This document shows positions 1-64,000 of a DNA stretch of 64,000 nt, piece by piece. The notes under the pieces were generated by a model. The model was not told where the DNA came from, did no database searches, and saw nothing but the letters and a program-made list of their open reading frames with translations. This DNA is from Macrostomum lignano. Lineage: Eukaryota. How positions within the stretch are numbered: position 1 is the stretch's first letter; each line of letters begins with the position of its first letter. The DNA lies in assembly GCA_002269645.1 (NCBI GenBank), contig NIVC01000004.1, positions 372,001 to 436,000 of the forward strand. Reading direction: 5' to 3'. The position numbers were made by a program, and so were the translations under genes.

Positions 1-429
1 CTGTGTTTTTTTGTTTTTTTTTAATGAAAACGGTTGGCAACCATTTGTAAAAAATAACCCGCTCTGGGACACGGGATTCTAGATGCAAATCTGCTAGGTA
101 GGAGAGATGCTCAAGAGTAGCCCAGAGATGCGCGTACCAGCGGTCATATGCTGAGTTATTTAGGAAGCTCTCAGAGAAGAAGTCAGTGAGTGCTGTGCGC
201 TGAAAAGCAACAAAATTAAATAAAGCAAAAGCAAGCCTGACTCCATGCAAGCATTTCCAGTGCAAAACAAAATCGGAATAAACTGGTAGCCTTCTCTACG
301 TTTAATTACTCTGACTTCACATAATTTAAACATAAATTCACATAAAGCTCGCTTGATTGAGAGTAAGCGAGTTGCTGGCCACTGATCCAATGACTAAAAA
401 TCGTAATCCGAAATCTAAATTTCTCCTGC

Positions 430-1161
430 TCAGTGAAACGGCGACAGGCACTCGCAGAGACCGTATTTGGCGAACGAATAGTCAGTGAGTCCGCTCTTTT
501 TGGTATAGACAGCGAGCAAGTTCTGCCCATCACCGCCATCGTTTGGCTCACCACCGGCCCAAAGGCTCGGGTCCAAAGGGATGTTGCAGCCGACCCAGTA
601 CCAGCCGCCATCAGGCTCCGCGCTGCCGGCCGTCTGGAAGCCTCCCAGCCACAGATCGTTACTAGGACGAAGCGACTCCACGTGGCTCATCTCTGAGCTG
701 CTCGTCACGTCCGCCATGATCACCAGACCGCTCTCCGATTCGCATGTCGATTTTATGAGGTCCCACGAGCCGCTGACCACCCTGTACTTGACTCCACAGA
801 AGTCGTCTCCGTATCCGGACGGACACAGCAGTCCCGCCGGCAGTCCCGGCTGCTGCCTCACGAACACCCGGCCTCGTCTCGAGCAGCCGCAGTCCCTCAC
901 AGACTTGCTGTACTTGTTGAACTCGAACAGCTGGCACGGACCGTCGGACAGGCTGAAGGCCTGGCACTGCGGCCTCAGGCCACACAGGAAGGAGCAGTGC
1001 TCCACCGATGTAACTCCAATGACATTGTGGACGAATTCGCTATTGATGCACAGGGAGCCGTTGATGGGAGTGAATCTCAGGGAGCAGGCCTGGCTGCTCA
1101 GAGCAGAGCTCAGCAGTGAGGCGAAGACGAAGGCAGTCTTGAGGCACTCAAAATGATGCAT
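430..1161 (-). CDS. Secreted PAN/apple + C-type lectin domain protein, intronless, ~243 aa from ATG at 1161
   Basis: Hydrophobic signal-like N-terminus (AFVFASLLSSALS). PAN-type Cys pattern (CSFLC...CQAFS...CQL). CTLD motifs DLWLGG, WYW and W..GEPND. Confidence 0.8.
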   Translation of the reverse strand: MHHFECLKTAFVFASLLSSALSSQACSLRFTPINGSLCINSEFVHNVIGVTSVEHCSFLCGLRPQCQAFSLSDGPCQLFEFNKYSKSVRDCGCSRRGRVFVRQQPGLPAGLLCPSGYGDDFCGVKYRVVSGSWDLIKSTCESESGLVIMADVTSSSEMSHVESLRPSNDLWLGGFQTAGSAEPDGGWYWVGCNIPLDPSLWAGGEPNDGGDGQNLLAVYTKKSGLTDYSFAKYGLCECLSPFH

Positions 1162-2849
1162 GGCTGCAGCAGGAGCTGCTTTCGCTGCAGCTTGATTGAG
1201 CTGATGTACTTTATATACATTGAGCTTTCTGGTGAGGGATGCCATTGGCTTGCAGGGCCAGAGTATATTTAGAAGTGGCAGTACTGTATTGCAGAAATAT
1301 TCTCTAGAACAATATTGTCCGTCAAATACAAGTTGTTTTAATATTTCGAGCTTCATAAACCTTTCTCAAAGTTTTTTATCAAAAGGTCGGTTCACGACGG
1401 AGCTGTGAATTTCGTGAGCAATTTTCACGCTGTAAAAATTATGGTTTAGAGGTTTAAAAAGCTTTAAAAATTAATGTTTTCGGATTAGTGATCCATTTTT
1501 ATCGTTAAAACCTTTGAAAATTTGGATATGAAGAACTTAATGAGTAACTGAGACTCAGGCTAAGAGTTGCCATGCCAACTGAAAATTTCGGCTTTTTTAA
1601 AAGATCGGGAGTTGAGAAATTTAGTCAAAAATAGCAGGAAAAAGAAACATTCATCTCATTGTTTGATTCGCAAGCGACTTGCTTGCCGAGTTTTTGCCCC
1701 CAGCTCCGCAGCTGACTGGCTCCAGAAGAGACTTCCTTCCCCTGAGGCAGCCTTTGCCCACGCGTTAAAAAACTTCAACAATGCAGCACATGCGGCAGCA
1801 AAAACTGAAGCGGCTCCTATGGCAGGCATATTGATATTTTTAGCGTTTCTCCTATCAAAAGTGCGGCTAAGGCTTCTTACTACAGAGGTACTATGACGAA
1901 ATTTTGCTTGATTCGCCATTCAATCCAGCTATTTGTGGGAGAACGTGCAGTACCAGCTTCCATAATGCTTGTATCATTTTCTCATGAGCTTCCATCATCT
2001 AATTTCATGGCTCTGCATGGCTCGTACAGTCTCAAACAAGCACAAGATTCGATAGAAAATGAGCCGCTGTATGCACCAGGGAATATATTAGTTTTTGCAA
2101 AGTTATTGCAAAAAAGAATAGAACCAATATCAGTAGCGGCTACTCCAAGCTCAAAGTTACTGGCGTTGGCTCTGGCTATAAATTTACTTAAAGAAAAGAG
2201 AATCACATCTGCTCATAATTTTTTTAAAATTATGATCGAGATTGAGACTGAGATCGATTTCATATTCTGCACGGAAATGTTTGCATTCTAATTTCTATAT
2301 TAGTCATTGTCAGTGCAGTGATGAATTACAGAATTTTAATTCATTTGATTTTTCTGGTAGAAACTGCAGGCAGAAATCATAAACAAATTTTTTACTCAGC
2401 GTTACTCAGCGTTGAGTCAGTGAGTGGGAACGACTCCAGAGTAGCTCTAGCCTCTAAGCGGCAAGTTTCACGGTACGACCGACGTACGTGCCAAAACCTA
2501 CTGACGAAAATGCTTGCCAGTCATGGAAACGCGTAGCTTTGCAGCAGAGTTGCACGAAAAGTTTACTGAAAAACTCACTGAGCGAGCATTTTCAACCCGA
2601 GCGCGGTGAGATAAGCTGGGATTTAACTGATAACGCTCCTCATTCAAAGAAACAATTATCTGTATTTTAGCGACGTGCAACAATGGGCCTTAGATCAGAG
2701 CTTCAGCGCGGCTCGCATGTCAAGTTCCCATGGTGGCTGCGTGACCGTACCGCCCACCGCCGCTGCTGATATAAGGCTGCTGGGTTAAGCAGCAACCCGG
2801 GATAAGAACCTTCTCTCCTGAATTCTGTCCTACCAGCGAGCCCGAAGTC

Positions 2850-3764
2850 ATGAAGTTCCTAGTGCTCTTCGCCTGCTTGAGCGTCGCGAACGCCTACGAC
2901 AGGCTCATCATTGACGGTGTGGAGGCCAGCACTGGCCAGCACCCGGACCTTGTCAGCCTGCAGCGCAACGGCAACCACTTCTGTGGCGGCACCCTGTACG
3001 ACAAGAGGACCGTTGTCACCGCTGCTCACTGCTTCTATGGCAACAGCGGCACCTTCGGACTGGCTGTTGTGGCCGGCGAGAATGACCTGACTCTGTCCAA
3101 CAGCGCCAACAGGCGCTCCTACCGCGTCAGCCGCGTCATCATCCACCCGGACTACCGCAGCTCCTACCACTACGTCCAGGGCGATGACATCGCCATCCTG
3201 AAGCTGAGCTCCGATGCCGACCTCGGTACGGCCACCATCAAGGCCGGTGATTTCGAGGACGCTGTAAGCCAACCTCGGATGCGGTGATTTTTTCTTCTGT
3301 ACTTTAGCATTGCGCATAACTAAGTAATTTATGAAAGCAAAAACAAAATAATGAGGAAGCTAGCAGTGTCTGATGAAACTCACAAACACCTCCTCTAGGG
3401 TGTGGACATCCCGCCGGAAGGAAGCAGCTGCAAGGTGGCCGGCTGGGGCGCCATCGACCCGTCCGGCAGGTACGCCCACACCCGCAAGATGATCGGCGGT
3501 GTGTCCTCCATCACCAACAATGACTGCGCCCGCGTCTTCAACCGCGTGCTGGGCAACACCAAGCAGGTGTGCGCCGGCGGCGACACCACCACCAACGCCT
3601 GCCGTGGCGACTCCGGCGGCCCGCTGTACTGCACGTACAATGGCAAGACCAGGCAGGTCGGTATCGTGTCCTATGGACGCGTGCCCTGCGGCCAGGTCGG
3701 AATCCCCACCGTGTACACCCGCGTGGCCACCTACAGGCGCTTCATCGACCAGTACTCTGGCTAA
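2850..3764 (+). CDS. Secreted S1-family (trypsin/chymotrypsin-like) serine protease, join(2850..3263,3399..3764)
   Basis: Signal peptide, IIDG mature N-terminus, TAAHC, DIAILKL and GDSGGP triad motifs. GT..AG intron 3264-3398 keeps the frame. Confidence 0.93.
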
Positions 3765-4554
3765 GCCCAGTCTCGTCTCTGGCAACAGTTTGCGAACGGA
3801 AATAAAAATTTGACGAGGTGCTTTTCAACATTGAAATACATGGGAAACAACGAAGCGATGATTCTACATATTTATTGTTTTTGCTCTGTTTTAATTTAAC
3901 TTCTAAGCTCAGCAAATGCGAACAGGCGCGAATTTACGCCAAGACAAAAAGCTAGTGAATGCTAGTGAAAAATAGGAGAAACTATATGAGTGCTTAAAGT
4001 TTTTAGCATACTGACTTAAGAATAACGAAATGAGACAATTAGTTTCTTCTTTTAGAAATTTTCTCACTGCTACGTCTGGCGCATTGAAGTAGAGAGAGGA
4101 GAGAGAATCAATAACAACTCACTGTCCAGACAGTCTCCAATGGACGGCATTGGTTGGTCCCGGCAGATATTTGATGCAGAAAAGACAGGGTCGGAGGTGC
4201 TTCTGACAGGGCAGGGCGTAAGCGCGGCCACCCAGTTACCCACCCTCCCACAAAATGGAATTGCTTTTTTTGCTATTCAGCCTTACTAAGACATTCCAGC
4301 GATGAGTTTAATTCATTTCAGCCAGAAATTCATTGGGGTGGCGCAGGGGCCGAGTACAGAATCCACAATTGTGCACTGGGGCGGGGAGTTGCACCGTGCC
4401 GAGTATTTTTGAGAGAAAAGCAAGGGCGTTTGTTTACCCAAACTGCCCGCTCGCGAATTTCGGCTTTTTCTCTCTCACTATACGCCTATAAGATAAAAAG
4501 CTTGACATTGCACAGAGGAAAGGCAGCAAGTAGAGCAGCGGAGAGTCTACCATC

Positions 4555-5694
4555 ATGACATCCTCAATCCTGACTTCCAGTCAAAGCGGGATCATCGGCG
4601 GAGGCGGTGGGAAGGTGCTGAAGACGAGGGTCCAAATCCTTGGCCGCTACCTGCTCGAGCCGGGCGAGGAGCTGAGCTCCCAGCTGGCAGCGCAGCTGGC
4701 CCACAAAGCCAAGTCCGGCCGGGCGCGACTGCGGACTCAGCTAAAGCTGTTCAAGACTGGCATTCGACTCGGCGAGGCCGGCGTGTTTAACAGCATGCCG
4801 GTGGAGTTTATCGAATTCCGCAGACTGTCGGACCTGGTATCGCCTGCGCAGCACCCCTCTGTGCTGGTCCTTGGCGTCAAGGACTACCAACAGCGCTGCG
4901 CCACTGTAATGCAGTTCAAAGACGACGTGTGCCTTCGGGTGGTGGTTGACGTCATCAACCGGCACCGGCGACTGCTGGACGAAGACGTCGCGCGAATGTC
5001 CGACCTGCATAGCGTCAGCTCCACGATGCGAGGAAGTGCCGCTGCCGGTAACAGAGAAGGACAGCCGATGAGAAGCAGCGGCAAGCGTGGAGACGGAAAT
5101 TGGCGTCTGGTGGGCTCAGAGCCGAGAGAAGTCGCCTCTTCCACCGCTTCCAATTCAATGCTGGATGATGACTATGCCATAATCAGGTCACGAATGAGGG
5201 CTTCAGTGGAGACAGAGACAGCGAATAACGAGGAAGCGGCGCCGGTTCAGCAGCGCTATGAGCAGTGGCAGCTGCACCACGCTTCACAGGACGCCTCGCA
5301 TCATCAGCAGCATCAGCAGCGCTACCAGAAAAAAGCAGCCCAGCCTCACCCTCCTCATCAACAGGTGCTTCGCTACCAACAGCAGCGTCGAGAAATCGTC
5401 TCCGTGAACGAAAGCATGGACTTTGACGAGGTGGAGACGGCGGCGATATTTGAAACACCGGACGGACCGCCGACGCTGCTAAACGAGCTGTGCCTGCGCG
5501 GCGCATCGAGCATCAGCACCGGCAACCTCGAAAATGGCAACCATCGAAGCGGCGCCGCTCGGATCTCGCAGCTGCCGCCGGAATTCGTGGCCCGAGCCCG
5601 GGTCGACCGGGTGGCTTCATCGGTGTCGAGCAGCAGCGGAGGCCGACCAGCGTCTGCTGCCTGGGCAACACTGGATGATCGGCTGGAAGAATGA
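4555..5694 (+). CDS. Uncharacterised 379-aa protein; N-terminal ~140 aa possibly PH/PTB-like, C-terminal part low-complexity
   Basis: Long ATG-initiated GC-rich ORF. The fold assignment is only an impression from the alternating beta pattern and terminal helix. Confidence 0.55.
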   Translation: MTSSILTSSQSGIIGGGGGKVLKTRVQILGRYLLEPGEELSSQLAAQLAHKAKSGRARLRTQLKLFKTGIRLGEAGVFNSMPVEFIEFRRLSDLVSPAQHPSVLVLGVKDYQQRCATVMQFKDDVCLRVVVDVINRHRRLLDEDVARMSDLHSVSSTMRGSAAAGNREGQPMRSSGKRGDGNWRLVGSEPREVASSTASNSMLDDDYAIIRSRMRASVETETANNEEAAPVQQRYEQWQLHHASQDASHHQQHQQRYQKKAAQPHPPHQQVLRYQQQRREIVSVNESMDFDEVETAAIFETPDGPPTLLNELCLRGASSISTGNLENGNHRSGAARISQLPPEFVARARVDRVASSVSSSSGGRPASAAWATLDDRLEE

Positions 5695-6060
5695 CTTACC
5701 TGCCCATCTACGGACTCCATTAGAATATAAAGCTGCGACAGCCTTGGACTCGGCATTAAATTTGCACCGCCTCACAGTTGGAATCGCTTGGGCACTTTTT
5801 TAACTTGGATCGTCCCCAGGCATACTTTTGCCTCGTCTATGGAGGAGCAGACTTTTTACTCTGTGTACCCAATTGCCTATTCACGCCAACGATGCGCTCA
5901 TGACAACAAATCTAGCAGTGTCTCATGCATCTATCCTACTTTCAGTAGCAAAAAAGTAGTTTCCTGATATGACTAACTAAATAATATGTTATATTTCTAC
6001 GAGTAACTTTGTGTAAAGTCAGTGCTAAGTGACAGTTAGAATGCCAAGATAAGTGATCCA

Positions 6061-6637
6061 ACTACTAAGGACCCATTTATCCGTTGATTTTGCGAAGGTC
6101 CGTCGGGCTGATGTCGGCCTCTAGCACCGCGGCAAGGTGCTCCCTCGGGGTGTACCACCTCCCCCGGGGTGTACCTCCAGCGGGGTGGGCGTCCAGCGAG
6201 TGTACCTCCAGCGGGTGGGCCTCCCGCGAGTGTACATCCGGCCGGGTGGGCGTCCAGCGAGTGTACCTCCAGCGGGGTGGGCCTCCCTCGGGGTGTACAT
6301 CCGGCGGGGGGATTCCCGCCCCTCCCACCAATGTCGTGTGCACGCGGTTAGTGTAGGAAGGAAACCCCCGATGCTGACGCAGCCCTGTAGCTGGGGACAG
6401 AGAGCAGCCCCTGTAGCAGGAGGGGTAGTGCGCGGAGAGCCGCCATCCCCCGGTAGCTAGGGACAGATAACAGGCGGCCCCCCCTGTAGCAGTATGAGGT
6501 GGGGGTACAGAGAGACACGGGGTGCTGGGACAGAGAGTGCGTGGAGGCACCCTGCGTCGCCCCGGCATGTCGCAGCACGCGGCGTGGACAGAGAGGTAGT
6601 ATGAATCACACCCCCCGCGGAGAGAGCTTCCCCAGGC
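6061..6637 (+). repeat. Left TIR (~577 bp) of the Polinton-like element
   Basis: Reverse complement of 15961-16074 plus 19572-20019. Internal ~31-bp GC-rich units contain GTGTAC at 6150, 6169, 6200, 6230, 6261 and 6293. Confidence 0.93.
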
Positions 6638-6763
6638 CGGGGTGGTAGAGGGACAGACCGGCGGTGAGTGATAGAGAGCCCCCCCAGGCTGCAGAGGGAC
6701 AGACAGGCCGCGAGCAACGTGTTAATTCAACCATAAATAGAAGCAGTGTACAAAACCCTCTGT

Positions 6764-7543
6764 ATGGAGAACATGGAAGAGGGTATAACTGATAACCCCT
6801 ATTTCAGCAACGAGAGCGTGCGCGCCAGATTACCCCTCATTGAAAGATTGTTATCAGACACTAGGAAAAGAATCGAGGGATTGACCGCAAAGGAGCGCTT
6901 AGAATTCACACATCTAGCCCGGCTGGCATTCGTAACAGAAGTAAACATTGAGGAGAGAGAGGTGGCGTTGACTTGGGAGGAAGCAGAAGAAGCGATAAAA
7001 ACCCGGTCCTGTATGGTCACAGCCAATCTATGGAGTGCGGCAATACACCTCAATGACACGAGGGGGTTAATTGACACAGAGTTTGTTAGACAAGTTCACA
7101 CACGCGTGTGCAGAGGACTGCTCCGGAATGTGGGATCGTATAGAATTAAGCACGCCAAGCCAGCAGGCGCGAGTATGTATTACAGTGCCCCAGAAAATAT
7201 CGAACGGCAGCTGGTAAAATTAACTAGAGACATAAAAGAGCCACAAATCTTGCGTAATGCAGTAGTGACAGGAGCATATTTCCTAGAAAAGTTTCTCACC
7301 ATACACCCCTTTAGCGACGGCAATGGTAGAACTGCTAGGTTGTTATTATCAAAGTTGCTCAACCGGATTCTGCCAGAACCCGTATCATTTGCGTATGCTA
7401 ATAGAGACACATATCTCAACTGTCTTTACGAAGCGCGCAGCGGCAACCGGGGGCTCCTAGCGGCGTATTTACTTTTATCAATTGAGAGAACCGTTCTACA
7501 GTGGAGGGAATGGTTGGAAATCTGTTCAGACGGCAGCCTATAA
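6764..7543 (+). CDS. Fic/Fido-domain protein (putative AMP transferase), element cargo
   Basis: Complete catalytic motif HPFSDGNGRTAR and flap region GSYRIKHA. N-terminal helix FVTEVNIEE..LTWEE resembles the inhibitory helix of FICD-type enzymes. Confidence 0.9.
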   Translation: MENMEEGITDNPYFSNESVRARLPLIERLLSDTRKRIEGLTAKERLEFTHLARLAFVTEVNIEEREVALTWEEAEEAIKTRSCMVTANLWSAAIHLNDTRGLIDTEFVRQVHTRVCRGLLRNVGSYRIKHAKPAGASMYYSAPENIERQLVKLTRDIKEPQILRNAVVTGAYFLEKFLTIHPFSDGNGRTARLLLSKLLNRILPEPVSFAYANRDTYLNCLYEARSGNRGLLAAYLLLSIERTVLQWREWLEICSDGSL

Positions 7544-7577
7544 ATAAATAAAATTGGTATTTCTCAACAATATCGAA

Positions 7578-7931
7578 ATGTACTGGCAATCGGAAATAGT
7601 GTACACCCACGTTGACAACGCAGTGTTGGAAGTGGGATATTGGGACCCAAACAAGCCGCGTTTCCGCATCCACTGTCAAAACTGTAGCTGCCCAGGAGCC
7701 GTGTTTAGTCGAGAACAATGGCATCGAATGAAATTTCTGGACACTAGCTGCACAGATTACGATCTCGGAGGCGGCGCATCTATCAAAGTTATCGACGGGA
7801 AGCGCCTGTACGTAAAAGGAGACTGCGAATTTCACCTGTCAGACAAAATACTTTGTGCAGTTGAAAAGAATAGAGTCGACAATTTCTTCCACTATTTCTT
7901 TCTCGACGAATCTGACGAGTCAGAGGAATGA
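7578..7931 (+). CDS. Hypothetical element protein (117 aa), weak PC4-like motif, acidic tail
   Basis: ATG 39 nt after TATAAATA. GAVFSREQWHRM resembles PC4 GISL.PEQW..L. Stop overlaps the next ATG (ATGA). Confidence 0.6.
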   Translation: MYWQSEIVYTHVDNAVLEVGYWDPNKPRFRIHCQNCSCPGAVFSREQWHRMKFLDTSCTDYDLGGGASIKVIDGKRLYVKGDCEFHLSDKILCAVEKNRVDNFFHYFFLDESDESEE

Positions 7932-8443
7932 GCTGGATTTCTCGAGACTACCCGCTATTATCGAGCAAAGAAAGGGCAGAGTACGAGACCCTGAAAAAGT
8001 CCACAGACTGGTTATGCATTTGTCACGGCAAACCAATTCCCGAACGATTAGTCACCTTTAATGTCGAGGTAGACGAAATTGGGCAAGGGCCTTACAGCAC
8101 CCAAGAATATACAGATGCCCGAATTGACTACTACTTTAGAGACAAGATGCATTTCAAAGCCAATCTTCAAAGAATGGAGCAGATAATTGCCCCAATATTA
8201 CAAGAGGATCATCGTGAGAAAATACGGTACCGGAATCACCAGCCGATTGCTCCCTCGTGGACGGAACACCAAAGGATTTGGCGACCTAAACACAGTAGAC
8301 CAATGCTAGCGAAGTTGACTATCAACCCTCACTGCAGCTGCATTAACAACACGCCTCAAACCCCTCGACCAGAAGATCGAAACAAAAGGTTTATTTTTTC
8401 CGAATTTCCAACACCGGAAAGTGTCGTTAAAGAAGGACTATAA
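7928..8443 (+). CDS. Hypothetical element protein (171 aa) with CxCH and HCxC motifs
   Basis: ATG ORF coupled to the upstream gene by an ATGA overlap, part of the gap-free gene tiling. Confidence 0.6.
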   Translation: MSWISRDYPLLSSKERAEYETLKKSTDWLCICHGKPIPERLVTFNVEVDEIGQGPYSTQEYTDARIDYYFRDKMHFKANLQRMEQIIAPILQEDHREKIRYRNHQPIAPSWTEHQRIWRPKHSRPMLAKLTINPHCSCINNTPQTPRPEDRNKRFIFSEFPTPESVVKEGL

Positions 8444-8535
8444 CAAAAACGCCCAGCCACCCCACCCTCCGCCCTAAGGGTATATAAGGAGGCGCTCAGG
8501 GTGCGAGACCCACTCTCAGCAACAGCAGCAGCAAC

Positions 8536-9216
8536 ATGGATACCGTTCAAGACTACAATAGTGTTAGGATCGACCTATTCTCTCTCAAGTCGAGAGGTCC
8601 AAGCTACAACGGAACCGAGACGTACGACATTGAGTACGACGAACAGGGCCCTCTCTATCTTGCCAATGCGACGCCCGTACTGATTGTCAAGGGTGTGAGA
8701 ACCGACAATGAAGGCCGCGAATTCATCATTCTTTCCCAAAAGCACTTGGAGAGTTGCATACCAGAAGCGTTCAATTCCGTGTGTCACCAGCTCTCTATCC
8801 AAGGAATGGCGCTATTGGGGTACAACCCCACTTTTGGCTGCGACAGCGCTGCATTCGGATTGGCTCACGACTTTAAAATGTACGACAAGAGCGGCAAGTT
8901 GTGCACCGACTACAAGAACAAGACGGGCTACTATAGAGTACTGTTCGCCCTAGACACGGCGGTGATTCACGACTCGGTTCTAACCGCGGTGCCGAAAATT
9001 CAACAACTGCAATTCATAGAAGCTCCCAAGCAGGCGTTTGACCGCTGCTACTGGATTCCACCGTTAAAAATCAAGGTAGGACGCAAGCGCGGAGCTGGTG
9101 GAGCTGAGCGGAAACAAAAGCAACCGAAAAAACCGCTTGCAGAACGTCGTGTGCGTAAACAGGGTGTTTTGCGCAAGGTGGAACCACCTACCGAACTTGG
9201 ACTGGGCGCGCGCTAG
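8536..9216 (+). CDS. Hypothetical element protein (226 aa), possibly OB-fold/ssDNA-binding, with basic C-terminal tail
   Basis: ATG ORF preceded by TATATAAG at 8481. Beta-rich core and K/R-rich tail (GRKRG...KQPKKP). Function is inferred only. Confidence 0.65.
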   Translation: MDTVQDYNSVRIDLFSLKSRGPSYNGTETYDIEYDEQGPLYLANATPVLIVKGVRTDNEGREFIILSQKHLESCIPEAFNSVCHQLSIQGMALLGYNPTFGCDSAAFGLAHDFKMYDKSGKLCTDYKNKTGYYRVLFALDTAVIHDSVLTAVPKIQQLQFIEAPKQAFDRCYWIPPLKIKVGRKRGAGGAERKQKQPKKPLAERRVRKQGVLRKVEPPTELGLGAR

Positions 9217-9616
9217 AACGTTTCATAGACCCCGGGCATTGTACAACCTGAGGATCGGAAAGTGTACAATAAACTTTTTCAAACGTTCATTATCGGCCAT
9301 TGTTTTTGGTTGCCAATCAACCAACGATGTGCTGCGTCTTTTTTCTCAATGTAAACCAAACTCTGTTGTTATCACTACCGGTACTTATCGTGCAGAAGTT
9401 AATGTTAAGCCAAACTTTTTCCGCCTTGCCAACTCGAGCTCGCGCTGGGTTGAGTGGGAGAGTGAGGTATTCAATGGGCTTGTAATAAAGTCCCCATTCC
9501 GCAAGGCCAAGTGCCTGCTGTGCGGAAAGAATGGTCGGTTAGTGTTCCTAGGAATACGAAACTATGACGAACTGTGTAAAATGTACGACCACGTGACTGC
9601 TATTCTGCAACTCTAA
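9137..9616 (+). CDS. Divergent TATA-binding-protein (TBP)-fold protein; no in-frame ATG at its 5' end (TTG at 9137, GTG at 9098)
   Basis: By-eye alignment to both TBP repeats: LQNVVC ~ LQNIVS; CTINFFKRSLSAIVFGCQS ~ TTALIFSSGKMVCTGAKS; WESEVFNGLVIK ~ YEPELFPGLIYR; NGRLVFLGIRNYDELCKMYDHVTAIL ~ [26 protein letters not shown]. Confidence 0.7.
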   Translation: MQNVVCVNRVFCARWNHLPNLDWARARTFHRPRALYNLRIGKCTINFFKRSLSAIVFGCQSTNDVLRLFSQCKPNSVVITTGTYRAEVNVKPNFFRLANSSSRWVEWESEVFNGLVIKSPFRKAKCLLCGKNGRLVFLGIRNYDELCKMYDHVTAILQL

Positions 9617-9654
9617 TTATGCTTTGCTTATAAATAAACAAAATATGCACATGT

Positions 9655-10044
9655 ATGCACGCAATGCTTACCACCTTAATAATGACAAACGGAATTTCTC
9701 GTCTTTGTTCTTGCCGTCGCGAGCTAGAGGAGCTCGGTGACGCGCGACCACATCGAAGGAGGGCCATTATTAGGGGAGCCGATAATGAGTTGATGCAGTG
9801 TCTGTGCGAGTTAAGTCACAATGTACTCAAGGGCAATATCGATCTATCCCCTAGACAGTTTGCAAGGTTGAAACGTTATAGAGAAGCCCTGCATGACATG
9901 GCCGACAAAAAACTGTCTATAAATAGGAAGAAGAATATGATACTATCGGACCCTCAAGTTGGAGGATTCCTACCAATTCTCGCCAAGATTGCTGCTCCGT
10001 TAATCACTGGACTGTTTGGTGGTCTGCTAGGACAACGACGTTGA
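9655..10044 (+). CDS. Conserved Polinton small core-like protein with adenovirus pX-like C-terminus
   Basis: Pattern LCELSHNVLKGNIDL...QVGGFLPILAKIAAPL is typical of a Maverick small protein. GGFLP is a putative adenain cleavage site. Confidence 0.75.
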   Translation: MHAMLTTLIMTNGISRLCSCRRELEELGDARPHRRRAIIRGADNELMQCLCELSHNVLKGNIDLSPRQFARLKRYREALHDMADKKLSINRKKNMILSDPQVGGFLPILAKIAAPLITGLFGGLLGQRR

Positions 10045-10046
10045 AA

Positions 10047-10672
10047 ATGGACAAGTACGTTGTGGTCCCCGAGGAGGAATTCAATCAGCTTAGACAGGGT
10101 ACTCCGCGAGAAATTGCCCCAAAATCGGAGTACGAAAAACTTGTAGAGTACAATGCAAAGCTACAGACCCAATTGGCTAAAGTAAAACCCCAAAAGACGA
10201 CAAAGCAGCTATTTTCTGATAGGCAACAACGTATATGGAATATACTAACAGAAAAGCACCCCAGCCTAAATTACAACCAATCGTGGGAAGTCGTTTTTGA
10301 TGGTGAAACTTGGGGTGGTAGCAACGTTTTTGATCTTCTACAAGCCGTCACCACCAACACTAATAATCACCCGAAATATTCGACCGCTTTCTGGGCTCTA
10401 CTAGACAAGGCCCGTATACCAATGTCTATGCTCGGCGGAAACAGCTCCCTGTGGAGGAAAAGAAGGTTGACCATTTGGTTGGTACCGACGATTACCGCGA
10501 TGAATATGAGCACACAATTGCGACAGACACCCGCGATTTAACGACCACGCGCAACAAAGGTGTAAATGCTATGCCCAAACTTGTGGATCAAGGTACCGGG
10601 GTGGGTAAATATCACGATTACCAACTAAGACCACCCGAGAAAAAGAAAAAATACGTGACTCTTTATAAATAG
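10047..10672 (+). CDS. Conserved Polinton hypothetical protein upstream of integrase; probably split by a frameshift (ORFs 10041-10541 and 10451-10672)
   Basis: WEVVFDGETWGGSNVFDLL...IPMSMLG resembles the motif of a common Maverick ORF. The overlapping second ORF supplies a plausible C-terminus. Confidence 0.6.
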
Positions 10673-10803
10673 AACCCTATTCCATACATAACCGCGCCTG
10701 GCGGTCATGGGCGCAGCAGCCGCCGCGTCAAAGCTTTGTGTAGACAACTCCCCAGCCGACATTACGTGCAACTATTCATGCTGCGCATCCACACTTGTTG
10801 TCA

Positions 10804-11882
10804 ATGAGGGCTCTAACCGCTCTTCGTCGAGTTTACGAACAAGGAGCCGCCGCTTTTTCAAATGCTGCCCGTGTCTATCAGGAGGCCAAACGTCTGGCGC
10901 CAAACCTGACAAGACGCCAAACCAGGGAATGGCTAGAAACCCAACCGAGTTACACCCGTCACCGGAGAGTCAACAGGACATTTAAAACGGGAAAAGTAAT
11001 GTCGGGAGGATTCATGGAAACTCTACAAGCCGATTTGATGGACATGTCGCGATACAAACGTTGGAATGACGGACATAAATATATACTAGTTGTTATTGAT
11101 GTGCTTAGTAAGCAGGCTTTTTGTAGGGCAATTAAACTAAAGAGTGATACCCCGCAGCGTTTGAGTCAATGTTGGCGAATGATTTCCCTGCCCGCCCCCT
11201 TTACCTTCACGTGGATCGGGGTACCGAGTTTTATAATCAGCGAATGCGCCGCATACTAAAAGACAATAATGTTAAAATGTACAGCACCAACTCTGTGTAC
11301 AAGGCAAACATGGCCGAGAGGCTGATTAGAACTCTTCGAAAGCGTCTGGCTCGCTACTTTGAGCACAACAACACGTGGCGTTGGGTTGACTACTTACCTA
11401 ATTTGGTAGGCAATTACAACAACACGACGCATTCTACTATTGAGATGAAACCGTCAAGTGTAGGGTTCCACAATCAGAAGCGTGTGTGGGAAAAGCTCTA
11501 CCCGGATCAGCAAAAAGACGACCCTGTATATAAAAAGGGGGATTTTGTGAGAATTTCGAAATCTCGCAGGGCATTCGACAAGGAGGCGTACGACATGTAT
11601 AGTGAGGAGGTGTACATTATATCCAAAGTTTGCCCTGGACCCCCACATTTTTATCGTATTTCTGATTTGTCTGGTGAAGTGATTGAGGGACGGTTTTACT
11701 ACAATGAACTGTCCAAATCTGCCCGACCCGATCGTTTTGTAATCAATAAAGTTTTGCGTAGAAACGTGTTAATAAATGGTGTTGCGCACCATTACGTTAG
11801 CTGGCGCGGTTATCCCGACACTTTTAATTCATTTGTACCTGTAAATGAAGTTATAAATATACGGCAACGTAATAATAACTAA
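10804..11882 (+). pseudogene. Retroviral-type (rve) DDE integrase with C-terminal chromodomain, frameshifted near 11140-11165
   Basis: LQADLMDM and YILVVIDVLSK lie in one frame. HVDRGTEF, NMAERLIRTL and the chromodomain (HYVSWRGYPDTFNSFV) lie in another. Confidence 0.92.
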
Positions 11883-11885
11883 TGC

Positions 11886-13025
11886 ATGGCTACCATGCAT
11901 CTCTTTCTGCCTAGTAATGCGTGCCCCGAGCACTATCCCGAAAATAATCCGGCTCATTATTTTATTAATTTACCGGACACTCTCCACTTTCCGAATCATG
12001 AGGTTTGCCTCGAACGGATCTACTTTACCAAAGAATTTGAATCTTTCAAAAAATCTATACCGATCACCATTCGCGAACAGGAGGGCCTCTTGACGGCTTC
12101 GTCGTTTGCAAGCCTTTGTCTCGCAGCGGGTCTGAAAACCCCTGAAGAATGTATTTCCGGCTTTCTAAACGGTATCCGATACGTTGAAGGGGATAATAAG
12201 AAAATTGTCTTTTTAAGAACATCCCCAACCGCCTTTATGATTGTGAATACTTCAAAATCCACCGTCGGCATCAAATTCCCGGATGGCCTACCCAAGGTGT
12301 TTAAACTAGTCGCCGGCTTCGAGTCTAATGAGGATCTACCTACTGAACTCGTATTACAAGCGGGGTGTGCAGCCTCCATCACCGCAGTTGTTGAGGAACC
12401 GACTGTACAGTCAATGGACCACGCTCCAATAATAAGACAAGTTACTAGCGCAGCGTCTGATCAAATCTTTCTTATGCAGGACGGATACTATAGTACACCT
12501 AAAAGAATGGTGGAGGAACTCAACGATTTAATTTGGAAACGGATCAAAGATCTCATAGCGGCTCCAGCACCTAGAACGGACTTTTTCGGATACAGCGAAG
12601 TTACGAATAGGTGTTATTACATCGGCTCGGTGGATTACATGTTTGGGCTGGGGCGCTTGACCAGCGTGCTTGGTTTCCCAGAGCATGATTATACAACCCC
12701 ATTTTTCGGTATATCGGAATTCTACGCAAACGCATCAATGGAATTAACCGGTGGAATACAAACAATGTACATCTATTCGAGCATAGTCGATTCTGTTATT
12801 GTAGGAGACGTTAAAGTTCCTCTGTTGGGAGCTATACCGATGGATCCTAAAGTTCAGGGCGGTCGCGAGTACTACGAGTTTGTCAATCCAGCATATCTAC
12901 CGTTGGTTAAGCACCCATTCAAAACTATTGAAGTACAAATTAACGATGATATGGGCAGGGATATGACAAAAGTAATGAGGGGCAAGACCGTCTTGAGCGT
13001 TAACATCCGCGAAAAGAAGCTATAA
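11886..13025 (+). CDS. Minor capsid protein (penton, single jelly roll)
   Basis: N-terminal LFLPSNAC..YPENNP.HY.INLP and C-terminal MYIYSSIVDSVIVGDVKVPLL...PAYLPL...IEVQIND motifs typical of Polinton pentons. Confidence 0.88.
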   Translation: MATMHLFLPSNACPEHYPENNPAHYFINLPDTLHFPNHEVCLERIYFTKEFESFKKSIPITIREQEGLLTASSFASLCLAAGLKTPEECISGFLNGIRYVEGDNKKIVFLRTSPTAFMIVNTSKSTVGIKFPDGLPKVFKLVAGFESNEDLPTELVLQAGCAASITAVVEEPTVQSMDHAPIIRQVTSAASDQIFLMQDGYYSTPKRMVEELNDLIWKRIKDLIAAPAPRTDFFGYSEVTNRCYYIGSVDYMFGLGRLTSVLGFPEHDYTTPFFGISEFYANASMELTGGIQTMYIYSSIVDSVIVGDVKVPLLGAIPMDPKVQGGREYYEFVNPAYLPLVKHPFKTIEVQINDDMGRDMTKVMRGKTVLSVNIREKKL

Positions 13026-13068
13026 ATAAACAGCACAGCCTCAGTAAACTATATCGTAGTGCTTAATC

Positions 13069-13413
13069 ATGCCTTCTATTCTGATTGGTGGAGCTTTGCC
13101 TGTTTTCGCAGGCGCCCAGAGGGGCAACGGTTTGTTTGGAAGCATTGCCCGCTTCGCGCTGCCAATTCTAAAGAGTTTTGGTAAAAACGTTCTCCGTCAT
13201 GGTACTAGAGCCCTAGCAACTACGGTTAACGATAGCCTCGAGCAAGGAGGCAATTTGAAAGAGTCTGTCCTGCGCAATTCTGTTCAGGCTGCCAAGGACG
13301 CCTTTAAAGACACGGTTACCCAAAGGGGTAGCGGACGAAGAAGAAAAAAGGCTCCGAAGCGTCTCAATTCAGACATTTTCAGCACTATAAATAAAAAGCC
13401 CCGCTTCAATTAG
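13069..13413 (+). CDS. Polinton small QRGxG protein (amphipathic, adenovirus pVI-like candidate)
   Basis: QRGNGLFGSIARFALPILKSFGK amphipathic helix, second QRGSG followed by RRRKK, located between penton and MCP. Confidence 0.75.
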   Translation: MPSILIGGALPVFAGAQRGNGLFGSIARFALPILKSFGKNVLRHGTRALATTVNDSLEQGGNLKESVLRNSVQAAKDAFKDTVTQRGSGRRRKKAPKRLNSDIFSTINKKPRFN

Positions 13414-13442
13414 ATTCGCCGAATCGATTCTGTCTACTAAAC

Positions 13443-14726
13443 ATGTCCGAGTGTCTGTGTACAAAGTCCGAGTTTGAGCTCTTTGCCCCTCGTGCTCACC
13501 AGATTGCAGCCGTAGGTTCAACTACTGAAGAAATCCACCCGGTTGCCAGCGTTGAAAATGCAAGTGTGGTCGAGTTTAGAATTGTGGGCGGCGAGACGTT
13601 TGTCGATCTTAATGACATTGATCTCGAGATTAAAGGTTGTATTAAGAGAGCTAATGGAGCCGATTTGGCGGCGGATTCAAACGTGGCGCCAATCAATTAC
13701 CTCTTGGAGACCATGTTCAAAAACGTGTCTCTTTCCATAAATGGTACACATATCGAGTCTAGCAACAACAACCACGCCTACAAGGCGTACATTCGTACAT
13801 GCTTGAGTTATGGGTCTGATTCAAAGTCTAACCAACTGCGGATGATGGGCTACGCTAAAGACGCTGGGGGTCAAATGGCTGCGGTTGGAAATCCTGGCTT
13901 TGTAACTCGCAAGGCGATGGCTGCCGGTTCTCGAACATTTCACCTGTATGGCCCTCTTAGTCTCGACTTTTTTGTCACCAACGATCGTATGTTGCTACCC
14001 TACACTGATATGGTGGTTACGCTCACTCTGCAAAATTCGGGATTCGTTGTGGAGAATCACGACGAAGGGGTTGATGCAAAGTTGGTTCTTCAAAGTGCAA
14101 AATTACACGTTCGTCGGGTAAAGGCTAACCCCCAACTGGCCTTGGAGATTGAAGAACAGCTGTCAACTCAGAATGCAGTCTACCCCATCGAGCGCCTCGT
14201 TGTACACAACACCTCTGTCGCTGTAGGAGTTCGCGACGTGTCAATCAATAATATTTTCCCGGAGCAGAAGCCTAAACTTGTCATTATGGGGATGGTAAAT
14301 AGTGCCGCATATAACGGGGTGGCCACCCATAATCCGTTCAATTTCGAGCCATTTGGGGCGGACAGTGTGGCCCTGTACAAGGACGGTGTCAGTCTGTGCG
14401 GTCAACCATTCACTCCAAGGTTCGCTGCCCAAAACTATGCTCGCGAATACGCCATGCTGTTTAAGAGCCTAGGGAAAATGAATCGCGATTTGGACATTGA
14501 CCTGTCATATTCGGATTATCGCGCCGGTTACTGCTTATTTGCGTGGAATCTAATGCCCGACATGGAACTGGGTGGACATAGCATGCCTCGCGAGAGAGGG
14601 AATCTTACCCTACAGATAAAGTTTTCTGCAGCCCTACCTGCCGGGATTAACGTTTTGGTGTTTGGTTACTTTGACAACGCGGTGCAAATCACTAGAGGCC
14701 GCCAGCCCATTCTGGACTACGTATGA
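13443..14726 (+). CDS. Major capsid protein (double jelly roll, 427 aa)
   Basis: CTKSEFELF, VVEFRI...FVDLNDIDLEIK, HAYKAY, and NPFNFEPF...GYCLFAWNL motifs of the Polinton MCP. Intact ORF. Confidence 0.93.
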   Translation: MSECLCTKSEFELFAPRAHQIAAVGSTTEEIHPVASVENASVVEFRIVGGETFVDLNDIDLEIKGCIKRANGADLAADSNVAPINYLLETMFKNVSLSINGTHIESSNNNHAYKAYIRTCLSYGSDSKSNQLRMMGYAKDAGGQMAAVGNPGFVTRKAMAAGSRTFHLYGPLSLDFFVTNDRMLLPYTDMVVTLTLQNSGFVVENHDEGVDAKLVLQSAKLHVRRVKANPQLALEIEEQLSTQNAVYPIERLVVHNTSVAVGVRDVSINNIFPEQKPKLVIMGMVNSAAYNGVATHNPFNFEPFGADSVALYKDGVSLCGQPFTPRFAAQNYAREYAMLFKSLGKMNRDLDIDLSYSDYRAGYCLFAWNLMPDMELGGHSMPRERGNLTLQIKFSAALPAGINVLVFGYFDNAVQITRGRQPILDYV

Positions 14727-15160
14727 ACACGTTGGAAATTTTGGAACGTTTAAAACTACCTGTGGAAGTGCGCGTTTGCCCTCTTGACAGAATTCCTGCA
14801 CCTGTTTACCCTGCGGCATATGTAATTAATTTTGACACGGGCAATCTACCAGGCACCCACTGGGGACTGATTTGCCTACACGATGATAAGAGTGTGACAT
14901 TTTTTAACCCCCTGTGTATTGAACCCGTGCCGGAATTGCTCTCGGCTTGGTTCTCGAAGCATGTACATTCACCTGTTGCTATGAATCGCCACCCTGTTCA
15001 ACACCCTCTAAGTGTAGCGTGTGGGCCGCATGTGATTTTTGTGGCCGAAAAGCACTTTTTAGAGGGGTTGTCGATTGAAAAGATTTTAAGGGAATGTTAC
15101 TCCACCAATCTGCTTGAAAATGATTTGATGGTTCGAAAACATGTTCTACAAATAAAATAG
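14723..15160 (+). CDS. Adenain-like (C5/Ulp1-fold) cysteine maturation protease
   Basis: AYVINFD...PGTHW, FFNP, and Q...S..CG motifs. ATGA overlap with the MCP stop. Confidence 0.9.
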   Translation: MNTLEILERLKLPVEVRVCPLDRIPAPVYPAAYVINFDTGNLPGTHWGLICLHDDKSVTFFNPLCIEPVPELLSAWFSKHVHSPVAMNRHPVQHPLSVACGPHVIFVAEKHFLEGLSIEKILRECYSTNLLENDLMVRKHVLQIK

Positions 15161-15195
15161 TTTTTAATATTTGGAGTGTCAACTCGCCCTGAAAA

Positions 15196-15824
15196 TGTAC
15201 CAAACAATTGATCCTGACGCTCTAAAGTTTGCTCCAAATACTTCGGCGATTTTTGCTGGTGTTAACCAGAGCGGAAAAACAACTCTTGTTAAAGAATTGC
15301 TGCGAAACGAGTTTTTTCAGGACCCTAAGCCTGTTCGCGTTGATTGGTTTGGGCACTATCCAGACCCGGAACTGTTTGAATTACCGTACCCTGTCAATTT
15401 TCGCTCGTCTACATTTAACCCTGAAACCTATGTTCCCGCTCCGAATATTCTACTCGTTGTCGATGATCAAATGCAAGCCATGGAAAAAAACGCTGCTTTT
15501 ACCGCATTTTTCACTCGCAAAGTCAGCCATGTGGGATTCCGGCTTTGGTACCTTGTACAAAACCTGTTTGCCAAGGGCAAGGAGCACCGCACCCAATCCC
15601 TTAACGCAAACTACCTTGTATTGTTCCGCAATGTACGGGACGTTAGTACAGTCGCCCATATTGCAAAGCAGCTTGTCCCCGCTAACCCAAAAAGTTTTGT
15701 TCAAATGTACGAAGACGCCACTAGGGAGCCCTACTCCTACTTGATTGTTAATTGCTTGCAGAACGCATCTGTTCGCTACTATGCTAATGTGTTGGGGCGC
15801 TACCCCGTAGTTTATGCTAAATAA
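15196..15824 (+). CDS. FtsK/HerA-superfamily (A32-like) genome packaging ATPase
   Basis: Walker A GVNQSGKT, Walker B LLVVDD, followed by YLVQNLF and NANYLVLFRN. Confidence 0.93.
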
Positions 15825-15960
15825 AACACTGTTGGAGAGCTTTGCTCTGTTTGCCGGATGGCCTGAACCTGAAACAACTAAATTACGTGTTTTTTCTTTT
15901 CAAGTCTTCTACTGCCCTGGGGGAGCTCTCTCCGTGTGATTCACTGCCTCTCTGTCCCGC

Positions 15961-16074
15961 GCCTGGGGAAGCTCTCTCCGCGGGGGGTGTGATTCATACT
16001 ACCTCTCTGTCCACGCCGCGTGCTGCGACATGCCGGGGCGACGCAGGGTGCCTCCACGCACTCTCTGTCCCAGC
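15961..16074 (-). repeat. Inner part of the right TIR, interrupted by the P element
   Basis: Reverse complement of about 6524-6637. Confidence 0.9.
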
Positions 16075-19000
16075 CACAGACCAAGAAATATAACTAGACT
16101 GCGCATCCCGCATTTCTTGCTTGGGCTTGTTTTTGACCAAATGACAGTGGAAAAAATGGTCCCTCTCTCCCTACTCGAAAACGATCGATAATTGTGCTTG
16201 GGCAAGAAGTTAGGGTACAGGCCTGCTTTTCTTTCCGCCTGCGTTGATATGTAGCTATATATTAAAGTGGTCTGGGGCCAAAAATATAAACTTATAAAAC
16301 ACATACTTGAAATACAAAGCAAGCTGCTTCAGTCTAATCTAAATCAATCCTCACCAAATCGAACTGCCATGGAAGAATCTAATTCTTCAAAACTGCCTAG
16401 CAGAAAAAGTCACGGCAGCTTTTGCTGCGCTCTAGGCTGCTCGAACAACTCGTCAATGTCTCCGGCAGTGTCCTTCCATTTTTTTCCAAAAGACACTGAA
16501 ATGAAGAGAAAGTGGCTGGTTGCGCTCCGACGCAAGGAGTTCAAACCATCGGCGACCACCCAAGTCTGCTCGGTCCACTTTGCAGAGTCTTGCTTCAAGG
16601 AACAACTAGCCGGCTTTCTGCCCACCACAAGAAGGCGGCTGTATCCAAATGCTGTTCCTTCTATCTTCCCGACGCTCCCTGACCGCCTGCAGCCTGTTGA
16701 AAAGAAGCGAAAAACAGCCACCGCCGCCGCCGCCGCTGCTCAGGAAGTTGACTTTGCTGCATTTTTTAAAGCGCCGGAATGTAGCAAGACGAAGGCTCAG
16801 CCAACTGACACGGAGGCAGATGAACCAGAACAACCCCTACAAGAACTGCATGCCAACTGTGTGGCCAGAGAACTATTCGAAGAAAAGGTGAGAGTCCTAA
16901 AAAACCTGAGGCGCAGATACAAAAGGCTTTTGGCTGCTCATAAGAGATCTAAGAAAAGTGCTAAGGCCATTGAATTCCTGCGTCGGACGGTACAGAGCAA
17001 GTACAGAAAAATTCGATCTCTGCGCTCAAAGCACAGGCAAATTAAACATAGAGCCAAAACATTGAAGGACGCAATTCTGGATCTAAAGGCCAAGTGCATG
17101 TTAAACGAAGCAGCGGCATCTCGATTGAATTTCTTGACCTCCGATTCACTGCTGAGCAGCATCGTGCCTTGCAATAGAAAAAGGACAAAGAGGTTCTCTG
17201 ACGAAGTGCGCAAATTCGCCTCTACATTGCATTTCTATAGTCCGAAGGCTTATGAGTATGTACGAAAGTACTTTCAGCTTCCACATCCTGCGTCACTTAG
17301 AAAATGGCTCTCAAATGCAAAGTGCTTTCCAGGGTTTTGCGATCAGGCTTTCCAGGAACTTTCGCGGCGACGCAGCTCCACTGACGGCCAAGCCTTTGAC
17401 TACTGCAACGTTGTTGCTGATGAAATGTCGCTAGAGTCGATGATTGAATGGAATTCAAGCGAAGGTATGTTTTTTGGCTACGTTGACAAAGGTGATGGCA
17501 AACCAAGTGATCAGGAGGCGTCTTCGGCACTGGTAGTGATGGCAGTGGGGCTTAAGAGCTATTGGAAGCTGCCTTTAGGGTATTTTCTAGTGAATGGAGT
17601 TGACGGCAAATTTCTTTCGAGCGTTGTAGAGGAATCCATTCAGCGACTGTACCAGGTTGGCGTCATAGCAACATCATTCACATGCGATGGAACTCAGCAC
17701 AACATTCGAGCGATCGAACTCCTTGGCTCCAGGATAAGTTCTCCGAACGAGGTCGTCGCCTGCTTCCCGCACCCCTGCGATCCTAGCATTCAGGTTGCAG
17801 CCTTCCTGGATGTGCCTCACATGTTAAAGCTGATTCGCAATCAGTGGCAGTCACTGGGAAGATTTGTTTGGCCGAACAGAGGAAATATTGAATGGAAATA
17901 TGTTTCCATGTTGCAGCAAGTACAAGAAAGTCATGGACTCCGACTTGGAAACAAGTTAAGCAGGCATCACATCAACTTTGCTAATTTAAAGATGAAGGTC
18001 TATTTGGCATCACAACTGTTTAGCAAGTCAGTGGCCGACTCTTTGCGATGGGTGCATCAGCAAGGTGTGATCGGATTTGAGCACTCTGATGTGCTAGTCA
18101 CCGCAGATTTCGTTGAGCACATGAATGATTTGTTCGACGCTTTCAATTCCAAGCGGCTGGTCAGTTATGGCGCCAAAATGGCGCTTAGAGCTGACAATCA
18201 GTCGGATTGGATCGATTTCTTCTCTAGCTCGATCGAACTTCTCCGTAGCCTTGAAACTCCGGCTGGCTGTAAGATAGTAGAAACCGCAAAGAAGACTGGC
18301 TTCCTAGGCTTCATCACCAACTGCCATGGCATTATGGAGCTCGCTAAGTATTTATTTTCGACTGGCGAATTCTTCTTTCTTTGCACTTACAAGCTTTCGC
18401 AGGATTTTCTCGAACTGTTTTTTAATGCAGTAAGGCTACGAAATGGCTGGAACCAAAACCCAACGCCCACGCAATTTCGCTCAGCATTCAGGCAGCTGTT
18501 GGTGCATGCCGGAGGTGGAATTCTACAGTCCGTGAGTCCGAATGTGAGGCAGCAGGATGCCACTATTCAGTTATCATTGTCTTGTCTGCCATCATCATCA
18601 GGACAGCATCCATGGAAGCAGATGAAAGCTCAAAATGAAATGGGACTGAGTCTGGGTTCAATCCAACACTGCAAGAATGCATCGGTGTGTGAAATTTGCC
18701 AGTCCATCGTGTGCTATATCGCAGGCGCGGTCGTCCGAAGAATGATGAAAGCAGTTGAATGTGCTCCGTGCAGGTCAGCTCTGATCGCAAGCTCTGAGAC
18801 GCCAGGAGCTTCACGCGGACCATGCTCACTCGTTGCCATAAAAAATGTTGTGAACAAGGAAGGAACTGGCGGCCTGATTTTTCCTAGCAGCAATGTCCTG
18901 CGGGTGCTGCTCAATGCAGAGACTGTTGTTCGGCGTGCCAGCTACAGCAGCGGATTCTCTAGTGATGTAGCTGTTCAGGAGATTCTGCGCATGTCAATCG

Positions 19001-19563
19001 ATCTGTTCCCTGAACTGGACTCTCATTCGGCATCCGCGAGTATCAGCATTGAGTCTCACAAGCTGCATTTGATTCGAGTAATGGCTATGCTTTTTATAAA
19101 TATTCGAATGAAGAAGCTGGCTAAGGATCTTTCACGCGCTGGAAGAAAACCCGGCAAGAGGCAAAGGCTGCTTCGAACAGCGATTTTTCTTAATTTGTAA
19201 TCAGCGTATTCGCATATGGAGGCTGGTAAGTTATGGCTTCAATGCATTCTGTTTAAGCTTATTCCCGTGATAAACTATATATTTGCCATTAAATGCGTGC
19301 AAAAAATTCTAGATAAATTAAAAATGAATCTGTAGTTGTTGATTTGTTAATCCTATTTCTTACTGAGTCTGAATTTTCACTAGTTACGAACATAAAGAAA
19401 AAAGAGACCCCGACAAGCTGAGTTGGCTGAGGGTAAGAAGAAAGGCCCGGGCACAATTATCGATCGTGGGGGAGTGGGCACTGGGGTGCCACTTTTCCTA
19501 CTAGGAAAAAGGCACAACTTTTTTTACCCTCATGCGCAGTCTAGTTATATTTCTTGGTCTGTG
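16075..19563 (+). mobile_element. P-superfamily (THAP9-like) DNA transposon nested in the Polinton right TIR
   Basis: 32-bp TIR CACAGACCAAGAAATATAACTAGACTGCGCAT. 8-bp TSD GTCCCAGC at 16067-16074 and 19564-19571. 17-bp subterminal inverted repeat at 16181-16197 and 19451-19467. Confidence 0.96.
16369..19200 (+). CDS. THAP-domain P-element transposase (943 aa), intronless and apparently intact
   Basis: THAP zinc finger (CCALGC...FHFFP...W...VCSVHF...AVPSIF). Catalytic-region motifs ADEM, CDG, DVPHMLK and SQDFLELFF. Confidence 0.95.
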   Translation: MEESNSSKLPSRKSHGSFCCALGCSNNSSMSPAVSFHFFPKDTEMKRKWLVALRRKEFKPSATTQVCSVHFAESCFKEQLAGFLPTTRRRLYPNAVPSIFPTLPDRLQPVEKKRKTATAAAAAAQEVDFAAFFKAPECSKTKAQPTDTEADEPEQPLQELHANCVARELFEEKVRVLKNLRRRYKRLLAAHKRSKKSAKAIEFLRRTVQSKYRKIRSLRSKHRQIKHRAKTLKDAILDLKAKCMLNEAAASRLNFLTSDSLLSSIVPCNRKRTKRFSDEVRKFASTLHFYSPKAYEYVRKYFQLPHPASLRKWLSNAKCFPGFCDQAFQELSRRRSSTDGQAFDYCNVVADEMSLESMIEWNSSEGMFFGYVDKGDGKPSDQEASSALVVMAVGLKSYWKLPLGYFLVNGVDGKFLSSVVEESIQRLYQVGVIATSFTCDGTQHNIRAIELLGSRISSPNEVVACFPHPCDPSIQVAAFLDVPHMLKLIRNQWQSLGRFVWPNRGNIEWKYVSMLQQVQESHGLRLGNKLSRHHINFANLKMKVYLASQLFSKSVADSLRWVHQQGVIGFEHSDVLVTADFVEHMNDLFDAFNSKRLVSYGAKMALRADNQSDWIDFFSSSIELLRSLETPAGCKIVETAKKTGFLGFITNCHGIMELAKYLFSTGEFFFLCTYKLSQDFLELFFNAVRLRNGWNQNPTPTQFRSAFRQLLVHAGGGILQSVSPNVRQQDATIQLSLSCLPSSSGQHPWKQMKAQNEMGLSLGSIQHCKNASVCEICQSIVCYIAGAVVRRMMKAVECAPCRSALIASSETPGASRGPCSLVAIKNVVNKEGTGGLIFPSSNVLRVLLNAETVVRRASYSSGFSSDVAVQEILRMSIDLFPELDSHSASASISIESHKLHLIRVMAMLFINIRMKKLAKDLSRAGRKPGKRQRLLRTAIFLNL

Positions 19564-19571
19564 GTCCCAGC

Positions 19572-20019
19572 ACCCCGTGTCTCTCTGTACCCCCACCTCA
19601 TACTGCTACAGGGGGGCCGCCTGTTATCTGTCCCTAGCTACCGGGGGATGGCGGCTCTCCACGCACTACCCCTCCTGCTACAGGGGCTGCTCTCTGCCCC
19701 CAGCGACAGGGCTGCGTCAGCATCGGGGGTTTCCTTCCTACACTAACCACGTGCACACGAGTGGGAATCCCCCCGCCGGATGTACACCCCGAGGGAGGCC
19801 CACCCCGCTGGAGGTACACTCGCTGGACGCCCACCCGGCCGGATGTACACTCGCGGGAGGCCCACCCGCTGGAGGTACACTCGCTGGACGCCCACCCCGC
19901 TGGAGGTACACCCCGGGGGAGGTGGTACACCCCGAGGGAGCACCTTGCCGCGGTGCTAGAGGCCGACATCAGCCCGACGGACCTTCGCAAAATCAACGGA
20001 TAAATGGGTCCTTAGTAGT
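19572..20019 (-). repeat. Outer part of the right TIR
   Basis: Reverse complement of about 6061-6523, with a few substitutions and one ~15-bp indel. Confidence 0.93.
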
Positions 20020-20304
20020 GATCCAGCGTATTATCCTGCGGCAGTTTACAATATTTAATTAGTTATGGCTGATTTGTTAACTCTGTAAATAAGCTTGCTA
20101 AATAGCAAATCATGCTGCGAAACTTATTAAGTTTGTTTATTTAAATCTTCGTGAGAGTATAAATGTGCCAAGGACATGTGCTGTAGTGTTAATGTAGTCA
20201 GATAGTCTGCTAATGCGCAGTGATAGCAAATGGTGACTATGAATCACAGAGTTTGAAGGCACAGCTATGAGTATGCACAAATCTCAAGCCCTCGGCCCCT
20301 CTGG

Positions 20305-20538
20305 TCAAACCTTCTCTGGTATGACAATGTCCGCTCCATCATCTGCATTCCGCTTCTCCAGCACCGAGTGGTAGATGTTGTACGCACAGCACACTGCAAC
20401 CGAGGCGACAGCAATGACCAGGATCACCAGCAGTGTTATTACGGCAGCCTCGTCAAAGTAGCTGCAGGCCCAGTTAGTGACCCTGCCGTTGGTGTAGCAG
20501 TCTCCTGGGCGAATCTCGCCGACCTTGGTGAATCCCAT
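20305..20538 (-). CDS. Small single-pass membrane protein (77 aa), or the last exon of one
   Basis: Two-Cys ectodomain, hydrophobic AAVITLLVILVIAVASVAVCC segment, and a ttctacag acceptor just upstream of the ATG. Confidence 0.5.
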   Translation of the reverse strand: MGFTKVGEIRPGDCYTNGRVTNWACSYFDEAAVITLLVILVIAVASVAVCCAYNIYHSVLEKRNADDGADIVIPEKV

Positions 20539-21540
20539 TGTCCTCGGTCGCTGCTGTAGAAGGCACAGTTGATAATCATAAACTCAAGTTATCTTTCTGG
20601 GAGCACGAAGCTGCTTAGAAGTAGGCAGGCTCGAGGACATTGAAACTTGTGGCTAAGAGCACTCACCCTGCTCGAAATATCAGTTGAGCCGAGAGTTCGA
20701 TGCAGAGAAAAATATTTTTTCGGTAAGCCAGGCAGTTACAATTCTGAGCCCTGACCCTACAAGTATTTGCATGCGCTCTGCTTGGGCGAAAGCGGCTGAC
20801 CGACTCGAGTGCGCATTGGGGACTGCTGGACAACTGCAGTTCCTTTAATGTGCGAAGGAGACGGAAAATTCAGCAGGGCGCTTGGCTGCTATCGATTGAC
20901 TTCGCTGTGAAATTCGATCAATACGTAGACTGGCTGGCCAGCTCTCACGAGTTCAATGGGAAGAAGAATGCTCAAGCTGCTCTACTCGTAGAGCGCTGCT
21001 TATCGGGTCAGACAGACATTCAGCCGGACGTTGATTATCTGAGATTCGCACTTCAAACTTTCTCCTTTGTAGCACTTGCCTACATTATTAAGCATTCTGT
21101 CGCGTGTATTTCTGCAATATTGGCGCCACTGTGATAATAGAGTGAATAGTATTCGGGCAATTCAATGTAAAGGATTTTAATCTGTGAAGGTTAACTAGAG
21201 CAGCATCTTTTCGAAAGTGAATAATCCACTTATAATTTCTGATGACAAAGATTTAAAGTGAGTTTTTCAGAGGCTAAAAACTAAACGTGCGAACCTCTCA
21301 CCTCGCTATACTTGATGAAATTCATTGATAAAAGTGCTCCTAAGATTATCGTGAGAGACGAGCGTACGAATTGGTTTTATTTAAAGAATTTTTTACTCGG
21401 TTCGTTTGATAAACTCGGTGTGGCAGTTTCTCTGAATAGTGAAATAGGACGCAATGTTTTGTCAGAATTAACAAGCAGTCCGCAGTCACAGCATTCCTTT
21501 GTGCCAGTTCAAACAAAATTCGCCCCATGTATCTGCAGCA

Positions 21541-22779
21541 TTAGCGACCGGCGCTCGGGTCGAAGCCCCAGCAGACCAGCGGCCCAACGTAGGTGTGCGA
21601 CCACTCCGTGGCATCACCCGTGTCGCCCACCCAGACCTCATTCACCGGCAGGTTGGTCTTGTCGTAGATCGTGCCTTCGTCAAAGATGTTCTCAACGCGC
21701 TCGTTCCTGTCGCAGTTGCAGGTGGCCTGCACCACCGTGTCCACGCCTTCTACGTTCGTGGTGAGGGTGCCACAGCTTCCGGTGGCGTGGCACGCACAGA
21801 CGCTTTGGTAGCGCAGACTGTAGGGCTGAGCCCACCCAAGCATCTGCTGCCAACGGTAGTTCACCCACCAGGTAGCCTTGAGTTGGGTTTGTCAAGGTAT
21901 TTGGCTTATTCGATTGTTTTCCTGGTTTTACACTACGTGATTTGATGAATTACTCGTAAAGAAACATCGCCACATTTTTATTCCTTTGAAATCTTCATTT
22001 TCCATGTACGTTTAACTAGCAATTTCGGAAGCAGAATTCACGACGCCAAGACAAAGGCGTTGACTCAACTTACCTGCAGGTAGACGTTGTTCTGATAGTG
22101 AATACCGGCGTCATGACACGTGTAGCGCACGAACTGTGAGCAGTTGAGCGACAGCTGGGCCAAGCTGTTCAGCTGCTGAGCGGTGGCGCCGCCCTGGTAA
22201 TCGATGTGGATGTGGATGCTGCCGCCTGGCTCGGAGCCGTGCGCGTAGATGCCCGGCAGCGACATGTTCGTTGCTGAAAGTGGGGTTCTCTGTCGTTTTC
22301 GTTCACGCTGGAACTGACCAAGTGCGGTGATCCAAGAAACAAGAAGTATAGAAGCAAATAAGTTGGAGCAACTCTCACTGTTCACGATGGAGTAGCCAAA
22401 TGCATCGGAACCAGAGAGTCGACAGAAGACGCTGAACGGCTTAATCGGGCCGCTGGGTCCGTCCGGATCGATGGTGGTCGTCATGTCGTAATCGAAACCG
22501 GAATTTTTCAGGTCCTGGCAGCTGCGTACTGTGTGAGGAAGTTGAGGGGAAGTTTTTGCCGAAAGCGATTCGCATTTAGCTGCGAAAAAACGTTGAACAA
22601 ACCTGCGATGCATTCGACGCCTGCGTTGCACTCGCCGGACTCGCTGTTGCTGCCGACGCAGTCGATGGTGAGGTCACCGTAGGCGGTCATGTTGCACCGC
22701 CTGGTGCGGACGCGCACTCCGCCGGCGCAGGTCTGGGAGCAGTGGCCCCACGCCTGCCAGGACAGCCACTCGCCAGGTA
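21541..22779 (-). CDS. TSP1 + CASPR/neurexin-IV-type fibrinogen-like domain protein; exons 22779-22603, 22528-22379, 22273-22074, 21876-21541; 5' exon not found
   Basis: W..WG.CS.TC.GG.R.R.R.C (TSP1). SCQDL..IDPDGPSGP, C.QFVRY.C, WWV, C.C...CNCD, and LPV..V.VGDT...GPL.C match the CNTNAP fibrinogen-like domain. Splice phases are consistent. Confidence 0.85.
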
Positions 22780-24029
22780 CTGCGGGCATGCATTGGGTTC
22801 GTGCCGGGTGCACTCGAGAGTTCTATTGTGAGTAGCCTTTCTCCAGAGTACGAGCATGCTACTTATGGGCAACATAGCCTACGCTCCCTGCATGATTAGG
22901 TTACAAAGCGCTGCACCCAATGAAAGTAAAATTATCAAAATTTATAACAATAACAACGTATAAATTTGACACGCGAGAGATTGCAAGATTAGGAAGCAAA
23001 CTTGTCAAATATCAAGACAGAGATAAATGAAATTGGCGATTGCCGGCTTATCGAAATCCTGAGTTCCTCTCCGAGTGCTGCTGTGTCAATTCAATGCAGC
23101 CGGCTGTCAGCTCACGTAGCAACCTATCCGGTGAGTCCTTATCTAGCTCAATCCTTATATGAGTTCTTACCCGACGAACTGGTGCCTAATTAAGTATTTT
23201 ATTGCCCGACTTTAGAGAGTCAACTGGATGGTCCGACAAAGCACGTTTGATCAAAGATTGCTCAATTATTTACAACATAAGCCACGCATCAGCGATTTTG
23301 CTAAATTTTTAACTTGCCCTCTTCGGAACTGCACGGCCAATGCTGAGAATGCCTTTCCTTTTCAGTTGAAGGCACGTCTAAGAATTTCGCGAATTAAAAA
23401 AAATTAAGAGGCAATTACAGCTGCGTCAATAAAAAACTAATTTCAGAGAAACAAGAAAGACTTGAAACAGGATCGGACTGTTTGTTTCCACGAAACCATG
23501 GGAACGACGAGTTTGCCTAGATGAGTGCATTGAGATGCAGCAGTACACACATTTCATGCAGGACGTTCGCGACTGACTAAAGCTAAAATTGTCCAAAGCG
23601 CTGGGAAACAATTTTATTTCAAATATACTAGATTCAAAAAGGAACAAACAAAAACTACACTTGTGAGTATTTACAACTTTGGCTTGGGCTTATTGAAACA
23701 AAAAAATATGAAAATGAAACGTTCACTGAAAAACTATATGAAATACAACTGGCATGGGTAACATGCTGTGCATGCTAAATTATAAGAATGCATGGTAACC
23801 TTTGAATTCCAGATCCCAGATCGAATGCAATCTTTGATTTTGTGATGATTTTTTTATTTTCGCACAAGTTCGCAGTGTATTGTTTCCAGGAAATCGACCT
23901 AAAAATTTACACGATCTTTGAGTTTTACTTTCAAGGCACTCCCGAACGACCGTTTTTCTAAACTCTCTGTAGTGAAGAGACCTCATGCTCAACGCTCAAC
24001 AGTTTCTTCCCCAAATCTCCGACTCAGCA

Positions 24030-26550
24030 GGGCCCGCCTGACCACACCGTGAGAGGGCAAGGCCTAGCGAAGTCTATCATCACCAAAAACCGCATTACTA
24101 TAGAGCGGCAAGGTCCTTCAACTTCTTCAAGGCGCCTGGGCCCGACGGCATCTACCCAGCGTTCTTGCACGAGGCGGCGAAAAACCACCGCTTCCTGGAC
24201 CTCCTCTGTCGTCTCCTCCGAGCTTGTGTGGAGCTGGGCTATGTACCAGTTGCGTGGAGAGAGGCCCGGGTGGTCTTTATCCCCAAGCCTGGAAAGAGCG
24301 ACTATCAATCGGTGAAGGCCTTCAGGCCTATTAGCCTCACCTCCTTCTACCTTAAGCTCCTCGAACGGCTGGTGCTTTGGTGCCTACTCTCGGTCGAGCT
24401 GAAGCGCTTTCCACTTTCACAGAACCAGCACGCCTTCCGCGTGGGCAGGTCTACTGAGAGTGCCCTTCATATCATCATTGACTTCCTGAAGAGGGCCGTT
24501 CTTGGCAGCGGGTTTGCCCTCGCTTTTCCTGGACATTGAGGGGGCCTTCGACAATGTCATCTTCGAGGCCTTTTGCAGAGCCCTGGAATCCAGGGCCACA
24601 CACCCTCACCTCGTCCGGTGGATCATGTTCATGATCCGGAACCGCACTGTCGTGGCCCACCTGAACGGCAGCTCTCTTTCGGCGCCTGTCCAAAAAGGGG
24701 CCCCCAGGGCGGGGTCCTCAACCCCGTTCTCTGGAACATGGTCATGGGTGAGTTGCTTTGCAATGATCTTCATGACCCCATTCTCAAAGTGGACTACGCC
24801 GATGATCCGATGATGTGACCGCGATATGCGCGGGCCCCTCGGTTGATACCATCAGAAATCTTCTGCAGGGCTTTCTGGGACGAGCGGAGCGTTGGGCAAA
24901 CCAATGTGGCCTCAGGCTCTCAGAGTCGAAAACCACAGCGGTCATGTTTACCAACAAACTGCTCTGGACCATGAAGCCCCTCACCCCTCTATGGAAAAGA
25001 CATTGCGATGGAGAAGCAGGTCCGCTGGCTGAGCCTCACTCTCGACCACAGGCTTAACTGGACTCCGCACATCCAAACTAAAGCTAAAAAAGCCCTGGCT
25101 GTCCTGGCTCAGATCAAGCGCGCCGTAGGCACCACCTGGGGGCTCACCCCCAGGAAGCTGTGGTGGATTTACACTGCCATTATCCGCCCCTCGATCAGTT
25201 ACGCCAGCCTCGTGTGGGCCAGCGGTCTGGGCGTCAAGAGCAACCTCGAAGCTCTCTACAAAATCCAGGGCAGAGCTTGCCGCATGACTATGGGCACTCC
25301 ACCCTCTGCTCTTTTTGAGGGCATGAATGTCTTCCTCTGTGCTCCTCCTGGATATTTATATCAAAGGCGAGGTAGCGAAGAGCACCCGGCGTCTTCTAGA
25401 TGCTGGGTGGCCTTCAAGAAAGTGCGGGCTTTCAAAAAGCGGTCGCTTATCCCACACTCTGACCTCTGCTTTAAGACTCGAGCAATGTGGCGGGCTCAAC
25501 ATCCTCACGGACTCGATCCCAGCCACCCTTCTCCTGAGCCAAAGGTATAAGGTCACTATTCAGCCTCGAAACGAGGCGAGGGACAGCTGGAGCGATTCTG
25601 AAGTCCACTGTTACACTGACGGCTCTATGAGGCATGGTCTTTCAGGCTTCGGAGCTTGCGGCTTCTTCAAGGGAGAAGTGTTGTGGAGCTACTCCCAGCA
25701 CACTGGGCTCAACTCCAGTGTTTTTCAGAGCGAGGTGCTTGCCATCAGCTCCTGCGCGGCAGAGCTGCGCCGAAGGCAGCTCAGCGGTCGGAAATTTATT
25801 TTTCATTCTGACAGCCAAGCAGCCCTTCGGGCCCTCTGCCGCTGCACCACCAGCTCCAGGTCCGTCCTGGAATGCAACACCCAGCTCAAGGGGCTTGCGC
25901 TAGGCAACCAGGTAGAGCTCAGATGGATCCCGGGCCACGCCGGCTTCCTTGGCAACGAGCGCGCCGACATGCTGGCCAAGGCTGGCTCCGCCGACGCGCT
26001 GCTAGGGCCGGGACCGGGGGCCCCCATCCCCCGCTTCGATGATCAACTCCCGTGTTAAGCGCTGGGCTGATTCCGAGCATCTCCGCAGGTGGCGCGACAC
26101 CCGGAATTGCAGGCAATCCCGTGATGCCGTCCCCTGGCCCTCCCCCCTCCTGCGTAGAGCCCTCCTCAGGCTCAACCGCAGAGACCTCAGAGCAGTGAGC
26201 ATGGCCCTCTCCAGGCATTGCTGCTTCTCTCGCCACCGCTTCCTTCAGGGCCAAATACCTGAGTAGCGGTGCCCTTTTCTGCCGCTCAGGCAGTGAAAAC
26301 GCCGAGCACTTTATCTGCCACTGCCTGGTTTTCACAGGGCCAGGCTCACTCACCTCTCTCCTCCAGGTACACGGGACGAGCTGATTTCTTCCCCACCGAT
26401 GGTGAGGAGGACCGCGCTGCAGGCGAGACCGACGGGTCCCCCTGAGCGACATCGCTTCGATGGAAGTCTGGTCGCCAGGGGCTAGCGGAATGGGTGGTCC
26501 CCTCCGCCTCCTCGCTGCATCCGCCGGACGCCCCCTGCAGCTAAGTCAAG
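24030..26550 (+). mobile_element. 5'-truncated, frameshifted non-LTR retrotransposon (RT + RNase H + CCHC; LOA/Lian-like)
   Basis: FIPKPGK..Y...FRPISLTS, QHAFR.GRSTE.AL, FLDIEGAFDNV, PQGGVL.P, YADD, RNase H YTDGS...SDSQAAL...WIPGH....NE.AD. Several frame breaks. Ends are approximate. Confidence 0.9.
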
Positions 26551-27176
26551 TAAGTCAGTTGAGTTTTACTTCCTGTTATACTAACAGTGGTCCTTGTGAG
26601 AGGGTTACATGTTATATAACTAGAATTTTGAGGTCCACTGCCCTAAAAAACCCCTTATCGAGATTAGCTTATTGTAGAGATTAAGAGAGGTACTGATGCT
26701 TTGGTTACCATCCATTTCTAAAGTTTTCCAAATTTTAGATTCTATTAACATGTTGATTTTCAAAACCCTGCAGGTACTTTGTATTTTTTATTTGTCATAC
26801 AAGACGTAATTTTATTGTGGAACCGAATTTAAACAAATCGTAAGTTTGTTTAGCATGACACATCTAATTACTCAACAAATTTGTATTGCATTTGTAACAT
26901 TAGTAGCGAAAAAAGATTTACTATAGTGGATTACAAATCTTTTATTTTGGTCGGTACGCTTAGTAAGCAGCACAATTTAAAACTGCTTTTCTGAGAAATG
27001 ACGAGTTAAATGAGCAGATTTTATTGCAATTTAACTGTGTTTTTGTTGTACCCTTTTATTTTATGGAGTGTGATTGTACAATAAAATGTAAGAAGCAATA
27101 TAAAGTGTAGCTAATTGTACGTATTTTATTGTTGTTGTTTTTGTCAAGCCATAGACTAGTCTAGGTTGGTAAGAAT

Positions 27177-30100
27177 ATGTCAGCTGAAAGTGGTGAAACT
27201 AACTCCGTCGCAGCTGTTTCTTTTCAAGATGAGCTTGTACGTTTGCAAAATGAGCTGGACAATGCAATTAATGAAAAGATTCAAGCAGCTCAGCATGGTC
27301 TTGCTCTTTTAGAGGAAAACTGTCATTTGAAACATTCATTAGAAGAGTCTGAGAGCAATGCAGAAACCCTCAAGCATGAGTTAGACATGGCAAAAAAGGT
27401 TTGTTACCATGACTTTACATGCAGAATAATAATTTTTTAAATAAATTTTTGAAGTCTTTTTATGTATGAGGTTTTTATCCTTTATATTAATAAGCTTAGA
27501 CTTTGTCTTAGTTATATAGATTGCTTTATGAAAAAAGATTACTGGTTTTTAATATTAAACTTATATTTAAAAAGGTTATCTCTTAGAAGATTAATTCTTA
27601 AAATATAAAAATAGGCTATGCTTATTTAGTTGGCACTAATCAAATGAGTTTGCAATTACTATTATTTAGCTGGCAGTCCTGACTCGATTCATTGCCAAGT
27701 GTCAATCAAATAAGCTTATTACTATTTAGCTAGTAGTCCTATCTATTGCTAGTAAAGGGTTCTAATCACTTTGTCTATTATCAACTTATTTATTTATTTA
27801 TTTATTTATTTGCCAAAATATTTACAAATAAGCTTGTCTGCCATTAAACTTGTCTGCTACCAACTTGTTAACCAATGGTATTTAATTAGTAGTAATAGGC
27901 ACCATTAAATTTATTTTTAGCGCCATTACTTAGCACTGTCACAATACTGATTAAAGAAAAAAATAGTGATTGCTAACAGCATGTGCTATTTCTACTTGAA
28001 ATTCAGCGCAATTAGCACCACTAATTTTGAAATGTGCTAATTAATAAAAATATTTAATATGAACTGCCATTTCACACATTTATGTTTTTGCACATTTTTA
28101 ACTCATGTTTTAAATGAATAAGCTAATATTGATATTGCTTATAATTTGTTTTTATTAGCAATTCTAATAAAAAATCCTCAAGCTGCTAAACTGTCAAAGC
28201 AATAGTTGGTAGAAAGAATTCCTAAATGACAATGCTATTTGCCTTGAAAAATGTCAAGGGTCATTGCTATTAGGCCATGGCTTTCTTATAAACAAGAAGG
28301 AAGGCAAGATTATCAGCTTGAAATGGTAGTACGGGATTTCTAAACCCTAGTATCACCCTGTTGATAGCCAGTTGCTTCGCATCTCATTGCTTAGAATGTC
28401 AACTAAGTTGAATGTTGGATTCATTGATTAAATGATTAAATTAAATTAAATGAATCAACAACTTTTCGCCAATGAAATGAAAGTAATAACATCTTTAAAA
28501 AGTCAATGTCAAAAACAAGATTAATTGCTGATAACAAAAAGCAAAAAAGATATTCAAATTTTATTTTGCATTGCTAAGAAAATTAGAAACATATTTACAT
28601 AATCTTTAACTTATTAATCAAAGAGAGTCTTATTTTAAGTATTTAATAGTCATTAACCCTCTAGTTTTTTTTAGCAAAAATTAATTTTGCGCAATTAGTG
28701 ATTTTGTACAATTAGTGACTAGCAATAGGATAGGATTGCTGGCTAAATAATGACAAGCTTATTTGACTGGTGCTGGCTAAGTAGGAGTGAGCTTATTTGA
28801 CCAATGCCAGCAAAATAATTTTTTGTTGGCTAAATAAGCATTGCCATAAAATATGCCAATAGCAATATTGTTATTTGTTTTTTGTTATAAAATAGACCTA
28901 GAAAGAAATTATAAAAAAAACTGCAATATTACTAAAGGCACATTAGGCCTAATAATATAAAACATATTTTCTAAAATAAAAAACAAGATATATTATTGGT
29001 TTAAGCCAAGGGCACAGTTAAAAATCAAGTAGATTTTATTGAGTTTTGGTATATTGACATGATTTATCAAAATATGTATTTATTTTTAGCCTAATAAGAT
29101 AATTTATTAGGTAATATTAAGAAATTTTAAGGCTTAAATTGTTAATTTTTAATTTATATATAGTTTTGGTCATTATTTTTATTATAATATTGCATAAAAT
29201 TTTTGCCACTAAGCCCCTAAAGGTGTATTAACTTTTGCAACTAATTCTGATAGATACTAGTCAGAAGTTTTAACCTTAAATATATTGAAATAAAAGGACC
29301 ATTAACTTTATATGATCCTTAGCTCCATATAGTTCCTGTATAGTCACAGCAGTTTCCCATAGCCATAGCAGTTTCCCATATCCATAGCAGTTTCCCATAT
29401 CTATTGCAGTTTCCCATAGTCACACCAGTTTCCGATAGCCACTGCAGTTTCCCATAATCATAGCAGTTTCCCATAGCTACAGCCGTTTCCCATAGTTACA
29501 GCAGTTTCCCATAGTCACATCAGTTTCCCATAGCCACAGCAGTTTCCCATATCCATAGCAGTTTCTCATAGCCACAGCAGTTTCCCACAGCTACAGCAGT
29601 TTCCCATAGCTACAGCAGTTTCCCATAGCTACAGCAATTTCCATAGCCACAGCAGTTTCCCATAGCTACAGCAGTTTCCCATAGCCACAGCAGTTTCCCA
29701 CAGCTACAGCAGTTTCCCATAGCCACAGCAGTTTCCATAGCCACAGCAGTTTCACATAGCCACAGCAGTTTCCCATAGCCACAGCAGTTTCCCACCACAA
29801 CTCCACTCGCAGGCCCTGCAGGCGGTCAGCGCGCAGCAGCGGCGCCAGGCGCAGGACGGCGAGGCCGGTGAGGAGACGCTGCTGAGCGAGTCGGCCAGCC
29901 GGGAGGGCGCCCTGCAGCTGCGCATCGGCGATTTGGAGGCCGAGCTGCGCACCCTCTCCGTGGACCAGGAGCGCCGCTTCGCCGACATGGATCGGCTGGC
30001 CGAGGAGGCGGCCTCGCTGGCCGAGACGGTGCGCTCGCTGGAGGCTGAGAAGCGCTCGCTGCGATCGGAGGTGAGAATGAGATCTTTGAGCACAGTTTGT

Positions 30101-33100
30101 CTGCTGAGGCTTTTGGGTAAACTACCTGGTAATTCTGGAAATCACATTGTAGTTCAGGGAGTCAGTCGTGTGAAAGCTGTGGAAATCACACTGTAGTTCA
30201 GGGAGTGAGTCGTGTGAAAGCTGTGGAAATCACACTGTAGTTCAGGGAGTGAGTCGTGTGAAAGCTGTGGAAATCACACTGTAGTTCAGGGAGTGAGTCG
30301 TGTGAAAGCTGTGGAAATCACACTGTAGTTCAGGGAGTGAGTCGTGTGAAAGCTGTGGAAATCACACTGTAGTTCAGGGAGTGAGTCGTGTGAAAGCTGT
30401 GGAAATCACACTGTAGTTCAGGGAGTGAGTCGTGTGAAAGCTCTGGAAATCACACTGTAGTTCAGGGAGTGAGTCGTGTGAAAGCTCTGGAAATCAGTGA
30501 TCACAAAGCCTATAAATGATTGATATTGTATGGTCTGCTAATAAATCTACGACATATTACTAAGTTTTTTTAACCGAAGCAGTGTGCCATGCACTTTAGT
30601 GGAGTAACAGTAGATATCTATTGATTCAATCAGTCATTTACTGCCACTGCCGGCAGAGCACAGAGGCAAATTTATTGATAGAAAAAATCAGGCAGAAGAT
30701 GAAGCTGAGTGTGCAGGATGAGGCGATGGCTGTCGGGGCAGCGCTGCCTCTATCTGATTATCCTCTGCTGGGTGTGAGCATTGAGTTTACTCACCGCTGT
30801 CGCAAACTTATGGGAGCTGTGATCTATGCGCTAATATTAATTTAGGCTTAAATAGACTTGCGGATGGTAGCTGAATGTATGCGCTGGTCTAATGTGTATC
30901 TGTTTGCTCTGTCTAACTGTTACAAGAGTCTCATGAACCGCCCTCAGTTGTCACAAGAGTCTCATGAACCGCCCAAATCTGTCACAAGAGTCTCATGAAC
31001 CGCCCTCAGTTGTCACAAGAGTCTCATGAACCGCCCAAATCTGTCACAAGAGTCTCATGAACCGCCCAAATCTGTCACAAGAGTCTCTTGAACCGCCCAA
31101 ATCTGTCACAAGAGTCTCTTGAACCGCCCAAATCTGTCACAAGAGTCTCATGAACCGCCCAAATCTGTCACAAGGGTCTCATGAACCGCCCAAATCTGTC
31201 ACAAGAGTCTCTTGAACCGCCTTCAGCTGTCAAAGTTGCCATGCCTGGCTCTGCACCCGCAGGTCAAGGAGCTGAAATCGCGGGAGGCCCGCCAGCTGGC
31301 CGACCACGCCGAACTGGCTGACGAGAACATGGCGCTGGAACGGAAGCTGCTGGAGGCGCAGCGGTCGCAGCTGGACTACGAACTGGTCAAACACGAGCGG
31401 CGGCGGCTGCTCGAGGAGACGGAGATCCTGTCCGGCCAGCTGGAGGAGCTCGCCCGACTGCGCGCGGTGTCCGACAAGAACCTGGAAGAGGCCCAGGATG
31501 CGCTGCAGGCGGAGCGGGAGGCCAAGCACTCGCTGCGGCGGGAGCTGGACACCCGGCTGAGTGCCGACAGTCTGCAGCAGTTCAGCACTAGCGTGCAGCG
31601 AGACTTGGCGTCTACAAATGCCAATAGTGAGCTAATATTGATGGTTTGACAGTTCCTGAATGGCTGTGGCCGTAGCTGATCCAGTGCTGGCATTAGCCAA
31701 TCCAAGGCTGGCAGTAGCGGGTAGCCTTAGCTAATCCAGTGCTGGCATTAGCCAATCCAAGGCTGGCAGTAGCGGGTAGCCTTAGCTGATCCAGTGCTGG
31801 CATTAGCCAATCCAAGGCTGGCAGTAGCGGGTAGCCTTAGCTAATCCAGTGCTGGCATTAACCAATCCAAGGCTGGCAGTAGCGGGTAGCCTTAGCTGAT
31901 CCAGTGCTGGTATTAGCCAATCCAAGGTTGGCAGTAGCCAGTAGGCTTAGCTGATCCAGTGCTGGCATTAGCCAATCCAAGGCTGGCAGTAGCCAGTAGC
32001 CTTAGCTGATCCAGTGCTGGCATTAGCCAATCCAAGGCTGGCAGTAGCGGGTAGCCTTAGCTGATCCAGTGCTGGCATTAGCCAATCCAAGGCTGGCAGT
32101 AGCGGGTAGCCTTAGCTGATCCAGTGCTGGTATTAGCCAATCCAAGGTTGGCAGTAGCCAGTAGGCTTAGCTGATCCAGTGCTGGCATTAGCCAATCCAA
32201 GGCTGGCAGTAGCGGGTAGCCTTAGCTAATCCAGTGCTGGCATTAGCCAATCCAAGGCTGGCAGTAGCGGGTAGCCTTAGCTGATCCAGTGCTGGTATTA
32301 GCCAATCCAAGGCTGGCAGTAGCGGGTAGCCTTAGCTAATCCAGTGCTGGTATTAGCCAATCCAAGGCTGGCAGTAGCGGGTAGCCTTAGCTGATCCAGT
32401 GCTGGCATTAGCCAATCCAAGGCTGGCAGTAGCGGGTAGCCTTAGCTGATCCAGTGCTGGTATTAGCCAATCCAAGGTTGGCAGTAGCCAGTAGGCTTAG
32501 CTGATCCAGTGCTGGCATTAGCCAATCCAAGGCTGGCAGTAGCGGGTAGCCTTAGCTAATCCAGTGCTGGCATTAGCCAATCCAAGGCTGGCAGTAGCGG
32601 GTAGCCTTAGCTGATCCAGTGCTGGTATTAGCCAATCCAAGGTTGGCAGTAGCCAGTAGGCTTAGCTGATCCAAGTGCTGGCATTAGCCTCGAGTGCCGC
32701 GCCTCCTGTCATCCCGCAGGCCACGATCTGTACAGCGAGCTGGCGGGGCAGCTGCGCGAGCGCGAGTCGGAACGAGAAGCGGCTCGCCGTCGGGCCGAAG
32801 AGGCGGAGGCGACCGTTGAGCGGCTGCGCCGTGAACTGCAGACAAGCCGCTTCGAGCACGACCAGGTGAGATGGATGTGGATGGGTGAGAGTTGATGCAG
32901 AGCTGGCACCTGGTGATCTCTGCAGTGAAGGTGTGGGTGGGAGTTGATGCAGAGCTGGCACCTGGTGATCTCTGCAGTGAAGGTGTGGGTGGGAGTTGAT
33001 GCAGAGCTGGCACCTGGTGATCTCTGCAGTGAAGGTGTGGGTGGGAGTTGATGCAGAGCTGGCACCTGGTGATCTCTGCAGTGAAGGTGTGGGTGGGAGT

Positions 33101-36100
33101 TGATGCAGAGCTGGCACCTGGTGATCTCTGCAGTGAAGGTGTGGGTGGGAGTTGATGCAGAGCTGGCACCTGGTGATCTCTGCAGTGAAGGTGTGGGTGG
33201 GAGTTGATGCAGAGCTGGCACCTGGTGATCTCTGCAGTGAAGGTGTGAGTGGGAGTTGATGCAGAGCTGGCACCTGGTGATCTCTGCAGTGAAGGTGTGG
33301 GTGGGAGTTGATGCAGAGCTGGCACCTGGTGATCTCTGCAGTGAAGGTGTGGGTGAGAGTCGATGCAGAGCTGACACCTGGTGATCTCTGCAGTGAAGGT
33401 GTATTTTGAAGTAATAACCTGCTTGCATCTCTTCACAGCCATTTGCTGCTGTGTGAGGCAGCAGTTATTTCGAGTTCTCATAGCTTTATTGACCATAGCT
33501 TTCCAAGTTGGAAGGGCATGTTGCAAACGAATTGACCCAACAAACCGCATTGAATCTGGCAGGCGCTGGACCAGCTGCGGGTGGCCGCCAAGCTCGGGCA
33601 AGCCGACTCTGATGCGGCTGCCACAGCTGCTGCCGCTGCCGCCGCGGCCGCTGCCTCCCACGGGCCTCCGGGCGGCCCGGCCGACCTGATGAGCCAGTCG
33701 GTGTCCGAGCTGTCCGAATTTCGCGGGCCGGATGAGGCACCGGCGAAGCGGTGAGTTGTGGTCTTTGTTTCATTGACTGCTTGGCATTGACCCCCTGTCA
33801 TCTGCATCCCTTACCTTTGACTGAGGCAATGTCTTGCCCATCTGATCTCATCCTATGATCTCATCATATGATCTCATCATATGATCTCACCCTGTGATCG
33901 CACCCTATGATCTCATCCTATGATCTCACCCAGTGATCTATCCCTATGATCTCACCTGTGTTCTCATCCTATGATCTCACCCAGTGATCTATCCCTATGA
34001 TCTCACCCTATCATCTCATCCTGAGGTCTTGTCCTTGATCGCATATTACTTTGTAATCCCACGATATCAGCTGACTTTGCCCAAGCTCTCATTCCATTCA
34101 GAATTCGGGCAGCGCCTCTCCCATTGCTATTATTAACGCCACACGCCGTCTTGCAGGTGCGAAACGCCAGACACGGAAGGGTAACAGAGATTCGCCTTTG
34201 CTTGATTCCATTCAATCATATCCAATATTACCGTGTACTGTTGCAAAATCAATGCATTTATTTGATGATAACAAGGGCTTTTGCCAGCTGAAATGATGCA
34301 TAACTGTGATATTTATTAGCTCAATCTGCACCTTCATCAACGAATTAACTGATAGCATTTTGCACTACTTGAGTGATAGCAGACACTAACTGTACCAGTG
34401 TACAAAACTAATCTATTGAATCAGCACTGATTCCACTAGCCAATCCATGATGACTGACTGAGATAACCTCAGCTGTAACCGCTGCATTCAATATCTGTAT
34501 CGCCCGTACATTTTGCTGGCAATGTTTACTAGGAGGTTTCTCATTCGTTTTCCTCGACTGGCAATGAACCTGGTTCTCAGATTGGCTGTCTGCATTATTT
34601 CCTCCGATTGGGGTGGTATAACTATGTTCCTTTGTAAACTTTGTGCGCATTGTTACAATTGATTTACGATCAGTTCTGTGCAATCAGAGGCATATTGACC
34701 ATGCTCTACAGATCTGCAGTCACTTCAATCTGATCTGCAGTCACTCCAATCTGATCTGCACCCACTTCAATTTGATCTGCAGTCACTTCAATCTGATCTG
34801 CAGTCACTTCAATCTGATCTGCAGTCACTTCAATCTGATCTGCAGTCACTTCAATCTGATCTGCAGCCACTTCAATCTGATCTGCAGCCACTTCAATCTG
34901 ATCTACAAGAACTTCAATATTGATTTCCACAGATTCCAATCAATCCAATCTTACAGAATCGACTTGATCAGTTTGAGATGGCGCTTCTCAATCGTTGCCA
35001 TGCCAGGCTTAGTGCCCCGCCCCCACCCAACAACCACCAGCTACGCCTCCCTGGAGCACAAGTACCTGGTGGCGCTGCGCCAGATCGCCGCGCTACAGCG
35101 CGATCTCAACCGCATGCGCAGCGCCCAGGAGCTTCAGCAGCGGCCGGACGACGCCGCCCGGCTGGTGGCCGCCCAGGCCGACCTCGAGCTGGTCAACTCC
35201 CACCTGCGTGCCCAGCTGGAGGAGACCAACGCTTCGGTTGCCACGGCAACGGAACGATGCGGCCGCACCGTGGCCGAGCTGCGCTTGGCGCTGGCCGAGT
35301 TTGGCGCCCTCTACCTGCAGCTGTGCCAGCGCGCCGGTCAGGAGCCGCAGCGCCGGCTTGCCGACCTCATCGAGTCCCGCGGCGGCAGCGGAGGCACTGG
35401 AAACGGCTCGGTTGCCATGGAGACGGCGTTGGACGAGCTGGCCAGCCAAGCCGACTGCCTGCGGCTGCTTCGCCGCCACCTCGCCGACGTAGCCGCAGCC
35501 GCGCCCTCTGCCGCCTCAACGACGGAGGCGGCGGCAGCCAGCGCGGCTGAACAGCGCGAGGAGGCGGCGCGCCTTCGGGCGCTGCTGAACACGAAGCGGG
35601 AACAGATCGCCACGCTGCGCTCGGTGCTGAAGACCAACAAGGCCACGGCGGAGTCGGCGCTGGCCAACCTCAAGCAGAAATACCAGAACGAGAAGCAGGT
35701 GGTCAGCGAGACCATGCTGCGCCTGCGCTCCGAGCTCAAGTCACTGAAGGACGACGCTGCCGGATTCGCCAACCTGCGCAACATGTTCGGCCAGCGCTGC
35801 GAGGAGTACGTCACCCAGATCGACGAGATGCAGCGCCAGCTGCAGGCGGCAGACGAAGAGAGGAAGACGCTGAACTCGCTGCTCCGCATGGCCATCCAGC
35901 AGAAGCTGACGCTCACCCAGCGCCTTGAAGAGATGGAGATGGACAACGAGCGGCTGCGTCGGTTGCCTCCGGTTGGCGTCGTGACGCCTGGCGCCGGTGG
36001 CGGCATCGCCGAAGTGAACAGCAGCTCGGCGTCGGGGCGGAGTTCGCAGCCGCTGCCTCCGTTGCCGGCCTCAGCGCAGGCGCAGCAGCCGGGAGCGGGT

Positions 36101-36190
36101 GGCGGCAATCCGCAGCAGCGGCAGGGAGCGTCACGCACGTCGCCCGGATCCAAGGTAGCCAACCAGGTGGCGAGTGGGGTTGTCACGTGA
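27177..36190 (+). CDS. BICD: Bicaudal-D dynein adaptor, join(27177..27398,29813..30070,31263..31626,32720..32865,33563..33750,35041..36190), ~775 aa
   Basis: [35 protein letters not shown]...EL.DEN, and [27 protein letters not shown]...[20 protein letters not shown]. All GT-AG junctions are phase-consistent. Confidence 0.95.
29345..29795. repeat. 19-bp minisatellite (ACAGCAGTTTCCCATAGCC) in BicD intron 1, ending next to the acceptor
   Basis: Direct tandem repeat. Confidence 0.95.
30137..30496. repeat. 44-bp tandem repeat in BicD intron 2
   Basis: Unit GGAAATCACACTGTAGTTCAGGGAGTGAGTCGTGTGAAAGCTGT, ~8 copies. Confidence 0.95.
30920..31225. repeat. 31-bp tandem repeat in BicD intron 2
   Basis: Unit TCACAAGAGTCTCATGAACCGCCCAAATCTG. 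Confidence 0.95.
31672..32690. repeat. 55-bp tandem repeat filling BicD intron 3
   Basis: Unit CCAGTGCTGGCATTAGCCAATCCAAGGCTGGCAGTAGCGGGTAGCCTTAGCTGAT, ~18 copies. Confidence 0.95.
32885..33400. repeat. 52-bp tandem repeat in BicD intron 4
   Basis: Unit GTTGATGCAGAGCTGGCACCTGGTGATCTCTGCAGTGAAGGTGTGGGTGGGA, ~10 copies. Confidence 0.95.
34710..34910. repeat. 21-bp tandem repeat in BicD intron 5
   Basis: Unit TCTGCAGTCACTTCAATCTGA. Confidence 0.9.
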
Positions 36191-37584
36191 CTGCTCCCAG
36201 CCAATAGTTACTGGCGTTGCTAGTATACCGTTTCCCGTTCAGTTTTAGCAAGCTAGCATTCCCCCAGTCGAGAGAGCTCCAGACCGCCAGTGGATGCTAA
36301 AAGTAGGCAATGTAGCCGCAATCGGAATTGAATGGGAAGTAAGTTTCTGCGCATTGTATTACTAGCAATAATTAAGTAGTGTTGTAAGGGTTTGATGAGG
36401 CAGCGCAAATAACAGTATAATTCAGCAGTGCAACTGAAAACGCGACAGCTCCGGTATATTCCTCTTGACTTGGAAAAATGGCTGCAGCCATACTCTTATA
36501 TGCATGCGCCTTTGAGCCATAGACAGCAATAATGACTACTTTTATTAGTAGAGCACGCGCATCTACACAACAAGTTGTAAGCAGTAAGTTGTAGCTTAGC
36601 TGTTGCTGATGCTGTCCTTGAAAGCATTGAATAAGATTTACTAAAAACATTTCTAATTATTATTTTTTCTACTTACTTGTGCGATTGCACGACCACTCAG
36701 TGCCGGCCCATCGCACATTGCATAAATATGAGTTCCTTTCTGTTGTGCTGCCTGGTTTACCCGCCTCGCCTCCCCGCCTTTTCTCTTGGCGCCCCGCTAC
36801 TTGCAGTGCATCAGGTGGCGCCTTCGTCGGCTTAGCAGCGTGTTTGTTTGAGCAGCTGCGAGTTGCCTGTACCGGTATTGTATTTGCTTGCTCAGGTTGT
36901 GGCCTGGGGTCGCTTTTCTCCTCTGGTGTTTTTGCTTTTTGAGGCTCGCGAGTCTTCCTTGTTGAAGTTTCCTGTCCTCCCTGTCGTATCTCTTCGCATC
37001 CTCTCCTAATCTCCTCTCCTAACCCCCTCATAATCCCCTTCTAATCCCCCTTCTCACACCCTCCTAATCCCCTCTCCTAACCCCTCCCATTGTCCCCTTC
37101 TCCTAATCCCCTTCTAATCCTCCTCATCCCTCTCCTAATTCCCTCTCGTAATCCTATCTCCTCGTTCCCTCTCCTCATGCCCTCCCCTAATCCTCTCCTT
37201 ATCCCCTCTCTTAATATTATCCTAATCCCCTCTCATAATCCTATCCTAATCCTCTTCTAATCCGCCTCATCCCTCTCCTAATCCCCTCTCCTAATCCCCT
37301 TCTAATCATCTTCATCTCTCTCCTAATCCCCCTATTCGAATCCCCTCTCCTAATCCCCCTATTCTAATCCCTTGTCCTAATCCCCTTCTCATCTCCCTCC
37401 TAATCATCCTCCCAATCCCCCTATTCTAATCTCTCTCCCAATCCCTCTCCTCCTCATCCCCCTCCTAATCCCTCTGCTAATCCTCTCTTCTCACCCCTCT
37501 TAATCCCCTCTGCATTCCCCTTTTGTAATCCCCTCGTCTAATCCCCTCACTCATCAGAATAAGCTTCCTTATTTCCATGTCCAG

Positions 37585-37911
37585 GCTTTGTCCGCTCCCA
37601 GTTTTCTCCAGCCCCCTAAGCGCGCATCTTCCCAAACGCCTCGCCGTTCGCAGCAGCCGACCCACTCGCGGTCGCTGGAGGCCGCCTCCGACTCGGACTG
37701 CAGCGACGACTACGGGGACGCTGATGATTCTGATGGCGCCACGGACGGCGCCGGCGCCGCCTCAGGCTGGCCGGTGGCGCTTCGAGAGAGCGCCCGGCTC
37801 AAGCGGGCCGCCAGCCTCTACGCTTCGTTCTCCAGGGTAGCCAGCGCTGCTGAGCTTAGCAACCAATTTATTAATATTCCGCACTCTGAATTTATAATTT
37901 CTATTCTCTAA
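37585..37911 (+). CDS. Exon-like GC-rich segment, possibly an alternative or extra BicD 3' exon
   Basis: tttccatgtccag acceptor, and open frame in phase with a candidate donor AAG|GTAGCC at 36154/36155. Confidence 0.4.
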   Translation, partial: ALSAPSFLQPPKRASSQTPRRSQQPTHSRSLEAASDSDCSDDYGDADDSDGATDGAGAASGWPVALRESARLKRAASLYASFSRVASAAELSNQFINIPHSEFIISIL

Positions 37912-38609
37912 CGATATTTCTATTTACAAACTGTTTGGGCACCACTCGGTTAACTTATACTCTGCTCTTGACACCGATGGCACCCGCACTGTAGACTCGC
38001 TAAACAATGCTTTAATCTGTGCCTGTCTGAATGAAAAATCTTTTATAATCCGGGCGTTTGATCGCTTCCTGACGGGAGCTGTTCATGAATTTTTACAAGG
38101 CACTAGCTTGTTAACCGCTGCTTCACAATCCATCATTTTGCGCTCCAACTCTGCAGCCTTGACTCCTCCGCCACCGCGTTTCAGAGGTTCAACCGCTGGA
38201 GTCGCCGGGAGGACAATGACTGACACCACCTGGCAGCACCTGGCCTCGATCTGCCCAGCTGTCACCGCATGTTCTACTAATCTCTACTCTGCAATGTCAT
38301 ATCGATACTACTGACTCATCGAACTAAGTAGTAGTAAGTGCAATTCCTAGCTGCAGTTCAGCGGCCGCAATGGGTCAATTAAAGCCCAGAGGCTGCAGGC
38401 ATTTTTGCCGTGTTTAAAGCAATGACTTTGTCTTGTAATTTGATTTTTAGTCCAACTGTGTGCTGTTCTGCATTAGAAACATTTTTAATTAACCGTCTGC
38501 ATCCTCCTGTGCAGATGCTGGTTGGACAGCTTCCAGCCTCAGAAAGCATTGATTTTAGCTGAGGAACAGCTGAGATCCCCTGCCCTTCAGTAACCTGCTG
38601 CTAATCTTT

Positions 38610-39845
38610 CAGTGAGCTGCTGCTGATCCTTCAGTGAGCTGCTGCTGATCCTTCAGTGAGCTGCTGATCCTTCAGTGAGCTGCTGCTGATCCTTCAGTGA
38701 GCTGCTGATCCTTCAGTGAGCTGCTGCTGATCCTTCAGTGAGCTGCTGATCCTTCAGTGAGCTGCTGATCCTTCAGTGAGCTGCTGATCCTTCAGTGAGC
38801 TGCTGCTGATCCTTCAGTGAGCTGCTGCTGATCCTTCAGTGAGCTGCTTATCCTTCAGTGAGCTGCTGCTGATCCTTCAGTGAGCTGCTGCTGATCCTTC
38901 AGTGAGCTGCTGATCCTTCAGTGAGCTGCTGCTGATCCTTCAGTGAGCTGCTGCTGATCCTTCAGTGAGCTGCTGATCCTTCAGTGAGCTGCTGCTGATC
39001 CTTCAGTGAGCTGCTGCTGATCCTTCAGTGAGCTGCTGATCCTTCAGTAAGCTGCTGCTGATCCTTCAGTGAGCTGCTGCTGATCCTTCAGTGAGCTGCT
39101 GATCCTTCAGTGAGCTGCTGCTGATCCTTCAGTGAGCTGCTGCTGATCCTTCAGTGAGCTGCTGATCCTTCAGTGAGCTGCTGCTGATCCTTCAGTGAGC
39201 TGCTGCTGATCCTTCAGTGAGCTGCTGATCCTTCAGTGAGCTGCTGCTGCTCCTTCAGTGAGCTGCTGCTGATCCTTCAGTGAGCTGCTGCTGATCCTTC
39301 AGTGAGCTGCTGATCCTTCAGTGAGCTGCTGCTGATCCTTCAGTGAGCTGCTGCTGCTCCTTCAGTAAGCTGCTGCTGCTCCTTCAGTGAGCTGCTGCTG
39401 ATCCTTCAGTGAGCTGCTGATCCTTCAGTGAGCTGCTGCTGATCCTTCAGTGAGCTGCTGCTGCTCCTTCAGTAAGCTGCTGATCCTTCAGTGAGCTGCT
39501 GATCCTTCAGTGAGCTGCTGCTGCTCCTTCAGTGAGCTGCTGCTGATCCTTCAGTGAGCTGCTGCTGATCCTTCAGTGAGCTGCTGATCCTTCAGTGAGC
39601 TGCTGCTGATCCTTCAGTGAGCTGCTGCTGCTCCTTCAGTGAGCTGCTGCTGATCCTTCAGTGAGCTGCTGCTGATCCTTCAGTGAGCTGCTGATCCTTC
39701 AGTGAGCTGCTGCTGATCCTTCAGTGAGCTGCTGCTGATCCTTCAGTGAGCTGCTTATCCTTCAGTGAGCTGCTGCTGATCCTTCAGTGAGCTGCTGCTG
39801 ATCCTTCAGTGAGCTGCTGCTGCTCCTTCAGTAAGCTGCTGATCC
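38610..39845. repeat. 19/22-bp variant minisatellite (GATCCTTCAGTGAGCTGCT[GCT])
   Basis: Direct tandem repeat. Confidence 0.95.
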
Positions 39846-40289
39846 TTCACTTATAAAAACACAAACATGCGGGAATATCCAGCTAAGCTAGTGAGTACCA
39901 CGCAGCGAGCTCATTAGTGGTTTTTGGTGCCTGTGATGCCTGCAACTGCTGCTTTTTCTTTCTCTATACTAATAATATCATCTAATTGCTATTATCGATA
40001 TTGCTATAGTGTTTCCGCTTTCGCATTTCCCTTGTTTTGCCTTCACGGACCAGATCAAAACTTCTGTGTTGTATGCGGTTTTAAATACCCGGCTCTTCCT
40101 TCAATGCAAGCCCCAAGTGCGCTGCTCTCAAGTATTCTCTGCAATACACAGCTTTTGAGTTCAATATAGATGCTGATTTGTACACACAGTGCAAGCCGTC
40201 GTTACCCAAGCTCGTCTGCTTTGCTGACAGTTTTTCATTCATTTTTGTTTAATCCGAGCCTTTCTGCGAAATACCTGTTGCCCAGCTTC

Positions 40290-41260
40290 ATCTGCCGAGT
40301 GCGGGGTGTTTATCCACCCGAATGCCTGTTATCTCTGCCGAGTGCGGAGTGTTTATCCACCCGAATGCCTGTTATCTCTGCCGAGTGCGGGTGTTTATCC
40401 ACCCGAATGCCTGTTATCTCTGCCGAGTGCGGGTGTTTATCCACCCGAATGCCTGTTATCTCTGCCGAGTGCGGGTGTTTATCCACCCGAATGCCTGTTA
40501 TCTCTGCCGAGTGCGGGTGTTTATCCACCCGAATGCCTGTTATCTCTGCCGAGTGCGGGTGTTTATCCACCCGAATGCCTGTTATCTCTGCCGAGTGCGG
40601 GTGCTTATCCACCCGAATGCCCGTTATCTCTGCCGAGTGCGGGTGTTTATCCACCCGAATGCCTGTTATCTCTGCCGAGTGCGGGTGTTTATCCACCCGA
40701 ATGCCTGTTATCTCTGCCGAGTGCGGAGTGTTTATCCACCCGAATGCCTGTTATCCCTGCCGAGTGCGGAGTGTTTATCCACCCGAATGCCTGTTATCTC
40801 TGCCGAGTGCGGAGTGTTTATCCACCCGAATGCCTGTTATCTCTGCCGAGTGCGGGTGTTTATCCACCCGAATGCCTGTTATCTCTGCCGAGTGCGGGGT
40901 GTTTATCCACCCGAATGCCTGTTATCTCTGCCGAGTGCGGAGTGTTTATCCACCCGAATGCCTGTTATCCCTGCCGAGTGCGGAGTGTTTATCCAACGGA
41001 ATGCCTGTTATCTCTGCCGAGTGCGGAGTGTTTATCCACCCGAATGCCTGTTATCTCTGCCGAGTGCGGGTGTTTATCCACCCGAATGCCTGTTATCTCT
41101 GCCGAGTGCGGGGTGTTTATCCACCCGAATGCCTGTTATCTCTGCCGAGTGCGGGTGTTTATCCACCCGAATGCCTGTTATCTCTGCCGAGTGCGGGTGT
41201 TTATCCACCCGAATGCCTGTTATCTCTGCCGAGTGCGGGTGTTTATCCACCCGAATGCCT
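40290..41260. repeat. 42/44-bp tandem repeat
   Basis: Unit GTGTTTATCCACCCGAATGCCTGTTATCTCTGCCGAGTGCGG. Confidence 0.95.
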
Positions 41261-41977
41261 GTAGCCCAGCTGCATCTCCGCTCCGCATGCACAGTTGCCC
41301 ATATTGATAATGCTGATGACAGATCCTCATTCAGATTGTTTATCTCTCTCCGCTCGTGTTGCTTCTCGAATCTCCGCTAAGCTCTTCCGTGCTTTTTTAA
41401 ATGCTCTGATTTTTCACACATTTTAGCATTAACAATAATATATTCGTATAATATATACTATACTCATTTTACTGCTAATACTGCTTGGCTCTTTATACCT
41501 GCAGACTTTGCGTGTGTTGAACTGGTGAGCTGATCTGCTTTAATCTTCACTGATGGGCTGTGGGTGACGGACCTCACCAATAACGTGTCTACTTCATTTA
41601 AGTACAAACAAAGTTGCATAGCAGGAGTTAGTAAATTCATAATTATTGTATATATTTGTATTGGAAATACAGGTGCAATTTAATCTACTAATGAATTAAT
41701 TCATCTAGGGAGTACACATGGTAATAACTTTGGTGAGCGACTGCAGCTGTACAGGCAGAACTTCGGTGGGACAGTCGGTCATTTACAAACAGGAGCAGCT
41801 GATTGACATTGAACTGACAAAATCTTTTGCTTATTATTGAATAGCTCTGGCTGTCGGGCCCTCTGAACACGACTATCCTGCAGTGAAAAGACTGTTGCCA
41901 ATGCAACCAGAGTCTAGCATTAAACGGCTCTGAATATGTGCTTTCTACTAATATCTTGATGTGGAACTGCCCTCTAG

Positions 41978-42495
41978 GGTGAACGGGCAAGGTCTCTAAA
42001 TATGAAGCTGGCCTCCCAAGGGGCGGCCAAGGTCTCTATAGATGTGGAAGCTGACCTCCAAGGGGCGGGCAAGGTCTCTATAGATGTGGAAGCTGGCCAC
42101 CAAGGGGCGGGCAAGGTCTCTATAGATGTGGAAGCTGACCTCCAAGGGGCGGGCAAGATCTCTAGATTGAAGCTGGCCTCCAAGGGGCGGGCAAGGTCTC
42201 TATAGATGTGAAGCTGGCCTCCAAGGGGGCGGGCAAGGTCTCTAGATGTGAAGCTGGCCTCCAAGGGGCGGGCAAGGTCTCTATAGATGTGAAGCTGGCC
42301 TCCAAGGGGCGGGCAAGGTCTCTATAGATGTGAAGCTGGCCTCCAAGGGGCGGGCAAGGTCTCTATAGATGTGAAGCTGGCCTCCAAGGGGCGGGAAAGG
42401 TCTCTATAGATGTGAAGCTGGCCTCCAAGGGGCGGGCAAGATCTCTAGATGTGAAGCTGGCCTCCAAGGGGCGGGCGAGGTCTCTAGATGTGAAC
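41978..42495. repeat. ~41-bp tandem repeat
   Basis: Unit GGCAAGGTCTCTATAGATGTGAAGCTGGCCTCCAAGGGGCG. Confidence 0.9.
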
Positions 42496-42958
42496 GCTGG
42501 CCTCGACCACCGCGCTGCCGCAGTCGAATGTGGACGTGGCGGCACCGACGGACGCGAAGGAGTCCGGCGTCACTGCGGCAAGTGGCGGCCTCCGCTTAGG
42601 CCGGCTCAGCCTCAAGCAGCTGTGGCGGCCTGTCGAGGGACTCGGGCCGGTCGCCGCCTGTCCGCCTGAGGTACTCGCTTCCCGGAGCTCGTCGACGCCT
42701 TCGCTTTGAGCCAGGCCAGGCTGGCTTGGCACCCTGGCCAGGCTGTCCGGCCGACGCCGCCGCCGCCACAACCCGTGTCGCTGCAGGAGAAGCCGTAGCC
42801 GGCCAGCCGCCGAGCCTGAAGTTTTTCGGTCATACAGGGTGAAGTCAGGTGAACCCGGAGCCACATGGCTGAGCAACCTGGAGAAGCACGCGGTCCCCGC
42901 TTTATCCAGTTGCTACACAAACTCTTGGGCTCCGAAGCCAGCTTGACAAAGTGCAGCA

Positions 42959-44063
42959 CAGGGACAACTAAAACTACAGGCACGCGAAACAAGCCAAATC
43001 ATGGTGAAAAAAGTTGGGGGCTCGTTTGAAAGCAGTTCTATGGCCGTTCCAACTACAACTCTGCAGTCTAAAGAGGTGTGAGGCCAAATAAAACGCCCTT
43101 AACTCTTGTGCGACTGTAAAAAATGTCGAGAAAGTGCTGCGTCTTTTAACTGCAGATCAAACTATAACTCTGTAGAAAGCCGAACAACGATATTAGCTCT
43201 TCCTTGAGATGCACGAGAACGGGAGCGTTGGAGACAAACCCTACCAAATATTTTTGAGGTAAGAAGGATGTTAGTTCTAAGCGATCATACGCTGGTATTG
43301 CGTGGATGGCAGTATAAGTCGTCGGCTTACGAATGTTTATTTTAAAGGCCTGGTAAAGCGCTCAACGAAGGTTGCACCTGCGCCGACTACATCGCAGGAC
43401 AGAAAGCTACGCAAACTGGGAGGCCAGTGAATTTGCGGTATGGTTTTTAGCATTCTGTCTTGGAGTTTCAAATTTCCAATCCGAAATCTTTCATATCTAG
43501 CTGCTCCTCATCTGGGTTCCTCCTAAAATTCGTTCTGTTGAGTCCTGATTTTCTGTGTTCTATTCTACGAGTACGAGTTGCCTTGTACTTTTGTACACAC
43601 ACTATTTCATGCTTTTAAACTTTTTTTCTCTTGTGCTTATCTCACATGCTTAAATATATGTAATTTTCGCTTAGTACCCCAGTTTTTCCTATACAGTATA
43701 CAGGTCCCCGTATAAGTTTCTCCTCAAAAAGTTATGTTCAGTTCCGTTCCACGATATATACGCCATGCTAAGTTTAAACCTTTTCTTCGTGAAAAGGTTC
43801 GCGTGTCTAATTGTATGTCATTGTGCTCTGTACGGCCGTTTTTTAGTACTCAAAAAAAACATATTTAAAACTGAATAAAAAAACTTTAAGACAACTTACT
43901 GAGCCTTTTAAAGCAAAACTAATACTGTGGCCTTAGTCTTTTCAGCAGCTAAGCTAAGCAATTAATGCATGAAAAATCGGGCGCCCATAGATTCAAACGA
44001 GCCCCCAGCTTTTTTCGCCATGATTTGGTTTGTTTCGCGTCCCGGTAGTTTAAGTTGTCCGTG
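42959..44063. mobile_element. Non-autonomous DNA transposon (1.1 kb, ~70-bp imperfect TIRs, 9-bp TSD; Mutator-like)
   Basis: CAGGGACAACTAAAACTAC...GGGGGCTCGTTTGAA is mirrored at ~43990-44063. AGTGCAGCA at 42950-42958 and 44064-44072. Confidence 0.8.
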
Positions 44064-45009
44064 AGTGCAGCACGAATCATCATCACAGAACTTGGCAACT
44101 TGCGCTAGCTGGGTCAATGTTTTTGTGTGTTAGTCATTGGCTTGGTTTGGTTAGTGATTTGTATTTTCGCTTTGCGACAATTAGAGCGGTAAAATAGTTT
44201 TGCAGTGCTTCGCGGCGTGACATGATGGATTAGTAATTAGCACCAGATTAGAGATCCACTCTGTTCCTTTAATGACTAAATTAGAAATCCATTATGTTCC
44301 TCCGATGACTAGATTAGCAATCCATTATGTTCATTGACTGTTCACCTGCAGTTTAAGACCGATCGCATCAAACCCTCCTCCTCTATTTTATAACCCTATC
44401 AGGCGACTTTAGCAGTCACGTGACTGCTGGTCTTCTCCAAAACTTACGGCTTGCAGAGCGCCTCCCTCCAGACTCGACCGTCTCTCGACTGTCCCGGATG
44501 GCGAGTTGATAAAGATGCGGGGGTCTCCGGGGTGAAAAGATGGGCTGGGGACCTGCTAGTCCGGGATTTGCGGGAAGAACGCACTGGGAATCAGGTTCTG
44601 AGTTCTCTTCCAGCCGACTCTAAGCTTTTATCCCAGGGTGGCTTAAGACTTTCGGGAAAGTTAGCTGTCAGCGCGAGTTAGTCAGTTGTTATTGGTGACA
44701 ACGAAGGTGCGTCGGGTGTGAAGGCCTCCGCTTGAGAAGCTCCCGTGAGGTGCTGGGTGAGTCAGTGCGGGGCAGCAGCTGCCTTGGTGCTCAGTGCTGA
44801 TGAGGCCGCTTAGCCACAGGCTGCGGCCCCGCTCGCCACGGCGCCGGGGTCGAGGCAGGTCAGGTTAGTAACCGGGCTGAGGGCGCGTTGCGGCAGCTGG
44901 CTTCGTCCGAGTCCTCATCATCATCAATATCCTCATGGTGGGGGTCCTTGACGGTGAGTTCCTCACCACCTGGAATGGAGAGGCAGTTTAGTGTATCTTA
45001 GTATCCGTC

Positions 45010-46225
45010 CTAGTGTCTGCATTTGTGTCTGCCTTAGTGTCTGTGCTGCTTAGTGTCTGCCTTAGTGTCTGCCTTAGTGTCTGCCTTAGTGTCTGCCTTA
45101 GTGTCTTTGCTGCTGCTGCCTTAGTGTCTGTGCTGCTGCCTTAGTGTCTGTGCTGCTGCCTTAGTGTCTGCCTTAGTGTCTGCCTTAGTGTCTTTGCTAC
45201 TGCTTTAGTGTCTGTGCTGCTGCCTTAGTGTCTTTGCTGCTGCCTTAGTGTCTTTGCTGCTGCCTTAGTGTCTGTGCTGCTGCCTTAGTGTCTGTGCTGC
45301 TGCCTTAGCGTCTGTGCTGCTGCCTTAGTGTCTGCCTTAGTGTCTGCCTTAGTGTCTGTGCTGCTGCCTTAGTGTCTGCCTTAGTGTCTGCCTTAGTGTC
45401 TTTGCTACTGCTTTAGTGTCTGTGCTGCTGCCTTAGTGTCTTTGCTGCTGCCTTAGTGTCTTTGCTGCTGCCTTAGTGTCTGTGCTGCTGCCTTAGTGTC
45501 TGTGCTGCTGCCTTAGTGTCTTTGCTGCTGCCTTAGTGTCTTTGCTGCTGCCTTAGTGTCTTTGCTGCTGCCTTAGTGTCTTTGCTGCTGCCTTAGTGTC
45601 TGTGCTGCTGCCTTAGTGTCTTTGCTACTGCTTTAGTGTCTTTGCTGCTGCCTTAGTGTCTTTGCTGCTGCCTTAGTGTCTTTGCTGCTACCTTAGTGTC
45701 TGTGCTGCTGCCTTAGTGTCTGTGCTGCTGCCTTAGTGTCTGCCTTAGTGTCTGCCTTAGTGTCTTTGCTACTGCTTTAGTGTCTGTGCTGCTACCTTAG
45801 TGTCTTTGCTGCTGCCTTAGTGTCTTTGCTGCTGCCTTAGTGTCTGTGCTGCTGCCTTAGTGTCTGCCTTAGTGTCTGCCTTAGTGTCTTTGCTACTGCT
45901 TTAGTGTCTGTGCTGCTGCCTTAGTGTCTTTGCTGCTGCCTTAGTGTCTTTGCTGCTGCCTTAGTGTCTTTGCTGCTGCCTTAGTGTCTGTGCTGCTGCC
46001 TTAGTGTCTGCCTTAGTGTCTGCCTTAGTGTCTTTGCTACTGCTTTAGTGTCTGTGCTGCTGCCTTAGTGTCTTTGCTACTGCTTTAGTGTCTGTGCTGC
46101 TGCCTTAGTGTCTGTGCTGCTGCCTTAGTGTCTGTGCTGCTGCCTTAGTGTCTGTGCTGCTGCCTTAGTGTCTTTGCTGCTGCCTTAGTGTCTGCCTTAG
46201 TGTCTGTGCTGCTGCCTTAGTGTCT
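45010..46225. repeat. 12/20-bp minisatellite (CCTTAGTGTCTG[TGCTGCTG])
   Basis: Direct tandem repeat. Confidence 0.95.
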
Positions 46226-46723
46226 GTCTGAGCATGCAGGAGATGCTGGGGTTCTCACAAAAGCTGTGCATTCATGCAACCCTCAGAGCCGTCAGCTCCG
46301 GTCAGAAAATCTCAACAAAAAGGTGCTCAATTCCTTCAATTTGGTGACCTTGCGGATTTTATAAAATCATGGGATTTGTTGCAGGCATGCGAGGAAAAAA
46401 CGTGAGCCTGGACCTCGGAGCCAGGTGAGCACTGTTAGTGGGCGAGAGCGTGCGGTCCGGGCCGGGGGCTGCGGCAGTCTATCATGTTAGCTAAACGGAA
46501 TCCGCAGCCGCACTGGGACTTCACGCCAGCGGGAGCGGCCTGCCATGGACCCCCTAATGAGGGACCGGAACGGGCAAGCGAGAAAGAAAAACAGTCAAAA
46601 TGAAGCGAAACAGTTTTTGATTTGTTCAAGGCAGACATTCATGTTCACGAATGTTTACACGATCTGACTTGCTCGCTTGCAGTCCGGTGCTTCATGTCGG
46701 GAGTCCATGGCCTCTAATTACGC

Positions 46724-63506
<16,783 letters not shown>

Positions 63507-64000
63507 CTGGAGTGCAAATGCAACCCATTTCATCTATAACTAGAATGGATTGCTAGTCTAGCCAACTTGGGTAGTTGATACACTCGAATTTCGAATTTTT
63601 TTATCTCCCGAGGGAAGAATGCGCGACCTTAAAAAAGTTCGAGTACTTCGAACAGCTTATCGTGTTCAGCAGACTGGCTGAGCCGGGTCGCCAGCTTAGC
63701 GACCCCATAAGCCTAATCCTGTTCGAGCAAGCCGGCTCACCGCAGTCAGTCCGTCCCCTCTGCCCCGGCCCGGCTGAAGGGCCAATTCAAACACACCGGC
63801 CCGAGAGAGGCAGGTGAGTGGAATTAGGTTGTAAAGCACTTTTGCCCCAGCCGAGTCCTCACGCTAAAGACCGCCCGGCCTCGCTACAAAACTGAAGGAA
63901 AAAAGTTTGCATTTTAAAAGACGGAGCTTGAATCGGGCGGCTCATTTGACAGCGGGCTGGCGGCGAGGCTGGGTGGATGATGAAGCTGGCGGACAGCCGG

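Follow-up and report, generated by a model that had tools for sequence, protein, structure and literature searches.

Beta- and gammaherpesviruses encode a TBP-like domain as part of a larger protein (KSHV ORF24, EBV BcRF1, HCMV UL87), and this fused domain sends host Pol II to late promoters (PMC7498053). Polintons, Mavericks and adintoviruses share with the element described here inverted repeats, a 6-bp duplication, integrase, capsids, protease and ATPase (PMC8502044). TBP is not new to Polinton-like elements: a TBP-like gene of a Polinton-like virus is listed in the legend of Fig. 5, on MELD viruses and relatives (PMC8502044). In the available text of that article TBP appears solely in this legend, with no function, splice or promoter word attached, and the supplementary file is without TBP. 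A term search for TBP and TATA found neither in the available text of PMC11131425, 10.64898/2026.06.19.733378 and 10.64898/2026.10.13.758929. The literature searched, with most subscription journals, Repbase and the supplements of preprint 10.1101/697771 outside its scope, held nothing on Polinton TBP function or a bipartite Polinton and no earlier account of what we report below, a probable splice fusion, covarying promoter words and a two-segment layout. Of interest here are the means by which Polintons, which are without an RNA polymerase of their own, time their capsid genes, and whether animal Polintons need a helper.

Here we analysed a window of 64,000 nucleotides from the flatworm Macrostomum lignano (contig NIVC01000004.1, positions 372,001 to 436,000); all coordinates refer to this window. 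The genes between the repeats are all on the + strand: a Fic gene, two ORFs, gene U, the TBP frame, two small ORFs, integrase, capsids, protease and ATPase. The frame of the element is as follows.

6061 to 6651, + strand: left terminal inverted repeat, with the 6-bp target-site duplication GATCCA directly 5'
6764 to 7543, + strand: accessory Fic-domain gene (PF02661, E = 8e-14; HPFSDGNGR motif)
9655 to 10541, + strand: orf6 (basic) and orf7
10804 to 11882, + strand: retroviral-type integrase that carries a chromodomain; a frameshift interrupts it in the window copy
11886 to 15824, + strand: minor capsid, small basic ORF, major capsid, protease and packaging ATPase
15947 to 20019, - strand: right terminal inverted repeat, interrupted, with GATCCA directly 3'
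16107 to 19531, + strand (approximate limits): P-element/THAP9-type transposon, foreign to the Polinton, inserted in the right inverted repeat

Inverted repeats, a 6-bp duplication, a retroviral-type integrase, ATPase, protease and capsids are thus all present as in Polintons. A sequence-only reading had taken the TBP frame to be encoded by such an element, and the repeats and the target duplication bear this out. The labels capsid, protease and ATPase follow from sequence alone, namely the order of the genes, their motifs and their resemblance to a second Polinton lineage (lineage II, below). The integrase gave weak rve and chromo Pfam matches, and the structural module has 27-38% similarity to lineage II. 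We take orf6 to be pVII-like. The element occurs in two subfamilies, A and B. The stretches of subfamily B that were retrieved gave no match to the Fic gene. Between the subfamilies the minor capsid gene (11886-13025) has diverged much more in its middle (~40%) than the other core genes have (75-88%). The P-element/THAP9-type transposon holds an open frame of 943 aa.

The TBP frame is open from stop to stop over 178 codons (9080-9616). All motifs that had been aligned by eye with the two TBP repeats fall within it (LQNVV, TINFF..SAIVFGCQS, WESEVFNGLVIK, NGRLVFLG and YD..TAIL).

9137 to 9616, + strand: TBP-fold coding region, 159 codons (9137-9613), 157 after the acceptor, without an upstream in-frame ATG

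The proposal of a self-contained gene from 9098 to 9616 had to be abandoned. Position 9098 is GTG, which we rejected as a start codon, and the first ATG of the frame is found only within its final 11 codons; therefore the frame is not a self-standing gene as drawn. PF00352 matched with E = 1.2e-4, though only in the C-terminal repeat and with 22.3 bits against a gathering score of 22.9 bits; the Pfam match that had been predicted was obtained in this partial form. The subfamily B protein had no PF00352 match in the Pfam search. A phmmer search of the PDB returned 18 sequences at E<=10 (best E = 0.0034), of which 17 are named TBP or TFIID and the remaining one is labelled only ECU04_1440. In the ESM Atlas 29 of 30 matches belonged to TBP clusters (best 0.94), with recognition under the tool's mark. 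An AlphaFold2 model built from four sequences (pLDDT 71.5, pTM 0.56) showed the two-repeat saddle of the TBP family. Foldseek matched it to 44 PDB structures at E<=0.001 (TM 0.68-0.76, best E = 3.9e-9), with TBP in all matches listed, as the sequence-only reading had anticipated. The best viral matches in BFVD (E ~1e-7) scored lower than cellular TBP structures. At the level of predicted structure this confirmed that 9137-9616 encodes a diverged two-repeat TBP-fold domain.

Conservation of the frame in other copies had been set beforehand as a condition for this identification. In the genome there were 92 protein matches, ~40 of them full length without stops, which form subfamilies A and B. 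The 159 codons read through to the stop at 28 of 30 loci checked, and the frames of A and B are 76-78% identical (dN 0.14, dS ~1.9, dN/dS ~0.07). The TBP frame is under purifying selection. A chance ORF is ruled out by the dN/dS of 0.07. A retrocopy of host TBP is also ruled out; host TBP and a TLF-like gene sit elsewhere in the genome. In a tree of 14 sequences, lineage I, i.e. the lineage of the window element, grouped with P0001, P0002, P0003 and P0005 (support 92/97), while lineages II and III were unplaced. The candidate P0007 turned out to be a repeat protein and was dropped. Scans of viral and metagenome contigs outside this genome confirmed no relative.

Alignment to host TBP showed which residues have been kept: N69, V71, F116, F190, V213 and the stirrup glutamates E186/E188, in what we take to be yeast numbering. 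F99 and F207 are lost, and N159 and both Thr (124, 215) are changed. Of the DNA-facing set, two of four Phe, one of two Asn and none of two Thr remain, fewer than the TBP family has; around the second lost Phe the alignment may be off by one residue, with Phe at neither position. A partial loss of this kind, with the first Asn retained, had been proposed from the sequence. Given the changes at two intercalating Phe, at the second Asn and at both Thr, the protein may bind DNA weakly or only with the help of a partner. The first stirrup is shortened relative to host TBP. E108, E110 and F112, presumably the stirrup positions that contact TFIIB, are invariant in all six relatives, i.e. the acidic stirrup of the TBP family is present. 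Judged by the aligned residues, the TFIIB face of the domain is conserved and its DNA face remodelled.

Two further TBP-bearing Polinton lineages reside in this genome. Lineage II (L113-L115, G000:C114 and seven other contigs) is a complete Polinton of ~16.8 kb with PC4-like gene, integrase, capsids, one further ORF, a TBP gene with its own ATG, and polymerase. Its TBP is 31% identical to host TBP, matches PF00352 at 1e-23 and aligns poorly to the lineage I TBP; judged from eight contigs opened, it accounts for most of the at least 150 scored PF00352 matches. Lineage III (L151-L152, G000:C2285, L159-L165) is a Polinton with a long polymerase, a deoxynucleoside kinase and a dUTPase-like ORF, and it also has an intron-containing U-like gene and a TBP-like frame without ATG.

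How may a domain without a start codon be expressed? The preceding gene U offers a possibility.

8536 to 9216, + strand: gene U, 226 aa unspliced; residues 1-180 conserved, followed by a variable basic tail
9076 to 9142, + strand: predicted phase-0 GT-AG intron of 67 nt, linking U codon 180 to the TBP fold

By eye only, U resembles an OB-fold/SSB protein. It had no match in Pfam, PHROG or the PDB and no usable match in the ESM Atlas, and a single-sequence structure model reached a pLDDT of 35. Four homologues were identified among 604 outside candidates (ENA/Logan), which with two from this genome gave six sequences. In all six, conservation runs to I-K-V, after which sequence and length diverge. 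The invariant V is compatible with GT, as is the residue that follows it (G, G, R, C, C, R) with G at donor +5 (background 0.17). In the window U codon 180 ends AAG/GTAGG and the fold opens at TTGCAG/AAC, both in phase 0. The predicted intron measures 67 nt in subfamily A and 196-197 nt in B, and the sole YTNCAG common to both ahead of the fold is in phase 0. Five U tails carry a +1 reading of the TBP start. The tail of P0009 and the start of P0001 fit as +1 overlapping frames over 47 codons (maximum of 5 in 300 shuffles), whereby the pairings P0009-P0001 and P0011-P0002 are based on frame compatibility and equal contigs of 3894 nt. The I-S-E of P0011 allows TTTCAG and no NTG start at the fold start. 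In lineage III the TBP-like frame (hhalign 36%, E = 3.7e-4) is again without ATG, has an in-frame TTTCAG and lies behind a weak U homologue, whose tail has a phase-0 GTAAGT. The first exon of this U homologue was recognized by BLASTP (3e-4); a two-sequence U profile did not detect it. Canonical-looking introns are also seen in the polymerase gene of the partner element (below). Because no ATG precedes the fold, U conservation ends at a GT donor and the YTNCAG is in phase, we regard a spliced U-TBP fusion as the likely product and alternative cis-splicing as its probable source.

Other routes into the frame have to be weighed against cis-splicing. The main rival is trans-splicing onto the same acceptor, since flatworm-type leader genes with ATG at their end are present in the host: a spliced leader ending AUG, joined at 9142, would start a stand-alone mini-TBP with the same role. 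A search with the 3' end of a published flatworm leader gave 71 matches in the genome (control 0), and three of ten inspected precede a GTAAG donor, i.e. are SL RNA genes. In the other seven the leader-like sequence stands before non-donor sequence; these resemble retrocopies of trans-spliced mRNAs (L133-L138, L171). The acceptor matches the trans-splice motif [T/C]TNCAG given in PMC8629364 and is in phase 0 in lineages I and III, and an AUG supplied by the leader is documented in flatworms (PMC9851317). We nevertheless regard this route as unlikely. It leaves unexplained the donor-like constraint at the end of the U domain in six of six homologues, trans-splicing is described as prevailing where an upstream cis donor is absent (PMC8629364), and no loose contig end was seen at 9143 in contigs of four out of 24 runs, which are RNA only by guess. 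The frame could also be read unspliced, if ribosomes began at UUG (9137) or shifted by +1 from the U frame. A and B both retain TTG at 9137 and P0008-P0010 are compatible with it, the U and TBP frames overlap in the +1 register, and one of 30 copies has both in a single frame, which may be a homopolymer error. Yet P0011 rules out NTG at the fold start and lineage III has none, and in subfamily B the U frame terminates ahead of the fold with no evident common slippery motif. Reading without splicing is therefore very unlikely in our view. The same four runs speak for it to some extent: their contigs cover nearly the whole element, contain no U-TBP joint, and two cross the entire predicted intron unspliced, while a third covers the acceptor. 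Against cis-splicing stand, besides these contigs, a donor GTAGG that deviates from the consensus GT[G/A]AG stated in PMC8629364 and a short pyrimidine tract. A search for fused proteins of greater length was negative, which counts as weak evidence, and the search for U homologues returned proteins of U size only.

The element contains a recurrent promoter word, TATAAATA, and a different box ahead of the U-TBP unit.

7539 to 7546, + strand: TATAAATA before orf2
8478 to 8489, + strand: GGGTATATAAGG box preceded by CACCC boxes, a putative early promoter for the U-TBP unit
9629 to 9638, + strand: TATAAATA before orf6, overlapping an AATAAA able to end the U-TBP transcript
10664 to 10985, + strand: TATAAATA and a small conserved Cys-rich ORF starting MG

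Further copies of the word are at 9918 inside the orf6 coding sequence, at 11852 in the end of the integrase gene and at 13021 and 13386 in the capsid-ATPase block, where TACAAATA precedes the ATPase. The Cys-rich ORF (10707-10985) lies directly behind its TATAAATA and overlaps the integrase start. Subfamilies A and B each have seven copies of TATAAATA on the + and none on the - strand (shuffle means 0.18 and 0.15; maximum 2 in 300), and the whole window has ten against 0.66 expected. The word is located 34-129 nt before the ATG, upstream of 7/8 genes in A and 6/7 in B. Three of its copies fall in coding sequence whose third positions are no more than ~50% identical between A and B; it is preserved there despite synonymous sites near saturation. 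The U-TBP unit is preceded by GGGTATATAAG and not by TATAAATA. Lineage II has YTTAAGA in six of eight upstream regions and TATAAATA in none, with like placement in seven elements (C4909 was left out of these counts). The TBP gene of lineage II also lies behind YTTAAGA. In lineage III TATAAGYA or CTAAGCAG stands upstream of five of seven genes, a pattern chosen after looking. An AT-rich Polinton without TBP match, used as a single control, had no dominant word, its best 7-mer being present in 4 of 12 regions. The canonical TATA consensus is TATAWAWR, which TATAAATA fits. Because it is a canonical TATA box and overlaps AATAAA at four of seven sites, lineage I alone is no proof of a private reader. 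The different words of the other two TBP-bearing lineages point to lineage-specific late promoters.

In none of six copies with both ends (the window, C181, C5162, C2210, C4201 and C296) did the stretch between the repeats hold a protein-primed DNA polymerase; the polymerase that a Polinton/Maverick has in the same element is missing here. The terminal pattern of the element was located at 13 places in the genome. The first 32 nt are identical in capsid/TBP elements (C2210, C355, C5162) and in polymerase/PC4 elements (C491, C986). Both classes are ~10 kb long without insertions (~10.5 kb for the capsid/TBP segment) and have 6-bp duplications. The polymerase elements (L153-L155 on G000:C491, L178-L179 on C986, L183-L184 on C3516 and L148-L150 on C1263) span 9.7-10.4 kb and encode a protein-primed polymerase, intron-containing by look, and a PC4-like gene; they had no capsid or integrase match. 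Ends of the C491 type are those of subfamily A, and the ends of subfamily B resemble another polymerase-only element, C1263. The early box is common to polymerase and TBP elements, the GGGTATATAAGG/CACCC design also preceding the PC4-like gene, and TATAAATA was found inside none of three polymerase elements. The PC4-like gene had at least 100 matches, and none of at least 64 capsid matches had a partner PC4-like match within 30 kb (both counts are lower bounds, from 150 of 279 capsid and 150 of 263 PC4-like candidates). An element with TBP and without polymerase, and a ~10-kb polymerase/PC4 element with the same first 32 bases, suggest a bipartite Polinton whose parts would complement each other.

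The observations can be assembled as follows. Host factors would fire the early GGGTATATAAG promoter. Intron retention would yield U with its basic tail, and splicing a 337-aa U-TBP. This protein would bind TATAAATA and bring TFIIB via the kept stirrup. Replication would be provided in trans by the polymerase/PC4 element, which itself would borrow integrase and capsid. The start-less TBP domain, likely part of a spliced U-TBP fusion, would then likely serve the element as a late-promoter factor of its own. It would recruit host TFIIB and Pol II to the TATAAATA copies ahead of the capsid, packaging and integrase genes, a proposal for which we see an even chance. The sequence-only reading had left a choice between redirection and inhibition of Pol II initiation; redirection is the better fit to the kept stirrup glutamates and the common promoter word, and inhibition the poorer. 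Inhibition would correspond to a decoy, a TBP protein without useful DNA binding which sequesters TFIIB (or TFIIA, NC2, Mot1) while host TBP reads TATAAATA. A degenerate DNA face next to an invariant TFIIB stirrup would suit a decoy, and a word that fits TATAWAWR is readable by host TBP. Against this, the word is invariant, with no scatter among TATAWAWR variants, and it is not that of the early box; lineage II combines a non-canonical word with a different TBP, and the Polinton without TBP match has no dominant word. We think a decoy quite unlikely. A tentative proposal, to which we assign somewhat less than an even chance, is a bipartite integrating animal Polinton with one segment for capsid, integrase and U-TBP with a private late promoter and a same-ended segment for polymerase and PC4, each lineage's TBP being paired with its own word. 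The TBP element might instead be a non-autonomous derivative of the ordinary kind, served by whichever Polinton polymerase is at hand and not part of a dedicated pair. Complete Polintons with polymerase and capsid are present in the same genome (lineages II and III), and the sequence common to TBP and polymerase elements is confined to ends and early promoter. This we consider rather doubtful: lineage II and the C3469 type have other ends, the partner is flanked by 6-bp duplications even though it is without integrase, end sequences covary in two element pairs, and partner PC4-like matches are absent from the 30-kb vicinity of the scored capsid matches.

In comparison with known systems, the predicted two-repeat saddle is like that of cellular and archaeal TBPs (PF00352; 4rod_B, 1vok_B, 2z8u_B) at a TM of ~0.7. 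It has kept the first Asn-x-Val, one Phe in each repeat and the E-x-E of the TFIIB stirrup; in contrast to host TBP, to which it is 26% identical, the domain probably is the C-terminal part of a fusion. TBPs of Nucleocytoviricota have the same fold (BFVD E ~1e-7) at <=17% identity. Unlike Polintons, Mavericks and adintoviruses, the TBP element has no internal protein-primed polymerase. Bidnaviruses are single-stranded DNA viruses with a parvovirus-type capsid and no integrase. Here both parts are integrated, with a Polinton-type capsid and an integrase, and matched ends are the sole likeness. Bidnaviruses are described as having a protein-primed polymerase and a genome in two segments whose termini match, as here (PMC8502044). 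A two-segment Polinton, if true, would be a new genome organisation for the group, parallel to the bipartite bidnaviruses. With three TBP/word pairs side by side in this genome, specificity can be put to the test, and they would be natural cases of re-specified TBP; if true, the pairs of coexisting lineages resemble orthogonal sigma factor-promoter pairs. The herpesvirus vTBP is our working analogy, with likeness at the fold level only, and by this analogy the TBP domain would most likely work like the late-gene TBP of herpesviruses. ORF24 is a large protein that works in a complex of six; it binds the CTD of Pol II, and the word it reads is TATT, whereas in the TBP element no partner complex was seen and the TFIIB stirrup is kept. 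A self-encoded TBP with a lineage-specific word would be a concrete early-to-late switch, in parallel to herpesvirus late transcription.
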